Part shown: positions 1 through 64,000 of the stretch, piece after piece
Position numbering within the stretch: position 1 is the stretch's first letter
How the letters are laid out: every line of letters begins with the position of its first letter
Assembly: GCA_951406725.2 (NCBI GenBank)
Contig: OX597815.1
Coordinates: 50,282,001-50,346,000 of the forward strand
Direction: 5' to 3'
DNA from: Octopus vulgaris
Taxonomy: Eukaryota
DNA: 64,000 nucleotides
Program-made: the position numbers and the translations under genes
The notes under the pieces: generated by a model
Told to the model about the DNA's origin: nothing
Databases searched by the model: none
What the model saw: the letters and a program-made list of their open reading frames with translations, nothing else

Positions 1-3000
1 GGGATGGAAGGAGAGAGAGAGATTTAATCAAATAGATTTATAGCAAGGGAGTAATCAATTGATCATTAGGTGATGATAAAAACAAATCAACAGATATGAA
101 TGAAGTCATCTATTTTTTTACCACTTGTCATAGTGTATTAGTCTCTTGAGAAAATAAAAAAAAAATCTGCTAAGTTGACAACGACAATATTTCAAATAAA
201 ACCTCTAAATCCCTGAAGATCTATCAATTATACAGTTTACATTAGCAAAGTCCAAATAAGTTCACATCTGTTTGAATACATGTGGATTTATGTTTGTAAA
301 AGTTAAGTTGCAACACAAAACTAGGTTTGAGATGTTTACTCAATTTTTTTTTCTTTTTGCTTTTCTTTGTTTGAACAATAGAGGATGATAAGATGCCAAA
401 TAAAATTTAGTGTCTCAGAATGAACAAAAGATATTTTAGAAATGTCTTTATGCACAAACTGTATCACAAAAGAATGAGACAAAACATTTTCAAATGTCAC
501 CATTAGATTACAGAAGTGAAGAAACAATTTCTGAAATAGCATGTTTTATTCTTTCATAAGGAATTAAGCAGTTTTCCCCCTCCTTTAATTAAAAGATCCA
601 ATAGCAATGAACAAAATCATTAACAGAAGTAGTTCTAATTTCCTACAGGAGAGTAATTTGAATATTGAGAAGACTACTTGTAAATCTGTTAAGTATATGA
701 CCTATGAATTCTCTTTACACACACAAAAAAAGACAGCTAACAACCAAGTCACTGCTGAGAGAGCATTCTCCTTGTCTCACTTTCACCTTTAAACATGTTG
801 TGCTATGAAATGTTTCTGTCACTTATTGATTCAATGATTAAATAAGAATTGTAACACCAATCAAGGGAGCTAAAATCAATAAAGCACCAATAAAAGAGAA
901 CTAGAACTGCAAAACAGTTGCAGGTAGCAACAATAACTTAGGTCTATTAACAGTTATTGGTACTAAAATATACTGGCACAGTCGACCAGTGAGTTTGAAC
1001 GTTAGCCAGTAGGCTTTTGCAATATCTGGCTGTAAAAGTTACTTATCTTGGAACTCATTGTCTTTTCTAAAATGACTATTATTTTAGTCAATATATCTTA
1101 GCAAACAACCACAAGATCCCAAATAGTTCTAGTAAATAATTAATGTTTATACTGTTAAGAAGTTCAATTAAAATAAGAAATTGATTATCTGGAATTTAAT
1201 AACTTGGCATTTAATCATTCTTGAATACGTATAATTGTCATGGAATGTTGTGATGTCTGCACAGAAAACTCAATCAGTCAAGTACATTAATTCTAGTACA
1301 GAAAGCAGCAAACTCAACCCCAGATTCACAGTTCTCAGATATGGTATCACTTTATTCATGCTTCTAATGCATTTGTCATTATCATCATTAAATATCCATT
1401 ATTTCATACTCGCATGGGTTGGACGGAATTTGTGGTGAAGGATTTTCTAAGGCTGGATGCTCTTCCTGTCGCAAACACTCACCTGTTTTCAAGTAAGGTA
1501 TTATTTTCCCATGACCAGACATATTTTGGCAGAAGAGTAGAAATGAAGGACACTGCTGGCATGATGGTAACATTCATTTAAAACCATCATGTGATGTCAA
1601 GGCAAAGAGGCAGTAGCACATGCTTTCATATACACACACACAAGGACTGAGATATCTGGTGCCTTGCTGTGCTCAAAAAGGCCCATCTGTCTCTGTGGAG
1701 TGGGTAGTGTTAAGAAGAACATCCAGCAGTAGAAATCATGCCAGAACAGACAATGGAGCTTGATGCGACCCCTGGCCTTACCAGTTCCAATCAAACCACC
1801 CAGCCCATACCAGTATTGAAAATGGACATTAAATGATGATACATATACATTATTATTATTATTATTATTATTATATGATTGAACGCCATGCATCCTCTTC
1901 CAAGTTTTATATATATATATAATGGGCATCTTTTAGTTTCCCTCTACCAAATCCACTCACAAGACTTTCACCAAGCATAGGCTATAGTAGAAGACACATG
2001 CACAAAGTTCCATGCAATAGGACTGAACCTGGAACTATGTGCTAGGGAAGCAAGCTTCTTACCACACAGCCATGCCTATACCTATCCATGCTTAAACCTA
2101 CAGACTGAATACATTTATTTCAAGAAATTTTGCGGCAGTAGTGACATCATATTTTGGGGCATAACACCCTAATTTGTACTGACCAACTAAATGGTTAGAC
2201 AATGCATTATATTTTCTTGGAATGAAATAGATAAAACAGTGGAAATGAAGATGAAGAAATAGTGTCACTGAAGCACAAAATACTTTTAAAAAAGACAAAA
2301 TAAATTACTGAATATTTTTTGGCTATCTCTGCTTTGCCACATTGAAACATAACAAGAAGTTCTGGGAATAATTTTAGATGACAATCTAACCTTCTGAGGG
2401 ATTGTTAAACTTAATCTTCAAATTTTGGCTGCCTTCTGTATATAAGACAGTTACTATTCTATAACTATTGTATATTATTTATTGTTTATTGCCCAATATA
2501 GATTTTTAATAGTTTTAATGCAATAAAGAATAAATGAGACATTGACTATTACCGTAAACTGTTCTTTCATGGTAATTCATTCATGCTGGCAAAAAGATTT
2601 CAACAGATTATGCATAATATTAATATAATATATGGCAGTTTTTGTTGTTAGTTTCATATTAATAGAGCTGATCAGGCTGGATAAGCCAACACTTAAGTGA
2701 CTGGAATGATAATGATGATGACAACAATAGCAATGATGACGATGATGACAACACAAAATTGATGCTGATGATGGTGGTGATGATGATTATGTTGATGACG
2801 AATTTCATCTACTGTAGGACAGTAGTCATGAAATATCCTGAAATTCAATTTGAAGCCAATATCCAGTTAAAAAGAATTGGAATTAAAATTTTTTTGTCTT
2901 TTTATAAAATATCTTTGACCACAGTAAAGTAATTAGCATTTATAATTTGTATGTGAACATGAAAGTCTGTTGGCACCATTAAGTCTGATGGTTCTCCATT

Positions 3001-3306
3001 TGTTGATTTCTCATAATTTAAAGACCAATAACACTCGCATCATTCATTCCCCCTTTCTTGATTCAAAATATTTACATTTCACCCAACAGTTCCACTGTAA
3101 AACAACTGGCGTATAAGTGACACAAGAAGAAAAAAGATAATTCCACTCTATTTTAATAAATGTATTTAATTCATGTTCCTGCTGAAAAGAATTTTGCATG
3201 ATTAATAGTTGAATGAAATAAATACAGTTTTAAATTACTCCATACAATTTTTCTAGATCTGTTTCCACTAATAAAAGAAATATATCATTTGAAATATGCT
3301 TAGTCG

Positions 3307-3377
<71 letters not shown>

Positions 3378-5964
3378 CATACACACACACATTCATTCAT
3401 TCATTTATTTACTGTATTAGATTGCATTCATATCCACAGTAGTCTCGATTTTTTTTTTTTATATTTTTTACTTATTTATTTATGCAGTTATTTTGTGTTG
3501 ACATCACAGTCTTTAAATCTGATTATCCATAATGGTGTAGGTGGGATGATTTGCTCAACCAATTCTATGCTTGCTAGCAATACTCTATATGTTCTCTGGA
3601 GATTTCATTTTAGTCCTAATTTTTATGTACCCTAGTAGAAAAATGGATTAATTTTCATTATGACATTACCTAATCTTAAAACATTATAGCTGTGATAAAG
3701 ATTGCAGACATTCAGACTAAATCCTTATTGTCTTAAAACCTGAAATTATATAAACCTATGGCTTAGAGAACCCAATCAAATATAGAGCAACCAATCAAAA
3801 TCTTAGTCATAATTCCACTAATATGATATACTATATATGCTTCAGAGCACTTTTAGTCAATGATATTAAATCATCAATTAATATTAATTATAAAACTTAT
3901 GTTTACTAGTGTTGATACCAAATTATTGCAAACACATGATAAAATATGCCAAAATGTTTTAGGAGTTTCTTCACTAATGGAAGATTTACACTGCTTATTA
4001 AACTTACTTTTTCTGGCAGGGTGTGTTCTTATATAATACTATTTCAGAACGTTTACATCCATTCATCATTAGGTGCCATTAGATGACACACTAAGGTACA
4101 TAGTCAGCTTCTTTGTAGGTAAAAATCTTTGCCATTAATTGTAACTTAATTCCTTTCCATATTATTCTGCTTGAGAGCTTCTATGGTTGTCTATAAATAC
4201 AAAAACTGGTTATTTTAAAGTTTTCATATACAAATTGGAAACTTTCCATCATAATTTCATGCAAGAACCTTTTATTAACTTACATTCTAAAGATCAACTA
4301 AATAATTGCAAAGTTTGATTATTTTACAGAATCCTTCCAAATTTTTGTTTATTTTCTAGATAAATTTAAGCATGTAGGCAATATATTTAATCAAAATTAG
4401 GGTCACAAAAGGGCCAAACCAATTAGTTATTCTAAAAGGTTAATAATGTCGAAGGAATTTCTCAGATGAATGAATCGACCTCAGGACTTGGTTTTTCCTT
4501 TTGAACCCTGGTATTTATTATAGCTCTCTGCTTTTGTGAACCACTGAGTGACAGGGACGTAAGCAAACCAACACTCATCAAGTAGTGGTGGAATACACAC
4601 ATGCACACACATGATGGGCTTCTTTTAGTTTCCATCTACCAAATCTACTCACAAAGCTTTGGTCATCCCGAAGCTATGGTAGAAGACACTTGCCAAAGAT
4701 GCCACACAGTGGGACTGAGCCTCGAACCATGTGGCTGAGAAGCAAACTGCTTGACACACAATCCTATAGCTGTATTCCCTTCCATATATAATGATTCCCT
4801 CAGTAAATACAAAAAATATTCCTATACTAGATTTCTAATCATTATCAATCACATATGACAATGAGTTTCTTTTACATTCAGTTAATATTTACAAAGAAAA
4901 TAAAATATGTTTTTCCTCTGCTAATGTTTGCATTTTCTCAGTTAGTTTCAGCAATTTTTTATATTCATTTCTCTACACCAGTGTAAGGTTGATTACACAT
5001 GCTCCCTAAAGTCAAATATTGTGTGACAAATCTTTTCTCTCATTGCAGATGTAGAGTTACCACTCAAAATGTAATCTTCTTGCCATTTTTCTTGAATAAA
5101 CTTGCACTCTTTAGTCAATGATTCAACATATTGCTTGTCATAGATAAACTGACATTCCAGCTGGTTGCTAAGTACCCTATCCACTTAGCTATACATTTAA
5201 GCAAAAAACGAAAAAAAAAAAGTGGTAGATTTGCAGAATGTAAATGCTTTGCAGCATTTAGTTCCAGTCATCTATGTTCTGAGTTCAAATCTTACCCAAG
5301 GTAGACAATGCCTTTCTCTCTTTCAGAGTCTATAAAATAAGGACTTGTCAAGAACTGGGATATACTTAACTGAAAGGTTAAGAGTATATCACATGTTCAT
5401 GGTGTCCGAGCTGGCGATTCAGTAATGAACTGTTGCTAAATTATGCACTTGTGGACGTTTGCAACACCATATATGAAATAATGTTCACCAGAAGCATGCA
5501 TTGGCATTATGTTCATCATCATCATCCTTGTTTAACGTCCGTTTTCCGTGCTAGCATGGGTTGGATGGTTCAACCGGGGTCTGGGAAGCCAGGAGGCTGC
5601 ACTAGGTTCCACTCTGATCTGACAGTGTTTCTACAGCTGGATGCCCTTCCTAATGCCAACCACTCTGTGAGTGTAGTGGGTGCTTTTTACGTGCCACCGA
5701 CACAGAGGCCAGTCAAGGCGGCGCTGATTGTCTAAATAATATTAGGTAAACATATAATAATCCTTTCTACTATAGGCAGAAGGCCTGAATTTTTCCTTTT
5801 CTTTTGTGTGGTGGGATACAGTCAATTACATTGACCCCAGTATTCAACTGGTACTTTGTTTCAGTGACTTGAAAGATGAAAAACTAAGTCAACATCAGCA
5901 GAATCGATTATATTCTGCTAAGCATTTCACCCAGTGTGCTAACAATCCTGCCAGCTCACTACAT

Positions 5965-6180
5965 TACTCTTACTCTTTTACTTGTTTCAGTCACTTGACT
6001 GCGGCCATGCTGGAGCACCACCTTTAGTCAAGCAAATTGACCCCAGGACTTATTCTTTGGAAGCCTAGTACTTATTCTATTGGTCTATTTTGCCGAACTG
6101 CTAAGTCACAGAGATGTAAACACACCAGCATCGGTTGTGAAGCGATGTTGGGGGTACAAACACAGACACGCAAACATATG

Positions 6181-6213
<33 letters not shown>

Positions 6214-6365
6214 GACGGGCTTCTTTCAGTTTCCATCTATCAAATCCACTCACAAGGCTTTGGTCAGTTCGAGGCTATAGTAGAAGACACTTGCCCAAAG
6301 TGCCATGCAGTGGGACTGAACCCAGAACCATGTGGTTGGTAAGCAGGTCACTTACCACACAGCCT
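5965..6365 (-). mobile_element. Octopus tRNA-derived SINE, family with internal (TA)/(TG) microsatellite
   Basis: Reverse complement of the head gtgtggtaag...ggttctgggttcagtcccactgc, with an internal CA/TA tract and the 3' part ending gactgaaacaagtaaaagag. Near-identical copies at 18185-18570, 25640-26045, 36180-36565 and 55615-56025. Confidence 0.85.
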
Positions 6366-6557
6366 CACAGTTCACATTATGTAAGCATAGGATAATGATA
6401 CCAGTTTTCAGCTACAATAGCTGAAATATAATTTCAGCTTGAACCCTAACCATAATAGTCTTGTACCTAACAGTATTGTAACCACACCATTTACTGGTTA
6501 TGTTTTCATTTGTGGTGACTTTTTTACTTGTAGCTATAAAGCAATTGTATGTTACCA

Positions 6558-7416
6558 TTTTTGACACATCCTGTTGGCACCCAGATAGAAAATTGTTTAT
6601 GTCTAAAAATTAGTGATCCCAGAGGTTATGCTGTGTTAGCATGAGTAAAATTATAAGATTCCTTCACCAAGAACTTCCAGATGATCAACCATCCTTATAG
6701 CCTTAACTGAATTACTAATGTAAAAAATTTCCTTTGAAATAACTAATTGTTTCAAAATTTCAATTCTATCTATTCTCTTTCTAACTTTCTGAAATAGTTT
6801 AGAACATTTTAAGTTGAATAAGATCAGAGGTTTTACCACATTTCATAATCCAATTTGGTGTGCTAATAATGGTCAATATGTTAAGGGTTTCAGTTATGCT
6901 TTCAAAGCTTCATATCTACAAGAAATATTCACTTATTAATACAATATTCATAAGATCAAGGAGAGTGATAACATTTATTTGTCATGATTCCAATCTGAAA
7001 CTGAAAAATAAAACTACTACAAATATCAGTATGCCTCACAAAGAATGTGTGACCCTCTTTTAAGAAACAAAATGAATTTGGCTGGTAAGTTAATGAACAT
7101 ATTGACCATTATTAGAACACCAAATTGGATTATGAAATGTGGTAAAACCTCTGATCTTATTCAACTTAAAATGTTCTAAACTATTTCAGAAAGTTAAAAA
7201 GAGCATAGAATTGAAATATTAAAACAATTAGTTATTTCAAAGAAGATTTTTTACATTAGTAATTCAGTTAAGGCTATGAGGATGGGTGATCATATGGAAA
7301 TTCTTGGAGAAGGAATCTTATAATTTTACTCATGCAAACACAGCATAACCTCTGGGATCACTAATCTTAAGATATAAACAATTTTCTACCTGGGTGCCAA
7401 CAGGATGTGTCAAAAA
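6558..7416. repeat. Long inverted repeat: arms 6558-6882 and 7096-7416, ~213-bp spacer
   Basis: Manual alignment of the left-arm reverse complement to the right arm gives about 17 substitutions and one 4-bp indel over ~320 bp. No TSD. Confidence 0.95.
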
Positions 7417-8422
7417 CGTTGTTTTCTCACAGCACAAAGCTGTTCATCATAATTTTTATAGTTTTCCAGCCACCCATAAATTAGAAGAGCTGACTAAATT
7501 GTTATGTCTTTGTGACTATGTAAGTCTCCCAGACAACAACTCCAGTAGGTGTGGTGTTTTAATAATTAATAAAAAGTATAGATTAAGGCATGGGCTAGTC
7601 TACTGCAACCACTTGATTAGATGTAAAATTACTTTTCCAAGTATCAACAACTAATTTCTATTGAGCATGTTAAATGTTTTTCCTAAAAACTACTAAACAT
7701 TATTTGCAATTGGAAAGTTGAGCATAAGAAACTGGCATGATGGATAAAAGCTTTCAAATGATGAGTCACTGTAGTCAAATGACTGAAACGTGTAAAAGAA
7801 TAAAAAAAATATATATATATACGTATATATATATACACACACACATATATATATATATATACATATACATACATACATATACATATATATACATACACAT
7901 ATATATACACATATATATACATACATATATATATATATATATACTGTTGTGTCTGGGGAGAGTGTTACATTATAAGGCACAAAAAGAAAATAACTCTCCC
8001 AGACATAACAGAATATGCTTCAACATACGAACTCATAAAGAATCTTGCAAACCAAATCCAAAAACGAAATATATATATATATATATAGATAGATAGATAG
8101 ATATAGATATAATATAAATAATATATAAATATATGCATATATATACATACATATATGTACATACCTACATATATATGTATATATACATGCATATATGGGT
8201 ACAGGACATCAAAAAAACATTAAACATAATGAGAAACGAAAACATAAAAATGAAAACATTGAAAACGAACTTTTTATCGAACAAAAAAAAATAGAGAAAT
8301 GGGACATGCAACATAAAGAATATTCCCCTTCATCAGTTGTCCCTGTTTCATCTACTCCGTGTTTCATATATATATAGACACAAACACACACACACATCTA
8401 TATATATATCCTGTTTTACATA

Positions 8423-9613
8423 TGTGGGGATGAGCCGGAAGAAGAGGGCCATAATGTCAATGGTCAAGGGACTGACAGAAAGAGGAAGTGAGGCGGGGCG
8501 ACAGTAGAGGGTTGCCCTCTTTTGGCCGGCTGAGGTATTGCGAATGGATGTCAGGGGAATTCGCTCTCAGGCTGGTGAGATAACAGCTGCTTATATTGGG
8601 TGATGGGGTAGGACAGGATCGCCGGAGTAACTACTACTAGATGGATGCAGATGAGAGAGGAAGGTAGGTGAACCTCTTTTCATCTCCCACGTACAACAAG
8701 CTATTTCAGTAATTTCGTTGTCCCTTTGTGTAGTAGCCTGGATTCGAAAGGTCAAAGTTGTGACCAGGCTACAAGGCATTGAAGATGTAGTGAGCCTCAT
8801 GGCCTTATATTTGGAGGGGAGTGCACTGGCACTGTACCTCGAAATAGATGAAGAACAACTGAGCATGGTGAAGATTAAACAGCACTCGAGAGAGGATTAC
8901 ACAGATGGAGAGTATGCCATTTTTGGGAACAGGTTGATGAATATGCTGTAGAGGTACGGATGCTGGTTGTCTGGTCTTATCAGTGAGGGACTTCAGAAAG
9001 TAGGCTTTTGTGAACAGCTTTCCTGACGATGTGTTGGTGTGACTACAACAGTTGCCAGGTGGCAACAAAATGTCAATGAGCAAGCTCATCATTCAAGCCT
9101 ATGTGTTGACACAATACACTGGGCAGAAGGCAGTGGTGATGGTGGCTGCAGAAGCCCACGAATCTGCATAACAGCCAGTGAAGGATGAAAAGAGATCTGC
9201 TGTGGAATGACAGTGGCTGTTCACAGGCTGGTGTTTTAAGTGCCAAGGACTGCACATGACGAGGGACTGTATGGAGCCTAGACTGGTTTGCTACCAGTGC
9301 AAACAGACAAGGCATATTGCCCGAATTGTAGCCAGGGAAAAGGCCACGGGGAGGTTGTTGCCTCTCAAACTTCCCTTGCAAACGAGTAGAGGTGTTGATG
9401 AAGTCACTGCCTGTGGTTGAGATCATGGTCAGGGAAAACATGTTTAAGGCCTTCATGGACATGGGCTGCATGATGACTCTCATGACCCTGAGGGTGACAA
9501 AAAAACAAAAGAGGACAACCTTGTCCTGTCCCCCTCCTCACTGCACTTCCCTTCTCAAGCTTCCTCTTCCGGTCAGTCCCTTGACCATTGACATCATGGC
9601 CCTCATCCCCACA
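8423..9613 (+). mobile_element. Decayed Ty3/Gypsy-type gag-protease element with inverted LTR-derived ends and 5-bp TSD (ACATA)
   Basis: Starts TGTGGGGATGAG and ends CTCATCCCCACA. ACATA at 8418-8422 and 9614-9618. Gag-like VVAWIRKVKVVTRLQGIEDVVSLMALYLEGSALALYLEI; zinc knuckles CFKCQGLHMTRDC and CYQCKQTRHIAR(N)C from 9232; aspartic-protease-like SLPVVEIMVRENMFKAFMDMGCMMTL at ~9400-9480. Confidence 0.9.
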
Positions 9614-10816
9614 ACATATTTATTTTAGAAAAACATTATTTTCTATTTTCAAAAGAGTGAGGAAACTTATTATCCTAAAATATGATACAGTATAATAGTA
9701 ATTCTGTTTAATTATGAGGACATACTTGGTCCAATTGTCCAGGTGGTTTGGGTATTAGTAGTATAAACTGAACAATAGGACAGTAGATCTGCTACCTTAG
9801 AAGCCCAGGACCATGACATTCCAGGGATTTCATGAGATTAGTGGGCACAGCAGTGTGATTTAATGAATGTATTGCCAAGATAGGTGATGTCTGTTATAAG
9901 GAAGTGAGAGATGTGAGGAAGAAATAAAGAGTAGAGAGAAAACGTGTACTTTAAGAAGCTTAAGTGACTTCAGTTGATCCATGTTGTTAGCTGTTTTATA
10001 TTAATGTTTAAGTGACTTTTGAGTAGTTCATATTACTCCAAATAAAAGGATCTACTAATTAAAATGTAGAGACTGTAAAAATAGATTATGTAAGATTGAC
10101 AGTCTATTTAATGCAAAGACTTTATATACTATAAACTATACTGGATAACATAAGGAAAAAATCCTCAAGGAGTTGTGATTTTTTTTTTTTTTTTTTGCTG
10201 AAAGAAAATAAAAACACCTGGTGATAATTACTATTAACTCTCAAATGAAAGAGGGAAATAATTTCAAGAAATTAGGAATTGGTTTCACAGATTAGGGGGA
10301 AAATTTGATATTTGTTACCAGGCAGGGTGACTACTACAGACTCAAGCAAGTTTGAGAAGACTATACTTTGCAGAAAAGGACAAAATAAGATTGAAACATG
10401 CTTATAGCTATCTTACTGGAACTTAACTTCCCAGCCAAGAGCCTTAAAACTGGCAACAATATTTCCCCTCTTTTTCAAGCAAACAAAATAAAAGAAGTCT
10501 CTCCCAGAATGTTGAAAATGTACGGAAAAATAATTAGAGGTCATACCAAGTATAGAAGAGTAGAAAGTTTGAAACTAGAAAGCTTTTGTTATCATAGATA
10601 AAATTTAAGCAGCTAGTCTATCAAAAGGTGATCCAGCTAGCCTTTAACTCCAATTATTACAGAAATTTTTTGTTTCTGCTATATTAGCAATTATTAGCAC
10701 TGGAAGCCAATGTAATCAACCTACCCTCTCCTCTTAAATTGCTGGCCTTGTGCCGAAATTTGAAACCCTTCTTCTTCTTCTTCTTCTTCTTCTTATTATT
10801 ATTATTATTATTATTA

Positions 10817-10851
<35 letters not shown>

Positions 10852-10979
10852 TTTATTTAAGTTGTGAACAGGCAGAATCATTAGCACATAAGACAAAATG
10901 CCCAGTCGCATTTCATCTGTCTTTATGTTCTGAGTTCAAATTCCACCGAGGTTGACTTTGCCTTTTATCCTTTCAGGAT

Positions 10980-11500
10980 CATCATCATCATCATCGTTTA
11001 ACGTCCGTTTTCCATGCTAGCATGGGCTGGACGATTTGACTGAGATCTGGTGAACCAGATGGCTGCACCTGGCTCCAGTCTGATCTGGTAGAGTTTCTAC
11101 AGCTTGATGCCCTTCCTAACACCAACCACTCCGAGAGTGTAGTGGATGCTTTTACGTGCCACCAGCACGAGGGCCTGTCAGGTGGTATTGGCAACGGCCA
11201 CGCTCAAATGGTACTTTTTATGTGCCACCTGCACAGGAGCCAGTCCAGCGGCACTGGCAATGACCTCGTTCGAATGTTTTTTCACGTGACTCTAGCACAA
11301 GTGCCAGTAAGGCGACGCAGATAACGATCATGCTCAAATGGTGCTTTTTATGTGCCACCAGCACAGAAGCCAGTTTGTTGCTCTGGCAACGATCATGCTC
11401 CAGTGGTACTCTTAGCGCTCCACTAGCACGGATGCCAGTCATCGAATTTGATTGCGATTTCAATTTCACTTGCAAGCAAGCAAAGTTTAGTGTCCAATGA
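10980..11500 (-). mobile_element. Octopus SINE with (GAT)n tail and internal ~60-bp tandem units
   Basis: Tail seen as catcatcatc; core gatgcccttcctaac; about 5 diverged units around ...ttttacgtgccaccagcac... Related copies at 5510-5720, 16830-17320, 18020-18150, 48400-48640 and 62355-62520. Confidence 0.8.
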
Positions 11501-11650
11501 AGGAAAAGTACACATTATATAAGTAAGCTGGTTACACCCACCTCCCTCAAATTTTAGGCCTTATGCCTCGAGTAGAAAGAGTATTATTATTATTATATTC
11601 TGTTCTTTATACCTTTCATATTTCTAAATAACTACTACCAATCAAGGTAA

Positions 11651-11923
11651 ATTTAAAAAGAGCACTTTTGCCAGCATTACATCCTGTGTTATTTATATAG
11701 CCATGGCTATATAAATAACAGCCTAATAATTCTCCAGTTACACTCTGCAGCGGTCTCTCAAAGTTGAAGATGTTTTCGCAGGAAGGGTACCAAATACAAT
11801 TCTACTAATTGTATTAGTTACCCATGTAATCAAAAGTAGCCATATACATCCTCTGGATACCTCTCACCCTTAACATAGCAAAACATTCAGGATGTAATGC
11901 TGGCAAAAGTGCTCTTTTTAAAT
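11651..11923. repeat. Perfect 36-bp inverted repeat (11651-11686 / 11888-11923) with an abutting perfect 34-bp palindrome (11687-11720)
   Basis: atttaaaaagagcacttttgccagcattacatcctg pairs with caggatgtaatgctggcaaaagtgctctttttaaat. The palindrome is tgttatttatatagcca|tggctatataaataaca. Confidence 0.95.
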
Positions 11924-12417
11924 GGCACAAGCACAGAACTCTCATAAGTCAATCCTCTTCACCAGGGAGAATGGCTTTAACACTTCTGCTGCAGAGGTCA
12001 GCTCTTCTTGAGTACAACAAGGCACCAGATATCTTGGTCCTTTGTCATCTCGTCTGAAAAGTTCAGTGTCCTGAGGTTATACTTCAGCACTTCATCCCAT
12101 ATCTTCCTATATGTATTTGTTTCTTACCACTGGATAAGGGTGATAGTTCGTTTATGTCCCTATAATTTAACTATTCAGCCAAAACAGCTTGACAGAATAA
12201 GTGCTAGACTTCACAAAAAATAAGTACTGGGGATCAGAATTTATTCAACCAAAGCCTTGCACAGCAAGGGATTAGTTGAATAAACGTTTGTGTTGTGTTT
12301 GTCCCACATCACTATTTGACAACTGGTGTTGGTTTGTTAACATTCTTTCAACTTAACAGTTCAGCAAAAGAGTCTGGTAAAACAAGTACCAGACTTTAAA
12401 AAAGCCAACCTATTTAA

Positions 12418-12702
12418 CCCTTTCGTTACTATATTTCTGACCAAATTACACCCCTTCGTTTAGCGTTGGTCCAGTTTCTTCAGAGAAATCACCGAAAGAA
12501 ACAGTTTTTAAATTTTCACTCCATTCAGGTGCCAATTCGTTTTCTTTATCGCTATCGGAGATCTCAGATTCACTGTTTTCACTTTTATAAATTTTGAAAA
12601 CACAATAGGAACAAATTTCGGAAAAAAAATTCCCAAAATTGGTTTGGTTTCATAAACCAAAATTTTGTTCGGGCGGCTTTGGGCGGTTTGGTAACGAAAG
12701 GG
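12418..12702. mobile_element. piggyBac-type MITE inserted in a SINE
   Basis: TTAA TSD at 12414-12417 and 12703-12706. TIR ccctttcgttac / gtaacgaaaggg. Interrupts the 3' part of a SINE. Confidence 0.9.
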
Positions 12703-12873
12703 TTAAGGCATTGCTCCAGCATGGCAGCCTCCAATGAGTGAAAGAAATGGAGGAGAAAAAAAGAAAGTAATATGCTAAAATATTATTTCAAACATCTCAA
12801 AGTATATAATTTCAAATATACAAAACAGGAGGTGGGGACTACTCAAGTGAGAAATAGTCATTAATAATTAATA

Positions 12874-13105
12874 AGGTGGTGAGTTGGCAGAAACATTAGC
12901 ATGCCTGGTGAAATGTGTAGCCGTATTTCATCTGCCGTTATGTTCTGAGTTCAAATTCCACCGAGGTCAACTTTGCCTTTCATCCTTTCGGGGTCGATAA
13001 ATTAAGTACCACTTACGCACTGGGGTCGATATAATCGACTTAATCCGTTTGTCTGTCCTTGTTTGTCCCCTCTGTATTTAGCCCCTTGTGGGTAGTAAAG
13101 AAATA
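12874..13105 (+). mobile_element. Octopus tRNA-derived SINE with Meta/MESC-like central domain
   Basis: Head ggtggtgagttggcagaa, B-box-like gagttcaaattcc, core gcctttcatcctttcggggtcgataaattaagtacc. This is the most abundant repeat in the window, with dozens of partial copies. Confidence 0.85.
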
Positions 13106-13634
13106 ATAAATAATTAATAAATATGAAAGTCTTCAAAAAATTAATTCTGTAAGTAATAATTAGTTTGATTACAAATAAATGCAAGTATCCAATTTATAAA
13201 AATGAAAATGAAAAAATAAAAAAGGTATTTACTGGATTTAATCCATAAAGAATCTATTACTTTAATGAGACAAATTCTGAAGCCTCACATATATCACTAG
13301 AGTAATCCTCTCAAAAAGATTAATAACAATTTAGTATCATTCATTTATGTTGATTACCCTGTTGGCAATATCATCCATTAATCTTTTGCTTAAAATTCAG
13401 TATGTCCTCGATGTGGTCACTTACATTTCTAAAATGTAGCCAAAACAAACAATATTGACATGTATGAGTATATTTGTATAATAGATACGTACAGCGCTAA
13501 TGAATGCAGAAGAAATTTTATATCTTTGTTTACAGCTGCAACTTTCTAATTAACTTCAGATTATTTTAGTGAAATGTCACAAGTTAGTGGCTGCTGATAG
13601 GTTTTAAGCTTTATTATGGCATATTAATGATAAT

Positions 13635-14673
13635 AATAATCCTTTCCACTAAATGCACAAGACCTGAAATTTTGGGTCAAAGGACTAATCAATTACATCG
13701 ACCCCAATGTTTCACTGGTACTTAATTTATCAACCTCAGCAGAATTTGAACTCAGAACGTTAAGACACACAAAATGTTGCTGAGCATTTTGCCCAACGAG
13801 CAAATGATTCTGTCAGCTCGCCATCTTTTTAATGATGATGATAATCCTTTCTAATGGAGGCACAAGGCCTAAAATTTGTGGGGAGCGGACTAATTGATTG
13901 CATCAACCCCAGTGTTTCATTGGTACTTAATTTATTGACCCCAAAAGGATGACAGGCAAAGTTGACCTCGGCAGAATTTGAACTCAGAACATAGAGACAG
14001 GAGAAACACCACTAAGCATTTCATCCAGTGCACTAATGATTCACCTGCTTGCCATCTTTTTAATGATAATAATAATAATAATGGTTTCAAATTTTGGCAC
14101 ACGGCCAGCAATTTCAAAGGGGGTGGGTAGACGATTATATAGAGCCCCAGTGCTCAACTGATACTTACTCTATTGACCTCAAAAAGGATGAAAGAAAAAG
14201 TTGACCTCAGTGGAATTTGAACGCAGGACATGAAGACCAATGAAATGATGGAAAGCATTTTGTCCAGCATGCTAAAGATTCTGTCAGCTGGGCACAGTCC
14301 TTTTTATTATAGGTATGAGGCCTGAAATTTTGTGGGGAGGGGGCTAGTCTATTACATCAACTCCCAACACTTCAGTGGTACCTATTTTATCAAACCCGAA
14401 AGAATGAAGAGTAAAGTTCACCTCAACAGAATTTGAACATTGAATGTAAATGCCACTACTTGCTTTGTCTCGCATGCTAATCTGCCAGCTTGCTACCTTG
14501 ATAACAGGTAGTAAATTACATTGACCCCAGTACTTAACAGGTACTTTTTATAGACTCTGAAAGGTTGAAATACAAAGTCAGCCTCAGCAGAATTTGTGTT
14601 CAGAATATAAAGATTTGGAAGAAATGCCACTGAGCATTTTGTCTGGTGCACTTATGATTCTGCTAGCGGACTA

Positions 14674-14716
<43 letters not shown>

Positions 14717-14748
14717 TGTAAAACAAACATACCTTCTAAACATTCTTA

Positions 14749-14787
<39 letters not shown>

Positions 14788-14960
14788 TAATAATAATAAC
14801 TCTTTCTACTACAGGCAGAGGGCTCAAAATTCATCAATTCCAGTACTCAATTGGTACTTATTTTATCGATCCAAAAGGATGAAAGGCAAAATCAAACTCA
14901 GTAGGATTTGAACTCAGAACATAAAAACAGATGAATTGCTACTAAGCATTTTTCCGTGTG
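13635..14960 (-). mobile_element. Head-to-tail array of about 6-7 diverged copies of the Meta/MESC-like SINE
   Basis: Repeated ...cacaaggcc...gaccccag...ggtactt...gaatttgaactcagaa...gattctg units in the same orientation, separated by (AAT)n/(GAT)n. Confidence 0.8.
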
Positions 14961-15518
14961 CTTAGATGATAGATGATGATGATGTTGAGAAGAAGAAGAA
15001 GAAGAAGAAGAAGAAGAACGATGATGACAACAACAACAACAACAATAACAGGATAAGTATGCTACTTATTAAAACAATGATTACTCTGATTAAGTTTATT
15101 CCCTTCATTTGACTTGATAATACCTACTCACCACTGGACAAGTGTCGCCACAATTAGTTAGTGATGTGCACACAGTAGTTATTAGCAGAGGCTTAACACA
15201 GAGTTTAAGTATGAAATGACTGAAGCTACAAATAAGCTTCATATGAGCAGCAAATTGCATGTAATAATTGTATATGTGTGTGTAAGGCAGTGAGCTGGTA
15301 GAAGCATTAGCAAGCCAGGCAAAATGCTTAGTGGCTTTTTGTCTGTCTTCACATTCTGAGTTCAAATTCCACTGGGGTTTGCCTTGCCTTTCATGCTTCT
15401 GGGGAGGTGGAGGTCAATAAAATAATTACTAGTTGAGGAGTGGAGTCAATATAATCTACTTACCCTCTCCTCCGAACCTGCTGGCCTTGTGCTAAAATTT
15501 GAAATCATATATTATATA

Positions 15519-16439
15519 CTGGGTCATCCCATAAAAAATGCGTTTTTTCACTAGCATAAACTAAAAGTCAGAGGGGCATTGGATAAACTACCTGCATCAA
15601 CTTGCTATAAAAGCAGGTAGTAAATTTACCTTGTCCTTATTCTTTGTGCAAGTTTTGAAGAGTGCAGTTCAATTTTAACAGTTATCTTTTCAAAGCTATA
15701 ATGGAAGTGACAAAGAAGCATATTGGGCATATTTTGCTTTATGAGTTCAATAAAGGCATCAACACAATGGAAAGTGTGAGGAATATTAATGCTGTATATG
15801 GGGATTGGATAATAAGCATAAGCCAGTGTCAATGGTGGTTCCAGAAATTCCAAGCTGGAAACTACAGCCTAGAAGATGAGCCTCATCCTGGAAGATCTGT
15901 AGAGCTTGACAAGAACATCCTGGAAACCCTGATGGAATAAAATCCCATCATAACTGTTGAGGAACTAGCAGAGAAACTTGGATTTGGTCATACAATCAGT
16001 CATTCAAGTCAGTGTTAGAAGAAAAATGACCATCTTTGGTTTCAAGACAAAAAGTGTTCTTCTATCAGGATACTCCTCAGCTACACAGTGAGGATGACAT
16101 TTCAAAGGCTGAAGCAGTCTCAATGGGAAACGATGCCCCAGCCACCATATTCACCAGTACGTGCCCCATCTGATTATCATTTATTTCGCAGTCTTCAAAA
16201 TCATTTGGACAGAAAAGATATGAATTCTGTAGATTAGGTCAGAAGAATACTGGAGGAGTATTTTTTGTTATGGACAAGTGAATTTTGGAAGAGGGGTCTT
16301 GCAAGTCTACCAGATAGATGGAAAAGCATTGTAGAAAATGAAGGAGAGTATATTTCATATTAAAAAAGAATTTTGTTTACCTTAATTTTGGAAAATAAAA
16401 GAAGTATAAGAAAACCGCATTATTTATAGGATGACCCAA
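15519..16439 (+). mobile_element. Mariner transposon, internally deleted; transposase pseudogene
   Basis: TA TSD; TIR ctgggtcatcccataaa / tttataggatgacccaa. HTH region MEVTKKHIGHILLYEFNKG...WFQKFQAGNYSLEDEPHPGRS. YSPDLAP-like QPPYSPVRAPSDYHLFRSLQNHL at ~16140-16205. Confidence 0.92.
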
Positions 16440-16671
16440 TATTTATTCTTTTATTTGTTTCAGTCATTTGTCTGTGGCCATTCTGGTGTCGAACAAATTG
16501 ACACCAGAACTTCTTTTTTAAGCCTAGCACTTATTCTATTGGTCTCTTTTATCGAACTGCTAAGTTATGGCAACGTCAACAAAAACAACACTGGTAGTCA
16601 AACAATGGTGGGAGAACAAGCAGAAACAAAGACACACACACATATATATATACACACACCCCCACACACAT

Positions 16672-16830
16672 ATCTATAAAAATAAATGGCAAGTTTGTGT
16701 GTTTGTGAATTTGTTATTTTATCTCCTTTGAAACTATCCAACAGACCTTGATGAAACTTGGCACATGTGTGGGGCTTATGCCCATGTGGTCACTTACACA
16801 CTTGGAATTTTTAAAAGAATCGATTTTTAA
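16672..16830 (+). mobile_element. Helitron/DINE-like non-autonomous 5' fragment
   Basis: atctataaaaataaa start, GT-rich tract, then ...ccttgatgaaacttggcaca..., a motif characteristic of DINE/Helentron-like repeats. Confidence 0.45.
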
Positions 16831-18184
16831 GCATATAGCTGGTGCCACATTAACAGCATCCAGTCTACACTGTAATGTGGTTGGCATTAGGAAGGGCATC
16901 CACTTGTAAAAGTCATGCCAAAACTAACCTCACTTGTGCTAGTGCCACGTAAAAAGCACTGAATACACTCTGCAGATTGGTTGGTGTTAGGAAGGGCATC
17001 TAGCTGTAAAATCCCTGCCAAAACAGACACAGTAGCTTAGGGTAGTTTTTCTACCTGACCGGCTTCTGTCAACCATCCTACCCATGCATGCACAGAAGAC
17101 AGATATTAAATGATGATGATGATGCTGATGATGATGATATATATCATCATCATTTAACATCTGTCTTTCATGCTGGCATGGGTCGGTCAGTTTGACAGGA
17201 ACCAACCAGAGAGAAGATTACACCAGGCTACTGTGTCTGTTTTGGCAGGGTTTTTACAGCTGGATGCCCTTCCAAATGCCAACCACCCTGTAGACTGAAC
17301 TGAGTGCTTTTTATGCATATATATATACACAAACAAACACACACACACCATGGGCTTCTTTCAATTTCCATCTACCAAATTCACTCACAAGGCTTTGGTC
17401 AGCCCAAGGTTATAGTAGACACTTGCCCAAGGTGTGACACCGTGGAACTGAACCCAGAACTATGTAATTAGAAAACAAGCCTCTTACCACACAAACAGGC
17501 TTCTTTCAGTTTTCACTGACTGAATCCATTTACAAAGTTTTGATCAATCTGGAGCTGTAGAATACAATCTCAAGGGCCATGCAGACCAATGCCTTAAGTG
17601 AATTTAGAAGACAGAAACTGTGTGTGTGTGTGTGTTTATTTTTTTCTCCCCACTATCACTTGACAAAACCAGTGTTGATTTGCTTATGTCCCCATAACCT
17701 AGCAGTTCAGCAAAAAAGACTGATAGAATAAGTACTGAGCTTAAAGACATACTGGTGTTGATTTGTTCAACTAAACAATTCAAGGTTGTACCCCAGCATG
17801 GTCACAATCCCTTGACTGAAACAAGTTAAAGATAACAGATAAAGCATAGCATGAGATTTGCCCCCCACCCTGTGTCATTCCCAAATTGGCTGTCATTTCC
17901 TTACATATAACATCACTTTGATTACAACAAACTCATATAAAGTAGCCACCCTGTGCAATCCCTACATCCTATTCTACTCTACAGTAGATGTCCTAAACAG
18001 GGACATGTCATACTCAATGCATCATCATCATCGTCTAACATCCATTCTCCATGCTGGCATGGGTTGGATAGTTGGACATGGAACTGGCTAACAGCAAGCT
18101 GTCCAGACTCCAACTGTTTGTTGTAGCAGGGTTTCTGGATGCCCTTCCTAATGTCAAATAAATCTTTTCTGATAATAAACAAGT

Positions 18185-18570
18185 AGGCACAGGAGTGGCT
18201 GTGTGGTAAGAAGCTTGCTTCCCAACCACATGGTTCTAGGTTCATCCCATTGTGTGGCACTGTGGACAAATGTCTTCTACTATAGCCTCAAGCTGACCAA
18301 AGCCTTGTGAGTGAATTTGGTAGACAGAAACTGAAAGAAGCCCATCGTATATATATATATATATGCATTTGTTATTTGTCTGTGTTTGTCCCCACCATTG
18401 CTTGATGACCAATGTTGGCATGTTTATGTCCCCATCACTTAGCGGTTTGGCAAAAAGAGACCAATAGAATAATTACTACTCTTATAAAGAATAAGTCCTG
18501 GGGTCGATTTGCTCGACTAAAGGCAGTGCTCCAGCATAGCCACAGTCAAATGACTGAAACAAGTAAGTAA
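18185..18570 (+). mobile_element. Octopus tRNA-derived SINE (microsatellite-containing family)
   Basis: Full head ggcacaggagtggctgtgtggtaag through tail gactgaaacaagtaa. Many CpG sites are decayed to TpG/CpA. Confidence 0.85.
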
Positions 18571-19979
18571 AGAATAGATCTTTCGATATGATGGTGAACC
18601 TGATTAATTTTGGCTCCTCAGGTTTCATTCCTAGTCAAATAAAGGGCATCGTGTAATCTTTAGTTATCTGGTGCATTGGAAGAACTATTAGAGAATTGGA
18701 CAAACATTACTTCCATGATTTACTTTGTACAATACTTTATGTTCTGAGTTCAAATCTTACTATGATGAACTTTGTCTTTCAGTCCTCCTAGGGTTAGTAA
18801 GATGAAATAGCAGTCAAATACAGGAGTCAATAGAATTAACTGTTCATAGTTCAAAACGTTAAACTAAGGTTTCCAACATTCTAAATCCAAATTCTAATTC
18901 CTAGGTATACTGTTGCTGTAAATACATTGTCTTGTGCTCATATTAAAGATAAATTTAAGGCAACAAGCTTAGCAGCATTTTGTTCATCCTTAATTCTGAG
19001 TTCAAATTCTGCCAAAGTCAACTTTACAATGAATCCTTTTGGGGTTGATGCATTGGGATCAATTTAATTGACTTAACCCCTCCTCTGTACCAAAATTTGA
19101 AACCAATATTAGAAGTTTGGCCTTGTACCAAAATTTCAAACCAGTATTCTTTTCTACTCTAAGCACAAGGCCCGAAATTTTGGGGAGGGGGCCAGTCGAT
19201 TACATCGACCCCAGTACACAACTGGTACTTAATTTATCGATCCGAAAGAATGAAAGGCAAAGTCGACCTTGGCAGAATTTGAACTCAGAACATAAAGACA
19301 GTTGAAATACTGCTAAGCATTTCACCCAGCATGCTAACGTTTCTACCAGCTCACAGAATAAACTAATACCTTGTGGTTATTAGTTACATTAAGGGTGGAC
19401 ATCCCAACTGAGGTCGATTTTACTTTTCATTCATGTTTAGTTGATACATAAAAGTATCAGTTAAGTTTACTTACTGGAGTCAATATAAGTTCCTATACTC
19501 CTCCGCATCCTCCCTCCACAAAAAAATACGGCCTTACGCCAAATGTTGTTGGGTGGGGGGGAAAAAATCATTGTTGAAAAATGTGTTAAATCTGCCATTT
19601 CCAAACTCCTGGTTACTTGCCTCGCGTATAAACATCGTTCATAACAGAAACATACTTAACTTTCTGGATTATACTAGATGATGACATACTCAGAACGGTA
19701 AAATTTACTCGATTCCATTGAAACCATTTCAGAGAAAGAGGTGGGGAAAGAGAGAGAGAGAGAAGGAGAGACAGACAGAGAGAGAGAGATAGACAGACTG
19801 AGATTTATATCTAATTGTAGTCACTCAATTCTAATAAAGTCAGTAGCTTAGCCTATAAAGAGACAGGGTAGACAAAGGTAGGAGAAGAGGAAACAAAACC
19901 GCTGGGTAGGCAGGCAGCATGTAGATTAATAGGGAGGAAAGAAGAGAAAGTAAGGCTAGGTGTAGGTTAATGGTGGGGT

Positions 19980-20160
19980 AGGTACGTTAAACGTCTTCAG
20001 AAGCAGCAGAACGGATGTCGTTGTTTTGTTTTTCTGGACGACTTCTCCATATTCAACGCTGAACTTTCGCTCCTGCCATTCAACATGGCATGTAAACAAA
20101 TCATCTTCAAAAAGGAAGTGCGACTGAGAGAAGTCATTCTCCTGATTCTTCTTATACCAT
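19980..20160 (-). promoter_or_regulatory. Putative promoter / non-coding first exon of a leftward-transcribed gene
   Basis: Unique, CpG-retaining sequence at the edge of the left CpG-depleted domain. Contains ETS-like ggaagtg (20114-20120) and YY1-like aacatggc, followed on the minus strand by a CT-rich tract. No convincing ORF. Confidence 0.35.
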
Positions 20161-20396
20161 TTTTTTGTTTGTTTTTTTTTTGTGATTTTAAAAATTTTTA
20201 TTTATTTATTTATTTTCTTCTTATTTCACGGAAAAAGGTGGTGGTGAAGGAACCTTTCTCTCTTAGCATATATGCACGCGCGCGTGCATGTGTGTTTGAG
20301 AAAGTTTTTTTTTTTCGCATTTGTCTCTGGGTTCACCGTCAATAGTTGTTTCCAGTTTATGCAGAGTGTGAATGTATGTATGGATGGGGATGCACA

Positions 20397-20468
<72 letters not shown>

Positions 20469-22010
20469 TGTGCACGTGTTTCGCTTTCTCCATTTCTTAT
20501 ATTCTCACTTCCATTTCTATCAGCACCGCCATCACTTTTTTTCGTCCCCATACCTTCACTCCTATCTCTGGCTGTGGTACGTGTCCCATTGCCTTTTTTC
20601 CCCTTCTCTCTCTAATATCACACACAAACACATACATGTACATATTACAGATTCATCTAAATACGTGGGCATATACATGTTTTTATAAATGTATATATGT
20701 AAAAGAGTGTCTCTGTGTATGCACCCACGTACATGCGTAAGTACTACATATTTAAATACTTGTGCTTGTACAGAGAACACGCACATATTTCTCAGCAGTC
20801 ACCAACAGCTGTCGGCTTGCTTCATTTAAGATGTTTTCTACCGGACTGTAAGAAATGTCGACTTCTGCTGGGGTGACAGCGGCTTTGTTATTTCGTTTAC
20901 ACCCTCACTTAGTGAGGGTGGTATCAAGCCAAAATATACTGAATTACCTCAAGACGGGTGACTTGTCTCTGCTGCTGACAAGAACTAAAAGCATTAAATC
21001 ATTGTCGCTTTTATTCTAGGAATTTTAACATTCTTACCACTCGAATCTTTTCTTCTATGTAAAAACAAGACTTGTCATGGCTCCTCTTCGTCTAACACTT
21101 AGATAGGCGGGCTGGCGGTTTGTTTGAGAACGATGACAGCTCGTTTTCAATGTTGCTTTTGTCACAAGTTAAACTTTTTAATCAAAAGCATTCCAATATA
21201 TGACCATCATTCGGTTTAAATTCATGAATATTCTTTACTATCTTACTGCTTTCTGTCATTAGTCAGCGACTAATGACTGAGGTACTATATATTCTTTTCT
21301 TACTTTTACGTCTGGTACTTTTTCTATCGGTTTCTTTCGCCGAAACTTTAATTAGGAGGACGTAAACAAACCAACTCAAAAACACGGGCATACACATAAA
21401 TACATACACATACAAAGACTTCCACAGTTTGTGTTAACCAAATCCACTCACAAAGTATCGGTCGGGCCAAATGTGCTGCCCGGTCTGTTCCCGGAAACCA
21501 CGGGGTTGCGAAGTGAACGTTTTAACCACACAACCATGCCTGTGCTTAACAGTATACCCCGAAGGTCTTTCTTTTTTTTTCCCACACCTCACCCCAGATG
21601 ATAGTTTTTGATTAAGACCAACTAGCTGGTATGCTTTTGAGTATAGTTCTATTTAGATCAGAACTGACCAGAGGCAACACCAGCAAGAATAACAGTTCTG
21701 TCTATTAACATCACTTGGTATTCATCACCCGTGCAATTAAAAGCAGGCCTGCAAATAAATTAGCAAACATTTGTTGCTATGAGAGGAGCGAAAACAGTGG
21801 ATGAAAAAAATCCATCCTTTGGTGTTTACCTTCACAAAGGAGCAAAACAATGATTGGTACCAAACTCCATAGGATCCTGCTTCATAATTTCTCTTCAAAA
21901 CTAGAAAATCTGCTTTATGTCTGTATCGTCTTTCATTCTAAGACTTAGGATACTTTAAAGTCGTTTAACATTATTATATACGAGGTAGAAATCAATAAAA
22001 AATATATATA

Positions 22011-22855
22011 CCGTAAATCCTCGAGTATAATTCGCATTCTTTTCCCAAATTTTAATGGTCAAAATCCCTAGTGCGTACTATATACGAGGTTAAAAATGAA
22101 AGATATTTTCTAAGCAATGTCCGAGTCTCTATTTGCTCTCCGGCAATTGTTTTATTCAGACGCATTTTGTGATATCGGGCGCGAAAATATCTTAAGCTAA
22201 GTCTGAAAGCAATGAAGTCATAAATGAATCATCCATAACTTGCAGTAAGCAACATTTATTAAAATAAAAGTATTCAGAACACAGAATAACATGTAGCAAA
22301 AACAATTTGCAAACATATTTACATTACTATATAATAGTTAAGAACATCACCATTATTGTATTACGCATGCGCGGAAGTGTTTGTTCGACTAGGTGCTGCT
22401 GGCTTAATTACGCGCGAATTGTACTTAGTAGTTTAGCGCTAAATAGTTCATCCTGCCGTCTGTATTGGCAGTTTGCATCATTACCGTGGCAGACAATGGA
22501 TACGTAATTAAATACCAGTATTAAATGTTTGAACTACTGTGGGTCTTTACTAGGGTTTCTTATAAGTGGGACTTAAACCTGTACATTAATCTCCAATAAA
22601 ACATTTTATACACTACGTACCCATAAAATGCCTCGTAGATCTTATTCAGCTATGTTTAAAGTTGAAGTTATATCATATACTGAAGGACGTTACCGTATAC
22701 ATTTTTACAAACCAAGGACGTTATATAGACCTCCTTGACTCAAGTTAGAGAAGGGGTGCGTATTATACACAAGGTTTAGGTTTTTCAGAGGTACAGCCCC
22801 CTAAAAATCCCCTGCGTATTATACTCAAGGGCGGACTATACTCGAGGATTTACGG
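22011..22855 (+). mobile_element. pogo/Tc2-type non-autonomous DNA transposon
   Basis: TA TSD; TIR ccgtaaatcctcgagtata / tatactcgaggatttacgg; subterminal gcgtattatac repeats. Residual transposase N-terminus MPRRSYSAMFKVEVISYTEG from 22628 resembles the Brinker-type DNA-binding domain of pogo transposases. Confidence 0.9.
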
Positions 22856-24628
22856 TATATTCAACTTGTATACTTGATAGCTTTTAATTTTGATAGCTTT
22901 TAATTTTTTAATTTTTAAATTCTGTGAGTGGGGGAGTGTGCCGTAAAACTATATGTATAATACATACTTATTTTCATAAGTCATGATTAAAATTACGATT
23001 GCAAAGATTTCCTCGTCCAGTTTTATCAGGAAAAAAGGCGAATAAGAATTGCAAAAAAATGAAATGCGTATACAACACGCACTTCCCAAAGGGAAACCAC
23101 AATGTGGTCATTTGGCATCCAAGCATTAGCAATTAAATCTCCCTCAAATTATGCTGCATCGTTTTCAAATAATAAATTAAAATAATGCAGAACTAGATGG
23201 CCAATGTTAAAAGACGGGATCATCAAAGCTGGAATACTTTTAACCATCGATTTGCTCAGAGTTGACCTGGGGTTAAACAACTTCGTAGTTATTCAGTTTT
23301 TTAAAAAAATGGAGTCAGGAACTACTTTCATACAAGTATTTTGTGTGTGTTTGTGTGTAACGGAAACTGAAACCGCCGACATCAAACGGCAAAAAAATAC
23401 TAATAATACTTAAGCATTAGGAGTGTTTTCTGCAATATTTTATTGTTCTTCTGTCAGAAAATATTACGCTCGTTCAACGATGAAAAAAAAAAGTAAAAAA
23501 TTCCAAGACAAAAACAATTTAAAATATCATAACTTCTGAACTGGTTCACAATATGTTCTTGAGTTGTGCGATTAAGTAAGCTACTTTAGACATATTAGAA
23601 CTTCCCTTTTCTCCAAATATATTTAGAATTGGCAGAACAAAAGTTGCGCCAAAGCAGGAAATGAAAACATTACATATGTGCATAACTATCGCCAAAACAC
23701 GGTACATATGGCGAAATTACGCTTTTAAAATTCAAGTATCTGTGTGTTGGTGAACTAAATAAATGGAAGAAAAAAAAAAGAAAATTGTTTCCATTGGAAT
23801 TGGTAGTGATGAATAAAGCAAGAATTTATTCTTCAAATAGTAAGCTCAAAAGCTCAATGTTCGTTTGTACTTTTAGAAACCGATACTGTTCTGTGATTGC
23901 TTTTCTTCCTTTTCTTTATTTTTTCCTTCATTTTGTTTCAAGGAAGACTATAAAGGAAATAGGGTTGTAGAGGAATAAAAGAAGAGAACTGAAAGCAATG
24001 TGGTTGACATTTGTATGTCTTTTGATTACAAATCTGTCAACCGTAAAGCAAAGACAGCCAAAGGCTTAAAATTGTATATTTCCATATCGACTCCCATCCC
24101 GCAAGAACGTCCAACACCACTTCTAATGGTTTCGTAACACGAATGACTAAAGAGAAGAGATAAGCAAGCCATATGCTCATCTTTGAACTTGAATAAATTC
24201 TACTAAGAAAAATGTTTTCCACCAATAAGATTACACATGTATATATAAATATTAAAAAGTGATAGTATTTGTTCAATATCTACGTAATTAATGGACACAA
24301 TAATCATTTATTTATTCTGCCACTATGGTCTTTTCATGCAAACCACATTTAGCATTAATTTAAAGTTTGTTGGGTAGAAAGAAATCTTTTTTCTTTAGAT
24401 ATAAATGTTGCATTTGATAACGGCTTCTAACTTAGACACAAGGCCAACAAATTTGAAGGGAAAGAATTGTCGATTACATTGACTCAGTATTTGTCTATAC
24501 TTTATCGACCCCGGAGTGATAAAAGGCAAAGTAAAAAATCGGTTGGATTTGAACTCAGAACGCATTGACTGAAACAAATACTGCAAAACATTTTCGGAAA
24601 CTCAAACGATTCTGCCAAACGCCTAAAA

Positions 24629-24958
24629 CAGTAGTGCTCAACCGGGGTCCCTATAACACCTTGAGATCCTTATAAGATTTTTTGGGTCCACGTAAGCAAA
24701 ATGTTAAGCTGGAGACCCATAGTAATATACCAAGTGTCCATGAAAAAATTTGGTTTCAGATTTATTTATTGCAAGAAACAGCCGGATTACCTTTTCTAAC
24801 GTTTTATACAATTCAACGTACACAAGTTAATGTATGAAAAACAAAATAAGAATTTTCAAAGAGGTTTTTATAAAACTAGTTTTTGAATAACAATAGAGGT
24901 CCGCCAGAATAAAATAGTAATCAAAGGGGTCCGGAGCTAAAAACTGGTTGAGAACCTG
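24629..24958. mobile_element. hAT (Charlie-like) MITE, decayed
   Basis: Ends cagtagtgctcaacc / ggttgagaacctg with internal ggggtcc repeats. 8-bp TSD not recognisable. Confidence 0.6.
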
Positions 24959-25639
24959 GTTACAGCGAACCAGAGAAAATTATTGCAACGGAGAAACAAT
25001 AATACTACTTAAGACTATGTGGTTAAGTTCGCTCTGTAACCACGTGTTTTCGAGTTCAATCCCACTGCGCGCCACCTTGGACAAAGTGTCTTCTATTCTA
25101 GCTCCGGATGTATGTTCACATCTCTGTATCTTAGCGGTTCGGCAAAAGAAAACGATAGAATAAGTACCTGACTTTAAAAATAAGATTGGTGGTGCCTCAG
25201 CAAGGTCGCAGTCCAGTGACCGAAACAAGTACAAGAATAATGAACACATGTGTGTGTAGCTAGCGTCAAAGCGTGTGAGATAAATTGATTTTTCGTTGTC
25301 TACGACAGGCCACCTGGATAAGGTGTTAGCTGGACACGTGTAACTCTTTAATGAAAATGAAATCCAGACTCGCTATTTACATTGGTTGAATATGGTAGTC
25401 CTTACTGCGTATGTTATCTGCCAATGACGTTCTTTTGATTGGAACAAATTTAATGGTTATGATTGGTGGAATTAAAACTATGAGTTTTCGAAATTCCTCT
25501 GTGATCATTTTATACAAAAGCCGAGCATAGCAATCATTGGTTGGTTTCTTATTGGTGTCAAGGCATGTTCTCAATGTTTTACATAATCAAAACCATTCAA
25601 AGGCTAGTATGACGAGCTGTCCATCATAAACATATACAT

Positions 25640-26045
25640 AGGTGCAAGAGTGGCTGTGTGGTAAGAACTTGCTTCCCAGCCACATGATCCCGGGTTCAGT
25701 TCCTCCGCGTGGCAACTTGGGCAAATGTTTTCTAATCTAGCCTCAGGTCGACCAAAACCTTGTGAGTAGATTTGGTGAATGGAAACTGAAAGAAGCCTGT
25801 CATATATGTATATGTGTGTATGTATGTATATGCGTATGCATTTCTGCACCCTGCCATCGCTTGACAACCGATATTAATGTGTTTATGTCTCCCTTAACTT
25901 AGCGGTTCGGCAAAAGAGACAATAAAATAAGTACCAAGCTTACAAAGGATTAGTCCTGGGGTCGATTTCTTCAAATAAAACCCTTTAAAGCGGTGCTGCA
26001 GCATGGCCGCAGTCAAATGACTGAAACAATTAAAAGAATAAAAGA
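25640..26045 (+). mobile_element. Octopus tRNA-derived SINE (microsatellite-containing family)
   Basis: Same family as 18185-18570, but with CpGs largely retained. Confidence 0.85.
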
Positions 26046-26939
26046 ACAGACGGCTGGAAAAACATCATATGGGTTTGGATAACGAGGTTATAAAAAAGAA
26101 TAAACGGATGTTGAAAAAACCCTTCCTACCATCAGAAATTTTTCCAATTTTCGACACTGATATTAGTTTTGAATGCTGATGACGAAAATCACCTTCAATT
26201 TCTGTAGATATTAATAACACTGTGTAACACGATTTTAGTCCTCGGGCGGCAACTGTTATTTAATATTTGTTTACCCATAGAAAGAATAAAAAATGGTTAA
26301 TATTTCTTTCAAATTTTGCTTTAGTTACATTTATTCAAAATCCCCCAAATCCATCTTGACACACGGTTATGACGCTCTCCACTACTGCTCATGATCAGAG
26401 ATGCACATATTGTCAGCCACAAAGGGACATGCCCAAGTGGTTAAAGTGAAGCAACTGACAAGCAAATTTTTTTTTTTTTTTTTGAGCAGGATATTTGCTG
26501 TAACGATATTTCTGCTTCCGCAACTCAGCACTGAATCTGTGTGAAATGTAATGGAAAATAGGTCAGTTTCAAAATATTGGCAGTCAGGTCGCAAAAGCAA
26601 AGTTTGAAGGGAATGGTAATCATTTCATTTGAATTCTAGAAAGAAGCAAATAAGAAATAACACTTACTGACCATAAAAAAAAAAATTCTAACACAATGCA
26701 ATAATAAAGTTAGAAGCCTTTAACGTTTGAATTTCTCTCCAATCGTGCATCTCTATTGCCGACGAAACGAACGTTGCAGTTTCTATGAGTTGATAAACAA
26801 AATGAAAACATCACGAAAACTTGAAAGAATTTTCTTCCTTCCCTTTCTGTGTGTGTGTTTTAAATGAAAATAACTTGATAAAAGAAGATGAAAATAACCT
26901 TCGTCTATTAATCTTCTCATAAATTAAATTTCCAAAACA

Positions 26940-27125
26940 AAATAACTCTGTTCTATATTTAAGAGATGAGGAATTATGTACATTATTTACATTCGACGGA
27001 TATTTGTCCTCATCTTGTTTGTTGTTAACACAACGTTTCGGCTGATATACTCTCCAGTCATCTTCAGGTGTCTTGGGGAAATTTCGAACCTGGGTTCTCA
27101 TTTCTAAGGTAATTTTTCCCATCCA
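26940..27125 (-). mobile_element. Penelope-like pseudo-LTR fragment
   Basis: Carries the CTGANGA...GAAACG hammerhead signature typical of Penelope-like element pLTRs. Confidence 0.65.
27027..27072 (-). ncRNA. Minimal type I hammerhead ribozyme motif
   Basis: Minus strand reads gacac-CTGAAGA-t-gactg-gagagtatat-cagcc-GAAA-C-GTT-gtgtt. Stem I is gacac/gtgtt. Stem II is gactg/cagcc with one mismatch. Stem III is the loopless palindrome ACGT. Cleavage triplet GUU. Confidence 0.7.
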
Positions 27126-27304
27126 CATCTTTACCATATGGGGCCCTAACAAAATCCGATAATAGGTATGGATGCAAATCTGTCTAATTACTTGTCCCCT
27201 TCTAAAATCAGGCATAATTTGGCGATCGGTCGACTTACAAAACCGTTCTTCGTCTTGAGTTTACTTGATAGAGTGTATTTTTAACTTGACAACACGGTCA
27301 AGGT

Positions 27305-27571
27305 GAGCTCTGATTGGCTGTATGCAAATGAGTTCATTATTGGGGTCCGGAACTCTCGTGGGAAAAAATTTTACTCCCCGGGCAGGATACGCTCTATCTA
27401 CGACAAATCTTCCATCGAGATTGTAAACACGACTTGTGTTCTTCCCTCACTACTCGTATTTGGCCGTGATGACCCAAAAGAGCCTGATTAAACCTGTGAG
27501 GCTGGTAGAGACGTAGGAAAACACAAGCTTGCTCGTCTACAGATTATTTTTTTAATGCTCGGAAATTACTG
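27305..27571 (+). promoter_or_regulatory. Putative Pol II promoter (inverted CCAAT box plus octamer) and non-coding first exon
   Basis: ctgattggct at 27310-27319 is followed 2 bp later by atgcaaat (27322-27329). Unique CpG-rich sequence downstream ends in the donor-like ctg|gtgagc at 27571/27572. Confidence 0.45.
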
Positions 27572-30033
27572 GTGAGCACTTTATTAATGGTCCGTCTTGC
27601 GTATGTTTATATCTCTTCTCGTCTTCAAAATCATAAGTAGAAAAAGAATAATTTGCCGTCTGAAATAATAATCTAAATGACAGTATTTGGTCGTCATGCA
27701 TATACAGAGAGTAACCTTACATTAAGGAGAAGAACCTGCAATTTCCTGTAATTCAGACTGCCGCATGGTCCCAGAGGCGTTGTCTCGAAGGATACCGACA
27801 GATGCGCTAGAACAACCACTCTTACTCACAGAACTCGCACTTGCAGACAGCCATACCGATAGCGGTAAGCAGGAATATGGTCCGGGGACCAAGAAAGCTG
27901 GAAGCCTCCACTGTCACAAGCTTGATCATTTTTTAAGATATTTGCTCTTTTTGCCCTTCTCGTCTAATGCAACTAGATTTTATTGATGTCTAAAAATTGC
28001 CTATACCCAGCAGTAATGTGTGAATGTAGATAAGTTGTTGCGTTTGCAGATGGTGTTGCTCAAAAGTTTTTCTAAAAATGTTCTCGCGACTGTTAATGTC
28101 TATTGTGAACCACATTGCATAACTTTCTTCATTTTCATTTTCAATTTATTTTGTGGTTGTGTTTCTTGCTTACATTACCATATTTCTGTAGGAAAAAAAA
28201 ACATTGCGCAATTAATTTTGGAAATAATGAAGAATTTATTAAAATAACTTCAATATTATTAAACTGATGCTTGGGACAGAAATTAGCATGAAATTACGAG
28301 GGTAAGTATGAATTTAAATCACTCTAGAATAAAGTTTATAGCATAGAACAAGGGTGGCCTCTGGCAAGTTGGCACCAGAAGAGTAGATTTACTTTGAGGT
28401 GGCGTTGCCCCCGGTCTCATTCGCTAAACACAGCAAATTTATATTTAAAACTTCTAAAATTCACCAATCTTTAATTCTCTCCCAATAGAAGAAACATATC
28501 CATAAAACGTTCCAAATGGTTTCTCCTTCAGTTAAACTTGTTAAAAAAAAGTCGCAAGTCTTTCTACGTCAGTGTCGGAGATTAATAACAATAATCGTTT
28601 CAAATTTTGGCAAAAAAAAAAACCCCAGCAATTTAAACAGGAATTTTAATCGATCTCAATTCTTCATTTTATTTATTCTGAAAGGATGAAAGGCAAAATT
28701 AGCTTCGGTGGGATTTGACTTCAGAAAGTAAAAAGCCGGAAGAAATGCCACTATGCATTATGTCCGACGCACTAACGAAGAAGAAAAAGAATGTTGGGAT
28801 GCTCACCCGCACACACACTCATTTGTGTTGATTCACTGAGAAGTGATAGGTTACAGAACTCAAAACGTATATATTTGTGTGTATGTGTGTGTGCACTTAT
28901 GTAAATTTATAAAGTATTGCGTTCTGTAGTCACTTTTGAAAATACTTCGTATACCATGAAAAATACCGTTTTAGAACCAAAATGTTTTCTGATTTAGGCA
29001 CAAGGAGCAAAACTTTGGTTGGGAATCAGTTGATATTATTTACATCAATATTTGACTGGTACCTTATTTTTATCGGTCAAGAAAGGATGAAAGACAAAGT
29101 TCACCCTTGCAGGATTTGAACTCAGTTCGCAAAAGATCCAGAACAAGTATCGCATGATATTTTGTCCGACGTCTAAGAACTCTGCCAATAGAGACACAAA
29201 AGGTCTCTTCCTGCAGCATATTTGCTATTTGTCATTTGACACCTTCCACTTCAACATTTGGTTGAAACCATATAGCAAACTATATTAGCAAGCTATTTTT
29301 TCATTCTGCTGTGATTGACATAACTTATTTCATTAGAAGATTAATTCATTATAATATTGGAATCCGAACTGTATCAAGTTTCGTTCTGTTACGTCAGGAT
29401 TATTCATTAATTTATTTATTTATTATATCTATCTCATGATGCTCTTCAGAGCAAACAAAATATTTCGAAGAATTCTTTATCAAATAAATGAAATATAGTT
29501 ATCAAATCTCAGAATTTCAATTTGTATTCTTTACATATTTCATATCCTTTTGATACTAACCTGCCTAAGACGGTCCCTCGTATTATAATACAACTTTCCT
29601 GTATTAAAGAGATCTACTTTAAAACCCTTCATCAAAATATCATGTTAAACTGTGCTTTACGCAGCAGCTTGATAATTTCAATTAACATATTTTTACCATC
29701 TTCGAGTTCATAAGGTAGCAAGATAGAATTGTTAGCGCATCAGACACAATGCATTTCTTCCGGCTCTTTTCATTCAAATCTCACTGTCGTCAGTTTTTCC
29801 TTTCATCCTTTCAGAGTCGATGAAATAAGGACCAGTTGAGCATTGGGATCGATGTAATTGACTAGCACCCGCTCCCATAATTTAAGTGACTTGTACCAAA
29901 ATTAGAAATTTGTACCAAGGCTGGCAGACTCGTGGATGCTTCAGACAAAATATTTTGTGACGTTTATTCCGACATTTTACGTTCTGATTTCACATTCCGC
30001 TGTGGGCAATTTCGCCTTCATCCCTTCGGTGCC

Positions 30034-30342
30034 AGTGATGTAAAGGAAGAAAAAAGACGAAAGCGAAGAGAGAATTACGGTAGTCTTACCTGTCGGTCCG
30101 GAGAAAAGGTCACTTTCAACATCCACGAGCTGTCCCGATCTCTAAGGTTCACTCCACGACCACGTGCGCTATCCGTTGCTCTGATGTGCTGTTCGCCGCC
30201 GACTGACTCTCGTACTTCACTGAATGCCGCATGTCCACCGCGGCAATTCCGGTGGGATCCACAGGCCCCACTTCCGACAGGACAAGCCTATTCCCTCACT
30301 TCCGATCCTTCCCTACAACACAGCCTGGCTCATAACACCACA
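30034..30342. mobile_element. Solo LTR inserted into a SINE
   Basis: 5-bp TSD gtgcc at 30029-30033 and 30343-30347. Ends agtgatgt...acaccaca (imperfect TG..CA short inverted ends). GC-rich. Splits the SINE core catcccttcggtgcc|gataaaa. Confidence 0.8.
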
Positions 30343-31699
30343 GTGCCGATAAAAGGAAGTTCTAGCCAAGTACTGGGGTTGATGTAACCAACTAATCCTC
30401 TCACCCTAAAACTGTTGGTTTTGTGCTATTATTTGAAACAATTACTTTCGAGTGTAAATATCTACATTTCGCGGCTCAGCAGTGTGTCACAAAGCAACGC
30501 TTGAGACCTACTCTGAATTTAATCCCAGCGGGTTCAACTTTTCTTGTCATCCTCTCTAGATCGATAAATTAATGTTACCAATATTCAGGAGTCGATTCGC
30601 ATTAACCCATCCACATCCTCAATAAATATATCGCCTCGTGAGCCATTGTATTATATTATTATTAAATTAGAATCGTTAAAATAATACGTTTTCCTATAAT
30701 GACTGCAACTAGAGATATTGAATATCGAGGATATAAAACTGAAAGAAGCAAAAGAAGAGCACCAAGAAACAATATATTGATATTGAAGTAATATTTTATC
30801 GTGCACAATTAGAGATTATTCCTTTTTTTTTCTTTAAACACACTCACACGTATATATGTATGTATGTACGTACGTACGTATAGATAACTAGACAGATAGA
30901 TACGTATGAACATAGCTATCTGTCTATTTGTGCGTGTGTGTGTGTGTGCACGTGTGTAACACATATAATTTATAAACAAAACAAAAATTCTTTTTCGCAT
31001 AGTACAATGTTTTAATGCCCACAACTTTGCTTTGAACTGCTTCAATTATTTAAATATATATTTTCTAAAAGCCTAATTCTTCATATTCCTCGTGTTAATT
31101 CTCGTCACACACACACATCGAATTGAAGTGTGATAGTTCGCAATGATGTAGAATAGTTTGAGAAATAAATTAGCCAATCTGGTACGGTTTGGCTGAACTA
31201 TGATTTAAGTGAAACACACACAATGACTATTGGCAGTAAAGCTGTTCGTTTAAACCGATAACGCATTTATAGGAAACGACAACCGATTTGTGGTTAAATG
31301 AGTAACATGGACATCCACTTTTTCCTGTCCCGAATTGATACTAATAATGTCTTAAGATGGCAGCAACAGAATTTTTTGCGAAGGCACAAGGTCATAGATA
31401 TTGGTTTCAAAATTTTGTACAAGACCAGCAATTTTAGGGGTTGAGGTAAGCCAATTACATCGACCCCAGTGCTCAGCTGGTAATTATTTTATTGGCCTCC
31501 GAAAGGATGAAAGGCAAATTTAGCCTGAGAAGAACTTGAACTCAGAATGTAAAGACGGACGAAATATCACTAATCATTTTGTCCGATGTGCTAACGATTC
31601 TGTCGGTCCGTCGCTTTACAAGGTCACAAATATTAGAAGAGTTAGCGCGATTAAATAGACCCAAAAATGAAGGTCGTAGATTACATGTGTCATCCCTCC

Positions 31700-32135
31700 A
31701 TGTATCTATCCACCATGAGGTCCAGTCTTTGTTACGATGGGGTGGCTTGTATGCTGCAGAGCGTTAGATCCTAGTAGGGTCTTCCGTACTAGACATGTCA
31801 AATGATAGAGACCAGACTAATATGGACCATCTCATCCTAGGAATAAAAATCGGTTTGCGTTAGGCCAACACGACTACCAAGAAAAAAAAATTAATAAGGG
31901 TAGTTACAGAAACATCGACGATAATTCAAAATCTGAAAGAGGAAGGACTTCCCTCAGACGAACACGCCAAGCCCTCACCTGGATCCAACAAGGAAGATGG
32001 AAGAAAAGATGCCATAAAATAGCTGGGGCAGGATACTGAGGTAGAGTTGAAAAAGAAAAAAAAAAACAGGGGTTCAACTGAAACCCAGAGTCGAGACCAA
32101 AGGAGAAAATTTGCCAAAAGCTTATACTGCAAAAA
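31700..32135 (+). mobile_element. RTE-type LINE relic (5'UTR-like part joined to the RT C-terminal tail)
   Basis: Translation TRQALTWIQQGRWKKR resembles the RQALxWxPxGxRxRGRP C-terminal motif of RTE-clade ORFs. The upstream segment resembles an RTE 5'UTR. Confidence 0.55.
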
Positions 32136-33244
32136 GAAACAAAGGGTTTAATAAAATTAATGAATTCGTATATCAATAAATATTTCTTCATTGAATTTTT
32201 TTTCCACGAGAGATAAGAAAGAGGTTAAAGACGTGAGGAGCGTTTTAATGTTTGTTACAGTCGAATGTCGAAATGGATAGTACTGTGTGATTAAAGCACC
32301 CAACCGAATAAAGGAAAATGTTGGTAGTTCTATAATGCATCAATGGGTTCTTCAAACTAGTCGGCTGTAATTAACTTGGAAAATGCAGGTTATTCTCCCA
32401 ACCAATAGATTAGTCTGCGACCTTTAGAAAAACTGGTGATTTGAAAAAAAGATGTTAAAATCAGTAGGAGAAAAACAAGACGACAGACTTTATCCAGGAT
32501 CGCATAACGAAGATTCAGTTTTACATTGGGAATTTATAAATGTTCTGACAACCACCAACAATTTGGAACAAATGAGTGATCTAGCTAATGTGCTTCAAAT
32601 TCGCTAGAACCAATCGAGGACGAAGAGATACAGAAAGCTAAATGCGTAACTGTTTGTGAAAAAACTGACGAAATTTTCTGATGTTACTACAAATTCTATG
32701 TTGCACCAAACTTGGGATAAGTATCAGAAAGACACTATTTAACCGATATTAAATGATAAGGTTATTGTTGTTATTTAACGCCAGGTCAGCCGTAACCGGG
32801 CAGATCGATTACCAAGGATATTTCAGTTACAACCATCCAATATTTCTTTTTTGCATTGTGTATCTAGGACTAAATTATTTGAAGTTTCTTTTTTAAGATG
32901 GTAGGATGCAATTTGCGGGAAATATGGTTGATATTTTATAGCATATCTAATGACTCCGTAAAGATTCCCGCTTTGGTACATTAGTGATAGGTTTAAGTAT
33001 GGTATATTCAAACTAAAGTATTTTATTATTGTTGTTTTTGTAGTTGCCGCCGGTACTATTGTTATTAAATTTCCTTAGTGAAATTTAATAAGTAGTATTT
33101 ATTAATTATTAGTAAGTTCGGTTGCCTTGATACTAGCGTTTTTGCCCGAAGGTAACATACCTTTCCACAGAGTATAGAAAGATGAAGGATAATTTCTGTT
33201 TGGCTTCACTTATTGAAATTTTAAAATTAAGTGAAATTTTTCAA

Positions 33245-33300
33245 ATTTGGTGATGTAAATTGGTGATATAATTTGGTGATGTAATTTAGTGATGTAATTT
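33245..33300. repeat. 13-bp minisatellite x4
   Basis: aatttggtgatgt unit repeated about 4 times. Confidence 0.85.
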
Positions 33301-33550
33301 TTCACGCTGAATCCCAGTGCCTAATTCACTTGTTCCAGTAAAGTTTTTTAAAAAGTTACAGAGGTTTAAATTTTGATAATTTTTTACCCAGTCAGAAAGT
33401 AGAATTTGGAAGCTGTCATTTTGTGCGTGAGTGCAATCGTAAGATGAAACAACAATGTCAACATTGCGACAATAGCAAGTGTTTTCAGCATTTAATAAGC
33501 GAAAAATGACAAAAAAAAAGTGGAGAAGAAAGAGTAAACAACACATATTT

Positions 33551-34400
33551 TGTAGTTTTACATTGAAAAACGGCTGTGAGAATGTTCTAATCCATCAATC
33601 ATTTTGTATCACTCCCTTCCGCAGTATATACATTTCCTAGTTCAAGTTGGCTTAAGATTGAATAAAACCTTCGGTCGCTGCATCTTTAACATCGGTACGT
33701 GAGTTCAAATTCCGCCGAGGTCGACTTTGCCTTTCATCCTTTCGAGGTCGATAAATTAAGTACCAGTAACGCACTGGGGTCGATGTAATCGACTTAATAC
33801 CTACGTCTGTCCTTGTTTGTCCCCTCTGTGTTTAGCCCCTTGTGGGTAATAAAGAAATAGGTACTAGTATCGTAGAGTGGTTTGCGCAGACGCGCGTCCG
33901 CGCTAGCCAAACGTAGACAGTCGATCCTACGAGCTGACTGGCGCATGCACGATATATACGATATATACTTGTATCGATATATACGTGTATACGATATATA
34001 CTTGTATCGCACGTCCCCGATTCGCGCGCGCGAATCCATGCAACACACTTTTATTCAGTCTGAAGAACTGTAATGGATCCGAAAATCTTCCAGAAAAAAA
34101 CTTGTTGATAAGCCGTTTGAAGATTACAATTATTAGTGGAAAATGTTACAAGTGTACATCGAGGAAACAAAAATACTAACCGAATAGCATTTAGTTGTAC
34201 TTCTAGTTGACTGCGGCGCTAAAGCTTATCAGGTTGTCGAAGAGTGTACCTCATTCCAGGGAGCCCTCAATTTTCTAAGGAACATTAAGACAGAATCTCG
34301 AACCTGATAAGAAACAGCGACGGCAGCAATAATGAAAGGAAATCCAGAAATGGATCCATTATGTATCGATCAAAATACTGTGAGATACGGAAGAAGGAAA
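33551..34400 (+). mobile_element. Gypsy-type LTR plus gag start, interrupted by a SINE and palindromic filler
   Basis: 33600-33682 and 34036-34265 align to the reverse complement of 38490-38830 (TATA-like gtatata, aataaaacc, then ATG GAT CCG AAA ATC). Confidence 0.65.
33697..33861 (+). mobile_element. 5'-truncated Meta/MESC-like SINE, young
   Basis: Begins at the B-box gagttcaaattccgccgaggtcgac. CpGs intact. Matches 12945-13105. Confidence 0.85.
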
Positions 34401-34862
34401 AACTAACGAGACACAATCCCTTCGATGAAGTGTACTCAAGTAATGGCCGCTGATTAATTCAATGCACCCACCTCTTTACCCTTCGCCAAATGGTATATAA
34501 CCCGAAATGTCAGTACTGTATCTATTTTTTACACCCCTGGGCAAGTTAAACACACGTCTTCAGATTTACTGAGGAGATTTAATGTGTTCCGATATAAGTT
34601 TCTCAGTGGGTGGTGCTAAATTATAGTTTAGTATGAAAACATTAACACATCCCTCTGCCACCTCAAACTTCGTGAGTCATTGGAAGAGGGACAGAGAAAC
34701 TTCATAAAAAAAGGAAAAAAAAACTGGTTAAAAGTCGTGCATTTGATATCACACGCGCAGATACGTGTGCATTTACCTATATTTACAGACTGACAGACAG
34801 ACAGACAGACAGGTAGATAGATAGATAGATAAATAGATATATAGATGTGTGTATGCGTGTGT

Positions 34863-34899
<37 letters not shown>

Positions 34900-35590
34900 G
34901 ATATATATATGTACATACAAAAAACATACAAAACATACAAATGTCTGTATATACAGCGAGAGAATTCGTTATACGAAGTGTCATAAGCTAGCAACCGAGA
35001 CATGCTAAAATAAATATATGGACTATCTATCTATCTATCTATCTATCTATGTCTTTATCCTTTCTATTTATCTATCTGTGCGTGTGTGTGTGTGTAGATA
35101 TACTAGTGCAATTTTGTTTTAAGATGCATTTTATGACTTTTGGTGAAGATCTGAAGACTTTAGACTAAACAAAATTTCGCTGAAATAGATATGTGATTCC
35201 AGTAAAAGTTTATCTAGCAACTAACGTCATCAGTGGATTCTTGAAACTTTGAACTACTATTTATACACGAAGAAATCCATACCCTCGGAGATTACGTTTT
35301 TCTTTTTTAGATTATCGTGCGATAACACATTATACTATCACTTATAATAGACTCGAGGAAACGTCAATGAATGCAATGTGTTGATAGATAGAAAAGGAAA
35401 AGGGCAAAAACAAATAAAATTTTTGAAAAAAATAACGAAAACAAACATGATAGCAGGGTCTTCGTTTGCATGAGCGTGCCTATGTGTTTGTGCGGGAGTA
35501 TTTAAGCCATTATTTAAGAATGTGACTTGTCAAAAGCAATTTAGGAATGGTAAAAAATAATAAAAGAAGAATGATGAAGCAAATTATATA

Positions 35591-36096
35591 CAGTAATGCC
35601 TCGATATACGAGTCAATTTGTTCCCGGAGGCCACTCGTAAACCGAAAACTCGCAATAATTTCCCATAGTAGCAATGTTATAAATCGTATTTCGATACCAG
35701 AAAGAATATTTTACCTGTAAAATTTATAATACTAGTAAATAAATGGCACTAAAAAACAGTAGAATGTAAAGAATGTCAAGATCATTTATAATAAAAAATA
35801 TTATAATCGTTTTCTGAATCATTTTCACTCGCGCTAGACTCGCACACACCATCCTTGTAGACGCGATAGCTGATTCACAAGCATTCGTAGACGGACTTGT
35901 AGATTTCTTTTTAAAAAATAAGTCTAGAGTTGTATCTTAGAAAAATTTTTTTTTTGTTCTCTGTAACACGCAGAAGCATTTGCTATGGTAGTAGAATCTT
36001 TCGTACTTCGTTCAAAATTTGAATCTTGTACTTGAAAGATAAAACTCAAACTCAGGGTCTCGTAAAGCGGGTCCTCCATAAAGTGAGGTATTACTG
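35591..36096. mobile_element. Tigger-like MITE
   Basis: TA TSD; imperfect TIR cagtaatgcctc / gaggtattactg. Confidence 0.75.
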
Positions 36097-36179
36097 TATC
36101 TACGCTTTATAAAAGTCAATGTTTCTTTAAGAAGGTTAAGCACACTGATAACATTGTAACTACTAAATTGTTATATTTT

Positions 36180-36352
36180 TATTCTTTTATTTGTCATTTA
36201 ACTGCAGCCATGCTAGAGCACCATCTTTAGTCGAACAAATCGACTTATTCTATCGGTCTCTTTTGCCGAACCGCTAAGTTACGGGGACGTAAACACACCA
36301 ACATCGGTTGTCAAGCGATGGTGGGGGTACAGACACACACACACACACACAC

Positions 36353-36390
<38 letters not shown>

Positions 36391-36561
36391 GACGAGCTTC
36401 TTTCAGTTTCCGTCTGCCAAATCCATTCACAAGGCCTTGGTCGGCCCGAGACTATAGTAGAAGACACTTGCCCAAGGTGCCATGCAGTGGGACTGAACTC
36501 GGAACCATGTTGTTGGCAAGGAAGCTACTTACCACACAGTCACACATGTGGCACTCCTGCG

Positions 36562-36565
<4 letters not shown>
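36180..36565 (-). mobile_element. Octopus tRNA-derived SINE (microsatellite-containing family)
   Basis: Same family as 5965-6365, with CpGs retained (acggggacgt, catcggtt, ggtcggcccgag). Confidence 0.85.
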
Positions 36566-36601
<36 letters not shown>

Positions 36602-36623
36602 GATGTGTGTGTGTGTATACACA

Positions 36624-37192
36624 CGGGGGTGAGCCGAGAAGTTCATACGCTGACTATGAAGGAGTGACGCTATAGCTGTGGAATCTTGCATACATTCATT
36701 TCAATTCTTATTAATAGTTGCATTGTTTCTTTCCAGATAAATTGATATCTAACAGTTCAAAATAAGACTTCAAAGTAACTAGTAGTGACTTCTTGTGAAG
36801 ATGGACAAAATTTGGTACCGTGGTGTTATTGAGTACCTACAGAAAAGTCGGTTTAGCCTCCGAGGACATCCATGCGGATATGGTCGCTGCATTAAGGAGA
36901 TCACCATCCCTACTCTCTTGATTTACCTCTATATGACTATCATCTGTTCCCCAGCATGAAAGAAACACTTGACTGAGAACCAGTATCACAGTGATGATGA
37001 CGTCATATCTGCTGTTGATGGCTTTTTTGAGCAACAGGATGAAGGCTTCTTCACCAAGGGGATCCAAGCACTGCAATACTGATGGAAGAAGTGTGTGTCC
37101 CGTAAGAGGGCTTAAGATGATAAATAAATCTCATTCGGTCGCATTCCATGAAAGTATGTTGGTCAACCTATGAACTTTTCAGCCGACCCTCG
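36624..37192 (+). mobile_element. Mariner deletion derivative (irritans-like)
   Basis: Imperfect TIR cgggggtgagccgagaagttcata / tatgaacttttcagccgaccctcg. Transposase start MDKIWYRGVIEYLQK is joined to PYSLDLPLYDYHLFPSMK and C-terminal remnants. Confidence 0.85.
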
Positions 37193-37385
37193 TATATATG
37201 AGAGCATTTATATATAGATATATGTGAATGTGTGTGTGTGCGTATATACATATTAGCCATAGGGTTCGTTAGAATCTAGGTGCATCTACAAGTAGGACGC
37301 TACAAATGTAGAGTACCATAACAGGGTTCACATTGAGGTAAAACAACCATGCTGGTAGTATATTGCAGGTATGTAGCTACGAAAG

Positions 37386-37478
<93 letters not shown>
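37386..37478. repeat. (GATA)n microsatellite
   Basis: Long pure GATA tract. Confidence 0.95.
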
Positions 37479-37479
<1 letters not shown>

Positions 37480-37819
37480 ACTGTATTCAGGGAGGGTCGT
37501 AAAAACACATGCACTTGTGGTCAACTTCATTATTTTGTTGATTAGTTTACTAATCAGTTTGTCAGAAATTTCCGTCACACTACTGTGATCTTATCAATGA
37601 TCTATCAATCAGTAACTAATTTTTTTCGTTCTTATGATTAATAGGTTGTCAAGTATGTATGTGGTGACACTTGTGTATGTAATCGTTGTGTTATGGTCTT
37701 GTTTCCGATGTAGACATTTTTATTTTTTTATTTTCATTGACTTTTATTGGTTGCAGTATAAAAACTGGTGAGAGAGAGAGAAAGGGAAAGGCTTGCAATA
37801 AGTTTATTTGTTACCCACA

Positions 37820-38900
37820 TAAATGTCTTATCTGATCCATTATCCAGTAGATACCGTGTGTCATGTGATCGTTTACCTTAACTTTAATGAGTTTTGTTCG
37901 TTCCTCGACGGCCGCCAGCTGTAAAACTGAAGCACAATTATCGTCAGTTGAATTATTTTCGGGATCAGCGTTACCTTCTGTTCTGATCATGGCGACCTTC
38001 AGTTTGAAAGGAATTGGTTTCGTTGTCCAGTTCCTTTTCGACGGCAGATATTACAGGTAGAGTTTTTAGTTGGTCATGTTGATTTTGGGGGAATAGGTTC
38101 ACCACACCAATAGCAGGATTGTTTTCTTGAAGCTGCTAGAACTGGAAGGTATGAAGGATTCATTCTTGTCAAGTTCCTTGCATCCTCGCTGGCCAGTTCA
38201 ATGCTTAAAGCAATTTTTTCCAATGATTCTCGGTCATCTTCGGTAGACTCAAGTAACCATTGATGACTGGTCGATGAATTTATTCATGAAATGAAACCAT
38301 TGTGAATTAGTAAACCATGGCGTTGTTCTGCACGTAGAGACTGTATATGACACTTCCTTGCAAGTTTTTTTTTAGGTCTAATAGTAAGCCTTATATCGAT
38401 TGGTCTTCTGCTTGATTGTAGTTACGTAGTCTGTGTTGAGCCATGACAGAACACGAGTTTTTGATAAACTTTTTATCGAGATAGGCGTCTTCCTGGAACG
38501 AAGTACACTCCTCGACAACTTAATTAGCAAAGAACTAAAAGTACGTCTAAATGCAATTCGGTAAGTAGTTTTGTTTGCTCGATGTACACGTGTAACTTTT
38601 TTTCACAAATAATTGTTAATTTTCTTCTGACGGCTCGTCAACAAATCTTTTTCAAAAGATTTTCAGTTTCATTACCGTTCTGAAGAGTGAATAAAAGCAT
38701 ATTGTATGTGGACGCGGAATGTGCGGCGACCAAAGGTTTTATTCGATCTTAAGAAATTAAGAACGAATTTAAGCCGACTTAAATTAGTTGGGAAATTTAT
38801 ATACTGTGGAAGGAAGTGATACAGAATGAAGACCGGAAGTACAAGATCGCAGTGAGTGGCGGATTAGAAACGGGGTTACAACACTGTTTTCTACAATACA
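37820..38900 (-). mobile_element. Gypsy-type LTR-gag-protease relic
   Basis: Minus strand shows an LTR with tatataaat and aataaa at ~38700-38900, decayed zinc knuckles SCYWCGEP...TKNSTCNICRRKG at ~38033-38125, and protease-like LIKVKVNDH...YLLDNGS at ~37830-37892. Confidence 0.75.
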
Positions 38901-41900
38901 TTTCACTAATTCCAGAATATCTTCAGAGTTTTAATCATTAAGTTTATGTCATTTACATATAGTAAATCATTATTATAAGTACGTATAGATCTCTCTGTTA
39001 AGTACTGTCTCTATTGTTTATTTCATAATATAATGAAGCTGTTAGCTACGTCTTTAACAATGCTGACTTATGTCGCAACATCCGTTTCTTTAGTATATGA
39101 TATATTATATAAGGTGGTGAGCTGGCAGAATTGTTAGAACGCCGGACAAAATGTTTAGCGACAGTCATCCATCTTTATGTTCTAAATCAAAATTCCGCGG
39201 CGACCGACTTTGCCTTTCATCCTTTTGCAGTCGATAAGTATCATTTACGTACTCACTGGAAGTCAATGTAATCGACTTGAACCCTCTCGCAAAATTTCAG
39301 GTTTTGTGCCTATTGTAGACAGAATTAGTATTATTATTGAGCCCAAATATACGGTGCTTCAGTGTCATTTTTATTCTGGCACCAATTGCATGTTATATCG
39401 TATTTGATCGTTGTTCATTCGAGTTTGGGTGAGTTTAGTGCATCCTATTTAGTGTTCAGTGAAGATCATTATTACAACTAGGATTATTGAGACTGGTCCA
39501 CTATGTTCTGGTCTGGTGGGGCAAAACTTTTTTTATACTTCGTGTTTGTTTATTTATTATCACATGTCAGTTTTTTGAGAAGTCCTAGCTCATTGATATT
39601 GGCATTGCAAAACAACATCAATCTCGCAAGTCACCACTCATTTCCCTACCGTAAAATCAATATTGATCGATGGATATAGGGATACTACGTCCATGGTACA
39701 TACAATGCAGTCTGTAAAGCTGCAGGAGTGATTGCATTCATTAATTCTGTTGCTGATCATTTTATTGCTATCACTGATACCTAAATATATTTATGTTAGT
39801 GAACGTATGACTATTGAAAGGAAATATGACAATCTGTATCTGCTAAAGATACTGGGTCTATAAATGGGCTGGAGATCCAGCAATAGGCTAGGAGAGGTGA
39901 TGGTGGTAGTTTCTAGGTCCCTAGATGTATTTTATTGTTAGCTTGATATTAGCAGGCGGAAATTGTAAGAAGTCATATGGGCAGTAAACAGCTTTTCCGC
40001 ATGTTAGTGCTCCGGCAGTGGTACTTCTCTCATGTCATTAATATGTCGTTGCAGCAACTGGACATAGTTTGGCAATCTGTGTACGTGCATTGTCTGTGGC
40101 CAAGCAAACCATTTCTCTATTTTAATGCGTTGTCTCAGCTTTCACTGGCGCTTATGACTCTAATGACAAGTCGATAGGGTTCCTGCATTCCAGGTTTTCT
40201 TTTGTATTTCTATTGTACTACTTTAGAATTTACCTTTTTTTCCAACCAAGCCATTAATAATTTTGCTTCTTGTTCCCTCATCTGGATATGACAGGATGCA
40301 GATTTTTTTTCTTTTTGATCATTGGTAGGGTGCCAGAGTTTCACATCGTTTCATATCATATAATTTCGAGGCGGGTTTGAAGAGATTTAAGAGTTATTAG
40401 TATTGTTTTTACCATCATTAGCAGCGAGTTTTGCATTTTGGTTAGGGTTACAACTAGGGCTAGTATTTGCTAGCTACCATCATCATTATAAGAGAGTTAT
40501 TATTGTTACTAATGTTTATTCGCTAATTTGTATCTAATTTGTCTGAAAATTTTTTTCTCAATTTCTGATGGACGATTGATATTATTGAATACGGCATACA
40601 TCGGTGGTAATTTAAGAAGTAAATGTTTATTCTGTGTCCAATTGTACAACTGGGCACTCCGTCGGTTACGACGACGAGTGTTCCAGTTGATCCCAACAAT
40701 GGAACATTTTTTCGCGAAATTAACGTACAGTTGGCTAAGCACGCCACAGACACATGTACCTTTAACGTAGTTCTCTGGGAGATTCAGTGTGACATACCGA
40801 TTGTGACAAGGCTAGCCTATTGAACTTACAGGCACAACTCATTTTCGCCAGCTGGGTGGACGAGAGCAACGAGAAATAAAGTGTCTTATTCAAGGACACA
40901 ACGCATCTCCGGGAATCGAACCCATGACCTAACGATCATGAACCGAATAACTAAGCACCAAAAGCACGCACCTTCGAAATGTACAGCACCATATACTGTA
41001 TATTGACTGATTTCTGTTAGTATTCGTACATCCTATTAATATGTCAGAATTGAAGTTTTCAGGTAATATCTGTCATAACAATTCTATCATTGCAGTCAGG
41101 GTATCTCCATTTATCTTTGGGGGACTGGTGTCACTGTAGTTGATGTGGTAATTGTTGTTGCTGTTGTTTCACCTCGTTCAGCTTCTGGCGAAAGTATTAG
41201 TTACCGGTTCTGTTTACAGATCGACATTGAGACGACCAGCGTGTCATAGAAACACAATGGATCATTTAACAATATTCTAAAATAAAAGTTATTTCCACGT
41301 AACCAAAAGACTCGACAAGCTACTGAAGAGATGTGTGCGTGCGCATGCGTTGCAAAAGGTTTGTGACTAATGGTGCCCGACATGCAGTTTGGAAAATGTT
41401 TTGCAGTCTGGGCTTTAAACCATTGTTTATGATGGACTCTAGAATGTTTGAAATGGTTTTTAGATGGTGTTAGTGAGTACATTAGTCCTTCATGGTATCA
41501 GTTACGTGATAGAGCCTCATCGAAGTATTCCGTTGCCCCGTTGAGGACAGATTCACCGAACAGTAATGCATTTTTTTTTTTCTGACGGTTATTGGTTCAC
41601 ACTTGTTAATGTTTAGAAGTTGGGGATTAGATATGAGGGTATAATCGGGTCCCATCAAGTTTCTTGACAGGATCAACGATTTTGAGCTTGCCTAAAGTAT
41701 GTCATCCTGAAAGTTAATTTCAATAAGGTCCACTATGAATGCCATCCCCAGACAGTATTCGTTGACCGTTTGAAACTATGGGCCTGCCGTTTCCTGTGCT
41801 GATATGACAACGCCATTAAAAGAACACACACACATATCATGAGAATCCATATGTCAGAAAAATATGCACTCGTATATTTGTCAATAGATTAATTATCATA

Positions 41901-43294
41901 TTGCACGAGTGAGAGAGAGAGGCAGAGATACATATGTATATACATACTTAGGCATTTTAGTGAAATCAGAAATTTGACTTTGGGTGTCATATTTTAGCAA
42001 ACTTGTAAAAGATAAAATGGCAAAGTGTGCTTTACTTTTTACAAAATCAGTACAAGGTATTTTTGTTTCACATACCTTATGTGTGTGTGTGGATGTAGGT
42101 ATGCGTGTCGCTAGAACTATACAGGCCACTTGGAAGTCCTTGAATATGGTGATTGAGTGAGCCAACTAGGAAAGTCCAATTTACTTTTAGATGCTCATAC
42201 ACTTTACAAATATCATGATTTATTATAATATATAATTCTATAAGACTAGGCTCCATTAGTAAGTATGCACGAAATAAGAACCCTTGAGAATTCAATGCTT
42301 CATCAATGAAAATAATGATTGATATAACAGGATAATGATTCAGATTACATGCTATAATCGCCACCACCACCACAATCTACACCACATAAAATATGTTAAT
42401 AATTAGATGCACTAGAAAATTTATGTTCCATATTTTTTTTCATATTTTGGAGTTGATGTATTTCTAGAAAGACAGGTTACATATTTTAGTGGAAATGAAA
42501 GCACTATGTTTGAGATTAATGATAAGAATACATTTCAAAGCAGTAGTTTCATAGCTCTGTATTACAAGAACTAGCTATTTCAGCTGTATTTGGGGACCAT
42601 ATAATATGGGTATGTGAAAATATTATGTCAAAAACATAAGGTTTTAGTGAGTTATTTATAAAACATGAAAAAGCAGATGCTAGAATTTTGTAGTGAGTGG
42701 TCATCTGATTGAGCCAATAGCACAAAAGTTATAGAGGATGATGATTCAAGAATCACAGTCTCATATGCAGAATTAACCAAATTGAAAAAAAATTTTATCA
42801 ATTGAGATTATGCAAGAAATTACTCAACAAAATTTCGATCTATTTAAAATCTAATAACTTCAAGTAGCTTTTATTTAAAGAACATAGACAATGTAGACTG
42901 GAGTGGTCAACCCTGTTTTCAATGCCAACTAATGAAAGCAACTGTCATGTTCCAGTCTTATTATACCTCTCCAGTAAAGAATATTATACTCTGTTGGTAT
43001 AACTGAGCAACATATTCAGAGATAGAATGTTGTGATGCTGATTATGACTATAAACAATAAGGATGGTAGGTATTCTGCATTATAAAGTACAAACACAATA
43101 GGGTTTCATATGTGGAATATAAGGAGTTGAAAATGTTCAGCAATTGAGATTATCTAACAAAAATTCCCTGTGCTCCTGAATGTTGGTTCTTTTGACTACT
43201 AATTGCTTAGGTAATCTAAGTTAAAGTTTTTTTAATCCACTCTATTACATATATGAATCTCTACTATATTTATATATATTTTGTTTTTGCTCCC

Positions 43295-43535
43295 TTTTAA
43301 AGCCAAGCCAGGCTCATGGGCCCGGTTTCCCAGTTTCAATGGCGCATGTGTTCCCCAGCTGGACAGGACACCAGTCCATCACAGTGTTACTCATTTTTGC
43401 CAGCGGAGTGGACTGGAGTAACGTGAAAGAAGTGTTTTGCTCAAGAACACAACACGTCGCCCGGTCCAGGAATCAAAATCACAATCTTACAATCATGATG
43501 CTGACACCCTAACCACTAAACCACATGCCTCCACA
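43295..43535 (-). mobile_element. tRNA-derived SINE, fourth family
   Basis: Reverse complement of ggaggcatgtggtttagtggttagggtgtcag...gattcctggaccggg. Sister copies at 54712-54950 (+) and 40770-40975 (-). Confidence 0.8.
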
Positions 43536-45856
43536 TATTTATATTTAGTATGCAGAAATTTCTCTTTCTCAAGATATGTTCCTTTAGCCATATTGTTAGT
43601 TCAATAATATTGGTTGACATATCTTCTACAAGAGAAAATATACTCACAGCAGAAATTGGGGAGTCAGTTAAATATTTGATGGATATAAGGAATATATTTT
43701 TATTTGATGGAGATTTCTAATTTACAACTCCAGCAAATTAGATCAATGGGTTAGTTGATACCTCTTGACCCCAGCACTTGACTGTTACTTTATTTTATCA
43801 ACTCTGTTAGGATGAAAGGCAAAGCTGACCTCATTGGGATTTTGAACACAGAATGTAAAGTAGTAGAAGAGATAATACAAGGCATGTTATCAGAGGCTCT
43901 AACAATCCTGCCAACCCACAGCCTTCATGAAGATGCAGTTCTTTCAAAAGATACAAAAATTATGCTGGCTGCTCTTGATTGCCAAGCATTTTAGTGGACC
44001 ACTTCAATTTGTTGTTGTACAAGCCTTCATTGACTTGAAGAAGAAAAAATAGAATAATGTACCTGCATAATCTTTGGTAAGCCAGTTGAAAGTAGCTGTG
44101 TTTCAAAATTCTCGGAATATGCTATCAAAAGAATCAAAGGGAATGGGTTTTTTTGCTCTCAGAAAGATGAAATGTGAAAGTATTTTTGCTATGTGTTAGT
44201 TGGTTTTAATATTTGTTGAAGATTGTCATCAGATTAAGGAGAACTTATTGGAGATTGTAGTGAGATAAAGGAGTAGTTAAAAATAACCTGTTATGGGTGG
44301 AATGGAAATTTTAGAAATTATGATGGATGGAGTTTAGATGTAAGGAAGAGGTTTTAAGTTTCAGAAGTTTGAAATTTGAGTGAAGACGCCAGTAGAAGAG
44401 ATGAAAAATTGTAAATTATTGATCCATGTCCATCTACTGTAGGTATTATTTTTCAGTGACAAGGGTGGTGTATTGGTAGAATCAATAGAGAGCTGGTAAA
44501 AGCACCTCTTTATTCCATGTCTTTTCATTCTGAGTTCAACTCCCACTAAGGTCGACATTGTCTTCCAGCAAAAAAGTGCAAGTCAAGTAATGAGATCAAT
44601 TTGATTGCTTAATACTACCAAGTTTCAGGTCTTATACCTATAATAGAAACCATTATATAAGATGGTGAGCTGGCAGAATTGTTAGCACATTGGATAACTT
44701 GCTTAGTGGCATTTCATCTGTCTTGACATTCTGAGTCCAAATTTTGCTGAGACTGACCTTACCTTTCATCCTTTCTTGATCAATAAAATAAGTACCAGTT
44801 GGGCACTGGGGTCAATGTAATCAACTTGCCCCCACTCCCATAATTTCAGGTCTTGTCACTAAAATAGAAAAGATTACTATACACTGATATATTTAGGCTA
44901 GCGTTCTTATTTTGCTTGTTATAGTCACTGTGATTCTGCCAGTATACTCTCTGGTTGTATTCAGCAACAGTCTCTGAATTTCAAACCAAACCCTTTACTA
45001 AATACATGAGTGTAGAGAGTTCTCTTTCTGTTGTCCATACCAGGGATATTTCTCTATTTGTTATTCTACTTCTGATGCCACTTCACTCCACTTCGATCAG
45101 AATATATTCACTATCCTTTATTAGTGTGAAATTATGATAATTCTTCATCTCCAAAATTTCAGACAATTTATGTTTATAATTTTTCTTTGACCTGGTCTTT
45201 TGTGTTTACGCTTGAAGTCTTTTCATCCCCATTAAACTTGGGCTCATATTTCAGAGTTCTTGTTTGTGTAGAGGGTGTGAAGCTGGAATAAAAAATTAAC
45301 CATATAAAAGCAAATTTGAATGAATTATGTAATTAGAGCTTCTGATAGAGAATACATCCTTTGATTTATCTTTGATTCTTGTAAATACCATGTTTTAAGA
45401 AGAGAACCAGTTCCTTTTAAAATTTAATTAAGGTATGTAATTTATAGGAAGCAACTAAACAACCTTTTTAACACTAGTTTATAGTAATACTAGTATTTAT
45501 AGTATTTTGTCTGTCGCTATGTTTTGAGTTCAAATTCCGCTATGGTCAACTTTGCCTTTCATCCTTTTGGGGTCGATAAATTAAGTACCAGTTACGCACT
45601 GGGGTCGATGTAATCGACCGGCCCCCTCCCTCAAAATTTCGGGTCTTGTGCTTAGAGTAGAAAAGAATTTATAGTAATGCAGACACTAATTCATAATAGT
45701 GCTGACACTAAATCTGCATAAGTCAAAATACTAATAAAAGTCATATGTCCTTGTTTATTGACACTGGAATGTTGAAAGCTAAAGTCAATCCTAACAGGAT
45801 TAGACTTTTGAGCATAAAGGGGTGAAATTAAGTTCCCTGACTGTTAGACCACAATT

Positions 45857-46092
45857 TTAAACCTTTAGCATTCAGATTAATTAGTCAAATATAATGCTTA
45901 ATGCTTTAGAATTAATCCCATTGTTTTGAATTAATCTTCCATTATCTTGTAGTTTCAAGATATCTATAAAATAATTGTTTATTTTAAGAAGTACATTGTA
46001 GGGTAGGTGAGAGAGGCTAGATCTAGCTGATTTGAACATTAAACAGGTAGAATATTTGAGCTGGATATGGCCAGTTTAGATGCTAAATCATT
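45857..46092. mobile_element. Decayed piggyBac-like MITE
   Basis: ttaa-acctttagcatt...atgctaaatcatta ends, i.e. a degenerate TTAA/CCC-type TIR. Confidence 0.5.
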
Positions 46093-46869
46093 AGTAGCAT
46101 TCACACAAAGCCTGTATCTCTTTGCATATACGTCTCTTTGCTAGAATTTATCAAATGTTTTTGCATTTCACTTATTTCAGTTTTTGCAAAATTAAAAAAA
46201 AAAATTAAGTTTCAGTACTTCCACTTCCTTAGTATCATGTTACATATTTTCATTTTTTAAAAAAAAGCATTTAGTAGGATTTATATATTTGATCCCATAT
46301 TGATGTGATTTTATGTAGTTATGTAGACAGTAGAAAGGTTTTCTGATGTATTTTATAGTTAGTTCTCAGATACAGCCATTTGATTACCTAAAATAGCCAT
46401 AGAATTTGAACCCATTTCATCTGACTTTGTGTATTTAAATTATAATAAAGTGTTATTAGAATATTAAATGAAAAGTGAAAATGAGTGAATTCAATATTAA
46501 TCAGATGAATATATTGGTTCATTTGTTTGAATATGTAGACTCTTCTTTTGTTTGAACGTGTGAACTTGTGCTGGATATTAATAGTGTATAGTTATAATTC
46601 TCAAGAGCTGGTCAAATTGTAAGCAAATTAAACCCTAAGTTCACTGCCTTCTTTTTCAAACTGTTGGTATACCTTACATATCTAAATCTAAAGGGGTATT
46701 TAGTGGTGTTTAAGATATGAAATATGTATTTGCTCTTGATACATACTTTTAAGTTCTTAAGAAGGAATTAACTGATTTAATTAAACAATTAAACTTTAAA
46801 GCACAACTGTACATAGTAAATGAATTAAAGACAAAGTTTTTCATTTATGCTTAATGAATAATTTAGTGA

Positions 46870-47094
46870 CACATGTATGTATATACATGTATGAATATAC
46901 ATATGTGTGTATATATATGTGCGTGTGTGTATATGTATATATGTGTGTGTATTATGTATGTGTGTATGTATGTGTGTGTGTGTATGTATATATGTGTATG
47001 TGTGTATATATATATGTGTATGTGAGTATATATATGTATGTATGTATGTATGTGTATGCATGTATATATATGTGTGTGCGTGTATGTGTATTTA

Positions 47095-47150
<56 letters not shown>

Positions 47151-47165
47151 AGAGAGAGAGAGAGG
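46870..47165. repeat. Compound (TA)/(TG)/(GA) microsatellite
   Basis: Low-complexity tract that generates several spurious Y/I/V/C/H/T ORFs. Similar tracts at 3308-3395, 7805-7945, 20395-20470, 47420-47630 and 58930-59180. Confidence 0.95.
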
Positions 47166-47459
47166 CAGATGGAGGGAGAGAAAAGAATGCAGACATCTAA
47201 ATTAGAATTTTGGATCAAGTAAATTTAATTCACCCAGTAAGGTGCCAAGTTGTAATGAAATAGTGTGAAAACACAGAGAGGGTTTCAATGACATAGAAAT
47301 TCTACTCTGCTGATGAAACCAGAAAAATAAATTGTCTGAAAGAAAAAATAACTCCAGAATTTGTGATAATGCTTTAATAAGAATTATTATTTTTCTTTTT
47401 GAATGCTGCTGTTTGTGTAGTGTATATACATATATGTGTCAGTGTATGAAAATATATAC

Positions 47460-47526
<67 letters not shown>

Positions 47527-49124
47527 TAGATAGATATATACATACATACAAGAATATATATATAGATATATACATACACATAAGCATATATATATATATA
47601 TATATATACATGTACACACACACACGCACAATGTATATAATGTTCATGTTTATGTAATATATATGAATATCAATAAGAAAATTATCTTATCACATGAGAC
47701 ATGGTTCACCATGTTTTATTTTATAGCCATAAGAAACTGAAGAAGATAGACAATTTTTTTAAAGGATACTATTTTAGTAATTTAGATTAGTCAACTTCAG
47801 GCTACCACAGCATTACTCGATATGAAATCTTTAGCAAAATAACAAACTGATAAGATTAAATTTACTTCATTTTATTCGAGTTGATAAACACAGGGCATGA
47901 ATTCTGTATGTCAGTTTGTCAAAAAATTACAATAATTCATGGTTAAATACTTCAACAGAAAAATGTTCAGCTTTCCTAAAATTTAACAACTATACAACAT
48001 TGGTGTAAAGTATTCTAAGCCGTAGATCACTTGTAATCTATCTCTCATCTAGCTAGTTACTTCCATATTCCTCACTATCTGTCTAGCTACATGTCTCATA
48101 CATTCACATGCAATCTTATACATCAACCAGACCACACAATTTCTCTGTTTTAAAAATTTTTATACGAAGAGAAGGGACAGTGCTCATAGCCTTTTGCAGG
48201 CCCTCCTAGGATTTATGAGATCCATGAGGCTAACGTTCTTCTGCCATTAAGGTATTCATGAACCACAAAGGAATTCCAGGGAGTTGCAGTTCTAAAAGAA
48301 GGATTAGTGACAAAAAAAGGGAATGATTTTCTTATGCCAGTGCTACATAAAGTACAGTTGGGCCAATGCAATGTAAAATGCACTAATATCAATGCCATGT
48401 CAAATGCACTTGTGCTGGTGCTGTGTAAGGTGCACTTGTGCTGGTGCCACACAAAATTCACCCTTGTCAGTAGCACATAAAAAGCATCCACTACACTCTG
48501 TAAAGTGGCTGGCATTAGGAAAGGCATCCAGCCATAGAAACCATGCCTAAACAGACAATTGTTGTCTAGATAGCTCTCTGGCTTGCTAGCTCCAGTCAAA
48601 CAATCCAACTCATGCCAGCATCGAAAATAGTGGTGGTGGTGATGTAAGGAGAAAAAGCTTTTGTCTTGAGTGAGAATTACATACTTCTAGTTCATCAAAT
48701 TGAGCAGGAGTTCTTGTGGCGACAGTAAAAATAAATATGGGTAAAATGTTTATAAATCACTAGAGATTTATGAGCTTTGGTTACATGAGGATTCTTAAAT
48801 TTTGTTTCAAAAGTGCAAATGTGTGTCAGCTTATTCAATGGTTTTTTTGTTTATCTTCCATTTTGATAACTTTTAATCTTTTGGAAGTATATCCCTCTAC
48901 CATTTCAATGGATGCTATGTTTATGAATTTATTCTACATTACCTGCTGGCAAAATGTTTTTAAATGAATTTTTCCTTGTTAACCAGAGGGAAGGAAAAAC
49001 AAAAAATAAACTTGTTACTTTTCTATGTAACAAATGCAGAAGGCACAATGCATAAAAATCTGAAGTAATTCATTAATTTTTTTCAAAAGTTACATAGGAT
49101 AAATCTATTGCAGGAACTCCAATA

Positions 49125-49790
49125 ATAATGATTTCGAATTTTGGTACAAGGCCAGCAATTTTGGGGGAACGCATAAGTCAATTACATCAACCTCAGTACT
49201 CAACTGATACGGAAAGGATGAAAGGCAAAGTTGACCTCAGTGGAATTTGAATACAGAACGTAAAGACAAACGAAATACCACTAAGTATTTTGTGTTAACA
49301 ATTCTTCCAGCTTGCTGTCTTAGGAACTCCAATAATACATATGGCCAGGGCTTCAAATTTTGGCACCACTTCAACAGTTTTAAAGGAAGGGGAGCAATCA
49401 ATTATATTGATCCCAATCTTCGATTAGTGCTAATTTTATCAACCCTGAGAGGATGAATGGCAAAGTTGACCTCCACAGAATTTGAACTCAGACCATAAAG
49501 AGTCAAAAGAAATACTATTAAGCATTCTCTCCAACATGCTAATGATTCTGCCAGCTCACTGCCATGATAATAACAATTATTTCAAATCTTGACAAAAGGC
49601 AAACGGTTTTATGGGGATTGGGTTAGGCAATTACAACAATTCCAATGTTCAACTGGCACTTTGATTATCGACCCCAAAATTATGAAATACAAAGTTGACC
49701 TTGCTGGGATTTGAACTCAGAATGTAAAGAGACAGAAGAAATGTCATGAGGCATTTTTAATCCAATGCTCTAACGATTCCGACAACCCTA
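49125..49790 (-). mobile_element. Three head-to-tail Meta/MESC-like SINE copies
   Basis: Three units ttcaaattttgg...aaagttgacct...gaatttgaactcaga in the same orientation. Confidence 0.8.
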
Positions 49791-50276
49791 AATAATAATA
49801 ATAAGCCTACTTGTATTTATGTGATGTGACATAATGAACCACCTAATCAATAACATACATAGCTATGTATAGTAATGTGTAATGGTCAGTGTATAATGGG
49901 GTTGAAGTTTCATACCCGATGCTGACATATTATGTCGTCGGAGTATGACACTGAATTCTATTTGCATAATGATTTGCTTCTTATTAGAAATCAATATTTT
50001 GAACGACGTATTTAATTTACTAAGTATTTCATTGACTCATAAGTTACCTATTTCATAGACTTTTGCATTAATGCTTTCATTTCTTAAGCTCTTTGACTTA
50101 TACCCTTGGAACTTTCAGATTAAAAGACAGTTGAAACAATGCCAGCTGTATTGTAACACTGACTGAGATAATCACCTAATCACTTCTATATATACAGTAT
50201 ATGTATGCACATGTATGTGTATAGTATATTTATGTACATGCATATATATATGTATACAAACATACATACATACATA

Positions 50277-50318
<42 letters not shown>

Positions 50319-52840
50319 CACACACACACACACATATATATATAATCATAAGGAGACAGAGAATTTTGACAGTGACTTCAAAGTTATGACAAAGCTGGTG
50401 CTTCAGACTCAGTTTGAAATGCTGGCTTAGGCCAAACTTTGAAGCCCTTCTTACCAGTAGGAGGGTTAAAAAAGCTTATGTCACCGTTATAGTTATGTCG
50501 TTGAAGGTTATGTTATTTATCTCCCATTGTCCCTGTACCTCAAGTTGAGAATAACTGCTGTTCTTTACCTAGAACTCATACATGAGAACACTTCATTATT
50601 TGAGATCACTTCCAGTACCATTGATGTAAATCTCCTTGTTTTTAACATATGCACAACTGCAGCATTCATTTCTGGACATGTTGTTACAGTTGTGTTTCAA
50701 TTTCTTGTATTTCATGTGGATGGATGTGAAAAAGTTAATAGAAGCAGGGCTGTGGTGTAAACGCTTATGTCTTCAACCCATTGTTGTTATGAGAATGTAG
50801 TTTGCTGTTACAGTCAGTGCCTTGCGGTACTGAGTATAATATTTTGAAGTTTAAAAGTCTAATGCAACATAACCTTCTGTCACTTGCAAGTGAGTATGGT
50901 TTGGTCTCATGTAACATCTAACATATACCACACTTTCACTAATTGTTTTATAGCACCTATGTAGTTACAAGTGTACACCTTCTCTGATCCATCACCTTTG
51001 ACCCAGTGGAGCATCAAGCACATGACAACTTGTAGAAGAGAGCTGTATCAGCAAATGATTTGAACTCATAATATCAAAGCTGACTGGAACTTATATAATA
51101 CACCACCCAGTCCAGGAATCACCCCCCACCAACCTTACTATCAAGGGTCAAATATATCTAGTCTCTAAGGTACATGCCTTCACATATTGATATATCTGGT
51201 TTGAAAAAGACATGCAATAATTGACTCAGTGTATCACACCTGCATGAGATAAACATTTCATCAACTTCACAAAACTTTTTCATAATTTTAGTATTTCATT
51301 TATGGTCATATATTGGTTTACAGTTCTTATTTAACTTGTAGAATTTTATCAAGCTAGTGTTATGTCCAGCAACATTTCTTAGGTCAAAATGACTGGAATG
51401 AAATAACCACCAACTCAGTTTCTTATGTGTAATTCTGTCAGAAGAATCAAAATTAACGACATTGCTCATAGGTACTAAAACACCTGAAGGTGAGAGGAGA
51501 AAATTCTTGCAGAATTGTTATAATAAAATCATCATTAATAGTAAGGTCAGTTAATAATTGGTATGCTTGCAGCAGAATACATTTGGCACTAAGAGCTAAG
51601 TTAAATCTCACAACTGTCACAAGCACATCTTAGTGTTGTCACTTTGTGTGAAAGCAGACAATAACCAATGATGATTGTGTCAGGTATACTGGTGTTGGCC
51701 AATTCCATCTGTAAATCAGGCGATAATTGAAACTAGTGTTTCTCTTTGCCAGTTCATCCCCTGGCAACAGTAATGCATTTGTTGCTTCTGCTTAGTTATT
51801 TATATCTATTTACAATTACCACCCCTGTGTTAAAGTTTTAAAGTAAATTTACAAGTAATGTGTCGATGCATAAATAATTGCATTTAACCAAGTAAATAGA
51901 AAAATATATTGATACTTAGTGACAAAGATAAATGATTTCCTGATGACTAGAATGAAAGAATGTTGGGAACAAGAAACTAATTTAAAAGTCATAAAACAAG
52001 GAACTAATTAAAAAGTCAAAAAGCTGAGGACAGGTTTACTGGCAAAAGTTTTAATAATGAATATTTCAAATGACAATAAGGGAATTTATATAAATACCAC
52101 AAGAGAACGATAGAATAATTTGTTTAAAGAGATTTTAATGGCTAAGTAATCAATTGTCATTGTTAATCCAGCTAGGGTGGTGGCATTTAGAGATTATTCC
52201 TAATCTGGGATTATTTGTACCAAAATGACAATGGACATATTTTAAATCTCAGGATTTTATCATTTTATTTCATCTATAAATATAATTAGTTTTCAGTTTA
52301 GCATTGGATTCATTGAGATTAAGATACCAGATAGCATTGGCTTTATCATGTACAATTAATTTTTTTTTATGGATTTTGTATTTATGAAAAGATTATTGAT
52401 ATTTTGACTTAATATATGTGGTAACAAGGTAAAATATTTCTTTTCAATTTATGAGAATGAAAAATTTGGCATATTATAAAAGAAAACAAAAACCTTTTAA
52501 TTTAAATTTTTTTTTAAATGATGAAGCTAATGTTGAATAGTTAATTAACTTAACTCCAGTATATTAGTATTTTTGCAATATAAAATGACACATTTCCAGA
52601 TTGTGTTGCTTTAATTACTCTTCTCTCTCTCTCTCTCTCTCTCCCATGTCATCAAAAATGAAATTAAACTAAAATTTAAAATGCTGAATTTAGAGAAAGA
52701 AACATTGGGTATACTGGGACCGATTTAACAAAATCAAATACCTTATATAATCTAATACTTATTTCATTGACCTTTTCACATTATTACCGTTTTAACATCT
52801 GTTTTGTCATTGAAGTAAAATTAATAATAATAATAATAAG

Positions 52841-53147
52841 ATAGATACAACCCTCTTAAGTACGAAATAGCCCGGCTATGAAAAATGAAGGTGAAGATAG
52901 TGCCAATTATTGATGGGTTCTTGGGAACAGTATCAGAAGGCATTAAGAGGAAATTAAAGGAAATTTAAATAGAGTGCCCAGTAAAACTGTAACAAAAGGT
53001 TTGCCTTCTTGGCATGGCCAGAATAATCAGGTAAGTATAATTAGATAGCTAGAAAAAACCAATAGCATGGTAGCGTGGGCTGCAGGTAATAAGCCTGCTA
53101 TGCATGCAAGAAACCAGAGCTCCAACAAAACATGTAATAAAGAGAAA
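52841..53147 (+). mobile_element. R4/Dong-like non-LTR retrotransposon 3' fragment
   Basis: DRYNPLKYEIARL*KMKVKIVPIIDGFLGTVS...QKVCLLGMARIIR. Flanked by (AAT)n on both sides. Confidence 0.75.
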
Positions 53148-53789
53148 TAATAATAATAATGATAATAACAACAACAACAACAACAACAACAATAATAATA
53201 ATAATAATTCTTTCTACTAAGGGTACAAGACTGGAATTTTTGGGGAAGGGTTAAGTCGATTACATCGACCCCAGTACCCAACTGGTAAGTATCTTATTGA
53301 CCCCAAAAGAATGAAAAGCAAAGCCGACTTTAATGGAATTTGAACTCAGAATGTAAGGACAGATGACATACTGCTAAACATTTTGCCTAGTATGCTAACA
53401 ATTCTACCAGCTCATCACCTTAACAATGATAGATGCAATACCAGACACTGGCTCTCATGGCCTCTGATCTTAATTTATTAGAAGTGTTATCATGTACATG
53501 TTTGTCTTGGTTTAAAGGATGGGCTACAGTAAATATTCTGCTCAATACCACAGATTTGCTTGTCTGTTGCTTAACCCTAACCACTTGAGCATGACATTTA
53601 GTGACTGACAATATGAGCATCTCTGATCATGAGCAGAAGTAGTTGGGGAGCATCATGTGTTGAGAAGTCTTTGGGATTTGGATAACTCACCTCTGCAAAC
53701 ATGGGTGTTTCATTCAGCTTCCTTAAATACACCTTATTCAGGGACTTTTTGAATGGGATGGACTACTCGACCTGAAGAAAGAAAGAAAG

Positions 53790-54068
53790 AAAGAAAGATC
53801 AAGAAGGTAGATATAAATCAGGAACTGAAGAGAGAGATAAGCAGATTGTGGGGTTTTAGAAAAAGTGAGGCCATACTAATTGTTGTTGGGGAAGGAGTTC
53901 AAAGGTTGGATGGAAAAGATTGGCTTGCAGAAGCATATAGAATACTAACAACTGGCCTGCTTTTAAGGAATGGCAAAGATCATTTGAAAGTTCTTGGATG
54001 GTTGAGGTCACAAACTACAACTTATTCTATCACAGGGGTGAGATACAAAAATTTTGAAATGAATAAAA

Positions 54069-54070
<2 letters not shown>
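53790..54070 (+). mobile_element. R4/Dong-like non-LTR retrotransposon 3' fragment
   Basis: KIKKVDINQELKREISRLWGFRKSEAILIVVG. Followed by (AAT)n. Confidence 0.7.
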
Positions 54071-54104
<34 letters not shown>

Positions 54105-54313
54105 GTGATTCCAAATTTTGGCACAAGACCAGCAATTTCTGAGTGGAGTGGTGGCTGCAGGGTAAATTGATTACAGTGTTCAACTGATACTTAATTTATC
54201 GACCCTGAAAGGATGAAAAGTAAAGTCAACCTTGGCAGAATTAGAAATCAGAATGTGAAGCATTTTGCCTGGCATGCTAATGATTCTGCCAGCTGGTCAC
54301 CTTCAATCATAAC

Positions 54314-54357
<44 letters not shown>

Positions 54358-54404
54358 CAACAATGAGAATTATAATGATAATAACGATGATAATAATGAA
54401 AATA

Positions 54405-54676
54405 ATAACAAATAGAAAGTGCCAGGTGATTAACTTTACAATCCCAAATGATGAGAAAGTCAATAAGAGAAGTATAGAGAAAATAGCAAAGTACCAGGAC
54501 CTAGCCATTGAGTTACAGAGACTATGGAAACGTAAGTAAAATGTATCCCTGTAATTATAGGTGCATTAGGAACTATCCCTAAAGATTTGAACAGACAGAG
54601 GAAGTAGGTATAAAACCTAGTTTAGTGTTATTAGAGACAGCTAGAACACTTAGTCTAACCTGTTGTGCATATATGA

Positions 54677-54677
<1 letters not shown>
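54405..54677 (+). mobile_element. R4/Dong-like non-LTR retrotransposon 3' fragment
   Basis: RKCQVINFTIPNDEKVNKRSIEKIAKYQDLAIELQRLWK / KCIPVIIGALGTIPKDL matches the C-terminal half of the RLE endonuclease. (AAT)n on both sides. Confidence 0.85.
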
Positions 54678-54710
<33 letters not shown>

Positions 54711-54994
54711 GTGGAGACACGTGGCTTAGTGGTTAGGATGTCAGCATCATAATCATAAGATTGTGGTTTCAATTCCTGGACCAGACGACATGTTGTGTTC
54801 TTGAGAAAAACACTTCATTTCCTGTTGCTCCAGTCCACTCAGCTGGCAAAAATGAGTAACGCTGTGATGGACAGGTGTCCTGTCCAGCTGCGGGAACACA
54901 TACGCCATTGAAACCAGGTCCATGAGCCTGGCTAGGCTTTGAAAAGGGTGCATTTATTTTATTTTTTTATATAATAGCAATAATAATAATAATA

Positions 54995-55029
<35 letters not shown>

Positions 55030-55032
<3 letters not shown>

Positions 55033-55430
55033 GACTGGTCTTACTATCGAGGCAAGAAGACCAGATATGATTATACGGGATAAAATAAACAGTATAAGGA
55101 CATAGACTTTGCAACTCGCTGAGATAACAGAGTCAATACCAGAGAAATTTTTAAAATTGAGAAATGTTAGAATGTAGCCAGAGAATTGAAGAGACTTAGG
55201 AAGACTAAGACAACAATTATTCCTATGATAATTGGTGAACTAGGCACAAAATCCAAAATACTATATAAAAGACTGAAAGATATTGGAACGGAGACTCACA
55301 TTGTTGGTCTGCAGAAAAGTAGCATTTATAAGAATCCTAAGAAGGATTCTTGAGGTTTAAGAAGACTTGTCACCAAACCTCAAGATAGCATCCCAGCTGA
55401 TTAAAATATCATGTACTAGCTTGATGCGAT
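55030..55430 (+). mobile_element. R4/Dong-like non-LTR retrotransposon 3' fragment
   Basis: IEARRPDMIIRDK...IDFA...DNRVNTRE...ARELKRLRKTKTTIIPMIIGELGT includes the RPD motif of the PD-(D/E)xK endonuclease. Preceded by (AAT)n. Confidence 0.85.
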
Positions 55431-55614
55431 AATGATGATTTGGTGGAAGAGGCTAATCAATTACATCAATCCCAGTGCTCAACTGGTACTTATTTTATAA
55501 ACCCCAAAATGATGAAAGGCAAGTCAGTCTTAGATGAATTTGAACTCAGAACGTAAAGACAGATGAAAGGCTGCTAAGCATTTTGTCCCGCATGCTAATG
55601 ATTCTGCCAACTCT

Positions 55615-56025
55615 CTCTTTACTCTTTTACTCTTATACTTGTTTCAGTCATTTGACTGTGGCTATGCTGGAGCACTGCCTTTAATCGAGCAAATCGATTA
55701 AAGGCAGTACTTATTCTATCGGCCTCTTTTGCCGAACTGCTAAGTTACAGGGACATAAACACACCAGCATCTGTTATCAAGTGATGTTGGGGGACAAACA
55801 CAGACACACAAACACACACACACATACACACACACACACATATATACATATACATATATAAGACAGGCTTCTTTCAGGTACCATCTACCAAATCCACTCA
55901 CAAGGCTTTGGTTGGCCTGAGGCTGTAGTAGAAGACACTTGCCCAAGGTGTCACACAGTGGGACTGAACCCAGAACCATGTGGTTTGTAAGCAAGTTACT
56001 TACCACACAGCCACTCCTACACCTA
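55615..56025 (-). mobile_element. Octopus tRNA-derived SINE with an internal snap-back inversion
   Basis: Same family as 5965-6365. 55674-55708 is a 15-bp-arm hairpin replacing the family sequence. Confidence 0.85.
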
Positions 56026-56845
56026 TACGCCAACTCAATAATAATAATTGTAGCAAATTCTGGCACAAGGCCAGCAATCTTGTGGGAGTTAGTAAGTCAA
56101 TTACATCAAACCCAGGGTTCAACTGGTACTTATTTTATTGATTCTAAAAGGATGAAAGGCAAACTCAACCCACGTGGCATTTGAATTCAGAATGAGGAGT
56201 CAGAAGAAATGCCACTAAGCATTGTTCCCAGTACAGTTAACGATTCTGCCAGCTCACCACCTTAATAACAACAGCAATAATAATAATTTCAAATTTTGGC
56301 ACAAGGCCAGCAATTTCGGGGAAGAGAGTAAATCAATTACACCAATCCCCAGTGCTCAACTGGTACTTGTCATTCTTTTTGTCTTCTTTTCAATCACTAG
56401 AACATCTGTGATACAGCAACATCTGATGAGAGGTATTCCAGCTACGGAGATACCATCTTTCTTTTAAGACATACTCTAAAACCACTTTATTCAATTTGTA
56501 TTCCTGTAAGATGGAAGAGTGAGATTTGAGAGAAATTAGTTAAAATTTACTGTAGTTGATTTTAACAGGAACAGCAATTTTGTAAGGATCACCCTCCATT
56601 TTTTTCTTTTAATAGTCTTTCAAATTGCCATTGTCTTTTGTCTGTCTTATCAGAAAAACAATTATTTTCTCTGAACATCAGTGGAGGTATGTTTGACTCA
56701 ATGTAAAATGAGAATAATTAGCTTCTTTGCTATCTTTATTATTTGCATTATTATCGACAAATAAAATCAAAACTTAACTCAACTTGAACTTCAGGGACAC
56801 CAAACAGTATGCAATACTTCACAACTGAACAATTAGCACAGTAAT

Positions 56846-56901
<56 letters not shown>

Positions 56902-57509
56902 ATATATTAGATAAATATCATCATCATTTAACGTCTGTTTTCCATGCTGGCATGGGTTGGATGGTATGAGAAGTGCAAACAAACTAAAGAAATTGTGCCA
57001 CTTCTATTGTTTGTTCTGGGGATGGTTCCTATAAGTAGATGCCAAATGCCAACCATTTTACAGAGTGTACTTAGAGCTTTTTTCCATGAAAACAGCACTG
57101 GTGGGGTCACCAAGCAACTTGCAAGACAAAGTCCCCCTTGATTTAAGTGAGTAACATTGAGGAAGTGGCTTTGTGCCAATTGATAAGAGGCAAAAAGAAT
57201 AATAAAGGGATATAATGATACCCCAGTTGGAGAAGCAGGGAAAAGATGACAAATCTAGAAAGATAGAAATGCAGAGATGGAGAGCATGAGAATGAAATAT
57301 ATATGCATATATGTGTATATATATATTGATCGCTAGCCACCAAACCTTTTTTTTATTTTCTCTCTGTTTATATCTGTGTTCTTTTCTGTTGAAGAGCATA
57401 GGCTCGAAACGTAAGAGACTTCCTCACATCCCAAGCATTAAACCAATACATCTGTTTGTTGTTTACACACCCATCTTCATGTTTTGTTTTCTTTATTTTT
57501 TGTAATTCC

Positions 57510-57568
<59 letters not shown>

Positions 57569-57735
57569 CATGTATAAGGAGAAAAACAATTAGTCTTAAA
57601 TCTCTGAATGAGAAATAAGTAGTAACAGTACTACAGAGTAAAGTCTATTTGCCAAAGTAAAGTGGTAGTCTTGATTAGGACCTTGAACAAGAGAGCTAAT
57701 GTCCCCACTCAGCCTTATATATATATATATATATA

Positions 57736-58385
57736 TAACCCGGCATTGCCTGGGTTACTGCTGTCCTTATTCAGATTAGTAAACAAGAAATATAAAGATA
57801 TATTTTATTGTCATGATTATATCTAAATATCTATATTTTATTTTAAAATATCCAAATTGTAATCATAATAGAATTTTGAACTGAAAATCTGTCAATCTTG
57901 AAGCACCTCAGGTTAAACAATATTCATTGTGTACTTTTTTGTTAGTGTCCAAATGAATAAATTGTTGCAACTTTGAACCCATGAGCAGCCAACATAGTGT
58001 TGGCCATGAGAGAAGTATCTATTAGAGAGATGAAGTCCAAATACTTTGAGGGATTGACTCTGAGATTTGTTTACTGAAATACCAATACTTAGTTTGACTG
58101 GAAACTGAAGTCTCTTAAATTCAAATGGAACATCTGTAGGTATGAGAAAAAATTTTGGAATAAAGACATTTTTCTTCTTTGTGACTACTTTTTATGATTG
58201 TTTCATGTAGGGCATGGAGCTTCATGGAAGTAACAATTAAGCAAGTTCCATTACACAGGCGAGGTGGGTCAAGATTCTTAAGTAACATAATGGGAGCATC
58301 CAGCTTTAGTGTCAAGTTATGTGGTGGCAACCCAGTAGGTTTAAATGTATTCAGAAATTCAGCAGAGTATTGAAGAGCCTGGTAC
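57736..58385 (-). mobile_element. Helitron 3' fragment (PIF1-like helicase pseudogene plus subterminal hairpin)
   Basis: EFLNTFKPTGLPPHNLTLKLDAPIMLLKNLDPPRLCNGT and, after a frameshift, PFEFKRLQFPVKLSIGISVNKSQSQSL...FSHGQHYVGCS (helicase motifs IV-VI). Hairpin taacccggcattgcctgggtta at 57736-57757. Confidence 0.92.
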
Positions 58386-59112
58386 GAAATGATGGAAAAG
58401 TCATTTCTGGTGCATCTATTAACTTTCGAAGAAGTTTATGATTGAGTTTATCAACCATTTCATTAGTTGGAGCCAGTATAGGTCTTTCACATGGCCAGTT
58501 TACATGTGTCTAATTGGCAACCACACATACACTCTCACATACAATGACACACATTCTCTCACATACACTCACGTACATATACTAAGACACACTCAGAGAC
58601 ACATACTCATATACAAAATGTGTTGTCGTTGTGGTATAACATGTCCTTTACAATCTTGTACATATCAAACTTGCAAACACACACACATTCACAGACACAT
58701 ACACACTCATATACAAAATGTGTTGTCATCGTCGTCATCATAGTATAAAATGTCCTTTACTATAATTGACTATAGAAAGATTATTTTAGATAAAATGTTA
58801 CACTGTTTTAACCCAAATAAAAATTACATGTTAATACTTGTGGGATTTAATACTGTTACCTTGTAAAATTTGACTTGATTTGGTGCAGCCACTTGAGAAT
58901 GCATTGGGAACAGACAGACAAAGAAAGAATTTCATACACATATATATATATATATACATCCTTATACATGTATTTATATACATATACATACATACACACA
59001 TATATATATATATATATACATATATCAATATATGTATGTATATGTATGTATATATATATATATATATAAACATACATAAATATTATATACATATATTTAT
59101 GTACGTGTGTGT

Positions 59113-59164
<52 letters not shown>

Positions 59165-59936
59165 CGTGTGTGTGTGTAATAAAAATCAAGTTTATATCAT
59201 GTAATAAATATGACAACTCAGATCTAAATTTTCTGAACTTCCTGGAGAAATTTAAGCTTACTTTGTTTAGCAAAATTTTCATGAATAAATAAAAAGAAAA
59301 TACCAATATCTATGTGAAATTACTGTTTGATGCAAGATATTTGCATATAATATTGCAAGATATATAAGAACTTCACTAAAATTTGACAAGAGACAACTTT
59401 TCTGATAATAATTTATCTTATAAGTTCTGAAGATTAGATTTGTTTTTATTCTTTTATTAGGTAAAACAAAAAAAAAAGTATTCTAGCAAGAGCATTTTCT
59501 GTAGTCGATCATTAAAATGTCTTTATTCATGACTGGTGCCAAAAACCTGAAGCAATATTTGCAAGAAATTATCTTCTGTAATTTTTTTTATTTATTGTTT
59601 TTTAACTTCAACCATGCTTTCTATGATGTCTTCATTATATAAGTCTTGCCACTTGCTAAAGTTTTTCAAGTCACTTCTGATTAGTGTTCATATAAGAAAC
59701 AATGGATTAAAGTTATTTAGAAAGACAATTACTAATATGCATATTTAACTAATTCCCTGAGCTATATTGCAATATCCCATACCAACAGATAAGATGATTC
59801 TGTTGAAGATTTTACCATTATACAATACTGATTTCTTTCAGTTCTTAATCATATATCACATAAATAGCGTAGTGTAATTATAAAGTTGAAGAAGCATCGT
59901 AATCTCTCAAGTAATATGTAAGTGAAATAGCAAATA

Positions 59937-60303
59937 TGAGATCTGATCAAAAAGTATCAGGACTGTTGCTATGGTAACAGGGTTAAAGTAAACGGAGTGA
60001 AGCTGCTTGGAACAGACTGACCCTGAACTCTGTCACTCATGCTAAGTTATAATGTTCTCACTCACTTCTATTATTTAGAGCAGGGTTTGGAAGTAAAGTG
60101 TGTAGAGCGTGGTTGTCTCAACCACACCACAGAGGTTCTATCAGTGACCATAGCAGAGAAAATTCATCAACAAGATTTCTAGATGTTGATGAAATCCAAG
60201 AGAATGCAAAAGGGCAGCTGCTATCCCAAAAAATGAGTTCCAGGAATGCATCCATCAATGGAAAGGATGCAGGATAAAGTGTGTGGCTTCAGAAGGGGAC
60301 TAC
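59937..60303 (+). mobile_element. Mariner deletion derivative (5' end joined to C-terminal transposase remnant)
   Basis: TIR-like tgagatctgatcaaaaagtatcaggact (same family as 60872). C-terminal FQECIHQWKGCRIKCVASEGDY. Confidence 0.75.
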
Positions 60304-60871
60304 TGAAGTCAAGGATTATGGCAACATTGACCAACTAAAATAAGGAGACCATCCAGAAGAGTTGCAGGAGATGTCAGCTGGAGGCATTGAAGCCAATGGC
60401 GATTTTATTGAGTAAATTTACTCTTTAGTATTTCAAGATATTTTTACGTGATTTTCGTAAATATATCTATTAAAATGAGATGTCAGTGTTATTTTCATTT
60501 TTGTGTAATTTAGATGACAATATATTCACTGCACCCCGTATATGTGTGTGTAATCTCAAATTTTATTTAATTTGCTTTTTGCGGGAAGGAATGTTTCAAC
60601 GAAGTCGTGTCTTGCCTTGACCTTCGAAACGCAGAGTAGATGAAACAGAGGCGACTGAAGAAGGGGAATTTTCCTTGTGTTCTATGTCCTGTACTCTATT
60701 TTTTCGTTGGTTTTGTGTTTATCTTTTCGTTTCTCATTGTGTTCGACGTTTTTTTGGTGTCCTGTACCCATATATGCACGTATATATACATGTAGATGTA
60801 GGTATGTACATATATGTATGTATATATGCATATGTTTTATTTATTAATTTGTTAATATGTGTGTTTGTATA

Positions 60872-61731
60872 CGAGGTCTGATCAATAAGTATCCAGACTA
60901 TTGCCATAGTAAAGCACATAAAGTGAGGCCACTTGGCACAGATGACTTCGACCCCCTGCTATGCATGCACACTAAGTTTTGATGTTGTGGTACACTTTCG
61001 TTGTTTACAGCAGTGCTTGGAAGGAAGGTGTGTAGTGTGTGATTGTTGCATTAACCATGACAGAGAAAGTTGTAATGGCGGCACCTGCTCAGAGGTCTGT
61101 GCAAAGTTGCAGAAAGTGTTTGGAAAGGAGTGTATGAGCTGCACACATGTGGACAAGTGGTTCAGACGTTTCCAAGATGGCCGAAAAAATGTCAATATTG
61201 ACGAACATTCTGGGAGACGCACAACCAGTAGGACTGAGAAGAACATTGCAGATATGCATGCAGATGTGACGGGAAATTGTTGAATCACCATCCTTGATTT
61301 ATCAGAGGATGTGCAGATTAGTTACAGTTCAGTTCATTATCACTGAAGATTTGGGTATGAGATGCATATCTGCCAAGTTTGTGCCAAAACTGTTTTCAGC
61401 TGACCAAAAAGACACTCAGGTTTCAGTTGCACAAGATCTCCTTGATTGTATCGAGAACAATGAAAACTTTTTAAAAACTTTGCATAGGCCACTGAGCAGG
61501 TTTTGCCAAGCTTTTGGCAAAATTTGATGCAAATTCTCTGCTCAACTTTCTCTGCCATGGTTAGTGTAGCAACGATCACAAGGACTGCTGTAAACAGCAG
61601 AAGTGGGCTAGAATGTTAAAATTTAGTGCACATGCACAGCAGAGTTCAAGGTCAATCTGTGCCAAACAGCTTCACTCTGCATGCTTTAGCTTCGTTACAA
61701 TGGCAACAGTCCAGATACTTATTGATCAGAT

Positions 61732-61735
<4 letters not shown>
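60872..61735. mobile_element. Mariner-derived fold-back element with two 5' ends
   Basis: TIR cgaggtctgatcaataagtatc / gatacttattgatcagatcac. The plus strand encodes the HTH TCSEVCAKLQKVFGKECMSCTHVDKWFRRFQDGRKNVNIDEHSGR and AKFVPKLFS. The minus strand of the right arm encodes a second transposase start, MAEKVEQRICIKFCQKLGKTCS. Confidence 0.9.
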
Positions 61736-61767
<32 letters not shown>

Positions 61768-63189
61768 CACACACACATATGTGTGTTTACATACATAAGA
61801 TGCATATTACTGGAGCACCAATACAGCAACAGTAAGGGTTACAAATAAATAATCATACTCATTCATATCTCAAATGTATTTTATTTCATTGGGAAATTAC
61901 TTCTTCTGTGTGTGTGTGTGTGTGTTTGTGTGTTTGTGTGTGTGTGTGGTGAATTTGCATTCACCTTTCAAATTTTTATTTGCAGTTCAATGATGAATCA
62001 GGTAAAAACTATTAAATTTGAATAACTGATCCTGAAAAATTTCACCTCCTAAAGCAAGATGGTCGCAAGTTAATCTTCAACCAGGATTATCTATTGGATT
62101 AAAGCCTAAATGTTGTTCAGTGATGTCAACTATTTATGTATGCATAATTACTAGAGTTATAAAGAAAGGAAGAAATCAGAGACAGAGAAAAGGAAAGATA
62201 GAGATATATAGTGATAGACAGATAGACAGAGCGAGAGAGAGGGGAGGGTCACTAAAAGTTAGTAATTAGAAAACTGAGGGTTTAAAGCTTACTTCCCGGT
62301 TTAAATTTTGTTGTTATGATAGATTGATTAATCATAGATCATTTCTGTTTTACAGACCTGTGCTGGTGCCACGTTAAAAACAGCCAGTGCACACTGTAAA
62401 GTGGTTGGCATTAGGAAAGGCATCCAGATGTAGAAACCAAACCAAATCAGACTGGAACTTGGTGCAGCTCACCAACCCCATGCTAGCATGGAAAAGAGAT
62501 TTTAAGGGATGGTGATGAGATCTATGATCAGAAGTCATTCCATTAGTGACTATCTCATCAAAATGTATATTTAAAACTATGATGTCCAATGTACAAGTCC
62601 TATTTTATCATTTGGTGGCTACAATTTATGGCAAGTCTAGAAACTGTAGAAAGGCTTCCTCTATTGTTTTCATTCATTGTGTGCAGTGATATCTTACTGG
62701 TGTAAAGGTCAATACAGATAGGGGATTGTGATAGCATATTATTGTGTTGATCAATACAAAATAATTGTTGGTGATATATTACTGTGATATTTTGTACAAA
62801 ATAGTGAAATGAAGTATATTGCTCAAGGACACGACTTATCATTATGAATTGAGCAGGAATTGAACACACAACCTTATCATCATGAGCCAAGCACCCAAAT
62901 CATAGGCCTTGTACCTCCACCAAATTCAGTTGAAATATCGTATCTTGCAAGAATCAATTTTGCCTAATAAAAATACTGATGGGAGGGAAATAGTTGACTA
63001 CATTAATCTCAGTACTCAACTGGTACTTATTTTATCGACCTCAAAAGGATGAAAGGCAAAGTCAACCTCAGTGGAATCTGAACTCAGAATGCAAAGACGG
63101 CCAAAATACTGCTAAGTATTTTGCCCAGCATGCTAATGATTCTGCCAGCTCTCCAACTTAATAATGATGATGATGATGATGATAAAAGT

Positions 63190-63237
<48 letters not shown>

Positions 63238-63347
63238 ATAATGATGTAAAAGGATAATTTTAGTTTAATGCCAATTTATATTTCTAGCTATGTCATTTCC
63301 CCAAACTAAGTCTGAATGTAAGAATTACATAAATGCGACTATGAGGC

Positions 63348-63396
<49 letters not shown>

Positions 63397-64000
63397 AGAT
63401 ATATTGAGCAGAATAAAGCAAACAAAAAAAAAGGAAAAAAACAAGCAAGTAATGTCAAAATTTATTTGATCTCTACTCACAGCTATTCTAACTAAGGCTT
63501 TATTAGAATTATTTGCCTGAAGTGAGGAATTAATAACCAATTAACATGAAGTCTATAGAATCATATATTTATTCTTCTATGCTGTGAACTAATGAAGTTG
63601 GATTCTTGTCTTTCTAAGGATTCTCATTGCACAATAATGTCCAATAACTTATAAAACTATTTGCCATTAATGGATCTTAATAGCCAGGCAGAGATAAGAC
63701 ATGCATGCTCACACACTCACACACACACATGCTCAAATGCAAACTGACATAGACACACATGCATACACATGCAAAAATGCACACAGAAACAAATATACAA
63801 AAAACAAAACAAAAACAGGAAGAGAAATAAAACAAAAATTCCAATTAATGTTGAAGTCATATTTATTATTCAGCCAGATGTTAAAATTTCCGATGAAAAC
63901 AAACTTGAAATCAGACACTATAAAGAGTATATAAGAGCTTTTCTTTTTGGTTGATCTGGAAAGGTCGGTGACAAAAGAGGTCAATTCACTTGCAAGAGTC

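Follow-up and report, generated by a model that had tools for sequence, protein, structure and literature searches.

A dead LTR-retroelement insertion with a U3 end at both tips in Octopus vulgaris, and its probable origin in reverse transcription

Anatomy of the insertion and its parent family

A short insertion on Octopus vulgaris contig OX597815.1 carries inverted LTR ends at both tips and the same five bases on both flanks, which raises the question of how such a unit was made and whether it is a transposon in its own right. It lies in the stretch of 64,000 nucleotides analysed here (the window; C2:50282001-50346000 of a 2.8-Gb genome). A preliminary description took it to have integrated as one piece through two copies of the U3 end, either as a non-autonomous TIR-like derivative of an LTR retroelement or as a one-off event. 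We found that it is a dead LTR-retroelement insertion of ~1.2 kb with a U3 end at both tips (Table 1). As had been described, its arms (8423-8524 and 9506-9613) are reverse complements, ACATA stands on both flanks, and the interior holds a decayed gag with two zinc knuckles (Pfam zf-CCHC E 8e-4, under the family cut-off) and the start of a protease, with D-M-G at 9458 and the first ~33 codons present. The element begins with TGTGGGG and finishes with CCCCACA. Since the arms differ by 8 substitutions in 88 aligned bases and by two gaps of 12 and 19 bases, their match is neither chance nor an echo of the assembly; the best arm-to-arm BLAST piece in a search within the window is 48 bp at 92% (E 7e-14). 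The reading of both arms as LTR ends stands for the right arm, an inverted partial LTR, whereas the left arm proved to be the start of a whole 5' LTR followed by a PBS. That the 5' LTR is whole and the abnormality limited to the right end follows from longer family copies, which have direct LTRs. At the junction, 9509-9518 also matches the reverse-complemented LTR pyrimidine tract.

Table 1. Features of the window element (positions in the window) and the three copies with a U3 end at both tips
Feature	Position	Strand	Remarks
Left TSD	8418..8422	.	ACATA, direct reading; family TSD length 5 bp
Complete 5' LTR	8423..8698	+	276 bp, TGT...ACA; private ~12-bp deletion near 8490
PBS	8699..8710	+	2 mismatches vs common form; complementary to tRNA-Phe(GAA) nucleotides 1-12
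Deletion site, ~90 bp	8714..8731	+	gag start removed; element 292/309 aligned to natural copy 293/387
Decayed gag	8731..9330	+	stops and frameshifts
Zinc knuckles within decayed gag	9232-9270 and 9289-9330	+	
Aspartic protease, N-terminal part	9407..9505	+	cut at junction; catalytic Asp codon 9458-9460
Junction zone	9506..9518	+	9509-9518: up to 9 of 10 bases in register with family protease sequence
Inverted LTR positions 1 to ~113 (U3 end)	9506..9613	-	private 12-bp deletion, ~6-bp insertion
Right TSD	9614..9618	.	ACATA, direct reading; family TSD length
U3/U3 copy, window	8423-9613		flanks ACATA/ACATA
U3/U3 copy, L082	C1:30243481-30244402 (L082 4531-5452)		922 bp; flanks GGCTT/GGCTT
U3/U3 copy, L135	C16:57038628-57039298		within TA run, TSD uninformative

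Whole-element BLAST gave at least 96 matches (40 of 304 candidates scored), and 29 other loci, 69-86% identical to the window element, were fetched. The junction point of the window element is reached by 23 of them, all of which continue into the protease; the other six end earlier. The autonomous parent, whose reconstruction had been proposed as a check, is an element of ~4 kb with direct LTRs of ~290 bp, TG...CA ends, a PBS, a G-rich PPT and 5-bp TSDs. Among 17 direct copies the 5-bp TSD is perfect in 10, has one mismatch in 6 and two in 1, so that 16 of 17, allowing no more than one mismatch in the 5 bp, show the 4-6-bp duplication of an LTR retrotransposon. The gag tree is star-like, with copies ~20% diverged. 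A leading G is frequent in the target 5-mers (GTTTC three times, GTTAC, GTTTA, GTATA, GTCAC), hinting at a target preference of the family. Solo LTRs also occur: one at L130 4200-4701 (-) is more diverged, has the same ends and belongs to a related subfamily, and a single one is present twice at L099 (C3:160099086 and 160108468), 9.4 kb apart with shared flanks, by local duplication.

The parent family holds gag, protease, RT, RNase H and a DDE integrase. Its domains were recognized in Pfam as RVT_1 (E 1e-3), RVT_3 (E 1e-6) and rve (E 0.02), the integrase has PDB matches at E 5e-9, and the protease profile matches Ddi1 and retroviral proteases. RVT_1 was found on many of 78 homologues; the named relatives are from crustaceans, a bryozoan and an argonaut, and DUF7047 is present on many. 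A whole-frame Pfam scan recovered DUF7047 alone, and a PDB search with one RT stretch as query gave no match. The family RT in L031 (7222-8316, -) and L155 (8443-9900, -), which carries DUF7047, scores 19 bits for RVT_1 against a cut-off of 29.6, and its best PDB matches are retroviral. The RT profile weakly matches MLV, HIV and two other RTs (E 1e-4 to 1e-2), no chain among its 21 matches is named Ty3, and the Atlas neighbours are viral RT clusters. The order PR-RT-RH-IN fits Ty3/Gypsy (Metaviridae), the putative placement given in the preliminary description, albeit it is common also to BEL, retroviruses and Troyka. As judged from sequence, the parent may represent an unclassified LTR lineage spread across invertebrates. 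It resembles the Troyka/Kuafuorterviruses in being a divergent animal LTR lineage with this domain order (PMC12440569, PMC11673190). In contrast to the CG...CG ends, 3-bp TSDs and I/V/LADD motif given for Troyka in the available text of these sources, the octopus family has TG...CA ends and 5-bp TSDs, which rule out identity with Troyka, and the one family RT inspected at this motif reads YIND.

The PBS of the family is also unusual. In 25 copies found by motif, the 12 bases directly 3' of the 5' LTR are one sequence with 0-3 mismatches (9 exact). At all seven loci scanned, out of 100 pattern matches, the tRNA-Phe(GAA) genes of this genome begin with the complement of that 12-base sequence. 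It thus pairs with nucleotides 1-12 of tRNA-Phe and not with the tRNA 3' end, which suggests that a 5' fragment of tRNA-Phe serves as primer. The primers treated in the available text of PMC10886601 are of the 3'-end and anticodon-loop types only, and no PBS at a tRNA 5' end was found in the literature searched, in which subscription papers are thinly covered. Apart from the family, tRNA-Phe-like 5' ends form a tandem array of ~48 with a 200-bp period (G000:C18:30147728-30157146) and other clusters on C6 and C18.

Recurrence of two-U3 copies and the nature of their joints

Two U3 patterns with 91 and 84 matches defined 109 LTR starts in 86 clusters and recovered 28 of the 29 starts in the BLAST set, in which close copies are over-represented. 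From the loci mapped (87, then 12 more), we picked by hand 20 copies that retain both ends plus interior sequence, leaving aside seven solo-LTR rows, 21 U3-start copies with no partner end, and copies with a 3' LTR only. Seventeen of the 20 are direct and three are U3/U3 (exact 95% CI 3-38%). The preliminary description had named direct LTRs in all other members, together with a unique junction, as the finding that would speak against it; L082 and L135 are also U3/U3. The sequence enclosed by the U3 ends of L082 comprises the 3' portion of the integrase gene as well as the PPT and a small fragment of RT. Four more copies contain an inverted U3 joint: L081 and L136 have the inverted tip at one end and have lost the opposite end, and L086 and L133 go out into the inverted U3 and then back to sense sequence. 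LTR base 1 is the precise outer end of all five terminal inverted arms (window, L082, L135, L081 and L136).

No terminal U5/U5 pair was present among 80 U5-pattern matches; L083 has opposed U5 matches, one of them inward-facing. No short hidden arm with a TSD was found in the 21 one-ended copies. In L046 (1765-1780) the protease sequence gives way to AAAAAG..CCCCACA, which may represent an inverted arm that has collapsed, and the flank of this doubtful 7-base tip is mismatched to the left 5-mer. In seven other copies (L088, L108, L110, L117, L128, L129 and L143) the 5' LTR ends early, after 57-262 bases, with a forward jump in sense, and some of these retain both ends and the TSD; they may represent premature plus-strand transfers or later deletions. 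Other internal inversions occur in L083, L094, L115, L126 and L131.

The duplication is best seen at L082, which sits in a host repeat. In all nine empty copies examined (of 42 matches), the repeat aligns to both flanks and contains a single target 5-mer, either GGCTT or a variant of it. This proves that the GGCTT duplication is a true TSD, and fusion of two insertions is thereby excluded for L082. Because the right flank of the window element is single-copy in the genome, its own TSD is judged from the 5-bp habit of the family and from the rate of chance matches, 2 in the 1332 ordered pairs formed by 37 family flank 5-mers, which together point to a genuine duplication. The proposed integration in one piece by two U3 ends is thus borne out by the family TSD length and the empty sites of its sister element.

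At all seven inverted U3 joints, a purine tract in the sense interior shares short microhomology with the LTR complement. The match is at most 9 of 10 in-register bases for the window element, about 8 in L082, 9-12 at one gag site common to L081, L086 and L136, and 4-5 in L135 and L133. The switch point lies at LTR 105-114 in the window element, L081, L082 and L086, at ~123 in L135, at ~270 in L136 (the second CCTCTTTTC tract) and at 36 in L133. LTR 105-123 thus accounts for five of the seven switches, which coincide with or closely follow the first plus-strand pyrimidine run of at least 7 bases (105-113). Scans of pairing energy and template fold did not single out LTR 105-125, other intervals giving equal or better minima.

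The joints are distinct. Genome-wide searches with junction patterns, which covered the window element, L082 and L081/L086, gave one match for the window element, one for L082 and two for L081/L086, at a sensitivity of ~0.4 at 15% divergence that could miss a few old copies. No second copy of the window junction was found by these patterns, by junction BLAST (40 of 100 candidates scored) or among the scored candidates of the whole-element BLAST. L081 and L086 share a junction pattern, yet they are not sisters in the gag tree, and none of 200 bootstrap trees unites the window element, L081 and L086 in one clade. An amplified non-autonomous TIR derivative, as had been considered, does not agree with the single junction match or with the relatives, every one of which runs on into the protease where it reaches the junction point. 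Of the one-off alternative, the uniqueness of the junction survives, but the architecture recurs.

Arm divergence is 0.091 in the window element, 0.125 in L082 and 0.142 in L135, as compared with 0.157 +/- 0.041 in 15 direct LTR pairs and 0.183 in 685 between-element pairs. These values fit arms that were alike at insertion, although a single template is not thereby proven. By nearness to the inverted arm of the window element, its own 5' LTR comes 5th of 37, a comparison that has no power because the family is star-like and burst-like. The idea that the arms come from different subfamilies is not in keeping with a divergence inside the range of direct LTR pairs, and a subfamily origin of the arm indels was discarded since the 12-bp tip deletion is private (absent from all 37 other LTR rows) and the 19-bp gap combines a left-arm deletion with a right-arm insertion.

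Origin of the second U3 end

What we observe is the anatomy, the 5-bp TSD habit, the recurrence with different joints and the microhomology at each joint. Our preferred reading, which we regard as probable, is that a strand switch during reverse transcription made a product with two U3 ends and that integrase then inserted it. The reasoning follows standard LTR reverse transcription, in which a precise U3 tip could be copied only from the PPT-primed plus strand. This strand would stop or leave its template after ~113 bases, presumably pausing at the CCTCTTTT tract; since pairing energy alone does not pick out the region, we infer a pause or border near LTR 105-125. The CCTCTTTT end of the plus strand would then anneal to the purine tract in the protease region of genomic RNA, and RT would extend the switched strand as a minus strand, backwards via pro, gag, PBS and U5-R. 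An ordinary plus strand would presumably anneal to the switched strand, completing the left LTR and both strands, and the resulting linear DNA with U3 at both tips would be inserted by integrase with a 5-bp TSD. Such a product should have two integrase-competent ends; with neither RT nor PPT nor a direct 3' LTR, it would be a dead end.

It is rather unlikely that two separate cDNAs each supplied a U3 end to one site and that host repair joined them at an inverted microhomology. Such joining would be expected to leave the same TSD and precise ends, agrees with microhomology at all joints, and suits arms that are not provably from one template. It also predicts U5/U5 products, whereas none was seen among the U5 matches against five terminal U3 arms, and it does not predict the clustering of five of seven switches. 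We favour a strand switch over the joining of two cDNAs because of this absence of U5/U5 copies and because of the out-and-back copies L086 and L133, which such joining leaves unexplained. The deletions and internal inversions in many copies, and their age, might suggest instead that the element went in as a normal direct-LTR insertion and that repair, or template switching at replication, afterwards exchanged its 3' part for an inverted U3 copy. In that case the inverted arm must adjoin the TSD exactly, although TGT/ACA is all that the usual U5 end has in common with the U3 start, and yet the landing is exact in all three U3/U3 copies, and the tips of L081 and L136 likewise coincide with LTR base 1; we consider later rearrangement quite improbable.

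Cut-and-paste movement by integrase of a non-autonomous DNA transposon with TIRs appears highly improbable. The TGT...ACA inverted ends of ~110 bp are inside the Ginger TIR range (PMC2836005) and L082 holds part of an integrase gene between such ends, but the window element encodes no transposase, its junction and that of L082 match once each, and the two copies sharing a junction are not gag-tree sisters. Bao et al. 2010 (PMC2836005), for whom, in the text available, the steps by which an LTR retrotransposon became a TIR DNA transposon are unclear, suggested two neighbouring insertions as the route to Ginger TIRs. For the octopus copies, two independent facing insertions fused by deletion, with 5-mers matching by chance, are scarcely credible: ~86 loci in 2.8 Gb would seldom land side by side, a 5-mer match is expected in only ~2 of 1332 pairs, and both flanks of L082 are a contiguous host repeat. 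With a strand switch as the preferred origin, the window element is likely a recurrent by-product of reverse transcription and not a member of an active TIR family.

Relation to known elements and significance

DIRS-1 resembles the window element in having inverted LTRs around retroelement genes, and DIRS was the only case of inverted LTRs with an integrase in the literature searched, in which subscription papers are thinly covered; no paper there combined inverted LTRs with a TSD. DIRS elements use a tyrosine recombinase and are not known to make a TSD. The octopus parent, in contrast, has direct LTRs and a DDE integrase, and a TSD is present.

Ginger1 and Ginger2/Tdd share with the octopus unit TGT termini, inverted repeats of 40-270 bp, a range that includes the arms of the window element, and an integrase-type TSD, which is 5 bp in TDD-4/5 (PMC2836005). 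Ginger encodes a transposase and forms families, as far as the available text of this source goes, whereas the octopus unit is single-copy and contains gag-pro remnants in place of an integrase-like transposase, its ends coming from an LTR retroelement; within the limited sensitivity of the junction search, no set of copies with independent TSDs was found.

Template-switch insertions with one TSD and asymmetric proviruses are known already. Sabot and Schulman 2007 (PMC1950507) described complex LTR insertions from abnormal template switching in reverse transcription, in which, as here, a single TSD and similar outer ends are read as one product inserted once. Unlike those products, which in the available text have direct LTRs and fuse two elements, the octopus strand would change polarity, and both tips are U3. 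In HIV-1 defective proviruses, misalignment in reverse transcription gave unequal LTRs in 26 of 88 and occasional inversions (PMC9278108); the cases in the accessible part of that report are direct 3' LTR deletions, not an inverted U3 tip as second integration end. The available text of a review of LTR reverse-transcription recombination (PMC6894440) describes no two-U3 product, and no description of U3/U3 insertions was found in the literature searched, which covers subscription papers and Repbase Reports thinly.

Without paired direct LTRs, U3/U3 copies would escape LTR finders or be annotated as MITEs. The rise of inverted U3 ends inside single insertions, repeatedly and mostly at one tract, would provide a concrete route to the TIR ends of Ginger, one that supplies ends and not excision. 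It is possible, albeit doubtful, that plus-strand derailment is routine in this unclassified animal LTR parent primed by a 12-nt 5' fragment of tRNA-Phe, giving about one in seven insertions two U3 ends, at times with integrase sequence inside as in L082, and thereby a repeatable one-step route from an LTR element to a Ginger-like TIR unit. The fixed switch point and the odd PBS lead to testable statements on priming and on the making of the plus strand in an LTR lineage that has received little study.
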